From: a virus
Lineage: Duplodnaviria; Heunggongvirae; Uroviricota; Caudoviricetes
DNA: 31,573 nucleotides
IMG/VR virus record: IMGVR_UViG_2551306526_000005
Direction: 5' to 3' (one strand)
Shown: one piece after another, positions 1 through 31,573 of the stretch
Layout: the number at the start of each line of letters is the position of its first letter
Position numbering within the stretch: the stretch's first letter is position 1
Made by a program: the position numbers and the translations under genes
Notes under the pieces: generated by a model
Databases searched by the model: none
The model's input: only the letters and a program-made list of their open reading frames with translations
Told to the model about the DNA's origin: nothing

Positions 1-996
1 TTATGGACGCATTATGGACATTCCTGACACCGGGTTAAGAGTCACTGCATCTTGTAAGAAATCCGGTGCAAAGTGTGCGTAGGTCATAGTTTGCTGAATG
101 TTAGAATGACCCAAGATGCGCTGCAATGTGATTATGTTACCTCCATTCATTATAAAATGTGTGGCAAATGTATGCCTCAAAACATGCACTGCCTGTCCGT
201 CAGGTAAATCGGGTTTTACTTCCCTGAGAGCGTTGCGCACTTTGTAGTAACTGGCATTAAAAAGCCTGCCTGAATTTTTGGTCTTGATCCGTTTAATCAG
301 GTCCTGCGAAACGGGAATTGTCCTGCGCTTTCCGTTTTTAGTTTTCATAAACGTAACCATCTGGTTAATGATGTGTTCAGCTTTTAAATTAGACACTTCA
401 CTCCAGCGTCCACCAGTAGAAAGGCAGACCAGAGTCGCATTTAATTCATCACCATCGAGCATGGATAACAGCCGTGTAATCTCTTCACTGGACAAAAAAG
501 CCATTTCTGTAACAGCTTCACGTAATCGCTTAACCTCACGGAACGGGTTGTGAGAATGGTATTCACCGGCATCAATTAACTTGGTGAACATCCCGCTCAT
601 TATTGCCAGATGCCGATTTACGCTGGCTGGTTTTAGACCATCGTTCATCATTACAACGCGATAATCAGTTATCGTTTTCTTTGTTAGCTGGTCAGCTCTG
701 GACACTCCCATTTCTGCAAATTTGGCGATTATTGTCGTCAAACGCCCCCGTTCAATATCTCCACGCTCATGTGATTTTCCGTGATATATCCACCATCTGC
801 CTAACAACTCTGTAAGAGTTCGGCGGTCGGCTGGCTTCTCCAGCCACTCTTTGTTGTGGTAGTTAACCAGTACATGACGTTCGAATGCTTGAGCTTCACC
901 TTTAGTTTTAAATTTCCGCCTGATACGTTTTCCATCTGCACCCTGCGGTCTGACGTCCACTTCATAACGACCATCATCGAGCTTTTTAATAGACAT
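1..996 (-). CDS. int: Phage integrase, tyrosine recombinase (P2 Int-like)
   Basis: 331-aa ORF ending at window position 1; C-terminal catalytic region with R...HxxR...Y pattern (VLRHTFATHF...MTYAHF); first gene of a P2-like lysogeny module, co-oriented with the repressor. Confidence 0.9.
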   Translation of the reverse strand: MSIKKLDDGRYEVDVRPQGADGKRIRRKFKTKGEAQAFERHVLVNYHNKEWLEKPADRRTLTELLGRWWIYHGKSHERGDIERGRLTTIIAKFAEMGVSRADQLTKKTITDYRVVMMNDGLKPASVNRHLAIMSGMFTKLIDAGEYHSHNPFREVKRLREAVTEMAFLSSEEITRLLSMLDGDELNATLVCLSTGGRWSEVSNLKAEHIINQMVTFMKTKNGKRRTIPVSQDLIKRIKTKNSGRLFNASYYKVRNALREVKPDLPDGQAVHVLRHTFATHFIMNGGNIITLQRILGHSNIQQTMTYAHFAPDFLQDAVTLNPVSGMSIMRP

Positions 997-1089
997 AAAG
1001 CCCTCCGATGACGCTGTTTACTTCTACTACTTGAAAATTAATGCAATTTTCTTTCGTACATTTACTGCATACATATGCTGAATAAATCG

Positions 1090-1401
1090 TCAGCCAGTCT
1101 TTTGGTCTGAGTGGTGCAAGGTTGTTGAGTCTTGCCCAATGTGCGCGAGCGCCGGGGCTATTTGTCCGCCAGCGGGATCAGTTTCATCAAACATGAACCA
1201 GTCACGGTACTTGCGAAATCTTTCAGGCTTGAAAAATTTCATGCCTGCGTCAAAAGACATCTTTACTTTTCCCTGCTCATATCCAGCATAGGTGTTGTAG
1301 TTAATTCCAGTTAATTCAGCAACTTGCTTCCTTGTCATTCTTTCTGACTCCCGAATAAGTGCGAGTTTCTCTGCTTGAGATGTGATTTGTGTATTTGACA
1401 T
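1090..1401 (-). CDS. C: Immunity repressor, P2 C-like HTH protein
   Basis: Start chosen at internal ATG (MSNTQITSQ...) giving about 103 aa; HTH segment MTRKQVAELTGINYNTYAGYEQGK; C-terminal ...GQIAPALAHIGQ...QKTG resembles what I recall of P2 C; lies upstream of and co-oriented with int. Confidence 0.75.
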   Translation of the reverse strand: MSNTQITSQAEKLALIRESERMTRKQVAELTGINYNTYAGYEQGKVKMSFDAGMKFFKPERFRKYRDWFMFDETDPAGGQIAPALAHIGQDSTTLHHSDQKTG

Positions 1402-1505
1402 GAATTGTCGTATCTCGTAATTTATGTTGTATGCGACACACCAGAACAACTCAGAGCGGCTTCAAATAGCTCTGGTTGAATGGCACCAAAGTTGAGGATA
1501 TCAAA
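1402..1505. promoter_or_regulatory. Divergent lysogenic/early promoter-operator region between C and cox (Pc/Pe equivalent)
   Basis: About 100-bp AT-rich intergenic gap between divergently transcribed repressor and cox-like gene; position-based inference, no operator repeats confidently identified. Confidence 0.4.
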
Positions 1506-1862
1506 ATGAGTATTGGATCAGAAATGAATAACGATGTTGGAGAAAAAGTATCTGATCTCACAAAAAGTAAAAAATGTGACATCAAACTTGCAGCCGCACC
1601 GTCGGATTTGCTCTCGAAAGAGGGATTTGCTCTTTACATCGGTAAGACGCCTCGTGCTGTTGCTGAAATGGCGAAAGCAGGCAAGTTACCAGCCTTTTAT
1701 ATGACGGACCCATTAAAGCCGGGCGGTCATGCTGAGTTATGGATTAATCGCCGTGAGTGGGACAAGTACGCAGCCCAACTAGTTGATGAAGCTCCGACAG
1801 AATGGCATGACTGGAAAAATCGCATTAGTTACAGCAAATCAAGACATGGCCGTGCGGCTTAA
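1506..1862 (+). CDS. cox: Cox/Apl-like HTH excision and switch regulator
   Basis: Start placed at ATG 1506 (MSIGSEMNN...) preceded by GAGGA; divergent from repressor as in P2; about 118 aa versus the roughly 91 aa I recall for P2 Cox, so a different immunity type is possible. Confidence 0.5.
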   Translation: MSIGSEMNNDVGEKVSDLTKSKKCDIKLAAAPSDLLSKEGFALYIGKTPRAVAEMAKAGKLPAFYMTDPLKPGGHAELWINRREWDKYAAQLVDEAPTEWHDWKNRISYSKSRHGRAA

Positions 1863-1872
1863 GGTGGAAAGG

Positions 1873-2043
1873 ATGAACGAGCCTCGTTGTATTGCTCAGT
1901 TATTGCGTAACGAAAGCCCCAGGGCGATTGACTTCACCATTACCCACGGTAAGGGGCGTAAGGGAATCATTATCCGCACCAAAAAACAGAGTCCGTTAAA
2001 AAAGGCTCTGACCTTTCTGAAAAGCCGGAGGGTATGGAAATGA
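1873..2043 (+). CDS. Small basic hypothetical protein (early operon)
   Basis: 56-aa ORF from ATG 1873 with upstream AAAGG; Lys/Arg-rich; start uncertain (ORF track frame opens at 1783). Confidence 0.3.
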   Translation: MNEPRCIAQLLRNESPRAIDFTITHGKGRKGIIIRTKKQSPLKKALTFLKSRRVWK

Positions 2044-2540
2044 CAGTGATGACGCTCAATCTCGTTGAAAAACAACCAGCAACTATGCGCCGGATAATTG
2101 GTAAGCATCTTGCCGTCCCTCGCTGGCAGGAGACATGTGATTATTATAATCAGATGATGGAGCGCGAACGGCTAACGGTTTGCTTCCATGCACAGTTAAA
2201 ACAGCGTCATGCAACGATGCGTTTTGAAGAAATGAACGACGTCGAACGTGAACGGCTGGTTTGTGCAATTGATGAATTGCGTGGGGCATTCTCAAAACGC
2301 CGTCAGGTCGGTGCAAGTGAGTATGCATATATTAGCTTTTTAACTGTCAGTCAGCGCCGTACTTTATTTATGCACGCACGACTGACAGAAAAAGAATTTA
2401 ATCAGCCATACTGGCGAATTAATGAAGAGTCATGTTACTGGCGTGATGCTTTATTCCGTGCATTACGTGAATTATTCAGTCTGTTTGAATATGCACCGAC
2501 AATTCTGACGTCGGTAAAACCAGAGCAATATCTGCATTAA
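2040..2540 (+). CDS. B: Early protein at the position and size of P2 gpB (replication, helicase-loader-like); assignment by synteny
   Basis: 166 aa if started at MTVMTL..., matching recalled P2 B length; lies between cox and A; no motif-level confirmation. Confidence 0.4.
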   Translation: MTVMTLNLVEKQPATMRRIIGKHLAVPRWQETCDYYNQMMERERLTVCFHAQLKQRHATMRFEEMNDVERERLVCAIDELRGAFSKRRQVGASEYAYISFLTVSQRRTLFMHARLTEKEFNQPYWRINEESCYWRDALFRALRELFSLFEYAPTILTSVKPEQYLH

Positions 2541-2603
2541 GTAATTAACCAAAGTTTTTAACGCACTTAATCGTGCGGGGCTTCTTTTTGCCTGGAGAAA
2601 GTC

Positions 2604-2816
2604 ATGCATACAGTTTCTGAAAATCAGTGCGGTAAATACGCATTAATGCTGCAACAGGCCAGAACCGAAGCACAGGCCGATGCAGCAACGCGCTTTTCGT
2701 CTCATCTTGATGCCATGATTCGCCACATCACAAAGGCGGAGTTATCCCGCGTGGAGATAGTCGAGTTGCTCAGTCAGGAGTCTGCCAAATTCCATAATCT
2801 AGGACTCAATAAATAA
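2604..2816 (+). CDS. Hypothetical early-operon protein (70 aa)
   Basis: ORF preceded by GGAGAAAG RBS; same strand as the early operon. Confidence 0.4.
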
Positions 2817-2824
2817 CAGGGAAG

Positions 2825-3076
2825 TTGGAGATGACAAATACAAAATGGTTCAGGAAACGCTTAACAGATTATCAACTTTCATTACTTAAAAAATTAGATG
2901 ACAAGACTCCACTACATCCTTCAAGCGATGTCTTCCGCTCCTGTCCTAGTCGTGTGGAAAAAGCATTTATAGCAATGGGGAAATGGGGGCTTGTGACCAA
3001 ATCAAGAGAAGGTTTCTGTATTACCGATAATGGCCGGGAAATGATTGATTCTGCGGAGAGGGCATATAGCGAATGA
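2825..3076 (+). CDS. Hypothetical early-operon protein (83 aa)
   Basis: ORF with GGAG RBS (gggaagttggag ATG); tightly packed in operon. Confidence 0.4.
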   Translation: MEMTNTKWFRKRLTDYQLSLLKKLDDKTPLHPSSDVFRSCPSRVEKAFIAMGKWGLVTKSREGFCITDNGREMIDSAERAYSE

Positions 3077-3363
3077 AAAATATATTGCTTAATAACTGGC
3101 TGAAGATTTCAGTCATGAAAAATGGTGATTTGTCGCTAGCTGATATTAAACGCGATAAAAACACTGGGGATATGGTGGAATCAACTATAGCCATTTATGC
3201 GGATAAATTAAATCTCCTGTCTGATGTGGTCAATTTACTTGTTAAACGCGCTGTATTTCATAAGCAAATTTCATCCGTGGATGAACTGACAAAATTAACG
3301 ACAGAAATCGCCAGCTATTGCGCTGATGAATTTAAGAAACTGAACGACAAAAGGAGCTGGTAA
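3073..3363 (+). CDS. Hypothetical early-operon protein (96 aa)
   Basis: Start overlaps previous stop (ATGA coupling); operon context. Confidence 0.4.
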   Translation: MKNILLNNWLKISVMKNGDLSLADIKRDKNTGDMVESTIAIYADKLNLLSDVVNLLVKRAVFHKQISSVDELTKLTTEIASYCADEFKKLNDKRSW

Positions 3364-3587
3364 TGCCGGACAACGTAGATTTTATTCAGGAACAACAGGC
3401 TGAATTACTGGAGCGCCAGATTAACGCGGCAAGGGTAAAACATTGCGGTGTTTCTGCGTTTGTTTGCGAAGAGTGTGATGCGCTAATACCTGCTGCCCGT
3501 CGTGCGGCTTATCCGTCAGCCACGCGTTGTGTTTCCTGTCAGTCAGTCTTTGAAGCAAAAAACAAACATTACCGGAGAATGGCATGA
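3363..3587 (+). CDS. TraR/DksA-family C4 zinc-finger protein
   Basis: 74 aa with CxxC...CxxC (CEECDALIPAARRAAYPSATRCVSCQ), typical of phage TraR/DksA-like proteins; translationally coupled. Confidence 0.65.
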   Translation: MPDNVDFIQEQQAELLERQINAARVKHCGVSAFVCEECDALIPAARRAAYPSATRCVSCQSVFEAKNKHYRRMA

Positions 3588-3859
3588 GCATTCGTATTGA
3601 AATTGGCGAACGTTATGTGGTTACCAGTGACAGCTTCCAGTTTATTCTCCACGAGAAAAAGAGAGCGGAAAGCGGTAAAAACGCCGGTCAGGAGTGGCTG
3701 GCGGTGGTTGGTTATTACCCGAAATTAAGCCAGCTCGTTTCCGGTCTGATGCATCACGATATTCTGACCGGAAGCGCAAAGTCTTTTGCTGATTTAAACG
3801 CGCAGGTTGAGCAACTCAGCAAGCGTTGTTCTGAGGCTTTTGGCTCATATGGCCGTTAA
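3584..3859 (+). CDS. Hypothetical protein immediately upstream of A (91 aa)
   Basis: ORF overlapping the start of A by a few codons; operon context only. Confidence 0.45.
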   Translation: MSIRIEIGERYVVTSDSFQFILHEKKRAESGKNAGQEWLAVVGYYPKLSQLVSGLMHHDILTGSAKSFADLNAQVEQLSKRCSEAFGSYGR

Positions 3860-6134
3860 AGCCTCCGGGCGTTTTGTCCCTCCGTCAGCATTTGCCGCAG
3901 GCACCGGTAAGGCGTTTACCGGTGCTTATGCATGGAACGCGCCACGCGAGGCTGTAGGGCGCGAAAGACCTCTTACACGTGACGAGATGCGTCAGGTGCA
4001 AGGTGTTTTATCCACGATTAATCGCCTGCCTTATTTTTTGCGCTCGCTGTTTACTTCACGCTATGACTACATCCGGCGCAATAAAAGCCCGGTGCACGGA
4101 TTTTATTTTCTCACATCCACTTTTCAGCGTCGTTTATGGCCGCGCATTGAGCGTGTGAATCAGCGCCATGAAATGAACACCGACGCGTCGTTGCTGTTTC
4201 TGGCAGAGCGTGACCACTATGCGCGCCTGCCTGGAATGAATGACAAGGAGCTGAAAAAGTTTGCCGCCCGTATTTCATCGCAGCTTTTCATGATGTATGA
4301 GGAACTCAGCGATGCCTGGGTGGATGCGCATGGCGAAAAAGAATCGCTGTTTACGGATGAGGCGCAGGCTCACCTCTATGGTCATGTTGCTGGCGCTGCA
4401 CGTGCTTTCAATATTTCCCCTCTCTACTGGAAAAAATACCGTAAAGGGCAGATGACCACGAGGCAGGCATATTCTGCCATTGCCCGTCTGTTTAACGATG
4501 AGTGGTGGACTCATCAGCTTAAAGGCCAGCGTATGCGCTGGCATGAAGCGTTACTGATAGCTGTCGGGGAGGTCAATAAAGACCGTTCTCCTTATGCCAG
4601 TAAACACGCCATTCGTGATGTGCGTGCGCGCCGCCAGGCAAATCTGGAATTTCTTAAATCGTGTGACCTTGAAAACAGGGAAACCGGCGAGCGCATCGAC
4701 CTTATCAGTAAGGTGATGGGCAGTATTTCTAATCCTGAAATTCGCCGGATGGAGCTGATGAACACCATTGCCGGTATTGAGCGTTACGCCGCCGCAGAGG
4801 GTGATGTGGGGATGTTTATCACGCTGACCGCGCCGTCAAAGTATCACCCGACTCGTCAGGTCAGAAAAGGCGAAAGTAAAACCGTTCAGCTTAATCACGG
4901 CTGGAACGATGAGGCATTTAATCCAAAGGATGCGCAGCGTTATCTCTGCCGCATCTGGAGCCTGATGCGCACGGCATTCAAGGATAATGATTTACAGGTC
5001 TACGGTTTGCGTGTCGTCGAGCCACACCACGACGGAACGCCGCACTGGCATATGATGCTTTTTTGTAATCCACGCCAGCGTAACCAGATTATCGAAATCA
5101 TGCGTCGCTACGCGCTCAAAGAGGATGGAGACGAAAGAGGAGCTGCGCGAAACCGTTTTCAGGCAAAGCACCTTAACCGGGGCGGTGCTGCGGGATATAT
5201 CGCGAAATACATTTCAAAAAATATCGACGGCTATGCACTGGATGGTCAGCTCGATAACGATACCGGTAAGCCGCTTAAAGATACTGCCGCGGCTGTTACC
5301 GCATGGGCGTCAACGTGGCGCATCCCGCAATTTAAAACGGTTGGCCTGCCGACAATGGGGGCTTACCGTGAACTACGCAAATTGCCGCGCGGCGTCAGCA
5401 TTGCTGATGAGTTTGACGAGCGCGTCGAGGCTGCACGCGCCGCCGCAGACAGTGGTGATTTTGCGTTGTATATCAGCGCGCAGGGTGGGGCAAATGTCCC
5501 GCGCGATTGTCAGACTGTCAGGGTCGCCCGTAGCCCGTCGGATGACGTTAACGAGTACGAGGAAGAGGTCGAGAGAGTGGTCGGCATTTACGCGCCGCAT
5601 CTCGGCGCGCGTCATATTCATATCACCAGAACGACGGACTGGCGCATTGTTCCGAAAGTGCCGGTCGTTGAGCCTTTGACTTTAAAAAGCGGCATCGCCG
5701 CGCCTCGGAGTCCTGTCAATAACTGTGGAAAGCTCACCGGTGGTGATGCTTCGTTACTGGCTCCCACACCTTCTGAGCACGCCGCAGCAGTGCTTAATCT
5801 GGTTGATAACGGTGTTATTGAATGGAATGAACCGGAGGTCGTGAGGGCGCTCAGGGGCGCATTAAAACACGACCTGAAAACACCAAACCGTCAGCAAAGA
5901 AACGGAAGCCCGTTAAAACCGCATGAAATAGCGCCATCGGCCAGACTGACCCGGTCGGAACGAATGCAAATTACCCGTATCCGCGTTGACCTTGCTCAGA
6001 ACGGTATCAGGCCGCAGCGATGGGAGCTTGAGGCGCTGGCGCGTGGGGCAACCGTAAATTATGGCGGGAAAAAATTCACGTATCCGGTCGCTGATGAGTG
6101 GCCGGGATTCTCAACAGTAATGGAGTGGACATGA
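3849..6134 (+). CDS. A: Rolling-circle replication initiator endonuclease (P2 gpA-like)
   Basis: 761 aa from ATG 3849 (MAVKASGRF...), the length I recall for P2 A; HUH-type motif (PHWHMMLF) and tyrosine-containing motif (AAGYIAKYISKNIDGY). Confidence 0.9.
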   Translation: MAVKASGRFVPPSAFAAGTGKAFTGAYAWNAPREAVGRERPLTRDEMRQVQGVLSTINRLPYFLRSLFTSRYDYIRRNKSPVHGFYFLTSTFQRRLWPRIERVNQRHEMNTDASLLFLAERDHYARLPGMNDKELKKFAARISSQLFMMYEELSDAWVDAHGEKESLFTDEAQAHLYGHVAGAARAFNISPLYWKKYRKGQMTTRQAYSAIARLFNDEWWTHQLKGQRMRWHEALLIAVGEVNKDRSPYASKHAIRDVRARRQANLEFLKSCDLENRETGERIDLISKVMGSISNPEIRRMELMNTIAGIERYAAAEGDVGMFITLTAPSKYHPTRQVRKGESKTVQLNHGWNDEAFNPKDAQRYLCRIWSLMRTAFKDNDLQVYGLRVVEPHHDGTPHWHMMLFCNPRQRNQIIEIMRRYALKEDGDERGAARNRFQAKHLNRGGAAGYIAKYISKNIDGYALDGQLDNDTGKPLKDTAAAVTAWASTWRIPQFKTVGLPTMGAYRELRKLPRGVSIADEFDERVEAARAAADSGDFALYISAQGGANVPRDCQTVRVARSPSDDVNEYEEEVERVVGIYAPHLGARHIHITRTTDWRIVPKVPVVEPLTLKSGIAAPRSPVNNCGKLTGGDASLLAPTPSEHAAAVLNLVDNGVIEWNEPEVVRALRGALKHDLKTPNRQQRNGSPLKPHEIAPSARLTRSERMQITRIRVDLAQNGIRPQRWELEALARGATVNYGGKKFTYPVADEWPGFSTVMEWT

Positions 6135-6586
6135 TGGCAAAAATTCACGAGGTAAAGCTGCACGCAAAATATTTCGACCTTGTGCTGGAAGGAAAGAAAC
6201 GCGCAGAGTTTCGGAAAAATGACCGTAATTATGAGCGTGGGGACACGTTGATTTTGCATGAATGGGGGCAGGGTGCGTATACGGGGCGAAAGGTTGAAGC
6301 CCGGATAACAGATGTTACTGACCTGTCAGACTGGCTGGAAGATTATGTCTTGCTAAGTATTGAGCGGCTTAATACAGGCGCATGTGAGATTGTGAACTGG
6401 AAAGAACTTAGTGAGCGTGGTCTGGTATTCAGAATTAATCATGAAATTATGCATCAGCTTGGCCTTGCTGTTATGTATGAACCAGATACGGGGATGTCTG
6501 GTGGGGCAATGGTTGCCACGGATGGAGCATGGAACTATTCAGATGAACAGATGGAGCGTGCACAGCAAAACGGGTGGCTTGGATAA
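6131..6586 (+). CDS. ASCH/DUF3850-like domain protein with uncharacterised C-terminal extension
   Basis: Start overlaps A stop (ATGATGG); N-terminal KIHEVKLHAKYFDLVLEGKKRAEFRKNDRNYERGDTL resembles DUF3850/ASCH fold proteins; C-terminal roughly 70 aa unassigned. Confidence 0.5.
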   Translation: MMAKIHEVKLHAKYFDLVLEGKKRAEFRKNDRNYERGDTLILHEWGQGAYTGRKVEARITDVTDLSDWLEDYVLLSIERLNTGACEIVNWKELSERGLVFRINHEIMHQLGLAVMYEPDTGMSGGAMVATDGAWNYSDEQMERAQQNGWLG

Positions 6587-7015
6587 TGCACAGAATACCA
6601 GGCGAGATACCGCACCATAAAACTAAAAATATCAAGCTGATGGCTATTGTTCAGCGTTTACAGCGGATTATGGTCAACGAAAATCTGACGCCCGATGAGC
6701 TGGTCGGGTGTGCCGAAATAGTCCGGGATAATTACGGGCGGCTTAACTATATCGGTCAGTCCAGAGTTGCGCCACCACCACGCAGACGATAGAGAACGCC
6801 GCCAGTCGTGAAACTTGTTTTCAGGGCTGGCGGGGTTGAACAACGAGCGAAGCGAGGCGTTAGTTGACAGACATATTTTTACTGCGTTGGTGCCGGTTTT
6901 TAACGGTTGAAAGGAGTTAGGTTGGAGAGCTAACAACTTACAAATATTCAAAAGTAAGCATCCTGTTGCTAACATGAGGTCGATTTTTTATGTGGATGAT
7001 GCAAAAAGGATAGCT

Positions 7016-7747
7016 ATGGATACTATAATCGCTTTTCTATCACTCGCTTTTTTCGTTGCTTTCTTCATCGGGTTAATCAAGCCATCACTGGTGCGAATGC
7101 CAAACCGCAAACGTGCAAGTGCGGTTTATCTCGGAGGAGGTTTTGTATTGAGCATAATTGGTTCAATACTCTATCCAACAGAAAAAAGCCAGCCAGTTGC
7201 TAAAACTGAAACATCAACCGTTGCAGAACATAAAGTCCAAAAAACATTCGAATATGGTGAAAAAACACTCAAGGAATATCGGAACGAGTCAAAGAAAACA
7301 CGACACGATATTGTGAATAGTTACATTGATTTTAAGGAAGTTCCAGCCACCGCGTCAGATGCGTTTTATGCCTGCATGAGTGAGTATACATTTACCAAAG
7401 ATGATGAGTTGAAACTCGGTGATGTTCTTGGGTGGTGCTTTAATGATTATGAAAATGACCCGAATTCACTAAACAATAAAATCAATCTTGATACATTTCA
7501 GAGTAATTTTAGTGGTTGGGATGGTTCTTATCGTCCATTGGAAAAACTAATTAAAGATAATATGAACGATGATTCATCTTATAAACATGTGTCAACGGTA
7601 TATCATCTGGTTTTGAATAAAGACCCGCATGCCATTGTGAAAACCACGTTTCGCGGAACTAATGCTTATGGAGGAGTGGTGAAACAGACGATTGCTGCGC
7701 GTGTTGATATAAAAACTGGTAAGGTGATATCAATCATAGATAATTAA
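7016..7747 (+). CDS. Uncharacterised membrane-anchored protein, two N-terminal TM helices plus about 190-aa soluble domain (cargo)
   Basis: Start at ATG 7016 with AAGGA RBS; hydrophobic segments IIAFLSLAFFVAFFIGLI and VYLGGGFVLSIIGSILY; AT-rich codon usage unlike flanking phage core genes. Confidence 0.6.
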   Translation: MDTIIAFLSLAFFVAFFIGLIKPSLVRMPNRKRASAVYLGGGFVLSIIGSILYPTEKSQPVAKTETSTVAEHKVQKTFEYGEKTLKEYRNESKKTRHDIVNSYIDFKEVPATASDAFYACMSEYTFTKDDELKLGDVLGWCFNDYENDPNSLNNKINLDTFQSNFSGWDGSYRPLEKLIKDNMNDDSSYKHVSTVYHLVLNKDPHAIVKTTFRGTNAYGGVVKQTIAARVDIKTGKVISIIDN

Positions 7748-7756
7748 TATCTTACA

Positions 7757-7797
7757 ATGCCGACGCTGAATATTTAATTGGGTGTCGGCATTTTTTT
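7757..7797 (+). terminator. Rho-independent terminator after the 243-aa cargo gene
   Basis: ATGCCGAC...GTCGGCAT 8-bp stem followed by a T7 run, 10 nt after the stop codon. Confidence 0.5.
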
Positions 7798-7857
7798 GAC
7801 TATTAGAGCGGCAGAACCGAGATTTGTTACGTATGAGATTAGCACTGCGAGAATGTT

Positions 7858-8640
7858 ATGAAAGTTATAAACCAACTTAAGAAGTTTGATAAGAAAAGAA
7901 CGCCAGATGATGGCCGTATTAGTTTGTTATATGAAAACGCGATTAAGTATGATATGTACTCTGTATATATTAAAGATAAAAATGATACAGAATACCTCTT
8001 TGACTGTTTGGTTGATGGGAAGATAAAGGCTTTTAAATGGGATGATGAGGAGCGTAGATTTCATATAAGTTCATACTTGGATATTTCTGAGCTTACGCCT
8101 GATTCTTTTTTTGGTGTTTATTACTACCGTGCGCATGAGTTGCGATTTAACTCTTTAAATGATTTAACCTTTTTAAGGGAGTTGTTCTTTAGAGTAAAAT
8201 CTAATTATGAAAATATAAAGTTTAGTCGTGAAAAATATATTTATCGACAGCAAAAAAAAGAAATAACTGATGTGATGTTTGTTCTCTCAGCGATTATAAG
8301 AATGTATCGTGAACGGGATGCTGAAACTGTGTTTAGTGAGTTTTCAATAATGACCGAAGTCGCTGGTAGTTTATGGGTATACCATGACGATAAAAACAGG
8401 ATGCGTAAAGAGCTTCGTTTATGCCTGAATTCTCTTGTTCAGAATGGAGATCTTGTTGAAACAAGTAGTGGATTCAGGCTAACAGGAAAGGCACTGAACA
8501 CAATATCTACATTCAATAAAGATGAGGTGCGGTACAGAGAGAATTTGAGTACTCAGAAGAAAATGTTTTGGGCTACTTTTTTCGCAGCAGTCGGCGGCGT
8601 AGGAAGTATGATTGCAGCTATAATAGGGCTTCTAAAATGA
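7858..8640 (+). CDS. Uncharacterised tail-anchored protein, about 235-aa soluble domain plus C-terminal TM helix (cargo)
   Basis: 260-aa ORF; C-terminal hydrophobic helix FWATFFAAVGGVGSMIAAIIGLL; AT-rich; separated from the upstream cargo gene by a terminator. Confidence 0.6.
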   Translation: MKVINQLKKFDKKRTPDDGRISLLYENAIKYDMYSVYIKDKNDTEYLFDCLVDGKIKAFKWDDEERRFHISSYLDISELTPDSFFGVYYYRAHELRFNSLNDLTFLRELFFRVKSNYENIKFSREKYIYRQQKKEITDVMFVLSAIIRMYRERDAETVFSEFSIMTEVAGSLWVYHDDKNRMRKELRLCLNSLVQNGDLVETSSGFRLTGKALNTISTFNKDEVRYRENLSTQKKMFWATFFAAVGGVGSMIAAIIGLLK

Positions 8641-8800
8641 GCCAACAACATCGTATGATGAAGTATTGAGTGAAAAGCATTCTTTATATGCATTATTTTG
8701 CATGCAACATATGCTATACATTTTAGCTATGAATTGTCAGACGTGGCAGTACTTCTGTATGGTAATGCAACTGCATTAAAACCGCCCCATGAAGCGGGCG

Positions 8801-8819
8801 GGCGAGGCGGGGAAAGCAC
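8801..8819. other. cos cohesive-end site (P2-type 19-nt sequence)
   Basis: GGCGAGGCGGGGAAAGCAC matches the P2 cohesive-end sequence as I recall it; located between cargo and Q, as in P2. Confidence 0.55.
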
Positions 8820-8961
8820 TGCGCGCTGGCGGTGGTGCTGATTTTATTTTTTCAGCGTCTGAGCGCGTCATGATGGTGTTTAGATTGTTAGCCGGGGCGT
8901 TGGTTTGCCTGCGGGCTGTTTTGTGTGGTGGCGAGCGTGTGAGGTCGTGATGACGGGGTGT

Positions 8962-8983
8962 AAAAAAGCCGCCCGCAGGCGGC
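8962..8983 (-). terminator. Rho-independent terminator downstream of Q (minus strand)
   Basis: GCCGCC-CGCA-GGCGGC hairpin adjacent to an A6/T6 run, 5 nt past the Q stop codon. Confidence 0.6.
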
Positions 8984-8988
8984 GATGT

Positions 8989-10023
8989 TCAGCCGTTGTC
9001 AGTGTCCAGTGAGTAGTTTTTAAAGCGGATGACCTCCTGACCGAGCCAGCCGTTTATTTCCCGAATCCTGTCCTGTAACGGGATAAGTTCATTGCGGACA
9101 AAGACCTTTGCCACTTTCTCAATATCACCCAGCGACCCGACGTTCTCCGGCTTGCCGCCCATCAACTGAAAGGGGATGCGGTGTGCGTCCAGCAGGTCAG
9201 CGGCGCTGGCTTTTTTGATATTAAAAAAATCGTCCTTCGTCGCCACTTCACTGAGCGGGATAATTTTAATGCCGTCGGCTTTCCCCTGTGGGGCATAGAG
9301 AAACAGGTTTTTAAAGTTATTGCGGCCTTTCGACTTCACCATGTTTTCGCGAAGCATTTCGATATCGTTGCGGTCCTGCACGGCATCGGTGACGTACATG
9401 ATGTATCCGGCATGCGCGCCGTTTTCGTAATACTTGCGGCGGAACAGCGTGGCCGACTCATTCAGCCAGGCAGAGTTAAGGGCGCTGAGATATTCCGGCA
9501 GGCCGTACAGCTCCTGATTAATATCCGGCTCCAGCAGGTGAAACACGGAACCGGGCGCGAAAGGTGTCGGCTCGTTGAAGGACGGCACCCACCAGTAAAC
9601 ATCCTCCTCCACGCCACGGCGGGTATATTTTGCCGGTGAGGTTTCCAGTCTGATGATCTTACCGGTGGTGCTGTAACGCTTTTCCAGAAACGCATTACCG
9701 AACACCAGAAAATCCAGCACAAAGCGGCTGAAATCCTGTTGCGAAAGCCACGGATGCGGGATAAATGTCGAGGCCAGAATATTGCGTTTAACGTAAATCG
9801 GTGAGCTGTGATGCACGGCAGCACGCAGGCTTTTCGCCAGACCGGTAAAGCTGACCGGCGGCTCATACCATCTGCCGTTACTGATGCACTCGACGTAATC
9901 CAGAATGTCACGGCGGTCGAGTACCGGCACCGGCTCACCAAAGGTGAATGCCTCCATTTTCGGGGCGCTGGCGGTCATTTTTTTTGCCGCAGGTTGCGGT
10001 GTTTTCCCTTTTTTCTTGCTCAT
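8989..10023 (-). CDS. Q: Portal protein (P2 gpQ-like)
   Basis: 344 aa, the length I recall for P2 Q; divergent from O, adjacent to terminase P. Confidence 0.9.
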   Translation of the reverse strand: MSKKKGKTPQPAAKKMTASAPKMEAFTFGEPVPVLDRRDILDYVECISNGRWYEPPVSFTGLAKSLRAAVHHSSPIYVKRNILASTFIPHPWLSQQDFSRFVLDFLVFGNAFLEKRYSTTGKIIRLETSPAKYTRRGVEEDVYWWVPSFNEPTPFAPGSVFHLLEPDINQELYGLPEYLSALNSAWLNESATLFRRKYYENGAHAGYIMYVTDAVQDRNDIEMLRENMVKSKGRNNFKNLFLYAPQGKADGIKIIPLSEVATKDDFFNIKKASAADLLDAHRIPFQLMGGKPENVGSLGDIEKVAKVFVRNELIPLQDRIREINGWLGQEVIRFKNYSLDTDNG

Positions 10024-11795
10024 CAGTAAAACTCCAGAATGGTGGATGTCAGCGGGGTGCTGATACCGGCGGTGAGTGGCTCATTTAACAGGGCGTGCAT
10101 GGTCGCCCAGGCGAGGTCGGCGTGGCTGGCTTCCTCGCTGCGGCTGGCCTCATAGGTGGCGCTGCGTCCGCTGCTGGTCATGGTCTTGCGGATAGCCATA
10201 AACGAGCTGGTGATGTCGGTGGCGCTGACGTCGTATTCCAGACAGCCACGGCGGATAACGTCTTTTGCCTTGAGCACCATTGCGGTTTTCATTTCCGGCG
10301 TGTAGCGGATATCACGCGCGGCGGGATAGAACGAGCGCACGAGCTGGAACACGCCGACACCGAGGCCGGTGGCATCAATACCGATGTATTCGACGTTGTA
10401 TTTTTCGGTGAGTTTGCGGATGGATTCCGCCTGGGTGGCAAAGTCCATGCCTTTCCACTGGTGACGCTCAAGTATTCTGAATTTGCCACCGGCCACCACC
10501 GGCGGTGCCAGTACCACGCATCCGGCGCTGTCGCCACGGTGTGACGGGTCGTAACCAATCCATACCGGACGTGAGCCGAACGGATTGGCGGCAAACGGCG
10601 CATAGTCTTCCCATTCTTCCAGCGTGTCGACCATGCAGCGTTGCAGCTCCTCGAACGGGAACACCGATGCCTTGTCGTCAACAAATTCACACATGAACAG
10701 GTTTTTAAAATCGTCGGCGCTGTTTTCGCGTTTGAGCTGCTCAATGTCGAACAGCGTGCAGCCGCCTTTCAGCGCGTCCTCAATGGTGACAATCTGTCGC
10801 CACTGGCCGTCCGCACAGAGAAGCCCATCGGCAAGGGCGTTATGACTGATGTCGATTTCCACGCGTTCGGCGGCGCTGGCGCGTCCCTGGTTGAACAGTT
10901 CACCGGACCAGAACGGGTAGGCGTCGTGCGCCAGCGTGGACGGGGTGGAGAAATAGGTCGAGCGCAGGTGACTCTGTGAGGCCATACCTGATGCCACCTT
11001 ACGCAGTACCTGAAAATTCGGGATCCAGAAAATCTCGTCGACGTACAGGTCGCCGTTATGGCTCTGTGCGGTGTTGGAGTTGGTGCCGAGAAAAATCAGT
11101 TTTGCGCCGTTATTGCCCAGGACAATCGGGTCACCGGTCAGGTCAACGTCAACCAGCCGGGCAAAGGCGATGATGTATTCGCGGAACACATACGCCTGCG
11201 TTTTACTGGCCGACAGAAAAATCTGGTTATGACCGGTTTTCAGGGCGCGCAGCAGCGCCTCGCGGGAAAAATAAAACGTCGCGCCAATCTGGCGGGATTT
11301 CAGGATATCGCGGATGCGGTGCTCAAGCCCGGCGCGATACCAGTGCAACTGATATTCGAAAGACTGCTCAAAGAAAATCTGCTCCAGCTTTTCGATAGCC
11401 TCGTCGCTGAAAAAATTCTTTTTCGGTTTGCGCCGCCCGCCTTTGTTGCGGTTAGCGATGTTCGGATTAAGGTCTGCCTCGTTGCCGGTCTGGTTGTAGC
11501 GGTTTACCCGTGCCAGTCGTTCAATCTGGCGTCCGAGCAGGTCAATTTCCTTGAAGTCACCGCCGGTTTTCTGCGGTTTTATGATGAGCTGGGTCAGCCG
11601 CGCTTCCAGACTCATTTCGACACGGCTGATGGGAGCAACGCTGTCCCAGCCGTCGCGCTGTTTCCAGCTCTGCACCGTCGGGCGTTTCATCTGCAACATG
11701 GCGGCAATCTGCGGCACGGAAAACCCCTGCCAGTACAGCAGCGCCGCCTGACGACGCGGGTCGTGTAAAAGAGTGGTGTCTGTGGTGATGGTCAT
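10023..11795 (-). CDS. P: Terminase large subunit, ATPase (P2 gpP-like)
   Basis: 590 aa if started at MTITTDTT (track ORF opens 10 codons earlier); stop overlaps Q start. Confidence 0.9.
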   Translation of the reverse strand: MTITTDTTLLHDPRRQAALLYWQGFSVPQIAAMLQMKRPTVQSWKQRDGWDSVAPISRVEMSLEARLTQLIIKPQKTGGDFKEIDLLGRQIERLARVNRYNQTGNEADLNPNIANRNKGGRRKPKKNFFSDEAIEKLEQIFFEQSFEYQLHWYRAGLEHRIRDILKSRQIGATFYFSREALLRALKTGHNQIFLSASKTQAYVFREYIIAFARLVDVDLTGDPIVLGNNGAKLIFLGTNSNTAQSHNGDLYVDEIFWIPNFQVLRKVASGMASQSHLRSTYFSTPSTLAHDAYPFWSGELFNQGRASAAERVEIDISHNALADGLLCADGQWRQIVTIEDALKGGCTLFDIEQLKRENSADDFKNLFMCEFVDDKASVFPFEELQRCMVDTLEEWEDYAPFAANPFGSRPVWIGYDPSHRGDSAGCVVLAPPVVAGGKFRILERHQWKGMDFATQAESIRKLTEKYNVEYIGIDATGLGVGVFQLVRSFYPAARDIRYTPEMKTAMVLKAKDVIRRGCLEYDVSATDITSSFMAIRKTMTSSGRSATYEASRSEEASHADLAWATMHALLNEPLTAGISTPLTSTILEFY

Positions 11796-11968
11796 GAATA
11801 CCTCGCCGTGATGAATACACGGCAAGGCTACTGAGTCGCGCCCCGCGATTCGCTAAGGTGCTGTTGTGTCAGTGATAAGCCATCCGGGACTGATGGCGGA
11901 GGATGCGCATCGTCGGGAAACTGATGCCGACATGTGACTCCTCTAATCACTATTCAGGACTCCTGACA
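11796..11968. promoter_or_regulatory. Divergent late promoter region between P and O (expected Ogr-dependent)
   Basis: Intergenic region between divergently transcribed late operons; inferred by analogy with P2, no element confidently delimited. Confidence 0.3.
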
Positions 11969-12823
11969 ATGGCAAAAAAAGTCTCAAAATTCTTTCGTAT
12001 CGGCGTTGAGGGTGACACCTGTGACGGGCGTGTCATCAGTGCGCAGGATATTCAGGAAATGGCCGAAACCTTTGACCCGCGTGTCTATGGTTGCCGCATT
12101 AACCTGGAACATCTGCGCGGCATCCTGCCTGACGGCATTTTTAAACGTTATGGCGATGTGGTCGAACTGAAGGCCGAAAAGATTGACGATGATTCGGCGC
12201 TGAAAGGCAAATGGGCGCTGTTTGCGAAAATCACCCCGACCGATGACCTTATCGCGATGAACAAGGCCGCGCAGAAGGTCTACACCTCAATGGAAATTCA
12301 GCCGAACTTTGCCAACACCGGCAAATGTTATCTGGTGGGGCTGGCCGTCACCGATGACCCGGCAAGCCTCGGTACGGAATACCTGGAATTCTGCCGCACG
12401 GCAAAACACAACCCCCTGAACCGCTTCAAATTAAGCCCTGAAAACCTGATTTCAGTGGCAACGCCCGTTGAGCTGGAATTTGAAGACCTGCCTGAAACCG
12501 TGTTCACCGCCCTGACCGAAAAGGTGAAATCCATTTTTGGCCGCAAACAGGCCAGCGATGACGCCCGTCTGAATGACGTGCATGAAGCGGTGACCGCTGT
12601 TGCTGAACATGTGCAGGAAAAACTGAGCGCCACTGAGCAGCGCCTCGCTGAGATGGAAAACGCCTTTTCCGCACTTAAGCAGGAGGTGACTGACAGGGCG
12701 GATGAAACCAGCCAGGCATTCACCCGCCTGAAAAACAGTCTCGACAACACCGAAAGTCTGACCCAGCAGCGCCGCAGCAAGGCCACCGGCGGTGGCGGAG
12801 ACGCCCTGATGACGAACTGCTGA
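11969..12823 (+). CDS. O: Capsid scaffolding protein (P2 gpO-like)
   Basis: 284 aa from MAKKVSKFF; coiled-coil-like C-terminal region; precedes major capsid gene. Confidence 0.85.
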   Translation: MAKKVSKFFRIGVEGDTCDGRVISAQDIQEMAETFDPRVYGCRINLEHLRGILPDGIFKRYGDVVELKAEKIDDDSALKGKWALFAKITPTDDLIAMNKAAQKVYTSMEIQPNFANTGKCYLVGLAVTDDPASLGTEYLEFCRTAKHNPLNRFKLSPENLISVATPVELEFEDLPETVFTALTEKVKSIFGRKQASDDARLNDVHEAVTAVAEHVQEKLSATEQRLAEMENAFSALKQEVTDRADETSQAFTRLKNSLDNTESLTQQRRSKATGGGGDALMTNC

Positions 12824-12881
12824 CCGGCGTCAGTCAGTCCGGGAAAACCTTCACGATTAACCCTTAATTTCAGGAACAAAT

Positions 12882-13955
12882 ATGCGCCAGGAAACCCGTT
12901 TTAAATTTAATGCCTACCTGTCCCGTGTTGCCGAACTGAACGGCATCGACGCCGGTGATGTGTCGAAAAAATTCACCGTTGAACCGTCGGTCACCCAGAC
13001 CCTGATGAACACCATGCAGGAGTCCTCTGACTTTCTGACCCGCATCAACATTGTGCCGGTCAGCGAAATGAAAGGGGAAAAAATTGGTATCGGTGTCACC
13101 GGCCCCATTGCCAGCACCACCGACACCGCAGGTGGCACCGAGCGTCAGCCGAAGGACTTCTCGAAGCTGGCGTCCAACAAGTACGAATGCGACCAGGTTA
13201 ACTTCGATTTTTATATCCGCTACAAAACGCTGGACCTGTGGGCGCGTTATCAGGATTTCCAGCTCCGTATCCGTAACGCCATTATCAAACGCCAGTCCCT
13301 TGATTTCATCATGGCCGGTTTTAACGGGGTGAAGCGTGCCGAAACCTCTGACCGCAACAGTAATCCGATGCTGCAGGATGTGGCGGTCGGCTGGCTGCAG
13401 AAATACCGCAATGAAGCACCGGCGCGCGTGATGAGCAAGGTCACTGACGAGGAAGGTCACACGACCTCTGAGGTCATCCGCGTGGGTAAGGGCGGTGATT
13501 ATGCCAGCCTTGATGCACTGGTGATGGATGCGACCAACAACCTGATCGAACCGTGGTATCAGGAAGACCCTGACCTTGTGGTGATAGTGGGACGTCAGTT
13601 ACTGGCGGACAAGTATTTCCCCATCGTTAACAAGGAGCAGGACAACAGCGAAATGCTGGCCGCTGACGTCATCATCAGCCAGAAACGCATCGGTAACCTG
13701 CCGGCGGTACGCGTCCCGTACTTCCCGGCGGATGCGATGCTCATCACGAAGCTGGAAAACCTGTCCATCTACTACATGGATGACAGCCATCGCCGCGTGA
13801 TTGAGGAAAACCCGAAACTCGACCGCGTGGAGAACTACGAGTCAATGAACATTGATTACGTGGTGGAAGACTACGCCGCCGGTTGTCTGGTGGAAAAAAT
13901 TAAGGTCGGTGATTTCTCCACACCGGCTAAAGCGACCGCAGAGCCGGGAGCGTAA
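12882..13955 (+). CDS. N: Major capsid protein (P2 gpN-like)
   Basis: 357 aa, matching recalled P2 N length; position after scaffold gene; AGGAAC RBS. Confidence 0.9.
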   Translation: MRQETRFKFNAYLSRVAELNGIDAGDVSKKFTVEPSVTQTLMNTMQESSDFLTRINIVPVSEMKGEKIGIGVTGPIASTTDTAGGTERQPKDFSKLASNKYECDQVNFDFYIRYKTLDLWARYQDFQLRIRNAIIKRQSLDFIMAGFNGVKRAETSDRNSNPMLQDVAVGWLQKYRNEAPARVMSKVTDEEGHTTSEVIRVGKGGDYASLDALVMDATNNLIEPWYQEDPDLVVIVGRQLLADKYFPIVNKEQDNSEMLAADVIISQKRIGNLPAVRVPYFPADAMLITKLENLSIYYMDDSHRRVIEENPKLDRVENYESMNIDYVVEDYAAGCLVEKIKVGDFSTPAKATAEPGA

Positions 13956-13958
13956 CCG

Positions 13959-14702
13959 ATGACGAGTCCCGCACAGCGCCACATGATGCGGGTCTCGGCA
14001 GCGATGACCGCGCAGCGGGAAGCCGCCCCGCTGCGACATGCAACTGTCTATGAGCAGATGCTGGTCAAGCTGGCCGCAGACCAGCGCACACTGAAAGCGA
14101 TTTATTCAAAAGAGCTGAAGGCCGCGAAAAAGCGCGAACTGCTGCCGTTCTGGTTGCCGTGGGTGAACGGCGTGCTGGAGCAGGGCAAAGGTGCACAGGA
14201 TGACATTCTGATGACGGTCATGCTGTGGCGTCTGGATACCGGCGATATTGCCGGTGCGCTGGAGATTGCCCGTTATGCCCTGAAGTACGGTCTGACCATG
14301 CCGGGTAAACACCGCCGTACCCCGCCGTACATGTTCACCGAGGAGGTGGCGCTTGCGGCCATGCGCGCTCACGCTGCCGGTGAGTCTGTGGATACCCGCC
14401 TGCTGACGGACACCCTTGAACTGACCGCCACGGCTGACATGCCTGATGAAGTGCGCGCAAAGCTGCACAAAATCACCGGTCTGTTTCTGCGTGACGCTGG
14501 TGATGCCGCAGGGGCGCTGGCGCACCTGCAACGCGCGACACAGCTCGACTGTCAGGCAGGCGTCAAAAAAGAGATTGAGCGACTGGAGCGGGAGCTGAAA
14601 CCGAAGCCGGAGCCGCAGCTAAAAGCGGCCACCCGCGCCCCGCGTAAGACCCGGAGCGTGACACCGGCAAAACGTGGACGCCCGAAAAAGAAAGCCAGTT
14701 AA
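13959..14702 (+). CDS. M: Terminase small (endonuclease) subunit (P2 gpM-like)
   Basis: 247 aa, matching recalled P2 M length; basic C-terminal tail (RAPRKTRSVTPAKRGRPKKK). Confidence 0.85.
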   Translation: MTSPAQRHMMRVSAAMTAQREAAPLRHATVYEQMLVKLAADQRTLKAIYSKELKAAKKRELLPFWLPWVNGVLEQGKGAQDDILMTVMLWRLDTGDIAGALEIARYALKYGLTMPGKHRRTPPYMFTEEVALAAMRAHAAGESVDTRLLTDTLELTATADMPDEVRAKLHKITGLFLRDAGDAAGALAHLQRATQLDCQAGVKKEIERLERELKPKPEPQLKAATRAPRKTRSVTPAKRGRPKKKAS

Positions 14703-14801
14703 CAACCGAATGCGCCCCGCGCCAGGGCGGCACGCCGGTCAGTGTGGGTGAATCACCTGACACTGTACCGGCGTCCACCGCCCGACTTTTCAGAGGTAGT
14801 C

Positions 14802-15464
14802 ATGATGACGCTGATTATTCCGCGAAAGGAGGCTCCCGTATCCGGTGAGGGTACGGTGGTCATCCCGCAACCGGCAGGCGACGAGCCGGTGATTAAAAAC
14901 ACGTTCTTTTTTCCCGATATCGACCCGAAGCGCGTCCGGGAACGTATGCGCCTTGAGCAGACCGTCGCCCCTGCCCGTCTGCGTGAGGCCATCAAGTCAG
15001 GCATGGCTGAAACGAATGCGGAGCTGTACGAGTACCGCGAACAGAAAATTGCCGCCGGTTTTACGCGTCTGGCTGACGTCCCGGCGGACGATATCGACGG
15101 TGAAAGCATCAAAGTTTTTTACTACGAGCGTGCCGTGTGTGCGATGGCGACCGCGTCGCTTTATGAGCGTTATCGCGGCGTGGATGCCAGTGCGAAAGGC
15201 GACAAGAAGGCTGACAGCATTGACAGCACCATTGATGAACTGTGGCGGGATATGCGCTGGGCGGTGGCGCGTATCCAGGACAAACGGAGTAAACACCATG
15301 AAGAAATTATCCCTTTCACTGATGCTGAACGTGTCGCTGGCGCTGATGCTGGCACTGTCCCTGATTTACCCGCAGAGCGTGGCCGTCAATTTTGTCGCTG
15401 CCTGGGCGATTCTGGCGACGGTTATCTGTGTGGTTGCCGGTGGTGTCGGCGTGTATGCCACTGA
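14802..15464 (+). CDS. L: Head completion/stabilisation protein (P2 gpL-like) with aberrant read-through C-terminus
   Basis: First roughly 165 aa look like a normal protein; no stop where a 169-aa L would end (about 15310); frame continues about 50 codons of Cys/Arg-rich sequence across the lysA start. Confidence 0.7.
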   Translation: MMTLIIPRKEAPVSGEGTVVIPQPAGDEPVIKNTFFFPDIDPKRVRERMRLEQTVAPARLREAIKSGMAETNAELYEYREQKIAAGFTRLADVPADDIDGESIKVFYYERAVCAMATASLYERYRGVDASAKGDKKADSIDSTIDELWRDMRWAVARIQDKRSKHHEEIIPFTDAERVAGADAGTVPDLPAERGRQFCRCLGDSGDGYLCGCRWCRRVCH

Positions 15465-15723
15465 GTATGTGCTGGAACGCTACGGGCGGGAGCTGCCGCC
15501 GGAATCGCTGGCCGTGAAGATTGTCGCGTCGCTGTTTTTGCAGCCGGTGCCGTGGCGCAGACGGGCGGCGGCTCTGGTGGTGATGGTGGTGACGTTTATC
15601 TCGCTGGTCGCTGCCGGGTGGATTTTTACCGCGCTGATTTACCTCGTGGTGTCGGTGTTCTTCCGGCTGATACGTACGGCCTGTCGTCAGCGTTTTGAGG
15701 GGCGGGAACCATGTCAAAGCTGA
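15298..15723 (+). CDS. lysA: LysA-like polytopic membrane protein (lysis timing)
   Basis: 141 aa with about four hydrophobic helices; GGAG RBS 8 nt upstream; immediately precedes spanin pair. Confidence 0.75.
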   Translation: MKKLSLSLMLNVSLALMLALSLIYPQSVAVNFVAAWAILATVICVVAGGVGVYATEYVLERYGRELPPESLAVKIVASLFLQPVPWRRRAAALVVMVVTFISLVAAGWIFTALIYLVVSVFFRLIRTACRQRFEGREPCQS

Positions 15724-16136
15724 TGATTGTGCTGGTTGTGTTGTTATCACTGGCGGTGGCGGGGCTGTTTCTGGCGAAGCATGAAAACGCCAGCCTGCGC
15801 ACCTCACTGGACAGGGCGAACAGCGTCGCCAGCGGGCAGCAGACGACCATCACCATGCTGAAAAATCAGCTTCATGTTGCGCTCACCAGGGCAGAAAAAA
15901 ACGAGCTGGCGCAGGTGGCACTGCGTCAGGAACTGGAGAACGCCGCGAAGCGTGAAGCACAGCGCGAGAAAACCATCACGAGGTTACTGAATGAAAACGA
16001 AGATTTTCGCCGCTGGTATGGTGCTGACCTGCCTGATGCTGTGCGCCGGTTGCACCAGCGCCCGGCCTGCACCGACGCCAGTGATTGTCCACAACGCCTG
16101 CCCGAAAGTGAGCCTTTGCCCGATGCCGGGCAGTGA
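15711..16136 (+). CDS. lysB: LysB, Rz-like inner-membrane spanin
   Basis: 141 aa; N-terminal TM (LMIVLVVLLSLAVAGLFLA) then coiled-coil; overlaps upstream gene. Confidence 0.75.
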   Translation: MSKLMIVLVVLLSLAVAGLFLAKHENASLRTSLDRANSVASGQQTTITMLKNQLHVALTRAEKNELAQVALRQELENAAKREAQREKTITRLLNENEDFRRWYGADLPDAVRRLHQRPACTDASDCPQRLPESEPLPDAGQ

Positions 16137-16281
16137 CCCGCAGACGAACGGTGATTTAAGTGCCGATATCCGGCAGCTTGAGAACGCGCTGGCGCGCTGT
16201 GCCAGCCAGGTAAAAATGATTAAACACTGTCAGGACGAAAACGATGCTCAAACCCGACAGCCTGCGCAGGGCGCTGACTGA
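15991..16281 (+). CDS. lysC: LysC, Rz1-like outer-membrane lipoprotein spanin
   Basis: 96 aa in +1 frame, start embedded in lysB; signal peptide with lipobox-like LCAGC; Pro-rich. Confidence 0.7.
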   Translation: MKTKIFAAGMVLTCLMLCAGCTSARPAPTPVIVHNACPKVSLCPMPGSDPQTNGDLSADIRQLENALARCASQVKMIKHCQDENDAQTRQPAQGAD

Positions 16282-16711
16282 TGCCGTCACGGTGCTGAAA
16301 ACTAACCCCGATATGCTGCGGATATTCGTGGATAACGGGAGTATTGCCTCCACACTGGCGACGTCGCTGTCATTCGAAAAGCGTTACACGCTCAATGTGA
16401 TTGTGACCGACTTTACCGGTGATTTTGACCTGCTCATCGTGCCGGTGCTGGCGTGGCTGCGGGAAAATCAGCCCGACATCATGACCACCGACGCAGGCCA
16501 GAAAAAGGGATTCACGTTTTATGCAGACATCAACAATGACAGCAGCTTTGATATCAGCATCAGCCTGATGCTGACCGAGCGCACGCTGGTCAGTGAGGTG
16601 GACGGCGCACTGCATGTGAAGAATATCCCGGAACCCCCGCCGCCGGAGCCGGTCACCCGCCCGGTGGAGCTTTATATCAATGGCGAACTGGTGAGCAAGT
16701 GGGATGAATGA
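16244..16711 (+). CDS. R: Tail completion protein (P2 gpR-like)
   Basis: 155 aa, matching recalled P2 R length; synteny. Confidence 0.85.
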   Translation: MLKPDSLRRALTDAVTVLKTNPDMLRIFVDNGSIASTLATSLSFEKRYTLNVIVTDFTGDFDLLIVPVLAWLRENQPDIMTTDAGQKKGFTFYADINNDSSFDISISLMLTERTLVSEVDGALHVKNIPEPPPPEPVTRPVELYINGELVSKWDE

Positions 16712-17156
16712 GTTTAAGCGTTTTGAAGACCGGCTGACCGGACTGATTGAATCGCTGTCACCGTCAGGGCGTCGGCGACTGAGCGCCGAACTGGCAAAAC
16801 GTCTGCGACAGAGTCAGCAGCGTCGGGTGATGGCTCAGAAAGCCCCGGACGGCACACCCTACGTGCCACGCCAGCAGCAGAGCGCCAGAAAAAAGACTGG
16901 TCGTGTTAAGCGAAAAATGTTTGCGAAACTTATCACCAGTCGTTTTTTGCATATCCGCGCCAGCCCGGAACAGGCATCAATGGAGTTTTACGGCGGGAAG
17001 TCACCGAAAATCGCCAGCGTGCATCAGTTCGGTCTGTCGGAAGAAACCCGGAAAGACGGTAAGAAAATTGATTATCCGGCGCGTCCTCTGCTCGGCTTTA
17101 CCGGTGAGGATGTGCAGATGATTGAAGAGATTATCCTGGCTCACCTTGAGCGTTAG
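16704..17156 (+). CDS. S: Tail completion protein (P2 gpS-like)
   Basis: 150 aa, matching recalled P2 S length; start overlaps R stop. Confidence 0.85.
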   Translation: MNEFKRFEDRLTGLIESLSPSGRRRLSAELAKRLRQSQQRRVMAQKAPDGTPYVPRQQQSARKKTGRVKRKMFAKLITSRFLHIRASPEQASMEFYGGKSPKIASVHQFGLSEETRKDGKKIDYPARPLLGFTGEDVQMIEEIILAHLER

Positions 17157-17187
17157 TTTTATCCAGGCAGAGGCTGATGCGCAATTA

Positions 17188-17220
17188 AACATTGAGCGGC
17201 CATGCTGGTCGCTCAATGTT
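17188..17220. terminator. Bidirectional stem-loop between convergent S and the cargo gene
   Basis: Perfect 11-bp inverted repeat AACATTGAGCG...CGCTCAATGTT with about 11-nt loop between two convergent stop codons. Confidence 0.5.
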
Positions 17221-17227
17221 TAGAGGT

Positions 17228-18013
17228 TTATGAGTGATTTTTATTTGATGCTTTGTATTCTACAACCTTCTTATTGGCGTAAAGGAATTTTGTATATGAC
17301 AGGAATATAACCAGACCTGAAGTGAAATAGACGAGGGATAGTATTAATAATGCTTTTTTGTGACTGTTATTATCTTTAATCTCCTGGCTTAACCATTCGG
17401 AGTCCTCCTCGTTTAGCTGTAAGAGCTTATTGCAGGCGATTTCAGGAAGTGTGTCTTTTATAAATACGTTTTGCAGTCTCTTGCAATCGGCAAGGCTATA
17501 AGTTTTATTAAATTCAACTGCTTTATTTTTGAAGGATAAAAGAACTTTGTCACTATAAACATAGTACATCATATTTTTATATGGTATGCCTATGGCATCT
17601 CTTACTATAGCGGATTGTTTGTTGTGTATATAACATGCGAAGAGAATATAAATAATACTGGCCAGAATTACAATTATTGTTTTAATTATGTGTGGTGGTT
17701 TTGTTATGTCACCCCAGAAGCGAGTAAGGAAAAAATACGATGTTTTTAGTTTTCCATCAATCAGCCCCTGCTGTATCATTCTCACATCTTCGATGCCTGA
17801 TACATTGATTCCGTTAATTATTTTAAATAGTTGAATGTCGCGCCATTTTTTGTCGAGCATTTTTAACTTTCTGTCTGAATACTCAAGATTGAAATGATGT
17901 GCAATAAACCTCATAAGATTACTTTTACCAAAGGTAACAAATGTTAATGCTATTAATAAAAATAGATACAAAGAGATAAACCACCACGCATTAGTCACAT
18001 TATCACTGAACAT
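17228..18013 (-). CDS. Uncharacterised polytopic membrane protein, three predicted TM helices (cargo)
   Basis: 261-aa ORF on the strand opposite the late operon; very AT-rich; hydrophobic segments WWFISLYLFLLIALTFVTF, IIKTIIVILASIIYILFACYI, ALLILSLVYFTSGLVIFL. Confidence 0.6.
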   Translation of the reverse strand: MFSDNVTNAWWFISLYLFLLIALTFVTFGKSNLMRFIAHHFNLEYSDRKLKMLDKKWRDIQLFKIINGINVSGIEDVRMIQQGLIDGKLKTSYFFLTRFWGDITKPPHIIKTIIVILASIIYILFACYIHNKQSAIVRDAIGIPYKNMMYYVYSDKVLLSFKNKAVEFNKTYSLADCKRLQNVFIKDTLPEIACNKLLQLNEEDSEWLSQEIKDNNSHKKALLILSLVYFTSGLVIFLSYTKFLYANKKVVEYKASNKNHS

Positions 18014-18096
18014 TACACTCTCCTCGAATGTTGTATGGTCGTTCTACAAATGAATCCAGATAGCATAACTTTTATATATTGTGCAATCTCACACGC

Positions 18097-26173: not shown

Positions 26174-26692
26174 ATGGCAATGCCGCGCAAACTCAAGTTA
26201 ATGAACGTCTTTCTGAACGGCTACAGCTATCAGGGCGTTGCAAAGTCCGTCACGCTGCCAAAACTGACCCGTAAGCTCGAAAACTATCGCGGTGCGGGGA
26301 TGAACGGCAGCGCACCGGTAGACCTCGGCCTTGATGACGATGCGCTGTCAATGGAGTGGTCGCTCGGTGGCTTCCCGGATTCGGTTATCTGGGAGCTTTA
26401 CGCCGCAACCGGTGTGGATGCCGTGCCGATTCGTTTTGCAGGCTCTTACCAGCGCGACGATACCGGCGAAACGGTGGCCGTCGAAGTGGTCATGCGTGGA
26501 CGTCAGAAAGAAATCGACACCGGCGAGGGTAAACAGGGAGAAGACACTGAGTCGAAAATCTCCGTGGTCTGCACCTATTTCCGGCTGACGATGGACGGTA
26601 AGGAGCTGGTCGAAATTGACACCATCAACATGATTGAGAAGGTGAACGGCGTCGATCGGCTGGAGCAACACCGCCGCAATATCGGCCTGTGA
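26174..26692 (+). CDS. FII: Tail tube protein (P2 gpFII-like)
   Basis: 172 aa, matching recalled P2 FII length; synteny. Confidence 0.9.
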   Translation: MAMPRKLKLMNVFLNGYSYQGVAKSVTLPKLTRKLENYRGAGMNGSAPVDLGLDDDALSMEWSLGGFPDSVIWELYAATGVDAVPIRFAGSYQRDDTGETVAVEVVMRGRQKEIDTGEGKQGEDTESKISVVCTYFRLTMDGKELVEIDTINMIEKVNGVDRLEQHRRNIGL

Positions 26693-26748
26693 TTTTCATC
26701 CGGTCAGCCTGGCTGGCCGGTTAACCCTGATTCAGAAGTGAGAAAACC

Positions 26749-27024
26749 ATGAACAAAGAAAATGTCATTACCCTGGACAATCCGGTCAAACGTGGTGAGC
26801 AGGTTATCGAACAGGTCACGCTGATGAAACCCAGTGCCGGGACGCTACGCGGTGTCAGTCTGGCTGCGGTTGCAAACTCCGAAGTCGATGCACTGATTAA
26901 GGTGCTGCCGCGCATGACGGCACCGATGCTGACCGAGCAGGAAGTCGCCGCGCTGGAACTGCCTGACCTTGTGGCGCTGGCCGGTAAGGTGGTCGGTTTT
27001 TTGTCGCCGAACTCGGTGCAGTGA
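26749..27024 (+). CDS. E: Tail assembly chaperone E (P2 gpE-like)
   Basis: 91 aa; upstream of tape measure; contains slippery T6G near 3' end. Confidence 0.8.
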   Translation: MNKENVITLDNPVKRGEQVIEQVTLMKPSAGTLRGVSLAAVANSEVDALIKVLPRMTAPMLTEQEVAALELPDLVALAGKVVGFLSPNSVQ

Positions 27025-27176
27025 CGTTTCCGAAAAATCTCTCGGTCGATGACCTGATGGCGGATGTGGCAGTGATATTTCACTGGCCGCCATCAGAACT
27101 GTATCCCATGAGCCTGACCGAACTCATCACATGGCGCGAAAAGGCGCTCCGGCGAAGCGGAAACACGAATGAGTAA
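26749..27176 (+). CDS. Tail assembly chaperone E+E' (-1 programmed frameshift product)
   Basis: Slippery GGTTTTTTG at about 26994-27002; -1 frame stays open to TAA at 27174-27176, giving about 142 aa; end overlaps T start. Confidence 0.55.
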
Positions 27177-29616
27177 CAATGTAAAATTACAGGTATTGCT
27201 CAGGGCTGTTGACCAGGCATCCCGCCCGTTTAAATCCATCCGCACAGCGAGCAAGTCGCTGTCGGGGGATATCCGGGAAACACAAAAATCACTGCGCGAG
27301 CTGAACGGTCACGCATCCCGTATTGAGGGATTCCGCAAGACCAGTGCACAGCTCGCCGTGACTGGTCATGCACTTGAAAAGGCACGGCAGGAGGCCGAAG
27401 CCCTTGCCACACAGTTTAAAAACACCGAACGTCCGACCCGTGCTCAGGCGAAAGTCCTGGAATCCGCAAAGCGTGCGGCGGAGGACTTACAGGCGAAATA
27501 TAACCGCCTGACAGATTCCGTTAAACGCCAGCAGCGGGAACTGGCCGCTGTGGGAATTAATACCCGCAATCTTGCACATGATGAGCAGGGACTGAAAAAC
27601 CGTATCAGTGAAACCACCGCACAGCTTAACCGTCAGCGTGATGCGCTGGTGCGTGTCAGTGCGCAACAGGCAAAACTTAACGCAGTAAAACAGCGTTATC
27701 AGGCCGGAAAGGAACTGGCCGGAAATATGGCCTCAGTGGGCGCTGCCGGTGTGGGGATTGCGGCGGCGGGAACGATGGCCGGAGTTAAGCTGCTGATGCC
27801 CGGTTATGAGTTTGCGCAGAAAAACTCAGAATTGCAGGCCGTGCTCGGTGTGGCAAAAGATTCCGCCGAAATGGCCGCGCTCCGCAAACAGGCGCGCCAG
27901 CTCGGCGACAATACCGCCGCCTCAGCGGATGATGCGGCCGGTGCGCAGATTATCATTGCGAAAGCGGGTGGAGATGCTGCGGCTATTCAGGCGGCAACGC
28001 CGGTCACGCTGAATATGGCACTGGCGAATCAGCGGTCGATGGAAGAAAACGCGCAACTGTTGCTGGGGACTAAGGCATCCTTTCAACTGTCAAATGATGA
28101 TGTCAGCCATGTGGGCGACGTGTTGTCGGCAACGATGAATAAGTCGGCGGCTGATTTTCAGGGACTCAGTGATGCACTGACTTACCTCGGTCCGGTTGCG
28201 AGGACGGCAGGTGTAAGTCTTGAACAGGCAGCGGCCATGACAGGTGTGCTGCATGACAATAACATCAGGGGGTCAATGGCGGGTACGGGTGGCAGTGCCG
28301 TTGTCACCCGATTACAGGCACCGACTGGAAAAGCATGGGATGCACTCAAAGAGCTTGGCGTTAAAACCTCGGACAAAAAGGGAAATATGCGTCCGTTGTT
28401 CACCATTCTGAAAGAGATTCAGGCCAGCTTTGATAAACACAAGCTGGGAACGTCTCAGAAGGGGGAATACCTTAAAACCATTTTTGGTGAGGAAGCCCTG
28501 AAATCAGCGAACGTTTTACTGGCAGCGGCTGCAAGCGGAAAACTGGATAAGCTGACCGCCACACTGAAAGCCTCAGACGGTAAAACGGAAGAGCTGGTTA
28601 AAATCATGCAGGACAACCTCGGCGGTGACTTTAAGGAGTTTCAGTCCGCTTATGAAGCGGTGGGGACTGACCTGTTTGACCAGCAGGAAGGCGCACTGCG
28701 TAAGCTCACGCAGACGGCCACAAAGTATGTGTTAAAACTCGACGGCTGGATCCAGAAAAACAAATCACTGGCGTCAACCATTGGCCTAATTGCCGGTGGC
28801 GCGCTGGCGCTTACTGGCATCATCGGTGCCATTGGTCTTGTAGCCTGGCCGGTTATCACCGGCATCAATGCCATCATCGCGGCAGCAGGCGCAATGGGGG
28901 CAATCTTCACGACGGTTGGCAGTGCTGTTATGACCGCCATCGGGGCGATTAGCTGGCCGGTTGTGGCCGTGGTGGCCGCCATTGTCGCCGGGGCGTTGCT
29001 TATCCGTAAATACTGGGAGCCTGTCAGCGCATTCTTTGGCGGTGTGATGGAAGGGCTGAAAGCGGCATTTGCGCCGGTGGGGGAACTGTTCACGCCACTT
29101 AAGCCGGTGTTTGACTGGCTGGGCGAAAAGTTACAGGCCGCGTGGCAGTGGTTTAAAAACCTGATTGCCCCGGTCAAAGCCACCCAGGACACCCTGAACC
29201 GTTGCCGTGATACTGGCGTCATGTTCGGGCAGGCACTGGCTGACGCGCTGATGCTGCCGCTTAATGCGTTCAACAAACTGCGCAGCGGAATTGACTGGGT
29301 ACTGGAAAAACTCGGTGTTATCAACAAAGAGTCAGACACACTTGACCAGACCGCCGCCAGAACTCAAGCCGCCACGTATGGCAGCGGTGGTTATATTCCG
29401 GCGACCAGCTCTTATGCAGGCTATCAGGCTTATCAGCCGGTTACGGCACCGGCTGGCCGCTCTTATGTGGACCAGAGTAAAAACGAATATCACATCAGCC
29501 TGACGGGTGGTACTGCGCCGGGGACACAGCTTGACCGCCAGTTACAGGATGCGCTCGAAAAATACGAGCGGGATAAACGTGCGCGCGCCCGTGCCAGCAT
29601 GATGCATGACGGTTAA
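27169..29616 (+). CDS. T: Tail tape measure protein (P2 gpT-like)
   Basis: 815 aa; coiled-coil N-terminal half, Gly/Ala-rich hydrophobic stretches in the middle. Confidence 0.9.
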   Translation: MSNNVKLQVLLRAVDQASRPFKSIRTASKSLSGDIRETQKSLRELNGHASRIEGFRKTSAQLAVTGHALEKARQEAEALATQFKNTERPTRAQAKVLESAKRAAEDLQAKYNRLTDSVKRQQRELAAVGINTRNLAHDEQGLKNRISETTAQLNRQRDALVRVSAQQAKLNAVKQRYQAGKELAGNMASVGAAGVGIAAAGTMAGVKLLMPGYEFAQKNSELQAVLGVAKDSAEMAALRKQARQLGDNTAASADDAAGAQIIIAKAGGDAAAIQAATPVTLNMALANQRSMEENAQLLLGTKASFQLSNDDVSHVGDVLSATMNKSAADFQGLSDALTYLGPVARTAGVSLEQAAAMTGVLHDNNIRGSMAGTGGSAVVTRLQAPTGKAWDALKELGVKTSDKKGNMRPLFTILKEIQASFDKHKLGTSQKGEYLKTIFGEEALKSANVLLAAAASGKLDKLTATLKASDGKTEELVKIMQDNLGGDFKEFQSAYEAVGTDLFDQQEGALRKLTQTATKYVLKLDGWIQKNKSLASTIGLIAGGALALTGIIGAIGLVAWPVITGINAIIAAAGAMGAIFTTVGSAVMTAIGAISWPVVAVVAAIVAGALLIRKYWEPVSAFFGGVMEGLKAAFAPVGELFTPLKPVFDWLGEKLQAAWQWFKNLIAPVKATQDTLNRCRDTGVMFGQALADALMLPLNAFNKLRSGIDWVLEKLGVINKESDTLDQTAARTQAATYGSGGYIPATSSYAGYQAYQPVTAPAGRSYVDQSKNEYHISLTGGTAPGTQLDRQLQDALEKYERDKRARARASMMHDG

Positions 29617-29630
29617 GGAGGTGACGAAAA

Positions 29631-30110
29631 ATGATGCTCGCGTTAGGTATGTTTGTTTTTATGCGCCAGACGCTGCCACACCAGACCATGCAGCGTGAAT
29701 CAGATTATCGCTGGCCGTCAAATTCCCGTATCGGTAAACGGGATGCCTTTCAGTTTCTCGGTGTTGGCGAGGAAAACATCACACTTGCCGGCGTGCTTTA
29801 TCCCGAACTGACCGGCGGGAAGCTGACGATGACCACGCTCAGGCTGATGGCAGAGGAAGGCCGGGCGTGGCCGTTGCTGGATGGCACCGGCATGATTTAC
29901 GGCATGTATGTCATCAGCAGGGTGAGTGAAACAGGGAGTATTTTCTTTGCAGATGGCACACCCCGAAAAATTGATTTTACGCTGTCGCTCACCCGCGTTG
30001 ATGAATCACTGGCCGCGCTTTATGGCGATATCGGTAAACAGGCGGAATCGCTCATCGGTAAGGCTGGCAGTATGGCGACTAAATTCACGGGTATGACGGG
30101 GGCGGGATAA
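29631..30110 (+). CDS. U: Tail protein (P2 gpU-like)
   Basis: 159 aa, matching recalled P2 U length; synteny. Confidence 0.85.
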   Translation: MMLALGMFVFMRQTLPHQTMQRESDYRWPSNSRIGKRDAFQFLGVGEENITLAGVLYPELTGGKLTMTTLRLMAEEGRAWPLLDGTGMIYGMYVISRVSETGSIFFADGTPRKIDFTLSLTRVDESLAALYGDIGKQAESLIGKAGSMATKFTGMTGAG

Positions 30111-31273
30111 TGCTGGATGCGCTGACATTTGATGCAGGCAGTACGCTGACGCCGGATTACATGCTGATGCTCGACAGCAGGGATATTACCGGCAATATCA
30201 GCGACCGTCTGATGAGCATGACCCTGACGGATAACCGGGGCTTTGAGGCTGACCAGCTTGATATTGAACTGAACGATGCCGACGGGCAGGTCGGGCTGCC
30301 GGTTCGTGGCGCTGTCCTGACGGTGTATATCGGCTGGAAAGGTTTTGCCCTGGTATGCAAAGGGAAATTTACCGTTGATGAGGTTGAACACCGGGGCGCA
30401 CCGGATGTGGTCACCATCCGCGCCCGGAGTGCAGATTTTCGCGGGACGCTCAATTCCCGCCGTGAAGGCTCCTGGCATGACACCACGCTCGGTGCGATTG
30501 TTGAGGCGATAGCCTCCCGTAACAGGCTGGAAGCCAGTGTCGCTCCGTCACTGGCCGGAATTAAAATCCCGCACATCGACCAGTCGCAGGAGTCTGATGC
30601 AAAATTCCTGACCCGCCTTGCTGAACGCAACGGCGGTGAGGTGTCGGTAAAAATGGGAAAACTGTTGTTTCTCAAAGCGGGGCAGGGGGTGACGGCCAGC
30701 GGTAAAAAAGTCCCGCAGGTCACCATAACCCGCAGCGACGGCGACCGCCATCATTTTGCGATTGCTGACCGTGGAGCCTATACCGGCGTAACGGCAAAGT
30801 GGTTACACACCAAAGACCCGAAGCCGCAAAAGCAGAAGGTAAAACTGAAACGCAAAAAGAAAGAGAAACACCTGCGCGCACTGGAGCACCCGAAAGCGAA
30901 ACCAGTCACGCAGAAGAAAGCGCCTAAAGTACCGGAAGCGCGCGAAGGTGAATACATGGCCGGTGAGGCTGATAACGTTTTTGCCCTGACTACGGTATAT
31001 GCCACGAAAGCGCAGGCCATGCGCGCCGCTCAGGCGAAGTGGGATAAACTGCAACGGGGCGTAGCGGAGTTCTCCATCAGCCTGGCTACCGGTCGGGCAG
31101 ATATTTACACGGAAACACCGGTTAAAGTGTCAGGCTTTAAGCGCGTCATAGACGAGCAGGACTGGACAATCACTAAGGTGACACATTTTCTGAATAATAG
31201 CGGCTTCACGACGTCCTTGGAGCTTGAGGTCAGGCTTTCTGATGTGGAGTACGAAACAGAAGATAATGAGTGA
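30110..31273 (+). CDS. D: Tail protein / late control gene D (P2 gpD-like)
   Basis: 387 aa, matching recalled P2 D length; start overlaps U stop. Confidence 0.85.
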   Translation: MLDALTFDAGSTLTPDYMLMLDSRDITGNISDRLMSMTLTDNRGFEADQLDIELNDADGQVGLPVRGAVLTVYIGWKGFALVCKGKFTVDEVEHRGAPDVVTIRARSADFRGTLNSRREGSWHDTTLGAIVEAIASRNRLEASVAPSLAGIKIPHIDQSQESDAKFLTRLAERNGGEVSVKMGKLLFLKAGQGVTASGKKVPQVTITRSDGDRHHFAIADRGAYTGVTAKWLHTKDPKPQKQKVKLKRKKKEKHLRALEHPKAKPVTQKKAPKVPEAREGEYMAGEADNVFALTTVYATKAQAMRAAQAKWDKLQRGVAEFSISLATGRADIYTETPVKVSGFKRVIDEQDWTITKVTHFLNNSGFTTSLELEVRLSDVEYETEDNE

Positions 31274-31354
31274 TGTTTTTATTTTATCTGTTTGTTTTAT
31301 AAGGATAAATTAACTAAAATGGCACCATCAACAAAACCGGAAGAGGTGCTCGCG

Positions 31355-31573
31355 ATGTTTCATTGTCCTTTATGCCAGCATGCCGCACATGCGCGTACAA
31401 GCCGCTATATCACTGACACGACAAAAGAGCGTTATCACCAGTGCCAGAACGTGAATTGCAGCGCCACGTTCATCACTTATGAGTCGGTACAGCGATACAT
31501 CGTGAAGCCGGGAGAAGTCCACGTCGTGAGGCCGCACCCGTTGCCGTCAGGGCAGCAAATTATGTGGATGTAA
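31355..31573 (+). CDS. ogr: Late-gene transcriptional activator, zinc-finger protein (Ogr-like)
   Basis: 72 aa from ATG 31355 with AAGAGG RBS; four Cys (CPLCQ...CQNVNC) characteristic of Ogr/Delta family. Confidence 0.8.
   Translation: MFHCPLCQHAAHARTSRYITDTTKERYHQCQNVNCSATFITYESVQRYIVKPGEVHVVRPHPLPSGQQIMWM

Follow-up and report, generated by a model that had tools for sequence, protein, structure and literature searches.

The variable island between gene A and cos of a P2-like prophage of Escherichia coli APEC O78 carries two genes, here called G1 and G2. They are probably independent single-gene cargo modules in a known cos-proximal hotspot, G1 being an orthologue of orf97 of coliphage 186 and a likely exclusion protein, and G2 a separate moron. 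The window, i.e., the whole stretch of DNA that was analyzed (31,573 nucleotides, IMG/VR record IMGVR_UViG_2551306526_000005), was 100% identical to E. coli APEC O78 NC_020163.1. Its backbone is of the P2 type (Cox and P2 A protein), unlike that of phage 186. The features of the region are listed below.

3807-6134: gene A, the left flank of the island.
6586-6792, plus strand: orfS (name given here), 68 aa; phrog_11386 (E = 4e-39), RefSeq WP_000554772.
6796-6870, plus strand: hairpin and linker element of about 70 bp, marking where the variable cargo slot begins on its left side.
6866-8759: AT-rich island.
6955-7015, plus strand: leader upstream of G1, a homologue of the stretch between tum and orf97 in phage 186, with the Shine-Dalgarno sequence AAGGA.
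7016-7747, plus strand: G1, encoding an Orf97-family protein of 243 aa; the frame is open from 6974, and the PHROG profile and RefSeq support the start at 7016.
About 7756-7797, plus strand: intrinsic-terminator-like hairpin with a run of seven T residues, between G1 and G2.
7858-8640, plus strand: G2, encoding a tail-anchored protein of 260 aa with an N-terminal beta domain, a long helix, a winged helix, and a C-terminal transmembrane (TM) helix.
8801-8819, plus strand: P2-type cos 19-mer GGCGAGGCGGGGAAAGCAC, an exact string match; the right edge of the hotspot.
8989-10023, minus strand: portal gene Q, the right-hand flank beyond cos.

The limits of the island were set by comparison with related phages. 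Homology to P2, Wphi, and their relatives was restricted to positions 6587 to 6865, with 96 to 99% identity in P2, Wphi (gp92), and Yersinia P2-like phages, and to positions 8760 to 8800. Since the matches end at 6865 and resume at about 8760, the variable island proper spans approximately 6866 to 8759, and orfS is the final P2-backbone gene ahead of it. The left flank was present in 662 E. coli records, and just 6 of them contained the whole island. The GC content was 0.378 for G1 and 0.349 for G2, compared with 0.534 for gene A, 0.532 for Q, and 0.508 for the whole window. The cos 19-mer also occurs in the cos regions of P4 and P2 as given in Table S2A of Rousset et al. 2022. The hotspot is defined as the interval between gpA and gpQ, beside cos; it is the site of tin and old in P2 and a documented reservoir of anti-phage genes (PMC9122126). 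The island lies at this very position, and its content varies among otherwise near-identical prophages. Many architectures were seen among 100 non-identical A-to-Q intervals, in which the contexts of G1 and G2 were counted. An earlier note on this DNA had described the two AT-rich open reading frames, of 243 and 260 aa, as cargo at the P2 tin/old position; their coordinates and GC content and the flanks A, cos, and Q all agreed with that description.

The products of both genes belong to conserved PHROG families, G1 to phrog_3403 (E = 2.8e-147, profile positions 1 to 243) and G2 to phrog_7611 (E = 1.2e-162), and we therefore take both genes to be real. The Shine-Dalgarno sequence lies 6 nt upstream of the G1 start. 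Neither protein was significantly matched in Pfam, NCBIfam, or PADLOC, and Pfam gave no ATPase or TOPRIM match in either at E values up to 1. Within the window, PADLOC returned two nonsignificant matches only, of G2 to DruD (E = 0.018) and of an ASCH protein to PDC-M11B (E = 0.026), and none to G1. No PADLOC match was named Old or Tin, the presence of Old/Tin models in that PADLOC release being unconfirmed. When Pfam was applied to all members of the G1 and G2 alignments and to 10 distant relatives of G2, no consistent match appeared, and a profile search with G1 and G2 against PDB sequences yielded no E value below 0.5. No Rfam family was recognized in the window, and a literature search by the accession numbers and PHROG ids of the proteins retrieved no paper.

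The gene orf97 of phage 186 was reportedly described by Brumby et al. in 1996, as second in the p95 SOS operon. By sequence, G1 is its full-length orthologue, with 186 of 243 residues identical to Orf97 (NP_052294.1; 77%, no gaps, 243/243 residues aligned, E = 2e-149). The two genes are alike in length (243 aa), in their site between A and cos, and in the leader upstream of the start codon. They differ in their surroundings. According to the annotation of NC_001317, orf97 follows tum and the partial terminator t95a and is the second gene of the LexA-controlled p95 operon. Phage 186 thus has tum, p95, and a LexA box, whereas the window has none of these: no tum or DinI gene was found between A and G1, and no LexA box (CTGT-N8-ACAG) was found upstream of G1 at positions 6793 to 7015. 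An alignment of the leader with those of 186, E. coli A15, and Enterobacter loci showed that the t95a hairpin has degenerated in the window, where the arm complementarity CCCCATG/CATGGGG present in 186 is lost. Membership in a tum-orf97 SOS operon was found in 186-type relatives and not for G1 of the window.

The orf97 entry of NC_001317 is also annotated "expression from plasmid blocks 186 infection." This database note is the sole source for the exclusion phenotype of Orf97, and G1, as judged from its homology, presumably shares the recorded block. Superinfection exclusion, as proposed in the earlier note, is therefore a reasonable guess for G1, although not as the activity of a novel two-gene system. 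We know of no work in which the mechanism of exclusion by Orf97 was worked out. Overexpression of a membrane protein from a plasmid can block infection nonspecifically.

G1 and orf97 also differ in their position relative to the element of about 70 bp at the left edge of the slot. This element folds into a hairpin of -35.2 kcal/mol (z = -5.0) without a T-run, and it was detected by BLAST in 110 compared sequences. It precedes G1 in P2-type loci and follows orf97 in 186 and 186-type loci; orf97 of 186 is consequently to the left of the boundary element, whereas G1 is to its right, inside the variable slot. In one locus (L013), the element lies directly upstream of a lone G2. The earlier note had held that a locus conserved rather than variable among related prophages would speak against its reading. 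This applies in part to G1, which in 186-type prophages belongs to a conserved tum-orf97 SOS operon left of the variable slot.

The membrane segments of both proteins were consistent across methods. G1 has hydrophobic stretches at residues 1 to 28 and 34 to 54, between which lies a loop that contains five K/R but lacks D/E, and G2 has a single one at its extreme C terminus (236 to 260). AlphaFold2 models agree with these membrane segments (two in G1 and one in G2), and Phobius as listed in Table S5B of Rousset et al. 2022 gives "2 TM" for G1 and "1 TM" for G2, so that the two N-terminal TM helices and the C-terminal anchor named in the earlier note were upheld. In G1, a disordered linker connects the TM helices to a domain that is predicted to be periplasmic and in which a helical subdomain, carrying two invariant Cys, precedes a helix and a four-strand sheet. 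These are the only two Cys of the protein, both in the C-terminal domain. In relatives from Xenorhabdus, a zinc ribbon and one TM helix replace the two TM helices, and the C-terminal domain is the same. In total, 163 clusters homologous to G1 were found.

Small inner-membrane proteins encoded by phages or prophages that block genome entry include T4 Imm, HK97 gp15, and P22 SieA. G1 matches them in anatomy and, through its 186 orthologue, in the reported block of infection. PHROG, PDB profile, and Foldseek searches gave no sequence or fold link between G1 and characterized exclusion proteins, and Foldseek against BFVD matched only small uncharacterized or "lipoprotein" phage proteins over 60 to 70 residues. 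G1 would be an inner-membrane protein whose two TM helices are joined by a basic cytoplasmic loop and whose C-terminal domain, about 170 aa long and able to form a disulfide, faces the periplasm. The likeliest role for it would be superinfection exclusion of P2/186-type phages at the envelope, and it would probably interfere with genome entry across the inner membrane, the step that we infer to be blocked. In 186, since orf97 lies within the LexA-controlled tum operon, it is probably expressed when the prophage is induced and not constitutively. G1 would have been captured from such a setting into the variable slot of a P2-type prophage without tum or a LexA box.

The same SOS control bears on a different role for G1. 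Orf97 is induced in 186 together with the antirepressor Tum and has no lysogenic promoter, in 186-type prophages its place left of the variable slot is like that of a semi-core gene, and structure comparison of the helical subdomain of G1 indicated an HdeA/HdeB-like chaperone fold. These points would suit an envelope function in the phage's own induction or lytic program, e.g., a periplasmic chaperone-like role or lysis timing, with the block of infection being an overexpression artifact. However, G1 is rare, with about 95 carriers among 5,426 complete E. coli genomes (about 1 to 2%) and 210 among 18,150 P2 loci, and P2 itself has no G1, so that the gene is dispensable. As cargo, it has also been moved into the hotspots of P2-type prophages and, in Photorhabdus and Xenorhabdus, to the prophage's ogr end. 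We therefore consider a role of this kind unlikely, and exclusion remains our preferred reading for G1.

Next, we considered whether G1 and G2 form one system. In the earlier note, they were a membrane-associated pair and a candidate for a novel abortive infection or superinfection exclusion system; as a two-component membrane system, one partner would be a periplasmic sensor and the other an effector at the cytoplasmic face. The genes are adjacent and co-oriented, their order is always G1 and then G2, and the pair recurs in E. coli P2-type and Enterobacter/Klebsiella 186-type prophages (77% identity for G1 and 55 to 61% for G2). Moreover, the pairwise identities of G1 and G2 are correlated at loci with both genes (r = 0.71). 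This correlation is, however, expected from co-inheritance on the same prophage backbone, and the copies of the P2-type pair, being at least 97% identical, amount in essence to a single clonal arrangement.

The contexts of the two genes argue further against a single system. Downstream of G1, 22 different states were found at 84 non-redundant loci: G2 in 21, a 220-aa protein with 2 TM helices in 19, and nothing in 10, so that G1 stands by itself at 10 of them and has some 20 partners besides G2. Different partners lie beside G1 alleles that are at least 97% identical to each other. Conversely, among G2 loci in IMG/VR, G1 precedes in 21/36 and is absent in 15/36, and G2 at 90% identity occurs both with and without G1. 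G2 was found directly after A (L058 to L062), after Tum/DinI (L013 and L063), and after a complete type VI retron (L004, L005, L048, L055, and L064). Co-occurrence as an inherited unit was thus not observed, each gene being also found alone.

The intergenic region points the same way. The hairpin and T-run noticed earlier between the two reading frames was recovered as a strong terminator-like structure (-22.8 kcal/mol, z = -5.4 versus shuffled sequences). This structure is absent from 186 and from the Enterobacter loci, which have the 70-bp element instead, and the sequence of the G1-G2 junction differs between the E. coli and Enterobacter lineages. A consensus sigma-70 scan found no promoter upstream of G1 or G2.

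The two genes had also been recorded separately. Table S5B of Rousset et al. 2022 lists two single-gene systems without a Pfam domain, #12 (210 loci) and #68 (62 loci) among a total of 18,150 P2 loci, and the printed sequences are near-identical to G1 and G2, respectively. Neither #12 nor #68 is among the tested systems in Table S2 of that study. With these entries, and with G1 identified as 186 orf97, the proposed novelty does not hold. G2 follows G1 in 21/84 non-redundant loci versus 62/18,150 loci overall, so that co-occurrence is far above that of random hotspot entries. We attribute this excess to clonal copies and to the fixed place that G1 has in 186-type prophages, on the left side of the slot; a facultative functional interaction of G1 and G2 may exist. 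Given the 22 downstream states, the 15 of 36 loci with G2 and no G1, the swapped partners, and the lineage-specific junctions, a two-component system appears improbable, and we favor two independent cargo genes.

The retron loci suggested another kind of partner for G2. Type VI retrons consist of a small-protein toxin, an antitoxin of the HTH type, and a reverse transcriptase (bioRxiv 10.64898/2026.04.27.721009). In 10 complete genomes of E. coli, and also in several contigs of IMG/VR, a G2 homologue with 55 to 57% identity lies immediately downstream of HTH_VI and RT_VI, as it would if G2 were an accessory or effector of these retrons and the retron had been lost here. Yet the retron of locus L004 is complete without G2, with a small open reading frame, HTH_VI (E = 2e-31), and RT_VI (E = 9e-106); Rfam found no family at this locus. 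Most G2 loci have no reverse transcriptase, the association being confined to 5 of 37 non-redundant G2 loci. A role for G2 in type VI retrons was rejected on these grounds as very improbable.

G2 comprises a beta domain (residues approximately 30 to 97), a winged-helix fold (approximately 161 to 208), for which the matches were generic, and the C-terminal TM helix. A PD-(D/E)xK-like motif in the beta domain was dropped because the candidate D-x-K position was not conserved in an alignment judged by eye. Close homologues of G2 formed 30 clusters, and the wider family comprised 647 related clusters, all of about 250 to 300 aa. In every context sampled, the member was a lone gene in the accessory region of a mobile element. 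Members lay at the Z/fun site of P2, at the ends of prophages, at the border of a PICI-like element, in lambdoid moron regions next to HicAB, YafO, and Macro genes, and in an island together with HEPN and Shedu genes. Cargo status alone is no proof of a defense role for G2.

Beyond the homology, anatomy, modularity, and contexts described above, any function for G2 is one that we infer. Its beta domain and winged helix would be cytoplasmic and tethered to the inner membrane by the C-terminal anchor, and it may be an anti-phage or exclusion protein that works alone and, at the membrane, binds either a nucleic acid or a protein of the phage. It can be compared with SNIPE/PD-lambda-1, a nuclease bound to the membrane that cleaves the DNA of a phage while it is being injected (PMC13190303). 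The proposed G2 resembles SNIPE as a single protein with cytoplasmic nucleic-acid-binding domains and one TM helix at the inner membrane. In SNIPE, however, the TM helix is N-terminal and is accompanied by DUF4041 and a GIY-YIG nuclease, whereas the anchor of G2 is C-terminal and its other domains are the beta domain and the winged helix, with no recognizable nuclease; Pfam and PADLOC gave no match to DUF4041 or GIY-YIG in G2 and 35 family members. A bolder proposal, possible though doubtful in our view, is that G2 founds a new and widespread class of single-protein defense. Its members, tail-anchored in the inner membrane, would use their cytoplasmic beta domain and winged helix to recognize phage DNA as it enters, or else a phage protein, at the site of injection, and would have no recognizable nuclease or pore domain. 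They would be carried as lone morons in the P2 A-cos and Z/fun hotspots, in lambdoid and T7-like prophages, and in PICI-like elements, across Proteobacteria and Firmicutes.

Taken together, an anonymous hypothetical protein with 2 TM helices is now tied to orf97 of phage 186 and to an exclusion note that is 30 years old. The family of G2 is far larger than searches for close homologues suggest (647 versus 30 clusters) and, as a stand-alone accessory gene across many mobile elements, it is a reasonable candidate for a defense screen. The locus is also a small, clear example of cargo shuffling at a hotspot, with the conserved 70-bp hairpin element as the swap point and with a semi-core gene of 186-type phages turned into cargo in P2-type phages.

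The island lies in the A-to-Q interval of a complete P2-like prophage, the cos-proximal position that holds tin and old in P2. The queried segment was identical to that of E. coli APEC O78 (NC_020163.1), and IHE3034 and four other complete genomes showed 99% identity to it. The RefSeq annotation and the ORF list concurred on the gene order.

Features of the A-to-Q interval (genes from RefSeq and the ORF list)
3807-6134, replication gene A
6134-6586, gene for a DUF3850/ASCH protein
6586-6792, orfS, a 68-aa ORF that is the last P2-backbone gene before the island
7016-7747, G1, the first cargo gene, 243 aa
7858-8640, G2, the second cargo gene, 260 aa
8801-8819, cos 19-mer
8989-10023, minus strand, portal gene Q

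Matches to P2, Wphi, and other P2-like phages were confined to 6587-6865 and 8760-8800. Therefore, the foreign island spans about 6866-8759. The earlier note had described two AT-rich ORFs at this hotspot, the first with two N-terminal transmembrane (TM) helices and the second with a single C-terminal anchor, separated by a hairpin plus a T-run. This observation was correct in all particulars, including the hotspot position. The GC content was 0.378 for G1 and 0.349 for G2, compared with about 0.53 in A and Q; the TM segments agreed with the structural models and the sequence; and the intergenic hairpin with its T7 run was strong and terminator-like (-22.8 kcal/mol, z = -5.4).

The gene after A (6134-6586) encodes a protein with DUF3850/ASCH and DUF7415 matches (Pfam E values of 2e-18 and 2e-14), a putative RNA-binding domain kept in many P2-type prophages. 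It also appears in the arrangements of Table S5A of Rousset et al. 2022 (PMC9122126). At about 14800-15300 (16216-16698 of the collected locus L001), RefSeq treats the gene for head completion as truncated and a pseudogene. Next come a DNZ54_00345-family protein, LysB, and LysC; neither a holin nor an endolysin is annotated between these. The lysis cassette of the prophage may be partly lost.

Scans of G1 against Pfam, NCBIfam, and PADLOC gave no match. G1 matched PHROG 3403 end to end, and a translated search of phage genomes found relatives in 33 records, phage 186 among them. The product of 186 orf97 aligned with G1 without gaps, with 186 of 243 residues identical. Judged by sequence, G1 is orf97 of coliphage 186, a known but poorly studied gene whose source is Brumby et al. 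1996 (Virology 219:105), as cited in PMC5322425. The 186 record places orf97 second in an SOS operon, in the order LexA-repressed p95, tum (antirepressor), partial terminator t95a, orf97, and terminator t95b. A note in this database record, the source of the phenotype given here, reads "expression from plasmid blocks 186 infection." In the window, the 60 bp 5' of G1 could still be aligned with the 186 tum-orf97 spacer, and the complementarity of the t95a stem was lost in the G1 leader. Neither a tum gene nor a LexA box was found upstream of G1 there, and a search for a consensus promoter for G1 gave none. G1 is co-oriented with the early operon and lies downstream of a hairpin without a T-run.

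The AlphaFold2 model of G1 (mean pLDDT of 86, above 90 from residue 80 on) comprised helices at 2-21 and 31-52, a disordered linker (57-73), and a compact domain in which a helical bundle (85-163) precedes a helix and a four-stranded sheet (173-242). Of the residues in the inter-helix loop, KPSLVRMPNRKRA, five are basic and none is acidic. C120 and C141, the sole cysteines, were invariant in 45 homologues with identity down to 53%, and in Xenorhabdus relatives a G1-type C-terminal domain is preceded by a zinc ribbon and just one TM helix. The basic loop, the two invariant cysteines, and this domain swap place the C-terminal domain, by prediction, in the periplasm. Distant G1 relatives (46-57% identity) in L020, L024, L025, L027, L030, and L031, from Photorhabdus, Xenorhabdus, and Morganella, adjoin ogr and tail genes at the opposite end of P2-like prophages. 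Since some of them have an N-terminal zinc ribbon and one TM helix instead of two TM helices, the C-terminal domain is the portable functional unit.

Most likely, G1 sits in the inner membrane with a domain in the periplasm and, when it is made, would block infection by P2/186-type phages. In the simplest form, it would hinder the transfer of the genome through the inner membrane, the blocked step being one that we infer. We lean slightly toward G1 acting as an envelope-level exclusion protein. Because orf97 is under SOS control in 186, action during induction is suggested, not standing immunity; G1 would then spare the induced cell from superinfection.

The earlier note had also proposed that G1 and G2 form one membrane-associated system. 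A set of 167 related loci was drawn from IMG/VR, GTDB genomes, complete E. coli genomes, and assemblies and reduced to 100 non-identical A-to-Q intervals. Wherever G1 was present, it headed the cargo, following orfS where the backbone was P2-type and Tum/DinI where it was 186-type. Its downstream neighbor varied, with 22 different states in 84 G1 loci: G2 (21/84), an unrelated 2-TM protein of ~220 aa (19/84), nothing (10/84), and, in the remaining loci, several unrelated proteins of 300-430 aa. Even G1 alleles at least 97% identical were followed by G2, by the 220-aa protein, by a 326-aa protein, or by no partner. Among 5,426 complete E. coli genomes, G1 occurred in 95, a close copy of G2 in 6, and a distant copy in 10 more. 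G2 lacked G1 in 15 of 36 IMG/VR loci; it was found directly after A in L058-L062, after Tum/DinI in L013 and L063, and elsewhere after a complete type VI retron. The P2-type G1+G2 arrangement was one near-clonal cassette (at least 97% identity). The G1-G2 spacer of the window, with its own hairpin terminator, was unrelated to that in Enterobacter, so the adjacency arose or was rebuilt separately. We attribute the excess co-occurrence simply to orf97 being nearly fixed left of the variable slot in 186-type prophages; whatever cargo occupies the slot therefore adjoins it. G1 and G2 are not one system, and their standing side by side as a "pair" is incidental.

The commonest other occupant after G1, the ~220-aa protein (L003:5377-5958, L006:5838-6500, and about 20 other loci), carries two TM helices at its N terminus and a conserved GGWVSGIATS motif. 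It had no match in Pfam or PADLOC searches and is another candidate membrane cargo family. In Citrobacter braakii (L012:7082-9080), an AAA_15/AAA_21 ATPase and a 188-aa protein, in a layout resembling PARIS or Gabija, come after a truncated G1 and a G2 homologue. This hotspot shows three stacked modules.

Between orfS and G1, at 6796-6870, lies a ~70-bp element whose strong hairpin (-35.2 kcal/mol, z = -5.0) lacks a T-run. BLAST found it in 110 of the collected sequences. It occupied the same place in P2-type loci, lay directly 3' of orf97 in 186 and 186-type loci, occurred on either side of a truncated G1 in one locus, and stood immediately 5' of a lone G2 in L013.

Copies of the ~70-bp element (hairpin and linker) in collected loci
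L162:4346-4413
L007:5900-5954
L012:4982-5030 and 5899-5966
L013:5910-5941

P2 homology stopped exactly at the 3' edge of the element, which appears to form the left recombination boundary for cargo in the slot of P2-type and 186-type prophages. It may be a cassette-swap recombination site or an RNA element. From such a boundary it would follow that orf97, part of a conserved SOS operon in 186-type phages, has become cargo in P2-type phages.

G2 gave no significant match in Pfam, NCBIfam, or PADLOC, and even a protein-level comparison with 50,697 phage genomes found no match at all. Its model (pLDDT of 81, pTM of 0.50) ran from an N-terminal beta domain of six strands (32-97) through a helix of 48 residues and a winged-helix unit (161-208) to a long helix that terminates as the TM segment. 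An exhaustive profile search recovered 647 clusters at 50% identity with an E value of 1e-3 or better, 242 of them at 1e-10 or better, a far larger family than word-indexed searches had suggested. Nearly all members are 250-300 aa long, at least one comes from a Firmicute, and all names are "hypothetical." In eight contexts, distant relatives were each a lone gene in accessory DNA, as is characteristic of an autonomous accessory gene.

Contexts of distant G2 relatives
Klebsiella P2-like prophage, at the Z/fun position
HP1-like prophage, at its end
lambdoid moron regions, next to HicAB, YafO, and Macro genes
PICI-like element, at its edge
temperate T7-like prophage, at its end
islet beside RelBE
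island with HEPN_LA2681 and Shedu genes

A type VI retron, described as a small-protein toxin, an HTH antitoxin, and an RT (bioRxiv 10.64898/2026.04.27.721009), was found at the hotspot in L004 (3145-5539) as a 51-aa ORF, HTH_VI (E = 2e-31), and RT_VI (E = 9e-106). A complete type VI retron immediately preceded a G2 homologue (55-57% identity to G2) in L004, L005, L048, L055, L064, and 10 complete E. coli genomes. Because all described type VI components are present beside it, the retron can dispense with G2, and the two are probably stacked modules, not one system.

The G2 family may plausibly serve in defence or exclusion. G2 would be a stand-alone protein tethered at the cytoplasmic membrane face, where its beta domain and winged helix would bind nucleic acid or a phage protein. 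A functional precedent for acting on injected DNA from a membrane tether is SNIPE (PD-lambda-1, PMC13190303), with which G2 has no domain in common. We regard an anti-phage function of G2 itself as possible but less likely than not.

Both genes had been catalogued before. In Table S5B of Rousset et al. 2022 (PMC9122126), sequences nearly identical to G1 and G2 are single-gene systems #12 (210 of 18,150 loci, "2 TM") and #68 (62 loci, "1 TM"), the same partition as ours; neither is among the systems cloned and tested in that study. With G1 a known 186 gene and both genes already listed as separate entries, the novelty proposed for them in the earlier note does not hold. The remaining value of the locus lies in the large uncharacterised family of G2 and in the mechanism of Orf97.

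Follow-up and report, generated by a model that had tools for sequence, protein, structure and literature searches.

Loss of gene X, holin and endolysin from a P2-like prophage of the Escherichia coli O78 ST23 lineage, and a possible recurrent breakpoint upstream of lysA

Between the head completion gene L and lysA, phage P2 carries gene X, the holin gene Y, and the endolysin gene K. In the stretch of DNA analysed here (31,573 nucleotides, referred to below as the window), the reading frame of L passes directly into lysA, and a preliminary description of the sequence proposed that the three intervening genes had been deleted and that the prophage was lysis-defective. Such a locus raises the questions of whether the missing DNA is absent from the chromosome or only from the assembly, whether lysis could be provided from elsewhere in the element, and why the break should lie immediately upstream of lysA.

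The window corresponds to a P2-like prophage of 31.6 kb adjoining pflA in the E. coli APEC O78/chi7122 (ST23) lineage. Its full length is matched at 99.99% identity by positions 1706449-1738020 of NC_020163.1 (APEC O78), the differences being a single-nucleotide polymorphism at window position 8291 (C versus T), inside a cargo open reading frame (ORF) at 7858-8640, and a homopolymer at 22981-22990 that comprises ten G residues in the window and nine in the reference; the window thus derives from a sister assembly or strain. Coordinates of the RefSeq locus (L001) were converted to window coordinates by subtracting 1401, or 1400 beyond position 22990. APEC O78, chi7122, and IMT2125 are closely related O78:H9 ST23 strains (PMC4313913). 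In the RefSeq annotation int adjoins pflA and ogrK adjoins pflB, which identifies the element as a chromosomal insertion, and its gene order (Q P and O N M L ... lysA lysB lysC R S V ... FI FII E T U D ogr) is collinear with that of Peduovirus-type phages. A query across the junction region matched P2 and 75 other phage records at 97% identity, and the Pfam families of the neighbouring genes agree with a P2-like assignment. The integrase gene is very common in public assemblies (14,860 blocks in the index) and lies beside a pflA homologue in 10 of the 10 contexts listed in other genomes; the pflA-pflB interval is therefore the regular attachment site of this integrase type, unlike the sites that P2 uses. 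RefSeq shows the replication, immunity, and cargo genes intact, together with the head genes Q, P, O, N, and M. The features needed for the description of the junction are listed here in window coordinates.

1-996, minus strand: integrase gene
14802-15464, plus strand: L', fusion ORF of 220 aa, identified by translation against the intact 169-aa L; a pseudogene missing its C-terminus in RefSeq
15282-15283, plus strand: deletion junction with a 2-nt AA microhomology; 1,013 bp missing
15284-15297, plus strand: native K-lysA spacer of 14 nt, ACGGAGTAAACACC, retained
15298-15723, plus strand: lysA, intact, 141 aa (RefSeq CDS; Pfam PF28015 LysA)
15711-16136, plus strand: lysB, intact, 141 aa, Rz-like spanin (RefSeq annotation)
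15991-16281, plus strand: lysC, intact, Rz1-like spanin (Pfam PF23793 LysC, E = 3e-17; RefSeq start 16018)

The frame of L remains open from 14802 to 15464, giving a product of 220 aa where L of P2 and of the sister prophages has 169 aa, and lysA begins within it at 15298 in another frame, as had been described. When a 1,701-bp query across this region was compared by BLAST with P2 and approximately 1,470 E. coli prophages, it split into two pieces spanning 2,714 bp in P2 and in every one of these prophages, and a single-piece match was found only in APEC O78. The gap is exactly 1,013 bp against both the intact prophage MSB1_9I and an intact sister prophage with flanks 100% identical to the window (L018, described below), in keeping with the gap of roughly 1 kb spanning X-Y-K that had been predicted against a P2 reference genome. 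In BLAST comparisons with MSB1_9I and other intact prophages, and in a three-way alignment, the left-hand match runs up to 15283 and the right-hand one begins at 15282. The two parents have the dinucleotide AA in common, the L parent reading ..CCAGGACAA/GCCGCG.. and the K-lysA parent ..CCGGCTTAA/ACGGAG.. (a slash marks the break here and below). Over a longer stretch, the L parent reads ..ATCCAGGACAA/GCCGCGCTG.. and the K-lysA parent, which includes the K stop codon, the spacer, and the lysA start, reads ..GTACCGGCTTAA/ACGGAGTAAACACCATG..; the window reads ..ATCCAGGACAAACGGAGTAAACACCATG.. across the join. Upstream of the AA, the parents show a weak, patchy similarity when compared by eye (13 of 23 positions).

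The lost 1,013 bp comprise the last 8 codons of L together with the whole of X, Y, and K, so that all three genes named in the preliminary description lie within the deletion. Residues 1-161 of L' are those of the head completion protein gpL, and residues 162-220 come from an out-of-frame reading of the K-lysA spacer and of 55 codons' worth at the start of lysA. The Pfam family PF05926 (Phage_GPL) matches L' at residues 31-166 (E = 4e-52), with the end of the domain lost. The out-of-frame extension had been recognized in the preliminary description, although at about 50 codons; its length is 59. One detail of that description has to be replaced, namely the reading of GGAGTAA (15286-15292) as the remnant 3' end of an upstream gene. 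This motif lies within the native K-lysA spacer, its GGAG (15286-15289) is the Shine-Dalgarno sequence of lysA, and ACGGAGTAAACACC follows the K stop codon unchanged in P2, MSB1_9I, USDA5905, and L018. We put the probability that this is a real, lineage-inherited deletion of 1,013 bp in an ST23 O78 P2-like prophage, joining the 3' end of L to the spacer that precedes lysA, at roughly 0.93. The join at AA would have arisen in a lysogen by illegitimate, microhomology-mediated recombination, removing X, Y, and K and exchanging the last 8 residues of L for 59 nonsense residues. LysA, LysB, and LysC would thereby be left without anything to act on, and ribosomes translating L' would now cross the lysA start.

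Collapse or mis-joining during assembly, with the loss of approximately 1 kb actually present in the chromosome, might be suspected from the date of the reference genome (2013) and from the presence of the L-lysA junction in just 1 of 5,426 complete E. coli genomes. Against this, the exact 220-aa L' fusion protein is encoded on at least 18 contigs from independent assemblies, in DNA identical to that of the window. These include chi7122 (HE962388), GCA_024733625.1, and six Logan assemblies of sequencing runs (SRR30348745, SRR8112698, SRR10527925, SRR30349955, ERR8574042, and SRR11484662), so that the fusion ORF and its flanking DNA are found in assemblies made from raw runs as well; both are also found in GCA_052496795.1 and GCA_030392675.1. 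Because the fusion protein occurs on so many independently assembled contigs, and because the lost segment is flanked only by a 2-nt repeat, which offers an assembler nothing to collapse, we regard the chance of an artefact as practically nil.

The parental sequence of the deletion was found through a look-up of the window LysA protein, which occurs alongside L, X, Y, and K in other prophages, one of them in E. coli GCA_012184965.1 (contig AARWED010000001.1; L018). The L018 prophage carries L, X, Y, K, V, and W intact, shows zero mismatches to the window over 2,973, 3,395, and 541 nt of flanking sequence, and encodes X and K proteins that are 100% identical to those of P2 and a Y protein identical at 92 of 93 positions. 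The window with two extra segments of L018 restored, one of 1,013 bp and one of 509 bp, gives L018 exactly, and on this basis L018 represents the ancestral, presumably functional state. The second segment defines a further deletion in the window.

18097-18726, plus strand: V', 209-aa baseplate spike protein, truncated and running out of frame into J (intact V has 211 aa)
18674-18676, plus strand: second deletion junction with a TAC microhomology; 509 bp missing (BLAST against L003, L004, and L018)
18674-19480, plus strand: J', baseplate gene without its first 35 codons (N-terminus flagged as missing in RefSeq)

The 509-bp loss deprives V of its last 56 nt and J of its first 105 nt, and it removes the baseplate gene W completely. 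Related isolates carry these lesions in different combinations. The X-Y-K deletion is present alone, with V-W-J intact and at 100% identity, in three prophages (L004, L017, and L158), and is accompanied by the same second deletion as in the window in others (L005, L006, L008, L009, and L021-L023). In L007 and L024 it is found with two more losses, corresponding to window positions 16169-18454 (lysC to V) and 18676-22290 (V to G). As the V-W-J deletion is absent from sister isolates that have the X-Y-K deletion, the loss of V-W-J came later, and the X-Y-K deletion, shared across the series and present alone in some isolates, is the earliest lesion of a prophage that is still eroding. The X-Y-K deletion was the first step of a continuing decay, followed here by the loss of V-W-J and in other isolates by losses from lysC to V and from V to G.

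Of the five genes that make up the P2 lysis cassette (Y, K, lysA, lysB, and lysC), the prophage retains the last three genes intact according to their ORFs, RefSeq, and Pfam, which bears out what had been reported of them, and lacks the first two. LysA has been described as an antiholin and LysB/LysC as an Rz/Rz1 spanin pair (annotation of the P2 record; PMC3091744). The LysA of the sister copy is identical to that of P2 at 135 of 142 positions (stop codon counted), and LysB is identical to that of the intact prophage MSB1_9I. The window, and the locus together with its host flanks, were searched by tblastn with X, Y, K, and W of both P2 and MSB1_9I, and only chance-level matches were obtained (best E = 0.017). 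For the holin Y the values on the window were E >= 0.37, the Y protein of the sister prophage itself matching PF04550 (Phage_holin_3_2), and the best match for the endolysin K (E = 0.05) lay on the wrong strand inside lysC. No CDS of the locus is called a holin or lysozyme in RefSeq, and the ten hypothetical ORFs of the window matched no lysis family in PHROGs or Pfam and none in PADLOC, their PHROG families being of unknown function. The statement that no holin-like or lysozyme-like ORF exists elsewhere in the window was therefore upheld by tblastn, annotation, PHROGs, and Pfam alike. The host genome also contains other prophages, with lysis genes of their own.

The ten ORFs without functional assignment provide the argument for a functional phage variant in which lysis is supplied by unrecognised genes elsewhere in the element, since a lysis function of a new type might in principle be encoded by a hypothetical ORF that belongs to no assigned family. 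They include five cargo genes in the old/tin and Z/fun positions. An ORF between S and V is listed with these.

7016-7747, plus strand: cargo ORF, old/tin position
7858-8640, plus strand: cargo ORF, old/tin position
17228-18013, minus strand: 261-aa ORF between S and V, counterpart of P2 orf30 with the same position and length
23016-23294, minus strand: cargo ORF, Z/fun position
23347-23526, minus strand: cargo ORF, Z/fun position
24018-24710, plus strand: cargo ORF, Z/fun position

No Pfam, PADLOC, or annotated PHROG function was found for the five cargo ORFs, with the exception of one DUF3606, and PADLOC recognized no known defence family among them; their position makes them candidates for lysogenic conversion or defence. 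The orf30 counterpart is missing from some close relatives, such as MSB1_9I, which marks it as a variable moron. Several observations speak against a functional variant. Functional relatives with the same arrangement would have told against the deletion of lysis genes, and the L-lysA junction occurs in none of 50,697 phage records; an otherwise identical ancestor with X, Y, and K exists; and every hypothetical ORF belongs to a PHROG family that is also found in intact P2-like phages. The damage, moreover, extends beyond lysis, with X, an essential tail gene, lost in the same deletion, L cut mid-domain, and W removed by the second deletion, and tblastn searches of the window for X, Y, K, and W were empty. 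A functional variant is accordingly highly improbable.

In a deletion-bearing prophage, the consequences can be judged from P2 genetics. The annotation of the P2 record gives Y and K as essential for lysis (see also PMC3091744) and X as an essential tail gene; W is likewise an essential tail gene in P2. With X, Y, K, and W absent and L, V, and J truncated, the element is a defective (cryptic) prophage as far as the essentiality recorded for P2 applies to it, and we infer that it would be unable to lyse its host or to build tails. It does not have the composition of an R-type tailocin either, a bacteriocin derived from a P2 tail that combines a full tail and baseplate gene set with a lysis cassette and has no head genes: the element retains Q, P, O, N, and M of the head, lacks the baseplate genes X and W as well as a holin and endolysin, and has only truncated forms of V and J. 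Induction with mitomycin C, which had been suggested as a check, is a poor lysis test for such an element because P2-type prophages are not SOS-inducible. Taken by itself, the case is one of ordinary prophage decay, and it is partly flagged by existing annotation in that RefSeq already marks L as a pseudogene.

What sets the deletion apart is the position of its right-hand end. The first clue to recurrence came from partial matches in the junction search, where the homology of other prophages set in upstream of lysA at exactly these nucleotides. The motif TTAAAC (window 15282-15285) holds one end of at least five rearrangements of P2-like prophages that arose independently, each with a partner site of its own, and the K-lysA boundary is also the point at which nucleotide homology to 186, PSP3, and Klebsiella P2-like phages stops.

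Sequence spanning the K-lysA boundary: GGCTTAAACGGAGTAAAC

In XPFI_3_2/YJR (L012/L015), the segment from lysA to the middle of the sheath gene FI is inverted reciprocally, with Y and K intact and both junctions conservative around the AA core. In ETEC1701 (L013/L026), an inversion has one end within gene A and the other at the end of K, and each of its junctions carries a copy of a duplicated TAA. When 1,560 records were compared with a 600-nt probe placed symmetrically over the K-lysA boundary, the boundary proved to be disrupted in 83, and in 71 of these lysA is joined to the portal gene Q; at most eight of the records can have breaks elsewhere in the probe. The Q'/lysA deletions, 71 genomes together, are of two independent kinds with different attachment sites and different Q breakpoints, represented by strain H2 (L170), where the remnant lies at yegR/yegQ, and strain N385 (L171), where it lies at cpxP/fieF, each with a TAAA overlap. 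The H2 remnant (NZ_CP028733.1, 1813382-1826782) is a heavily eroded P2 element with almost no structural genes. Besides int, lysA, ogr, and the genes for immunity and replication, it keeps a cargo gene for a NACHT-domain protein of 1,330 aa, a pattern that fits the retention of a defence gene.

Other positions recur as well. A break in V at ACGGTA/AGCGG (window 18454/18455) has its left side retained in N385 and its right side in L024, one in FI at GACGGTT/TC (window ~25780) is used by both the XPFI inversion and the N385 deletion, and one in lysC at GATAT/CC (window 16168) is common to L024 and H2, two unrelated remnants that keep an identical 888-bp lysA-lysB-lysC' block. Breakpoints at window 16168, 18454/18455, 18675/18676, and ~25780 thus recur within 0-4 nt among the unrelated remnants L024, L170, L171, and L012. 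It is a tentative conclusion, to which we give slightly less than an even chance, that the K-lysA boundary is one of a few recurrent break sites, the others being in V, FI, and lysC, at which lineages repeatedly delete or invert.

Such recurrence of the lysA-side breakpoint in unrelated prophages suggests that "random" microhomology may be an incomplete account of the mechanism. The deletion could then have been triggered by site-preferred breakage or strand exchange at a hot spot at the K-lysA boundary, and not by chance microhomology, for which the odds appear to us evenly balanced. The independent rearrangements with different partners (L, FI, A, and two sites in Q) that end in TTAAAC argue for a hot spot, as do the scarcity of breaks elsewhere in the symmetric probe and the low background in P2-like DNA at large, where 826 kb from 123 genome and metagenome loci contained only four deletion junctions. 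The same survey also weighs against a hot spot, given that none of those junctions, and none of the 123 loci, was rearranged at the K-lysA boundary: the scan of species-representative genomes yielded three loci and no new rearranged context, and K lay upstream of lysA in all 120 loci of the metagenome scan. Look-ups of genomic context by LysB and by integrase likewise gave no new rearranged contexts. Three of the deletions, furthermore, have microhomologies of 2-4 nt (AA, TAAA, and TAAA) that could possibly have been a sufficient guide by themselves.

Nor did any of the mechanisms checked account for the site, whether nick site, motif, Chi, hairpin or terminator, AT islands, or terminal repeats. 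The P2 A protein, a rolling-circle nickase, was considered as acting on a pseudo-origin, and the P2 ori nick site (GCGCCTCG/GAGTCC) has CGGAGT in common with the K-lysA spacer; an ungapped 26-mer scan gave an empirical P of 0.90 for K/lysA and no enrichment of similarity to the nick site at 17 breakpoints. A common recognition motif was sought as enrichment of 4- to 6-mers at 25 unique breakpoints, and none remained after Bonferroni correction, the best raw k-mers being AAGC (11/25, p = 0.001) and GGTA (8/25, p = 0.006). The 888-bp block does not behave as a mobile unit with terminal inverted repeats, its end-to-end alignment score lying at the null mean (P = 0.43). Chi-bounded RecBCD resection was rejected on the finding that an exact Chi site is absent throughout the prophage and that a single 7/8 match lies near K/lysA, and AT-rich islands between GC clamps showed no significant effect (p = 0.25 to 0.5). 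Local signals at the boundary, whether hairpin, promoter, or terminator, found no favour either, with a DNA fold z-score of -0.5 and scans no better than shuffled sequence. The half-site consensus of the DNA invertases (cix/hix) does not seem to fit the K-lysA site.

Selection offers another way of explaining why these particular genes were lost. Removal of the holin and endolysin would spare the lysogen spontaneous killing while useful cargo stays, a form of domestication that is consistent with the lysis and X deletion being the first and common lesion of the series, with the regulatory, replication, and cargo genes still being intact, and with the absence of Y and K from other P2 remnants that carry defence-type cargo, such as that of strain H2 with its NACHT protein. 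The deletion is, however, a single event with zero sequence divergence, all copies being essentially identical, and selection on it is therefore unmeasurable. P2-type prophages have a very low rate of spontaneous induction, so that any benefit would be small, and the XPFI_3_2 inversion uses the same breakpoint with Y and K intact, which leaves the breakpoint unexplained by selection against lysis. We consider positive selection an unlikely explanation of the deletion.

As an ordinary deletion, the event makes a defective prophage in a well-studied lineage of poultry pathogens, which is useful for annotation and relevant to anyone inducing phage from chi7122 or APEC O78. The intact, single-deletion, double-deletion, and more eroded stages make up a natural series, cleanly ordered in time, whose first losses were the lysis cassette and X. 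The recurrent breakpoints are the only part that may be worth more work, and we present them as an open lead rather than a finding. If the preference for the K-lysA site is real, it would imply that an activity encoded by phage or host nicks DNA or exchanges strands at selected sites, a specific breaking or joining of DNA that drives and shapes the decay of P2 prophages, an idea that is directly testable.

Among known systems, P2 (NC_001895) has the same L...lysA-lysB-lysC order and the same K-lysA spacer, and its sequence to either side of the junction is approximately 97% identical to the window at the nucleotide level; it has what the window has lost, namely the 1,013 bp containing the end of L, X, Y, and K, the gene W, and complete V and J, and it differs in its integrase, attachment site, and immunity region. 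The sister prophage L018 is closer still, being 100% identical over the 6.9 kb of flanking sequence examined, with the same LysA, and carries both segments absent from the window. The remnants in H2, N385, and ETEC1701 resemble the window in having lost Y and K (a 3' fragment of K is left in ETEC1701), in keeping lysA, and in having a breakpoint at the K-lysA boundary, but they are far more eroded, with much larger deletions (Q to K, approximately 6.5 kb) or inversions, and they differ from it in attachment site and in the partner site of the break. For E. coli prophages of the cryptic or "grounded" kind, inactivation through internal deletions that spare regulatory and cargo genes is a known pattern, to which the concept of defective-prophage domestication belongs. 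Compared with cryptic prophages in general, the present case has an intact ancestor and successive intermediates at 100% identity, which show directly in what order the lesions arose.

Follow-up and report, generated by a model that had tools for sequence, protein, structure and literature searches.

Orf30 of a P2-like Escherichia coli prophage, a predicted three-helix membrane protein encoded at the variable S-V junction and a candidate for phage resistance

The window, that is, the whole stretch of 31,573 nucleotides analysed here, carries an AT-rich gene on the minus strand between the tail genes S and V. We identify it, close to certainty, as orf30, the gene of an accessory cassette in a P2-like prophage. 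The gene itself is already known. What is newly established is its protein family, how faithfully this family keeps to S-V, and the richness of that junction in defence genes. As to function, we tentatively place Orf30 among the anti-phage factors of the bacterial envelope.

The interval between S and V (17157-18096) is a 100% match to E. coli APEC O78 (NC_020163.1). The carrier of the cassette in this strain is a P2-like prophage integrated between pflA and pflB. This prophage is defective. Lysis and baseplate genes are lost, and the 3' end of gpV is changed in the window by a deletion of 506 bp relative to P2 (blastn against P2). The orf30 gene is still intact. The cassette measures 940 bp and spans the entire gap from the S stop to the V start. 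It holds one long ORF (17228-18013, minus strand, 261 amino acids, ATG start). An earlier note on this DNA had described a minus-strand frame of 261 codons with three transmembrane (TM) helices, lying between S and V and much more AT-rich than its neighbours. The frame is present as described, and the base composition agrees: the GC content is 0.344 in the cassette, against 0.539 in S and 0.598 in V. The features of the region are the following.

16704-17156, plus strand: gpS (tail completion), left anchor and last gene of the late O operon; from the ORF list and the P2 and RefSeq annotations
17157-18096, no strand: the orf30 cassette, the whole interval from S stop to V start, which replaces the 66-bp empty site as a unit; from alignments with KC618326 and P2
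17186-17222, no strand: inverted repeat with 17-nt arms and a 3-nt loop, between the convergent S and orf30 stops; probable bidirectional terminator
17228-18013, minus strand: orf30 coding sequence, 261 amino acids; orthologue of P2 Orf30 (AAD03281) and member of phrog_2407
18020-18025, minus strand: Shine-Dalgarno sequence GAGGAG, 6 nt before the orf30 ATG; read from the sequence
18028-18055, plus strand: Ogr (late-activator) site in the promoter of the V operon; placed by way of the P2 annotation (record 10239-10266; the V ATG at 10308 is 18097 in the window)
18097-18726, plus strand: gpV (baseplate spike), right anchor; from the P2 and RefSeq annotations

The cassette is open over 271 codons at its longest, whereas the longest open stretch in 2000 shuffled versions averaged 70 codons and never exceeded 155. 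At the composition of the cassette, 261 open codons are expected by chance with a probability of about 2e-9. Together with the dN/dS values given below, these statistics exclude the reading that orf30 is not a gene.

The stretch from S through orf30 to V shows 95.5% DNA identity to the P2 reference and up to 97.3% to other Peduovirus isolates. At the protein level, the window ORF is 87% identical to P2 Orf30 over 261 of 261 residues, and length, place and strand are all equal (tblastn). The identity to Peduovirus P24A7b is 95%, also by tblastn. The protein matches phrog_2407 end to end (1-261 of 261, E = 1e-144), a family whose function is given as unknown in PHROGs. In the P2 annotation, orf30 (AAD03281.1; AF063097, 9439-10224) is described as 'nonessential'. 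The earlier note had seen here a moron insertion site at the place where P2 has orf30. The acquired add-on at a variable site is borne out by the empty 66-bp gaps of related phages. Nevertheless, the ORF is not another gene at that place; because it is P2 orf30 itself, the gene was already known and there is no new insertion.

The genes old, tin and fun already account for the three classical interference phenotypes of P2, which counts against an anti-phage role of orf30. In the literature on acquired genes of P2-like phages, the orf30 locus appears as a third variable P2 locus beside the TO region (old/tin) and the Z region (Z/fun), and Orf30 is given as 'unknown' (PMC3091744; PMC6823313). 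The searchable literature yielded no function or phage phenotype for P2 orf30, and no function for the domain family DUF6216 considered below.

We surveyed the S-V site in close relatives, using 83 loci at which gpS shares 98-100% identity with that of the window; 82 of them had both S and V. The gap was empty, with 66 bp, in 48 of the 82. The orf30 cassette was present in 27 (26 of 940 bp and one of 918 bp), with the frame of 261 codons kept in every one. The remaining seven carried other AT-rich, antisense, single-gene cargo. These loci encode a protein of 357 aa that has two helices in its C-terminal part, one of 268 aa, or one with a RelA/SpoT domain that matches the PADLOC candidate PDC-S33. 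Alignment with an empty site (KC618326) shows that the whole intergenic region is replaced rather than interrupted. A scan of genome contigs with gpS gave three loci only. Among 5426 complete E. coli genomes, this type of S gene occurs in 1576, at 1803 places. The orf30 cassette occurs in 464 of the 5426 (about 9%), at 482 places, all chromosomal, and at least 80% of the 940-bp cassette is covered in 460 genomes. In P2-type phages of E. coli, the S-V site is mostly empty or filled with orf30, and not highly diverse. A moron is an autonomous add-on gene in a phage operon, a concept that comes from the lambdoid phages. The marks of a moron seen here are flanking genes that lie next to each other in relatives and a distinct base composition. 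That the cassette is an acquired add-on at a variable site is well supported.

A broader view came from three divergent gpS queries. They led to 141 further loci with 115 unique S-V gaps: 31 were empty (52-73 bp), nine held a gene of the Orf30 family, always antisense, and 75 held other cargo. The 84 occupied unique gaps gave 69 clusters of cargo proteins, of which 48 representatives were scanned. Matches among these 48 include PARIS AriA/AriB (AAA_15 and DUF4435), PtuA-like ATPases, ATPase-Toprim proteins, AbiLi, ThsA Macro, ThsB TIR and CAP12 TIR. They also include DUF4062, reverse transcriptase, DUF4917, and KAP and STAND NTPases. An ORF6N protein and an IS transposase were also among them; no virulence-factor domain was seen among the listed matches. 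With PARIS, Thoeris, TIR, reverse-transcriptase and similar cargo found there, the S-V junction of P2-like phages in general acts like a hotspot of anti-phage defence. In E. coli, the commonest cargo at this site is the Orf30 family.

The papers on P2 hotspots that we consulted describe other sites. Two of these are old/tin, which lies between A and Q, and Z/fun, which lies between G and FI; both carry exclusion or defence genes. The third is flanked by a tail gene and cI (PMC9122126, PMC9519451). The S-V junction is not described as a defence hotspot in these papers and was not mined there. The cargo of the known P2 hotspots extends beyond defence and includes toxins and partition systems (PMC9122126).

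Relatives of Orf30 were collected by two kinds of search. A word-indexed search returned five clusters, or seven proteins with the family profile. An exhaustive HMMER profile search of 1.84 billion representatives was needed to reach 44 clusters, many of which are full-length proteins of 250-270 aa. In an alignment of 26 sequences, identity to the window protein drops to about 18-23%, and all 26 match phrog_2407. What the alignment keeps is the set of three hydrophobic segments, one motif in the first loop (loop 1) and two cysteines in the second (loop 2). This architecture and these motifs are kept down to about 19% identity and in six genera. Named members come from Escherichia, Enterobacter, Yersinia, Pectobacterium, Cronobacter and Sodalis, and are always annotated as 'hypothetical protein'. 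The best-conserved motif of the family is D-x-Q-L-F-[KR]-x-x-N-G-[IV]-N-V ... D-A, in loop 1. No conserved stretch of 7-10 columns was found in the whole family alignment. Invariant residues are few: only G68, G87, C194 and I212 in the 26 sequences, with G29, Q61, D76 and K254 nearly so.

Of 11 distant members, seven sit in P2-like prophages, antisense in the interval from gpS to gpV and adjoining V. These prophages belong to Escherichia, Yersinia, Pectobacterium and Sodalis, and the arrangement holds down to about 19% identity. The other four lie elsewhere: beside an integrase remnant, beside dsbA (on short contigs), at a contig end by chromosomal genes, and between yegQ and yegS. The last of these is chromosomal in Enterobacter cloacae, away from any phage. 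All family members have a GC content of 0.30-0.38, against 0.41-0.61 in their hosts. Since members occur both at S-V and elsewhere, and are AT-rich whatever the host, orf30 moves and persists on its own. This autonomous travel argues against Orf30 as a part of the virion. By sequence comparison, this is a fast-diverging family of Enterobacterales, mostly tied to P2-like phages.

A remote relationship may extend the family to DUF6216 (PF19723). One member, P0032, covers model positions 10-265 of 270 with 28.9 bits, the gathering cut-off being 27.3. Weak matches to this model were obtained for nine of the 26 family members, with P0032 alone above the threshold. The window protein itself had no match to DUF6216 in Pfam. 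The link would be remote and transitive, at the superfamily level at most.

The predicted anatomy of the protein is given below, with residue numbers and the corresponding window positions.

17924-17986, minus strand: TM1, residues about 10-30, the most variable part; from family hydropathy and charge
17684-17923, minus strand: loop 1, residues about 31-110, predicted cytoplasmic helical domain; from alignment, charge, AlphaFold2 and dN/dS
17621-17683, minus strand: TM2, residues about 111-131; from the family hydropathy peak and a modelled helix at 109-134
17354-17620, minus strand: loop 2, residues about 132-220, predicted periplasmic domain; from cysteine columns, charge, the model and dN/dS
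17291-17353, minus strand: TM3, residues about 221-241, followed by a Lys-rich, predicted cytoplasmic tail; from hydropathy, charge and a modelled helix at 202-260

The three TM helices claimed in the earlier note agree with these data. The hydropathy segments are conserved in the family of 26 sequences, and AlphaFold2 with this alignment models all three as long helices (pLDDT 84.4, pTM 0.74). In the model, loop 1 is a small helical domain (helices 48-67 and 74-86, pLDDT 84-95). Loop 2 is modelled as a four-stranded sheet with helices, the strands lying within 141-173. Membrane topology can be predicted with the positive-inside rule. In the 26 sequences, the N-terminal tail is essentially free of Lys and Arg, and the C-terminal tail is positive. 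The mean net charge in the family is +5 for loop 1 and about 0 for loop 2. With this rule, the charge pattern predicts the N-terminus outside, loop 1 inside, loop 2 outside and the C-terminus inside. We infer that Orf30 is a three-helix protein of the inner membrane, with one cytoplasmic and one periplasmic domain. In loop 2, C177 is present in 23 of 26 sequences and C194 in all 26; a periplasmic disulphide between them is plausible.

The homology and fold searches brought out no relationship to a protein of known function. The structure prediction and Foldseek comparison proposed in the earlier note supplied the helices just described, and no informative fold match. Foldseek against BFVD returned nothing at E ≤ 0.001, and a profile search of PDB sequences returned nothing meaningful. 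Foldseek matches to SURF1-like proteins, claudin, the calcium-channel gamma subunit and helical bundles are generic, and we do not read them as homology. With the window protein as query, Pfam and NCBIfam gave nothing significant, and the PADLOC-DB 2.0 defence models gave 0 families at E up to 1. PHROGs, also at E up to 1, gave families of unknown function only. Matches of the window protein to DUF6535 and to the tick protein RP671a are sub-threshold noise. An LPS-modifying enzyme was also considered. It is unlikely because there is no conserved set of residues of catalytic type, and Orf30 is probably non-enzymatic.

We estimated the selection pressure on orf30 with 22 distinct alleles of the 940-bp cassettes. 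The overall dN/dS is 0.44, compared with 0.03 for S and 0.22 for V. The pressure is not uniform along the gene. Lower values were obtained for loop 1 (0.29) and loop 2 (0.23), and a value of about 1.15 for the N-terminal tail and TM1 (residues 1-28). It means that the soluble domains of Orf30 are under purifying selection. The synonymous divergence of orf30 (dS = 0.13) is like that of the flanks (0.08-0.11). For this reason, the divergence of the protein reflects faster amino acid change, mainly in the anchor helix, and not an older coalescence.

On the S side, the earlier note had reported a perfect hairpin of 11 bp. The hairpin is real, and larger than that. Its 17-nt arms (17186-17202 and 17206-17222) are 94% complementary, and the predicted dG is -26.8 kcal/mol for the plus-strand RNA and -21.3 for the minus-strand RNA. 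The fold was matched by 0 of 200 shuffles on either strand, with z about -6 (-6.7 on the minus strand). It starts 5 nt past the orf30 stop and is the counterpart of the 'putative rho-independent terminator for O operon' annotated in P2. Only a short U tract follows it in either direction, and a terminator scan did not call it. For this reason, the structure is given as no more than a probable bidirectional terminator.

On the V side, the Ogr site lies inside the cassette, 15 bp from the orf30 start codon. Therefore, orf30 and V are divergent neighbours. The ACAAC core of this site is also kept upstream of divergent members of the Orf30 family. The earlier note had pointed to the region upstream of 18013 for promoter mapping on the minus strand; our promoter search of the sequence gave no sigma-70 consensus site there. 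Similarly, no promoter motif common to divergent cassettes was found. The one Rfam match in the cassette, of a hairpin to a microRNA family, is due to chance and lies far below threshold. In enterobacteria, H-NS typically silences DNA of high AT content, and the cassette is likely silenced in this way. This likely silencing and the missing sigma-70 consensus count against the anti-phage reading given below, in which orf30 would be expressed in lysogens.

The function that we favour is that of an envelope-level anti-phage factor, by superinfection exclusion or abortive infection. We hold it as a possibility that falls just short of probable. Orf30 would be made from the prophage, act alone and without enzymatic chemistry, and protect the host at the envelope. 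The leading sub-mechanism is superinfection exclusion, in which Orf30 would disturb the inner-membrane step of DNA entry by the incoming phage. As a second option, Orf30 might be a membrane-acting effector of abortive infection, triggered through the conserved cytoplasmic loop 1. The cassette is a self-contained, horizontally acquired unit of one antisense gene, bordered towards S by the hairpin that the two operons share as a probable terminator and towards V by the Ogr-dependent promoter of that gene. Protection of the host is the most likely role because related phages carry anti-phage genes at the same spot. The defence-rich company at S-V makes an exclusion or injection-block function more plausible, on the basis of association. 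Association at a hotspot is weak evidence, and P2 hotspots hold non-defence cargo too. In addition, the most conserved part of the protein is predicted to be cytoplasmic, which would suit a role as sensor or in partner binding no less than a periplasmic block. A wider proposal is somewhat more doubtful still: the relatives in phrog_2407 and those resembling DUF6216 may form an unrecognised class of single-gene, three-helix anti-phage proteins, and S-V may be an undescribed P2 defence hotspot.

Alternatively, orf30 could serve lysogenic conversion without phage defence. It would then act on the physiology of the envelope, for example in tolerance to stress or antimicrobials, in fitness during colonisation or virulence, or in immunity to colicins or tailocins. 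A predicted membrane protein with a periplasmic domain would suit such a role, and orf30 is intact in a prophage without its lysis and baseplate genes. The Enterobacter cloacae member, fixed in the chromosome between yegQ and yegS with no phage nearby, points in the same direction. Toxins such as CDT are known as cargo of P2 hotspots (PMC9122126, PMC6823313). However, neither sequence nor fold searches found similarity of Orf30 to known conversion or immunity proteins. The recognisable cargo at S-V consists mostly of defence domains, with no virulence-factor domain in the listed matches, and the family is mostly tied to P2-like phages. We consider conversion unlikely.

An accessory role in the lytic cycle of the phage is less likely again, and we regard it as improbable. 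Orf30 would adjust the timing of lysis, prevent the re-injection of progeny into the dying cell, or help the tail or spike. Its divergent pairing with the V promoter would then serve regulation. The arrangement of the gene speaks for this role. At S-V, orf30 always adjoins V and is divergent from the Ogr-dependent promoter, 15 bp from the activator site, and this holds for all seven distant members at S-V and for all 36 surveyed cassettes. Moreover, P2 has other nonessential membrane modulators of lysis, namely lysA, lysB and lysC. On the other hand, orf30 is nonessential according to the P2 annotation, about half to two thirds of near-identical phages do without it, and family members exist outside prophages. 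In addition, late transcription would run against the gene, which is antisense to each of the two late operons.

Finally, orf30 might be a functionless passenger, selfish or decaying foreign DNA tolerated at a permissive site; the gene is nonessential in P2, AT-rich and probably silenced by H-NS, without a promoter found upstream and with an N-terminal helix at a dN/dS of about 1, but this reading is very improbable, being contradicted by the purifying selection on the loops (0.23-0.29), and facing a frame intact in 27 of 27 cassettes, a cassette covered to at least 80% in 460 complete E. coli genomes, and an architecture with motifs conserved to about 19% identity across six genera.

The anti-phage reading would give a concrete meaning to a long-standing orphan of the P2 reference. 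Because a conserved membrane family is tied to one site, and this site also holds PARIS, Thoeris and other systems, orf30 becomes a single-gene candidate for a role in phage resistance. If the anti-phage inference is wrong, the insertion flagged in the earlier note is still resolved as a known gene.

The proposed mode of action has precedents. HK97 gp15, P22 SieA and T4 Imm are small inner-membrane exclusion proteins, encoded by accessory genes, that act alone. Orf30 would share all of this with them: a small inner-membrane protein from an accessory gene, acting alone. Nevertheless, no sequence or fold relation to these proteins was detected (PHROGs, BFVD, PDB), and orf30 has no known exclusion phenotype.

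Compared with DUF6216, a group of uncharacterised proteobacterial membrane proteins, the Orf30 family has the same length class and is collinear from end to end. The window protein differs in giving no match to the model, and the function of DUF6216 is undefined too.

The closest counterpart is P2 Orf30. The order is the same (S, terminator hairpin, antisense orf30, Ogr site, V), as are the AT-richness and the length of 261 aa. The window gene differs as an allelic variant whose N-terminal helix is strongly divergent, and its carrier prophage is defective.

As a locus, the orf30 site can be compared with old/tin and Z/fun of P2. It differs in its position, between S and V, and in being usually empty or occupied by orf30 in E. 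coli. In the other respects, it is the same kind of place: a small locus between conserved genes, with high turnover, AT-rich cargo and known defence systems as alternatives.

The antisense orf30 gene and its relatives at the S-V junction lie directly beside the promoter of the V operon. We compared the region upstream of orf30 (window 18014-18096) with the matching regions of five related loci (L005, L006, L012, L016, and L103). In these cassettes, the family gene and the Ogr-dependent V promoter always have a common upstream region. The cassettes are very divergent. Between the family gene and V, upstream conservation is confined to elements close to where V translation starts and to the late-activator site, of which the ACAAC core is kept.

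The prophage carrying orf30 looks defective. Compared with P2, it is missing P2 6482-7492 at window about 15283, so that L has no 3' end and X, the holin gene Y, and the endolysin gene K are absent altogether. Also missing, at window about 18675, is P2 10888-11393. Here V is cut short at its 3' end, W is absent, and J is cut short at its 5' end. The genes at both junctions are annotated as pseudogenes in RefSeq. This decaying prophage still has an intact orf30. Separately, a tandem repeat lies at window 20532-21003, within the tail-fibre gene H (748 aa) of this prophage. The unit is 132 bp long, present in 3.6 copies with 85% matches, and is translated as repeated 44-residue units.

Members of the Orf30 family also occur outside the S-V junction. 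The features concerned are:

L246:5001-5765, Orf30-family gene P0030 (254 aa), Enterobacter cloacae chromosome, yegQ-yegS interval
L008:831-980, 49-aa ORF directly upstream of the family member P0016

The P0030 gene stands alone between yegQ (peptidase U32) and yegS, with no phage genes nearby at this Enterobacter cloacae locus. Its GC content is 0.36, against 0.55 in the flanks, and it was found repeatedly, on many contigs. At L008, visual inspection of the 49-aa ORF suggests that it is what remains of the C-terminus of a tyrosine integrase. With this integrase-like remnant directly upstream, the P0016 copy may border on a different mobile element.

The two classical hotspots of the window prophage are also occupied:

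window 6134-8640, A-Q cargo, flanked by genes A (replication) and Q (portal)
window 23016-24710, G-FI cargo, flanked by genes G (tail-fibre assembly) and FI (sheath)

Taken together, their cargo is made up of hypothetical proteins, among them one DUF3850 and one DUF3606 protein. None of the five cargo proteins scanned from these hotspots (the DUF3606 protein was left out) matched a PADLOC model.

The P2 hotspot literature examined does not name the S-V junction as a defence hotspot. In divergent P2-like phages (loci L104-L244), the cargo at this junction is very diverse, with 69 clusters. Two example gaps from the related loci are:

L124, 3734-5702
L022, 1305 bp, beginning directly past gpS (3001-3450)

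The cargo of the divergent phages includes a reverse transcriptase, DUF4917, KAP/STAND NTPases, AbiLi, and a RelA_SpoT protein. It also includes PARIS AriA/AriB, Thoeris ThsA/ThsB, and TIR proteins.
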